From contig JBCBZT010000099.1 of the NCBI GenBank assembly GCA_039815185.1, forward strand, positions 1-13,379: a DNA stretch of 13,379 nucleotides. Direction: 5' to 3'. The DNA comes from Cyanobacteria bacterium P01_A01_bin.123 (GTDB lineage: Bacteria; Cyanobacteriota; Cyanobacteriia; Phormidesmidales; Phormidesmidaceae). Position numbers and translations under genes: made by a program. Of the stretch, positions 1-13,379 are shown one piece after another; position 1 is the first letter of the stretch, and every line of letters begins with the position of its first letter. The notes beneath the pieces are model-generated. The model saw only the letters and a list, made by a program, of their open reading frames with translations. It had not been told where the DNA came from and did not search any database.

Positions 1-995
1 AGGGTAAAGCCACCAGCGGCGCAGTTGTCACTATTAAAATTACCCTGGCAATAACCAACACGTAGCCAATTGGCTACCAATTCAGTAAGACGCTGGCGAA
101 ATAGCTTAGCCAACTCAACCAATTGATCTGCAAAAACAAGGCTTTGATTAATGTCGCTTTTATATTCTCGCTCAATTAAATGTGACACTATCATACGCAA
201 TTCTTCTAATGCGCTTGGATGAGCATTGCTGCGATCGCGGCGGGCAAATAACTCTAGCTGACCCACGCGCAAAAAGGAGGGCGCAACGCGAGTTGAAATG
301 GCCACAGGATTATCCACCAAAACATCAGGCTCGGTGGAGTAGGAGTCTTGAGAATACCAAGGCCGGGTAACGGTCTCAGATTTAGAAACATACAGGGTCA
401 AAGAGCGCGATGTTGGAACACCTAAAGCGTGCATATAGTCTTGCGCTAGAAACTCACGCACACTTGAACGGAGTACTGCGCGCCCGTCGGCACCACGGCA
501 ATAAGGCGTTGGGCCACCCCCTTTCAGTTGCATTTCCCAGCGTTGGCCATTGATGATTCCTTCAAATACAGATATCGCCCGACCATCGCCATAACCATTA
601 CCCGTACCGAATGGACAATTTTGGATATATTCGGTGCCATAAATCGACAGTGCATACCCCGTCGCCCAGCCCACCTGACGCATAGGCTCATGGGCAGCAG
701 AGAGATCACCCGAAAATACCTGGCGAAATTTTTCATTAAGCGCCAGCTCATCGCTCAACCCAAGTTCCTTAAAAAAAGTGCTGCTATGGGCTACATATTC
801 TGGTTCTGCAAGCGGCGTGGGTGTCACAGGTACGAAATGGCCCGAAAAAACCTGGCGGGCACGGTGATCATCACCATCGACCGTGGCATCAGGATCGGCA
901 TTCAAGGTGTCCATCAGAGAATAATCCGCCAATTGCACAAACTCATCGAAGGTCGTTACGCAGGGCTTAGCAGGTGGTTTAGATGGATATGACAT
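1..995 (-). CDS. selO: Protein adenylyltransferase SelO/YdiU family (5' part; runs off the left edge)
   Basis: Not in the ORF track. Manual translation from ATG at 995 is open to base 1: [27 protein letters not shown]...[12 protein letters not shown]...[47 protein letters not shown]...[22 protein letters not shown]. The GDGR, QLKGxGx[14 protein letters not shown] and GxxNxDN motifs are diagnostic of SelO. Confidence 0.93.
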
Positions 996-1057
996 TGTTG
1001 CTAGCGACCGTATTAGTCAGTCGTCTTGAAGAAATTTCTCTAAGGATAGATCGAATC

Positions 1058-1184
1058 GTATAACGACCAAGATCACCGGGCGAACCAACACGAGTGATCG
1101 TGGAAAAACTAAAAACCTCAAATGAAGCGAACGACGTGGAAAAACCGAAAACGTAGCCAACTCCGGTGCATCGCTTTGTTATCC
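1058..1184 (-). mobile_element. Integron attC site (127 bp) of the DUF2200 cassette
   Basis: Minus strand: R'' GGATAAC (1184-1178), 14 nt after the DUF2200 stop, then AAAGCGATGCACCGGAG...CGCCCGGTGATCTTGGTC and R' GTTATAC (1064-1058). On the + (bottom) strand GAT-CACCGG-G pairs with C-(t)-CCGGTG-(c)-ATC, leaving two extrahelical bases. R'' is the exact complement of the GTTATCC core that starts this cassette. Confidence 0.8.
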
Positions 1185-1198
1185 GCCGGTATTTGCCG

Positions 1199-1564
<366 letters not shown>

Positions 1565-1620
1565 GTCTGGCTCCTCATCGTTTGTGTGACAAGCGAAATT
1601 GATTGTCGAGTCATTAGTGT

Positions 1621-1711
1621 GGATAACGGCTAGCGCGTCACCGGACGGCGACAATATTTGCATCATACCGATAGCATCTACCTCCGTTCCGTGTGCACGC
1701 GATGGTTAAGC
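1621..1711 (-). mobile_element. Integron attC site (91 bp) of the methyltransferase cassette
   Basis: Minus strand: R'' GCTTAAC (1711-1705), 3 nt after the stop, and R' GTTATCC (1627-1621). The bottom (+) strand folds CGCGT-CAC-CGGA-CGG against CCG-(t)-TCCG-(t)-GTG-(c)-ACGCG, giving three extrahelical bases (C,T,T), the canonical attC architecture. Confidence 0.85.
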
Positions 1712-1714
1712 CCA

Positions 1715-2296
1715 TTAGACTCGCTCCACTTCATAGTAATTATTTCGCCCTTCATCTACGTAGGTTTCCAATACGTGAAACTGGGCCTCTCGCAAGATAC
1801 TTTCGTATCGTTCCCGCCCGAGGGAACGGCACTTATGACCTGTGTTCATATCAGCCCAGATCCCAATTTCAACAGGTGCTGTGAACAAGAAACGACCTCC
1901 AAGTGATAGAAGTTCGGATACTCGGCGGATTAGCACGACCTGATCTTCTTCGCTCAAGAGGAAGATCAGTCCAATAGATATGACTGCACTGAACTTCCGC
2001 CCAAAGTAGTCACTTTCCAGGGCATGTGCGCATTCGACGGGAATATCTGGGAACCGGACTTTAAACTCGGATACAAGCGTAGGCGACGAATCTACTGCCC
2101 AAAGCTTTAATCCTGCGACGGCGAGTGTACGAGTAACAGGAATGCCACCGCCGCAAGCAATCTCAAGTACATCGCTACCAGCGGGGAGTGAGTGTGCCCA
2201 TTGTTCAATAACACCGATGCCTATCGTCGAACGATCCCGGACGTTTAAGAATTTTCGAGCATGATTCTCGTATGCTCTTGCTGAATCTGAAAACAT
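1715..2296 (-). CDS. Class I SAM-dependent methyltransferase (gene cassette)
   Basis: Motif I VLEIACGGG, acidic motif II AVDSS, and a late LxxGGRFLF motif. AAGGA RBS. A GTTAGGC core lies ~21 nt upstream of the ATG and an attC directly downstream. Confidence 0.88.
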   Translation of the reverse strand: MFSDSARAYENHARKFLNVRDRSTIGIGVIEQWAHSLPAGSDVLEIACGGGIPVTRTLAVAGLKLWAVDSSPTLVSEFKVRFPDIPVECAHALESDYFGRKFSAVISIGLIFLLSEEDQVVLIRRVSELLSLGGRFLFTAPVEIGIWADMNTGHKCRSLGRERYESILREAQFHVLETYVDEGRNNYYEVERV

Positions 2297-2317
2297 ATCC
2301 TTAAGGTGAGAGCCGGG

Positions 2318-2324
2318 GCCTAAC
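2318..2324 (-). other. Cassette 5' recombination core GTTAGGC (start of array)
   Basis: Matches GTTRRRY and is 6/7 complementary to this cassette's R'' GCTTAAC. No attC stem or recognisable attI is seen upstream. Confidence 0.55.
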
Positions 2325-2501
2325 TATCTCACTATAATCATCCCCCCGCTGCACGACAGCGCCATAGACCCATCGCCTATTCTGGTCATGCTAGACAGCC
2401 CGCTTGACGGCGCTTTAAGCGGTCGGCTTACGTCGATAGCGATCGCAGCAGGAATCGTCAAGCTATAAGATAATCGTACAAAATTATCCCCCAGCAACGA
2501 T

Positions 2502-3344
2502 ATGGACTGGCTGCTAGACCCCTTGAATTACGAGTTTATGCGGCAAGCGCTCATGGCGGGGGTGCTGATGGGCATTTTGTGTCCGATTGTGGGCACTTAC
2601 CTGCTGGTGCAGCGGATGGCGCTGTTGGGAGATGTGGTGGCCCATGCGGTACTGCCAGGGCTGGCGATCGCCAACTTCCTTAATATTCCTTTGATCACCG
2701 GAGCCTTTGTCTTTGGGATGTTCGGCACCTTTGTCACTGGCTGGATTCGCTCGCAATCTAAAGTTAAGGTCGATGCGGCCATGGCCATCACCCTCTCCAG
2801 CTTTTTCTCCCTCGGCATCATCCTGCTCACCAGCCTGCGCAGCCGCTTTGATCTCGAAGAGCTGCTTTTTGGCGATATCCTCAGCATTGCCCCAGCAGAT
2901 GTGTGGGAAATTGGGTTTGTGACGCTTGCTGTGTTGGTTGGCGTGAAGGTGTTCTATAAGGAGCTGTTGTTTTTTACGTTTGACCCGTTAGGTGCAGAAG
3001 CAGTTGGCCTGCCGGTGGCTGTGATGAATGTTGGGTTAATGGCTGCCATTACGCTGACGATTGTAGCCAGCATCAAGGCGGTAGGCTTCATTTTGGTGGT
3101 GGCGCTGATGGTGAGCCCGGCAGCGGCAGCCTATTTGCTCACCAAAGAACTGCACTGGATGATGGCAGTGGGCGCAGGGTTGGGGGTGCTGTCTTGCCTG
3201 ACGGGGATGTACATTAGCTACTATCTCGATACGCCGTCTGGCCCTGCGATCGCGCTAACGCTGTTTGCCTGCTTTCTATCGGCGTTGTTGTTTAGTCCGA
3301 GTCAGGGGATTTTGACCCGCAGCCGAGGGCAAACTAACGCTTGA
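2502..3344 (+). CDS. znuB: Zn/Mn ABC transporter permease (ABC-3 family)
   Basis: Hydrophobic 280 aa with ALLGDVVAHAVLPGLA, LFGDIL, TFDP..A...G and D.PSGPAI motifs. Zn versus Mn specificity is inferred only from the Zur boxes and the His-rich binding protein. Confidence 0.88.
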   Translation: MDWLLDPLNYEFMRQALMAGVLMGILCPIVGTYLLVQRMALLGDVVAHAVLPGLAIANFLNIPLITGAFVFGMFGTFVTGWIRSQSKVKVDAAMAITLSSFFSLGIILLTSLRSRFDLEELLFGDILSIAPADVWEIGFVTLAVLVGVKVFYKELLFFTFDPLGAEAVGLPVAVMNVGLMAAITLTIVASIKAVGFILVVALMVSPAAAAYLLTKELHWMMAVGAGLGVLSCLTGMYISYYLDTPSGPAIALTLFACFLSALLFSPSQGILTRSRGQTNA

Positions 3345-3353
3345 TTCTAAGCT

Positions 3354-3402
3354 GGAGTATGATATCAATTCGTGTAAAAATGGGTTACATCTCTTGAAAG
3401 TC
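3354..3402 (+). repeat. Left terminal inverted repeat
   Basis: GGAGTATGATATCAATTCGTGTAAAAATGGGTTACATCTCTTGAAAGTC. Confidence 0.8.
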
Positions 3403-3546
3403 CAGCATGACAATGGCTTCGAGACCTAAATATTCAATAATTCTGAGCTGGTCACGTTCCCGTCATTAGTTTTAGCCGCAGAAAATATTTTTTAGGCGCA
3501 AGCATCCTCACCGCAAACGCTCTTGAGTGGCTGCGGCGCGGGGCAA

Positions 3547-3933
3547 CTATTCCGTCTTCTGGCCAGCAAAAGTGCATTCCACAGTGATTTTGAGGCTGCA
3601 CTCAGCGGTCCCCCTGGTGACGTAAGGTACCCCCGCTTCACCACCCAAGTTGATGCCGAATTCAAGTTGCACTTTATCCACCTCAGCCGACCCTAGTTTG
3701 CGAAATGCATTCAGGGTACGACGAGTGTAAGTTTCGATGGTGGTCTCCATCGCCGCAAAACTCTGCATCGCCTTGCGCGTGGCATCTTCGATCGCACCTT
3801 TATCCCCTAAGTCTAGGTCAGCGCGAGTCAGTTCTCGGCTGGGAGCGGCTGGGAGTTGCACCTGCACATCGGTGGCAGGCTCAACGTAAATGATGGTATC
3901 AGTATCAATTTGAATCGGAATGAGCTGGGTCAT
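3547..3933 (-). CDS. CU044_2847 family / Trypco1-like protease-associated small protein
   Basis: C-terminal VQLEFGINLGGEAGVPYVTRGTAECSLKITV beta-hairpin signature, preceded by a helical segment. Adjacent to a caspase gene, as expected for this family. Confidence 0.78.
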   Translation of the reverse strand: MTQLIPIQIDTDTIIYVEPATDVQVQLPAAPSRELTRADLDLGDKGAIEDATRKAMQSFAAMETTIETYTRRTLNAFRKLGSAEVDKVQLEFGINLGGEAGVPYVTRGTAECSLKITVECTFAGQKTE

Positions 3934-4020
3934 GGTCCCGCTTCGAAAATAATGGGGTTAGCTTTATATAAAATATCAGTGTCCCCGGCTCACCTTAGTA
4001 AACAATTTTGTTGCATCGCT

Positions 4021-7000
4021 ATGACTCGCGCCGCCCTTGTTGTAGGCATCAACACCTACACCTACTTTCAAGATCTAAAGGCACCCTCCCATGATGCGGA
4101 GGAAATTGCCCAGCGGTTGCAAAAAGATGGTGAGTTCAAGGTCACTCGACTGCCAGAGGCGATCACCCAGGATTGTGGGCAAAATACCCCGATTATAGGT
4201 AAAACCCTAGCCATTTCCCAAATTCAACTTGAAACTGCCCTAAAACAATTATTTTTGCCCAAAAGTCATCAGCGTCCGAAGACAGCCCTGTTCTATTTCT
4301 CAGGGCATGGCCTCCGCGATGAAGAGGGTGATGACGGATTGGATAAAGGATACCTCGTTACAAGCGATACGGACCCGCACAAGTCTCGACCCGGGCTATC
4401 TCTTGCCTGGTTGCAAAACCTGCTTAAGCGTAGCCAAATTCAACAACAAATCGTCTGGTTAGACTGCTGTCATAGCGGTTCATTCCTGATTAATATCGAG
4501 GCCGCTAACCCTGGGCAATCCCCGAACCGAGATCGCTGTTTCATCGCCTCATCTCGGAGTTTTGCAAAGTCCTGGCAAGACCTGAACAGCCCTTACAGCG
4601 TATTGACGAAAGCCCTGCTGGATGGGCTCAACCCAAAGGTTCATGTAGTCTCTGACGACTGGATTGATACATTTGCCCTTACTACCTATGTGAAACAATC
4701 TTTGCGAAAAGAACAGCAGACTCCAGTCTGCACAAACTTTGGTACCCCCATTCCTCTGATACGAGTGGACTCAGAATCAGTCATCTTTCCGGGAGTGAAC
4801 GATGATGCCATTTGTCCCTACAAAGGCTTGGAGTATTTTGAGTTTAATGATGAAGACCCCAAGTATTTCTTTGGTCGAGAACAGCTGATCGATGAGCTAT
4901 TAGATCAGGTCCGGATGAAAAATTTTGTGGCTCTAATTGGTGCATCTGGAAGTGGCAAGTCCTCAGTCTTATTCGCAGGTTTGCTTCATCAACTGAGTCT
5001 TGGTCAGCGCGTTGTGGGCAGTGACCAGTGGCAGATTTATGTCACTCGCCCCGATCAACATCCTCTTCAAAATCTGGCCTTGGCATTTGTAGAGGAAGGG
5101 CTTTCTGACCTGAAACAAGACGAAGCGCGGAGACATGCTAGCGACCTGATCAGCAAGGGAGCATCCGGACTCCAAAGTCTTGTTCAAAAATCACCTGCTC
5201 CCAAAGTCATCCTTGTTATTGATCAATTTGAAGAAGTCTTTACCCGTTGTGCAGACTCAAAAGAACGGGAACAATTTCTTGCCTGCATCATGGGTGCCTT
5301 GGCAAAAACCGGCAACAAGCTAAGGCTGATCATCGCTATGCGAGCTGACTTTGTTGGTAAGTGCTTGGAGCAAGAGTACAGTGGCCTTGCTCAGCAGTTG
5401 ACATTGGGAACCGTGAATGTGCTGCCGATGACGGAAGATGAGCTGATAGCAGCGATCCGTAAACCCGCTGCTCAAGTTGGCCTGGCGGTTGATGATGCAC
5501 TAGTGACACAAATCCTGGCTGACATTAATGGGGAACCCGGCAGTCTACCCTTACTGCAATACACCCTGAAGACACTGTGGCAAGAATGCAAAGGGAATCG
5601 TTTACTGTTTTCGACTTATCGATCTTTAGGGGGTATTAACGGCACCTTAGATAAACGCGCCACTGAAATTTACCAGGGCTTTGACCCGGCGCAACAACGG
5701 ACTGTACAACACATCTTTCAGCAACTGACCCAACTGGGCGAAGGTACTGCCGACACTCGTCGCCGGGTGTTTCTAGACAATTTGAACTCGGAACCGCAGC
5801 ATCCAGCAGAGCAGGTCAAGCAGGTTATTGAGATCCTCGCGAATAGAGAGAATCGCCTCTTGGTGACCAATGAAGTAGTGCGTAAGGACGGGCGGCATCC
5901 GGTAGTGGATGTAGCCCACGAAGCCCTCATTAGTCATTGGCGATTGCTCAAGCAGTGGATTGAACAAGACAGAGACTTGTTGCGCCAGCAAAGGCGCATT
6001 GAAACCAATGCCGTCACCTGGCAAGAGCATAATCAGGCAAAAGGTTATCTTTTACAGGGATTTCTCCTCAAGGAAGCGCTCCGGTTTCAGAAGCAGCAGT
6101 CAGAGACCCTGCCCCTTTCAGGTTCTGCACGAAACTTCCTTAAACGAAGTCTTTGGCAGCGACGCTGGGATCAACTAAAAATAGCAAGCCTAACAGTTTT
6201 GCTTGTCCCTACTGCCATAGACTACGCGCTTCACCGACAGGAGGTAGAGCAGCATTACACCAAACTAAACGGCGCAGACAAAGCTGTAGAGCGAGAAAGC
6301 GTACTCTTCCTTACTCAGCATTGTCTACAACGGCAAGGAAAGTTGACGGGCTACATAATTGAGCGAACCATAAACCAATATTGTCGTTCACTTGCAAACA
6401 GAACTTTTACTGATGGGGCTAACCTCAGCGGCGTCAATCTCCTCTATGCCACGCTCAGCAATGCCGACCTAAGCGATGCTAACCTCAACGGTGCTAACTT
6501 CAATATTACCGACCTTCGCCGTGCCGACCTCCGCCGTGCTGACCTCCGTGAAGCCACCCTCAACGGTGCTGACCTCAGAAACACTAAACTCAGCGACGCC
6601 GACCTCCGTGAGGCTACACTCATTGAAGCTAATCTCACCAACGCCATTCTCTTTGAGGCTGACCTCAGAAACGCTGACCTCAGCGACGCTGACCTCCGTG
6701 AGGCTACCCTCAGCGCTGTAGACTTCTTCGGAGCCAATCTCTTTACAGCCAACATCAGCAACGCCACTCTTATCTACGCCACCCTCACCAATGCTAATCT
6801 CAGTTACGCTAACCTCAGCGGAGCCGACCTCAAAAGTGCTAATCTCTGGGGGGCTGACCTCAGATACGCCACCCTCAAAGATGCTGACCTCTTAGAAGCT
6901 GATCTCACCACCGCCAACCTTAGTAGTGCCAACCTCGACAACGCCAATCTTAGCGGCGCTATTCTCGAACACGCTTACCTTAGTGGCGGATTTACAGCCA

Positions 7001-7401
7001 ATAGCGTGGGAGCTAACCTCAGTGGCGCCAACCTTTCTGAAGCCAATGTCTATAGCGCCAACCTCGTCGGAGCCAACCTCTCTGAAGCCGACCTCAGCTA
7101 CGCCAGCCTCGTTGAGGCCGATCTCTCTAAAGCAGACCTTTCTAACGCCGACTTGTCGGGGGCCTTCTTAGCTGCTACAGACTTACGCTCCGCAGAAAAC
7201 CTAACGTCTGATCAGCTAACTGGCGAGGATCAGCCCTATCTCTGCAATGTGGCTCTGCCCAATTACATCACGGGTATTGACCCGAATCGTGATTGCAGTC
7301 GCCTTCCACAAGTCCTAGTAAATCGATATGGTTTGACCATCGAATACGCTGAGCAGCTAGTCCAAAGAATTCGTGCGTATCAATTCCATGTGCTAGATTA
7401 G
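4021..7401 (+). CDS. Caspase (peptidase C14)-nSTAND1-type NTPase-pentapeptide repeat protein
   Basis: Start MTRAALVVGIN at ATG 4021. Intact dyad YFSGHG (His 4306-4308) and WLDCCHSG (Cys 4468-4470). CPYKGL..F....FFGRE, Walker A GASGSGKS, Walker B LVIDQFEE, PGSLPLLQYTL and VAHEALI..W motifs. C-terminal A(D/N)LxxA pentapeptide repeats. Confidence 0.92.
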   Translation: MTRAALVVGINTYTYFQDLKAPSHDAEEIAQRLQKDGEFKVTRLPEAITQDCGQNTPIIGKTLAISQIQLETALKQLFLPKSHQRPKTALFYFSGHGLRDEEGDDGLDKGYLVTSDTDPHKSRPGLSLAWLQNLLKRSQIQQQIVWLDCCHSGSFLINIEAANPGQSPNRDRCFIASSRSFAKSWQDLNSPYSVLTKALLDGLNPKVHVVSDDWIDTFALTTYVKQSLRKEQQTPVCTNFGTPIPLIRVDSESVIFPGVNDDAICPYKGLEYFEFNDEDPKYFFGREQLIDELLDQVRMKNFVALIGASGSGKSSVLFAGLLHQLSLGQRVVGSDQWQIYVTRPDQHPLQNLALAFVEEGLSDLKQDEARRHASDLISKGASGLQSLVQKSPAPKVILVIDQFEEVFTRCADSKEREQFLACIMGALAKTGNKLRLIIAMRADFVGKCLEQEYSGLAQQLTLGTVNVLPMTEDELIAAIRKPAAQVGLAVDDALVTQILADINGEPGSLPLLQYTLKTLWQECKGNRLLFSTYRSLGGINGTLDKRATEIYQGFDPAQQRTVQHIFQQLTQLGEGTADTRRRVFLDNLNSEPQHPAEQVKQVIEILANRENRLLVTNEVVRKDGRHPVVDVAHEALISHWRLLKQWIEQDRDLLRQQRRIETNAVTWQEHNQAKGYLLQGFLLKEALRFQKQQSETLPLSGSARNFLKRSLWQRRWDQLKIASLTVLLVPTAIDYALHRQEVEQHYTKLNGADKAVERESVLFLTQHCLQRQGKLTGYIIERTINQYCRSLANRTFTDGANLSGVNLLYATLSNADLSDANLNGANFNITDLRRADLRRADLREATLNGADLRNTKLSDADLREATLIEANLTNAILFEADLRNADLSDADLREATLSAVDFFGANLFTANISNATLIYATLTNANLSYANLSGADLKSANLWGADLRYATLKDADLLEADLTTANLSSANLDNANLSGAILEHAYLSGGFTANSVGANLSGANLSEANVYSANLVGANLSEADLSYASLVEADLSKADLSNADLSGAFLAATDLRSAENLTSDQLTGEDQPYLCNVALPNYITGIDPNRDCSRLPQVLVNRYGLTIEYAEQLVQRIRAYQFHVLD
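6418..7200 (+). repeat. Pentapeptide repeat coding region (15-nt period)
   Basis: Recurring GCT/GCC-GAC/AAC-CTC units encoding ADL/ANL pentapeptides. Confidence 0.9.
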
Positions 7402-7780
7402 CTCTTTAGCGGCTTTAAGCTGATGGTGCGGTGTAGATCGGGATAGTCAATCTGAGCTTGGTTGGCTGCATCTATGCCTCTCTCAAGAGAACCAGTATTT
7501 ACTGCTTCGGAATAGTTGCACCCCAGCGGCAACCACTCTCCATATATAGCAAGGGTTCACAGAATCGAGTGAACGATGAATCAGGCGTTTCTAACCATAA
7601 CTCGGGAGTGGTATAGTCCAAAATTAGTCCGCTGGGTTATTTTTCGACTTCGCTGACGCAATTTCTGCCGTTGCTAGAACGTAGTCTACAAGCGATCTGA
7701 TGGTGCGCTAATCTCAACCCCAAATCCTCCCTGAATGCTGAAATGGACTATTCCAAGAGACTGTAGGCATTTCTCTGCAA

Positions 7781-7829
7781 GACTTTCAGGAGATGTGAGT
7801 CGTCTTTACACGAATCGGTGCCATACTCC
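7781..7829 (-). repeat. Right terminal inverted repeat
   Basis: Reverse complement reads GGAGTATGGCACCGATTCGTGTAAAGACGACTCACATCTCCTGAAAGTC. Confidence 0.8.
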
Positions 7830-7832
7830 AAG

Positions 7833-8576
7833 CTAGCAGACAAACGTAATGTCGTTCTGATCGTGCAGAGCCGCTTGAATATTTGACCCGTAGGCTTGTT
7901 GAATATTTTCCATCGTCATCACGGCTTGCGGCGTATCGTTGGCTAGCACGCGGCGATTGAGTAACAGCAGGCGATCATAGCGATTGAGTGCCTCACCCCA
8001 CTCATGACTGCAAACCAGCAGCGTTTTACCCTGCTGGCTGAGGTCGGCGAAAATGCTCAGCATAACGGCTTCCGTTTTTTTATCGATGCCGCTGAACGGC
8101 TCGTCTAGCAAAAACAAATTGGGCTGCTGGGCCAAGGCACGAGCTAGAAAAACACGCTGCTGCTGACCGCCCGAGAGCTGACCGATAGGACGGTTTTTGA
8201 GGGGTAACATCTCCACCCGATCTAGCGCTGCACTCACTCGTTTTTTGGCTTTGGCATCGGGCGATCGCCCCCAGCCGAGGGCCCTTGCCTGCGCCATCAT
8301 CACCACATTCCAAGCCGTGACCGGATAGTCCCAATCAATTTGCGATCGCTGCGGTACATAGGCGACCTGCCGTCTCTGTCGCTTCAGCAAAGCCCCATTC
8401 AATAAAATCTGGCCCCGATAGGGCGTTAGACCCAGAATCGCTTTGACTAGGGTGCTCTTTCCCGCGCCGTTAGGACCAATGAGCCCTACCCATTCGCCTG
8501 GGCGCAACGTCAGCGAAACCCCTGTGAGTGCTTCGATACCTCGATAGTTAACCGACAAATTCTGGACCGTTAGCAT
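7833..8576 (-). CDS. znuC: Zn/Mn ABC transporter ATP-binding protein
   Basis: Walker A GPNGAGKST, Q-loop YVPQRSQIDWDYP, signature LSGGQQQR, Walker B LLDEP and H-loop SHE. Likely start MLTVQNL at 8576; alternative ATG at 8588. Confidence 0.9.
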   Translation of the reverse strand: MLTVQNLSVNYRGIEALTGVSLTLRPGEWVGLIGPNGAGKSTLVKAILGLTPYRGQILLNGALLKRQRRQVAYVPQRSQIDWDYPVTAWNVVMMAQARALGWGRSPDAKAKKRVSAALDRVEMLPLKNRPIGQLSGGQQQRVFLARALAQQPNLFLLDEPFSGIDKKTEAVMLSIFADLSQQGKTLLVCSHEWGEALNRYDRLLLLNRRVLANDTPQAVMTMENIQQAYGSNIQAALHDQNDITFVC

Positions 8577-8615
8577 AGTAAAGAACAATAATCGGCAAGC
8601 TTATATCTACAGCTT

Positions 8616-9374
8616 TTAGGATTCAAGCCCCGGCAAAGACTCACTGAGCAAGAGAACACTGCCTTCACCCTCCCTAAGTCTGACAATGATCAGGTAGCGA
8701 AGCATTTCGCCTTGTAACATTTGGTACGCCCGTCCGGCAGGAAAGTTTTCTTGGGGCTGGAGATCAAAGCCTGTGTTGCTGGTGAGTTCGGGCATGACCA
8801 CATCTTCAAAAACCTGTTCAGGTGTTTTCCCAGGGAAGTGAAAAAAGGAGGCAACTTCGAACTTGGGCTGATTGTTTTCATCAAAGAATTGATTGGCCGG
8901 TCTTGACTCTCCGAAGTTGCTAAGGATTTCAGGTAGTGAGAATCCAAAGCCTTCATCCTTGCTCTCAAGATAACCCGCTAATTGCGCCCACTCCGCTTCG
9001 ACTTGGGCCTCATCGGCAGGCGTGACTGAATTGGGCGTTGAAGGGCCCGCTGAAGGCGTTGTTGCAGAGACGGCATCTGAATAGGCGGTTGCGTCGGGTG
9101 CAGGCTCATCGATAGGTATATTACTCGTCTCAGTGATAGGGGCATCTAGTGCGGGCGGGCTGGAAGGGACTGATGGCAAGGGCTGAGACTCTGATGCTGG
9201 TGGCGTTGGTAGCTGGCTTGCGTCAACTACAGAAATTGGACTTGCTGGGGTTGAGGACGCCGCCACAGGGCGAGACTTTTCTTGCCATGGTTCTTGCCAC
9301 GGCAAGAGGGCTAACAAACTGTGTAGCAGTATGGAGATGAAAAGTAGAGCACCGCGATCGCGCTTTTTGTCCAT
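8616..9374 (-). CDS. Hypothetical membrane-anchored protein with Pro/Ser/acidic linker
   Basis: 252-aa ORF with an N-terminal hydrophobic segment LLFISILLHSLLALLPW, a low-complexity P/S/A/T region and a globular-looking acidic C-terminus. Co-oriented with the ATPase, just upstream of it. Confidence 0.75.
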   Translation of the reverse strand: MDKKRDRGALLFISILLHSLLALLPWQEPWQEKSRPVAASSTPASPISVVDASQLPTPPASESQPLPSVPSSPPALDAPITETSNIPIDEPAPDATAYSDAVSATTPSAGPSTPNSVTPADEAQVEAEWAQLAGYLESKDEGFGFSLPEILSNFGESRPANQFFDENNQPKFEVASFFHFPGKTPEQVFEDVVMPELTSNTGFDLQPQENFPAGRAYQMLQGEMLRYLIIVRLREGEGSVLLLSESLPGLES

Positions 9375-9409
9375 AGCAGTGCAGGCTAAACAATCCCAAA
9401 ATCTAGTCG

Positions 9410-9438
9410 TTGACAGGCTAAACGGCTAGATTTACACT
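9410..9438 (+). promoter_or_regulatory. Sigma70-type promoter of the metal-binding protein gene
   Basis: TTGACA (9410-9415), 17-nt spacer, TACACT (9433-9438). Confidence 0.75.
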
Positions 9439-9450
9439 AGCAGACTAATG

Positions 9451-9471
9451 TGATAATGATAATCGTTATCT
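9451..9471. promoter_or_regulatory. Two overlapping Zur (FurB)-like boxes
   Basis: TGATAATGATAATCG (9451-9465) and TGATAATCGTTATCT (9457-9471), each 2 mismatches from the cyanobacterial Zur consensus TGATAATnATTATCA. Both lie just downstream of the -10 element. Confidence 0.75.
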
Positions 9472-9506
9472 ATGCCCCACTCTTACCGTCTGTAAAACGA
9501 TAGCCC

Positions 9507-10736
9507 ATGAAACTTTCTTTTCGCCTATTCACTGCGCTTGCTGTCCTCGGCGGAGCCTCCACGCTGCTTCTGGGTAATCAGGCCGCCCGCAGTCAGACCA
9601 GCCCTCAAGTAGTGGCGAGCTATAGCGTATTGTGCGATCTCACTCAGCAAATCGCTCAAGACACCGTGGATGTAACCTGCCTCATAGAAGCGGGTGAAGA
9701 CCCCCACCTCTACAACGCCACCCCTTCTGATAGGCGAGCCATTGAAACCGCCGATCTGGTTCTGTATGGTGGCTACGGGTTCGAGCCAGACATTATTCAA
9801 ATGGTCGAGTCAACAGACGGCGACGCCCCTCAAATTGCCGTTTCTGAAGTTGCCGTTACCGACCCGCTCTTAGGTGAAGCTCACGATCATGGTAGCCATG
9901 GTGAAGAAGGCCATGATGACCACGATGACCACGATGACCATGGCCACGATGACCATGATGACCACGATGACCATGGTGAAGAAGACCATGATGACCACGA
10001 TGACCATGGCGATGAAGACCATGATGACCACCATGACCATGGCGAAGAAGATCATGGTGCCCATAATGAGCATGGTGAAGAAGACCATGATGACCACCAC
10101 GATGAGCATGGCGATGAAGACCATGATGACCACGATGATCACGATGACCATGGTGAAGAAGGTACTGCACCCGATCCGCATGTCTGGCACGATGCAGAAA
10201 ATGGCATTGCGATGATCCGCGTTATCCAAGCGGAGCTCAGTGAAGTTTCTCCTGACAACGCCGACCTTTACCAAGCCAATGCAGAGGCCCTAATCGCTCA
10301 GCTCACTCAGCTCGATAGTTGGATTCAGCAACAGGTAGCCACGGTTCCCGAATCGCAGCGAGTCCTTGTGACAACCCACGATGCACTGGGCTACTACGCC
10401 GATGCCTATGGCATTCGCATTGAGGCTGCTTTGGCAAGCTTTAGTACCGAGGCTCGTCCGTCAGCCGCTGACCTCAGAGAACTGATCGATCTTGTCGAAG
10501 ACAGCAACATACCCACTGTCTTTATAGAGTCAACTAGCAACCCTGGACTGATTGAAGCGGTTTCTAGGGAAACAGATATTGGCATTTCAGAAGAGCCTCT
10601 TTACGCCGACGGCTTAGGAGAAGCTGGCACACCCGCAGCGACCTATACAGGCATGCTGATGACCAATACCTGCAATATTGTCACCGGTCTGGGTGGCACA
10701 TGCAACGGAGCTGCAGCACAGGCATTTCTGGAATAA
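9507..10736 (+). CDS. znuA: Zn ABC transporter substrate-binding protein (cluster A-I) with long His/Asp-rich loop
   Basis: N-terminal signal peptide; DPHLY, DPHVW, THDALGY and YADGL ligand motifs (His/His/His/Asp); ~90-aa HDD repeat loop. Confidence 0.9.
   Translation: MKLSFRLFTALAVLGGASTLLLGNQAARSQTSPQVVASYSVLCDLTQQIAQDTVDVTCLIEAGEDPHLYNATPSDRRAIETADLVLYGGYGFEPDIIQMVESTDGDAPQIAVSEVAVTDPLLGEAHDHGSHGEEGHDDHDDHDDHGHDDHDDHDDHGEEDHDDHDDHGDEDHDDHHDHGEEDHGAHNEHGEEDHDDHHDEHGDEDHDDHDDHDDHGEEGTAPDPHVWHDAENGIAMIRVIQAELSEVSPDNADLYQANAEALIAQLTQLDSWIQQQVATVPESQRVLVTTHDALGYYADAYGIRIEAALASFSTEARPSAADLRELIDLVEDSNIPTVFIESTSNPGLIEAVSRETDIGISEEPLYADGLGEAGTPAATYTGMLMTNTCNIVTGLGGTCNGAAAQAFLE
9882..10151 (+). 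repeat. Tandem GATGACCA(C/T) 9-nt and higher-order repeats encoding the His/Asp loop
   Basis: Repeated gatgaccac/gatgaccat units with ggtgaagaa/ggcgatgaa spacers; 29 His counted by hand. Confidence 0.95.
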
Positions 10737-10744
10737 ATAGTATC

Positions 10745-10945
10745 ATTTTGGTCTTGCTGCTGGGTGCGATGGCCGTTGGTGTAGCCGCCCCAAAGGGGCT
10801 AGGCCGGTCTCTGACCATCGCACTGCACCAAATTGCCTATGGGTTAGTGCTCATAGGCAGCTTTAGTCTGGGCCTGGCATCGGTACTCAGGACTCTGGGG
10901 TTAGCTGCCGTTTATGGACGACAGTGGCTCGAAAGTTTCCCTATG
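10745..10945 (+). pseudogene. C-terminal fragment of an RcnA/NicO-like Ni/Co transporter
   Basis: After removing a 48-bp insertion the frame reads LVLLLGAIALHQIAYGLVLIGSFSLGLASVL..LGL.AVYGRQWLE, resembling the post-PCP helices of RcnA-type transporters. The N-terminal part is absent and the fragment abuts the truncated toxin. Confidence 0.55.
10766..10821. repeat. Small dispersed repeat inserted into a HIP1 site
   Basis: GCGAT-GGCCGTTGGTGTAGCCGCCCCAAAGGGGCTAGGCCGGTCTCTGACC-ATCGC, with terminal IR TGCGATGG/CCATCGCA and an internal GCCCC-AAA-GGGGC hairpin. Removing 48 bp restores GCGATCGC in frame. Confidence 0.7.
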
Positions 10946-11200
10946 TGCAATAGCATTGGCTTCCCCAGCATCTAGTCCTCGTTCTTGTTGCAGTTGGTTA
11001 GCGAGTTGGGAATTGGTGAGGGGTTGGGTTTGAATCCAGCCCAGTTGGAGAATGGCTGGAATAGTAGGATTGCTGGCAGCGGATAATTCGCTGGCAACAA
11101 CGTCAGGAATAATCACAGTTTGGTAGATGGATTCTAGCAGCCAGAGATAATCAACAATGGCAAGATTGGAGAGGGCAGAGGTGTCACTGACAATGATCAC
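10901..11200 (-). pseudogene. DUF3368 PIN-like toxin, 3'-truncated
   Basis: MIIVSDTSALSNLA...IIPDVVASEL...GLDAGEANAIA, then unrelated sequence from ~10945. The expected downstream LIDE..GR motif is missing. The GTG start overlaps the antitoxin TGA. Confidence 0.75.
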
Positions 11201-11448
11201 AACCAGCCCCGATCACGCAGATGCTGAACATCCTGTTCAAAATCTTCTACATCGTAGTGAACACAAATGCCGCGATCTGCCAGTAGCTTTTGAAAGTCCA
11301 TAATTTCTACCCCAGCAATTTTACTGGCGCGGCTGAGGGAAATCCGCTCTTGCTGAAACAGGGCAATAGCAATTTCCCGGAACCAATCACTCTGATTAAA
11401 GGTTTCGGCTTGGCTGAGGTTATCAGGTAGGTTCAGGGTAATTTGCAT
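11197..11448 (-). CDS. UPF0175 family antitoxin-like protein
   Basis: REIAIALFQQERISLSRASKIAG...FQKLLADRGI..HYDVEDFEQD pattern. ATG at 11448 has a GAGGG RBS. Coupled to the DUF3368 gene. Confidence 0.85.
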   Translation of the reverse strand: MQITLNLPDNLSQAETFNQSDWFREIAIALFQQERISLSRASKIAGVEIMDFQKLLADRGICVHYDVEDFEQDVQHLRDRGWL

Positions 11449-11882
11449 CAGCTTGCCCTCACGCACTTAGCTTTTAATTCTAGGTCTGGTTAGTGCACAC
11501 TCAATATTGCTCATACTAAACCATGATCCTTTGCGGATTTTGGCGGTATGTCTGAAGATTACGATTGGAGCTGAAGTTATGCAGCGGCTGTCAGTCGTGA
11601 GCGCTTTCGCTACGGTCTGCATCGGGTTGGGTCTAACAACAGCAGCGATGGTGGGATAAGGGGCATTCACCCTGCTCCACCCCCGACTCAGATTCACTGC
11701 ACTCCAGCCAAAATGTCGCATTGCAGACGTCGTTTCTTCTTAGATATGTTTCCTTAAAGGGGTAGCGTTTTTGCTGTAGCATGCGGGTTCGTTGAAGGTT
11801 TACTATCACACTCTGGAATTCTTCGGCCTTTGTGAACCTCGTGCGGTACAGGAAGTTGAATCTTAAAGACTTTAACCTTTCC

Positions 11883-11955
11883 CTCTAACGCTCCGCATCA
11901 GCGGCGCGCTGCTCGCGTAGCGAGTGGTGCGTCCGACTGCATGCGCTTGTTAGGC
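11883..11955 (-). mobile_element. Integron attC site (73 bp)
   Basis: Minus strand: GCCTAAC AAGCGCATGCAGTCGGACGCACCACTCGCTACGCGAGCAGCGCGCCGCTGATGCGGAGC GTTAGAG. R'' contains the gene's TAA stop. The bottom (+) strand forms a long stem with three extrahelical bases (C,A,T) and G-T pairs. Confidence 0.88.
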
Positions 11956-12393
11956 AGCAGAAAAGCGCGATAGTAAGTCATGAGGACAATCTATTGCTTT
12001 TGTCAAAATACTCCATTTCTGGTCTTTGCCGCCATCCATTAATCCTAATATTGACATGTATGTCTTTAGAGTTCTTCCAATCGCAACTTCTATTTCTCTT
12101 AGAGTCCTTTCGCATTTACCGGACATCGAAATAGTTGAAAACGTCCATCGTTCATCTTTATTTCGAAACTCAAAGTCTATTTCGATTTTGCCTTCATCAA
12201 CCTTTGCAAACGTGTAGCTGGCTAGATCACTACACTCTAGAATTGTATAAATTACCTCATCAACATCGCCTGAAAATTTCTTGGGTGGATCAGTAGGGCC
12301 AAGATGCGAAATTTCAAAACCTTTCAATAATTTGAAAAGTTTGCGAATCTCAACCTCATCCGGATGCTGAATGTATATGTAGAGGACGAACAT
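11950..12393 (-). CDS. Hypothetical protein (AT-rich gene cassette)
   Basis: 147-aa ORF from ATG 12393 (the track starts at TTG 12414). The stop lies within the attC R'' box, typical of cassettes. No family recognised. Confidence 0.7.
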   Translation of the reverse strand: MFVLYIYIQHPDEVEIRKLFKLLKGFEISHLGPTDPPKKFSGDVDEVIYTILECSDLASYTFAKVDEGKIEIDFEFRNKDERWTFSTISMSGKCERTLREIEVAIGRTLKTYMSILGLMDGGKDQKWSILTKAIDCPHDLLSRFSAA

Positions 12394-12527
12394 GATTTGC
12401 CGCCTACTAAGCAACTAAAACTAATCAGCGTTTTGAATTGCCAATTGTCGCCATATGGTTGACGGTTTCTTCCACCTTGAAGGTGCATCAGCGCGTGGAA
12501 TGCTAACTATTTATTCAAGGTCAGATC

Positions 12528-12706
12528 TGATACATAAGATCCATACTTCCAGATCTTATCCGTCACTTTTAAGTAATAACATCCTCATCTACAGAACTTA
12601 TAGGCAACTTTTGACGTATATCTCCAGGAATCCAGGGTGTTATCTGTCATATCTGACAGTTAAGTATGGGGAATAGAGCTCTTATCAGTCACTTTTGCCC
12701 GATAAG
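12528..12706. repeat. Cluster of TTATCnGTCA direct and inverted repeats
   Basis: TCTTATCCGTCACTTTT (12554-12570), TCTTATCAGTCACTTTT (12680-12696), and TTATCTGTCA (12640-12649) with its inverted partner TGACAGTTAA (12654-12663). Confidence 0.6.
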
Positions 12707-13001
12707 CAGTCCTATGAGGGAGTTATACAGCATCCATCATGGCACCCTTAAGCCGCCACGTTCGCTCAATCAATAGAAGGAGACAGATACAGGCAGGGCA
12801 CCACCCAATCCGCCCCTGTCTGACCCACTTAAAGCCTTTCCGTTGGGTCGTTTCGATCCATATCCACAGTTCTCCTCCACTTCCGTCAGCAGCCACATAA
12901 TCCTCAGGGCATGGACTTGCGCTGAGTGCCCTGGCTAGGGAGGACTGACGCCACTGGTCTGCCCGCGTAACCGTGACCTAAAAGCCCCTAGACTGAAGCT
13001 G

Positions 13002-13016
13002 TGATAATGATTATCA
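13002..13016. promoter_or_regulatory. Perfect Zur box
   Basis: TGATAATGATTATCA, a perfect 7-1-7 palindrome 32 nt upstream of the GTG at 13049. Confidence 0.88.
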
Positions 13017-13048
13017 TTCTAATAGTCTCATCATCCGGATAAACTAAC

Positions 13049-13379
13049 GTGAGCCAACCCAAAACGGATCTGTCCTATGACGTTGTGATTGTTGGCGCGG
13101 GAGCTGCTGGCATAGGCTGTGGCGTTGTGCTCAAAGAGCTGGGGCTGGAGCGCTTTACGATTTTAGAAAGACACCAGGTCGGAGCCTCCTTTAGCCGTTG
13201 GCCCCAGGAGATGAACTTCATCACCCCGTCATTCCCCAGCCATGGTTTTGGCCTGCTCGACCTGAATGCCGTGACCTTGAAGACTTCGCCTGCGATCGCA
13301 TTTCACCGTGAGCACGTCAGCGGCAAGCAGTACGCGCTGTACTTGCAAACCGTTGCCGATCACTTTGAGCTGCCGATCC
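13049..13379 (+). CDS. NAD(P)/FAD-dependent oxidoreductase (Pyr_redox_3/CzcO-like; 5' part, runs off the right edge)
   Basis: Not in the ORF track. GTG start: MSQPKTDLSYDVVIVGAGAAGIGCGVVLKELGLERFTILERHQVGASFSRWPQEMNFITPSF..., with the Rossmann GxGxxG motif and a downstream acidic residue. Confidence 0.88.
   Translation, partial: MSQPKTDLSYDVVIVGAGAAGIGCGVVLKELGLERFTILERHQVGASFSRWPQEMNFITPSFPSHGFGLLDLNAVTLKTSPAIAFHREHVSGKQYALYLQTVADHFELPI

What the first reader, a model, noticed from the sequence alone, without database searches (positions are those of the whole stretch)
3349..7834. Transposase-less, inverted-repeat-bounded element delivering a caspase module between two convergent ABC genes
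Seen: 49-bp ends that are 39/49 identical in inverted orientation (9 of the 10 differences are transitions), beginning GGAGTATG and ending CATACTCC, each flanked by AAGCT. Deleting the element and one AAGCT leaves the permease TGA and the ATPase TAG only 7 nt apart, which looks like an empty site. No HIP1 was seen in its 4.5 kb, versus eight in the other ~9 kb. The only cargo is a Trypco-like gene and a caspase-NTPase gene. Inference: a non-autonomous cargo element mobilised in trans, or two dispersed repeats/recombination sites acting as a composite unit. I do not recognise these ends as belonging to a known IS/Tn family.
Basis: partly seen in the sequence, partly recalled or inferred. Interest (0 to 1): 0.85.

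Follow-up and report, generated by a model that had tools for sequence, protein, structure and literature searches.

The report
Tn3 shell carrying palindrome-bounded defence cassette
A transposase-less remnant of a Tn3-family jumping gene sits between two metal-transport genes of a cyanobacterium and carries a predicted phage-defence suicide pair, which lies between two copies of an apparently undescribed palindrome where related plasmids and transposons likely swap their cargo.

Summary
Observation confirmed: 39/49 inverted ends, AAGCT on both sides, no HIP1 inside. The ends are not a new family. They are decayed terminal repeats of a cyanobacterial Tn3-family element: in relatives they bracket a full Tn3 transposase and make 5-bp duplications. 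The clean empty site (one AAGCT) appears in 4 of 8 runs laid. This genome holds no Tn3 transposase. So the outer element is a Tn3 mobile insertion cassette, a known kind, probably old and immobile.

This palindrome occurs in 38 of 172 family genomes and 0 of 299 other cyanobacteria. It is enriched on small replicons and sits inside two unrelated resolvase-less Tn3 lineages. Homology between relatives breaks at it, including a relative with different cargo at this same insertion point. It likely is a recombination site used in trans. No enzyme was found, and a chromosomal dif role was not supported. The scan has no look-alike DNA on record, only analogous cassette notes from other taxa.

The parts
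2502..3344 (+). znuB-like ABC-3 permease gene, left flank (host side)
   Evidence: PF00950; continuous with znuC flank in empty alleles
3349..3353 (+). 5-bp target duplication AAGCT, left copy
3354..3402 (+). Tn3-family left inverted repeat (IRL), decayed: 8 changes in 46 nt from the family sequence, all G>A or C>T
3354..3457 (+). Left arm homologous to the tnpA-upstream end of autonomous elements
   Evidence: alignments with L099, L087, L085 end at 3457
3458..3524 (.). Outer flank of palindrome A; shared with the different-cargo element at the same site in G195
   Evidence: 88% over window 2853-3549
3525..3552 (.). Palindrome A (10-bp arms, 8-nt centre); left cargo boundary; its arm supplies the Trypco1 stop codon
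3547..3933 (-). Trypco1 (Pepco) gene, 128 aa; predicted protease-activated pore effector
   Evidence: PF19493 E 3e-20; function by analogy to bioRxiv 2025.11.14.688446
4021..7401 (+). Caspase (C14)-nSTAND1-weak TM-pentapeptide repeat gene, 1126 aa; His/Cys motifs and Walker A/B present
7510..7538 (.). Palindrome B (10-bp arms, 9-nt centre); right cargo boundary
7539..7645 (+). Conserved one-sided flank of palindrome B (flank family F0), found in 14 of 172 other family genomes and once more in this genome (C129)
7674..7780 (+). Remnant of the tnpA 3' end and its trailer (broken frame LERSLQAI)
   Evidence: 156-nt alignment with L083 and L099; frames
7781..7829 (-). Tn3-family right inverted repeat (IRR), 6 changes in 46 nt from the family sequence
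7830..7834 (+). 5-bp target duplication AAGCT, right copy (overlaps the znuC stop)
7833..8588 (-). znuC-like ABC ATPase gene, right flank (host side)
   Evidence: PF00005

Best explanation
The element is a Tn3-family mobile insertion cassette, the two ends of a cyanobacterial transposase-only Tn3 element without the transposase, that inserted with a 5-bp duplication and is now probably immobile, and its cargo is a predicted Pepco-caspase suicide pair that was likely swapped in by recombination at two flanking palindromes. Step 1 (shown): a Tn3 element of this IR family inserted at AAGCT between convergent znuB and znuC. Step 2 (shown): tnpA is gone except its last ~70 nt, the genome holds no Tn3 transposase, and the ends have decayed. 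Step 3 (shown): a 27-29-bp palindrome bounds the cargo on both sides, lies inside autonomous elements, and marks points where relatives switch from shared to unrelated DNA. Step 4 (inferred): the palindrome is the crossover site of a site-specific recombinase acting in trans, most likely of tyrosine type, that resolves plasmid multimers and Tn3 cointegrates and as a by-product exchanges the segments between two sites. Step 5 (inferred): on phage sensing the STAND domain oligomerises, the caspase cuts the Trypco1/Pepco tail, and the pore kills the cell.
For: Shell: the end pattern is in 20 of 172 other family genomes, control 1 hit, starting GGGG. L099 has both ends around one ORF scoring 686 bits on NF033527 (cut-off 500). 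Window left arm matches the tnpA-upstream end for 104 nt and right arm the tnpA 3' end for 156 nt. 4 of 62 end pairs tested give exact 5-bp duplications, 0.06 expected. Empty allele in 4 of 4 runs. No PF01526 in the genome, no tblastn hit. Age: the same insertion point with more or less eroded ends in G195 and G032. Palindrome: exact in 38 of 172 family genomes, control 0; 0 of 299 genomes outside the family. 309-313 nt inside IRL in 4 of 4 tnpA-bearing loci checked, and 9-12 nt after tnpA in a second lineage, 25% identical, with other IRs and no resolvase. Six sites on five small replicons against one on the chromosome in G112 (P 2.5e-6). Breakpoints at the site: window vs G195 ends at 3549; L242 vs L343 share 3934 nt ending on the last base of the site; L344 vs L345 share both outer flanks but hold different genes. 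Flank families pair with different partners among 87 sites, and sites with the same centre swap flanks. A second Trypco1-caspase module is bounded by two sites in G012. A second allele differs at 14 listed places in 519 arm bases but 8 in 3957 cargo bases (P 9e-9; 3e-6 if all unlisted differences fall in the cargo). Cargo logic: section 8 of bioRxiv 2025.11.14.688446.
Against: No recombinase could be tied to the site: 1 of 44 recombinase loci, 0 of 26 and 0 of 32 had a site with at most 2 mismatches, and one XerC-like candidate was in only 5 of 173 genomes. The centre varies in sequence and length (7 nt in 37, 8 in 33, 9 in 14, 10 in 1, 12 in 2 of 87), and the window's two centres differ, which a homology-dependent tyrosine recombinase would not favour for one integration event. 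Most Trypco1 genes have no site beside them: 1 of 30 loci at the gene end (the window itself), one weak site 107 bp away. G195's cargo has no second site and its right end is not recognisable. The arms are non-coding, so part of the arm/cargo contrast may be selection; against coding flank on the same contig the contrast is weaker (P 0.005-0.04). No other complete transposase-less paired element with a duplication was found among the loci fetched. The tested Pepco system uses a trypsin-like protease and an upstream gene; here it is a caspase and a divergent gene, untested; PADLOC gave no system.
Confidence: 0.7

Rival explanations
1. Plain decayed Tn3 cassette: the shell captured a piece of plasmid DNA by cointegrate formation and deletions, and the palindromes are operators or two-way terminators that only happen to sit at module edges.
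For: The site lies about 100 nt upstream of tnpA, as an operator might; it forms a hairpin and often follows stop codons; no enzyme found.
Against: It lies downstream of tnpA in the second lineage. Homology ends on the site to the base in three independent comparisons. Flanks reassort around it. Arm sequence, not only structure, is kept across unrelated contexts and is family-restricted.
Confidence: 0.17
2. The palindrome is site I of a small serine resolvase res site, used in trans, and cargo is exchanged as in res-mediated Tn3 hybrids.
For: About 28 bp long; res recombination is known to swap Tn3 arms (PMC7157771, passages); palindrome B has a one-sided ~105-nt conserved flank that could hold accessory sites; a serine enzyme needs only 2 matching central bases (recalled), which would allow varied centres.
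Against: 0 of 26 serine-recombinase loci from 10 site-bearing or IR-bearing genomes had a site with at most 2 mismatches, nor the 3 in this genome; no triple-subsite layout was evident in the flanks; centre length varies.
Confidence: 0.15
3. The palindrome is this family's dif site and host XerCD acts on plasmid and transposon copies, as with pdif modules.
For: Size and plasmid enrichment fit; G112's small replicons all carry it while its two PF00589 hits are chromosomal; cyanobacterial dif is unidentified (PMC3025954, PMC6416890, passages); in G061 an exact site lies 1.1 kb from the point opposite dnaA.
Against: Only 1 of 8 chromosomes tested has a site significantly near that point; G132 has none at 2 mismatches; chromosomal copies share no gene context; no tyrosine recombinase common to all was seen.
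Confidence: 0.1
4. The element is still mobile as a unit, moved in trans, and of a new family.
For: Intact 5-bp duplication; empty alleles at 94-96% flank identity; a sister allele keeps GGGG at the left tip.
Against: Family is Tn3; single copy; no transposase in the genome; ends decayed; same insertion point in genomes at 89-93% identity implies age.
Confidence: 0.05

Closest known systems
Tn3-derived mobile insertion cassettes (MICs) of Xanthomonas, TnXax1 ends (PMC4337579; abstract and passages read)
   Same: Passenger genes between Tn3 inverted repeats, no transposase, 5-bp target duplication, cognate transposase elsewhere.
   Different: Other IR family and host; cargo is a predicted defence pair; cargo is nested between two internal palindromes; no cognate transposase found in this genome.
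TIMEs, TIME-COMP and TIME-RES of Pseudomonas (PMC4133298; abstract and passages read)
   Same: Non-autonomous Tn3 derivatives with 5-bp duplications; one carries a portable recombination site.
   Different: TIME-COMP has two whole miniature elements around the cargo and TIME-RES encodes its resolvase; here there is one IRL arm, one IRR arm and no recombinase gene.
Tn4430 subgroup (TnpI/irs) and Tn4651 subgroup (TnpS/T, rst) (PMC7157771; passages read)
   Same: An internal inverted-repeat core site between IRL and tnpA; parent TnpA matches Tn4430 TnpA (E 2.6e-62) and Bacillus Tn3 transposases at about 40%.
   Different: Those elements encode their recombinase; L099 and L432 encode tnpA only, and the same site is spread over plasmids.
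pdif modules of Acinetobacter plasmids (PMC6449649; passages read)
   Same: Many short dyad sites on plasmids, genes between pairs of sites, enzyme in trans, lineage-restricted.
   Different: Here the site is not shown to match a chromosomal dif, the arms are nearly symmetric, the centre is 7-9 nt, and the enzyme is unknown.
Pepco (Trypco1)-protease defence modules (bioRxiv 10.1101/2025.11.14.688446; abstract, passages and section 8 read; PMC7159879 passages)
   Same: Trypco1 gene next to a protease fused to a STAND ATPase sensor.
   Different: Caspase rather than trypsin, nSTAND1 plus pentapeptide repeats as sensor, divergent genes; untested.

Membership tests
Tn3-family MIC | Terminal IRs homologous to those of an autonomous Tn3 element | tested here: met
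   (L099: both ends around an NF033527 transposase)
Tn3-family MIC | 5-bp target duplication, single copy in the empty site | tested here: met
   family makes 5-bp duplications in 4 of 62 pairs tested
Tn3-family MIC | No transposase between the ends; passenger genes only | tested here: met
   only a ~70-nt tnpA remnant
Tn3-family MIC | Mobilised in trans by a cognate TnpA | not testable with these tools
   No TnpA in this 133-contig assembly; ends decayed
Autonomous Tn3 transposon | tnpA and resolvase genes inside the IRs | tested here: not met
TIME-COMP / IS1071-type composite | Two complete elements (four IRs) around the cargo | tested here: not met
   Only two IR copies in the genome
pdif/Xer module (inner cassette) | Cargo between two ~28-bp dyad sites, sites enriched on plasmids | tested here: met
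pdif/Xer module (inner cassette) | Site matches a single chromosomal dif opposite the origin | tested here: not met
   1 of 8 chromosomes near the point opposite dnaA, none in G132; dnaA is only a proxy for the origin
pdif/Xer module (inner cassette) | XerCD dependence | not testable with these tools
   needs genetics
Serine resolvase res site (inner palindrome) | Found upstream of a small serine resolvase gene, with subsites II and III | tested here: not met
   0 of 26 loci and 0 of 3 in this genome; only loci returned by those searches were seen
Tn4430 irs / Tn4651 rst (inner palindrome) | Tyrosine recombinase gene adjacent within the element | tested here: not met
   L099 and L432 hold tnpA only
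Integron cassette | attC (RYYYAAC...GTTRRRY) after each gene | tested here: not met
   No folding attC-like match in the window by a simple pattern scan
Pepco-protease defence module | Trypco1/Pepco gene beside a sensor-fused protease with intact catalytic motifs | tested here: met
   (SGHG at 94, DCCHSG at 148, Walker A at 307, Walker B region at 397)
Pepco-protease defence module | Protease cleaves the Pepco tail and causes death on phage sensing | not testable with these tools
   needs expression and phage assays

The most novel reading that the evidence does not exclude
One cyanobacterial family has its own undescribed site-specific recombination system: a 27-29-bp palindrome, served by a still unknown enzyme in trans, that plasmids use, that at least two unrelated Tn3 lineages have adopted in place of a resolvase gene, and that turns defence genes (Pepco-caspase, Shedu, STAND-WD40, vWA-MoxR/DGR) into exchangeable cassettes. 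The window would be a frozen Tn3 shell acting as a chromosomal docking bay for such cassettes.
Probability: 0.45. Interest if true: 0.8.

Novelty: new variant of a known kind. Interest (0 to 1): 0.58.

Why it matters
The outer element alone is ordinary: a Tn3 cassette in a new host. The inner palindrome matters more. If it is a recombination site, it would explain how Tn3 elements without a resolvase finish transposition in these cyanobacteria and how their defence genes are exchanged as units. It would also give a named DNA target for finding the missing enzyme in a phylum where dif could not be predicted (PMC3025954, passages). The cargo is a ready natural test of whether a caspase, not only a trypsin, activates Pepco pores.

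Tried and rejected
End as a high-copy solo repeat: rejected. End in viral contigs: 0 matches. Pattern search for the empty junction in 173 genomes: chance level, equal to control; of 31 znuB loci, 9 showed znuC nearby with other spacers (-9 to 1303 nt) and none had the clean 7-nt junction. Structured RNA: no Rfam match of weight. PADLOC: single-domain hits only. Caspase-NTPase part against solved structures by sequence: 0 hits. XerC-like protein of contig C82 as the enzyme: 5 of 173 family genomes and also outside the family; rejected. Tyrosine and serine recombinase genes beside the site: not found apart from one 179-aa integrase about 0.9 kb from a site (L288) and a close relative of it near a site in L098. 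Chromosomal dif: not supported. 'Stop codon in the arm' as a rule: only 4 of 107 site sides; dropped. The 179-aa orphan protein next to some sites has no family. The weak site at the Trypco1 end in G014 (3 mismatches, 10-nt centre) is within background (4 per 161 kb) and is not counted. The metagenome scan gave 6 loci, one more tnpA-bearing element (L356) and no complete cassette. Parts without cover in runs X5-X8 are used only through the bridging contigs. The palindrome was not searched in viral contigs. No fold or complex job was run.
Full report
1. Observation. Every stated fact holds. The ends at 3354-3402 and 7781-7829 are 39/49 identical in inverted orientation and flanked by AAGCT. Nine of ten differences are transitions and the reconstructed gap between the two stop codons is 7 nt. 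HIP1 occurs 8 times outside and 0 times inside (P 0.007 at the genome rate). The cargo is Trypco1 and a caspase-nSTAND1-pentapeptide protein, the flanks an ABC-3 permease and an ABC ATPase. The end occurs only as this pair in the 8.1-Mb, 133-contig assembly.

2. The insertion is real. Contigs from runs X5-X7 (study P2) and X8 (study P3) join 3348 to 7830 with one copy of the 5 bases, at about 94-96% flank identity in the long contigs (4 of 4 runs). The four runs of study P1 carry the filled site and other junctions, not this clean one; X1 may be the source of the window and is not independent. Among 31 znuB loci from genomes none had the clean junction; two relatives (G195, G032) have Tn3-end sequence starting at the same AAGCT.

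3. The ends are Tn3-family ends. The pattern is in 20 of 172 other family genomes (control 1) and in 29 stretches of the genome collection, titled as Nodosilinea, Halomicronema, Phormidium, Leptolyngbya and related records, nearly always beginning GGGG. They adjoin DUF4158 + DDE_Tnp_Tn3 proteins. L099 has both ends around a single ORF above the NCBIfam Tn3 transposase cut-off, which matches Tn4430 TnpA. Four of 62 end pairs tested give exact 5-bp duplications against 0.06 expected; these pairs lie across contig breaks. The window's left 104 nt match the tnpA-upstream end and its right 156 nt match the tnpA 3' end plus IRR: one IRL arm and one IRR arm in the parental order. No Tn3 transposase was found in this assembly, though 70 of 172 relatives have some Tn3 DDE match. 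The ends differ from the family sequence at 8 and 6 of 46 places. This fits a mobile insertion cassette as defined in PMC4337579 (passages), old and probably immobile.

4. A second layer. G195 has the same left arm up to 3549 and then a different cargo, a 1524-aa NB-ARC/TPR gene. At that point lies a palindrome (3525-3552), and a second one (7510-7538) lies just after the caspase gene. The motif, two 10-bp arms around 7-9 nt, is exact in 38 of 172 family genomes with 0 control hits and in 0 of 299 genomes outside the family. At 2 mismatches it gave 65 sites against 6 controls in five site-rich genomes, but only 17 against 7 and 28 against 10 in two further sets of five. In G112 six sites lie on five small replicons and one on the chromosome (P 2.5e-6). 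It lies 309-313 nt inside IRL in 4 of 4 tnpA-bearing loci of this IR family. It lies 9-12 nt after tnpA in 3 of 30 Tn3 loci scanned, plus two more fetched, of a second lineage that is 25% identical, has other IRs and no resolvase in L432.

5. DNA is exchanged at the palindrome. Among 87 distinct sites, flank families pair with different partners, and sites with the same centre share out their flanks (shuffled flanks never reached the threshold in 3000 trials). L242 and L343 are 86% alike for 3934 nt up to the last base of the site and unrelated beyond. L344 and L345 share both outer flanks and hold different genes. Segments between or beside sites include Shedu, nSTAND1-WD40, vWA-MoxR, CHAT and kinase genes, but also Uma2, DUF2806 and an adhesin (23 proteins picked by me, not a census). 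A Trypco1-caspase module in G012 is bounded by two sites, 2 and 3 mismatches. A sister allele in runs X2-X4 differs from the window at 14 listed places in the arms and 8 in the cargo (positions read from a table that shows only the best-supported rows), as expected if the cargo is younger than the shell; selection on coding DNA may explain part of it. Against: only the window, of 30 Trypco1 loci, has a site at the gene end, so the module is not tied to the site in general.

6. Mechanism. Shown: insertion, loss of tnpA, decay, site positions, breakpoints. Inferred: the palindrome is a recombinase core acted on in trans. Its place inside resolvase-less Tn3 elements parallels irs of Tn4430 and rst of Tn4651 (PMC7157771, passages); its spread on plasmids parallels pdif modules (PMC6449649, passages). 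The enzyme was not found: sites were near 1 of 44, 0 of 26 and 0 of 32 recombinase loci, and the dif test failed in 7 of 8 chromosomes. Varied centres argue against simple one-step integration here; two events, or a serine-type enzyme, remain possible. Two earlier scan notes (e1-7442190, e1-6042298) prompted the serine test. The cargo has His/Cys and Walker motifs and one weak hydrophobic helix at about 719-737. Pepco, also called Trypco1, is a pore activated by tail cleavage in a Streptomyces trypsin system (bioRxiv 2025.11.14.688446, section 8); transfer to this caspase pair is inference. Trypco1 was first described in conflict systems (PMC7159879 and bioRxiv 2023.09.22.558884, passages).

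7. Novelty. The shell is a new member of a known kind. I found no paper on this IR family or this palindrome: the listings of searches (arm 10-mers; 25 of 311 shown, unrelated by title; 0 papers; other organisms by title). The library lacks most subscription papers, ISfinder and TnCentral could not be searched, and supplements were not read. The scan holds no look-alike DNA. Verdict: new variant of a known kind; confidence about 0.95 for the Tn3 shell, about 0.65 that the palindrome is a recombination site; interest 0.58.

Noticed in passing
window 2400-10736 and G000:C36 (L034): The znuB/znuC/znuA block occurs at 85-93% identity in genomes of several genera, with many different fillings between znuB and znuC; this genome has a second znuB (89%) beside an integron integrase and a GNAT gene. 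The locus looks horizontally spread and the junction is an insertion hot spot.
   Followed up: partly
window 3351-3475, run X3: Three contigs join 3351 to 3475, removing the whole Tn3-derived left arm; may be a step that fixes the cargo, or another organism.
   Followed up: no
window 9449-9467 and 13000-13018: Two near-identical AT-rich dyads (TGTGATAATGAT(A/T)ATC...) upstream of znuA and of the last ORF; look like Fur/Zur-type boxes (label recalled).
   Followed up: no
L432 (G150:C9) 9900-17900: A second tnpA-only Tn3 element (12253-15591) is flanked by two identical inverted copies of a 621-aa ORF region that reads like a group II intron (label from sequence look, not scanned).
   Followed up: no
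L077 8134-8173: A 40-bp perfect palindrome made of two head-to-head IR halves ends an IR-bounded unit with two orphan genes (179 and 213 aa) that recur beside the palindrome in several genomes.
   Followed up: partly
L089 1118-1328 and L357 1360-1570: 211-bp miniature elements with the same IR family (TIME-like), no duplication seen.
   Followed up: no
L235, L347, L339: vWA-MoxR or Trypco1 conflict loci with reverse transcriptase or FGE genes (DGR-like) lie next to or between palindromes.
   Followed up: partly
G061:C1 7.42-7.72 Mb: Six sites cluster around the point opposite dnaA, one within 1.1 kb; may be integrated plasmid DNA or scaffold order.
   Followed up: partly
window 9876-10193: ZnuA has a long His/Asp repeat loop whose length differs between relatives.
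   Followed up: no
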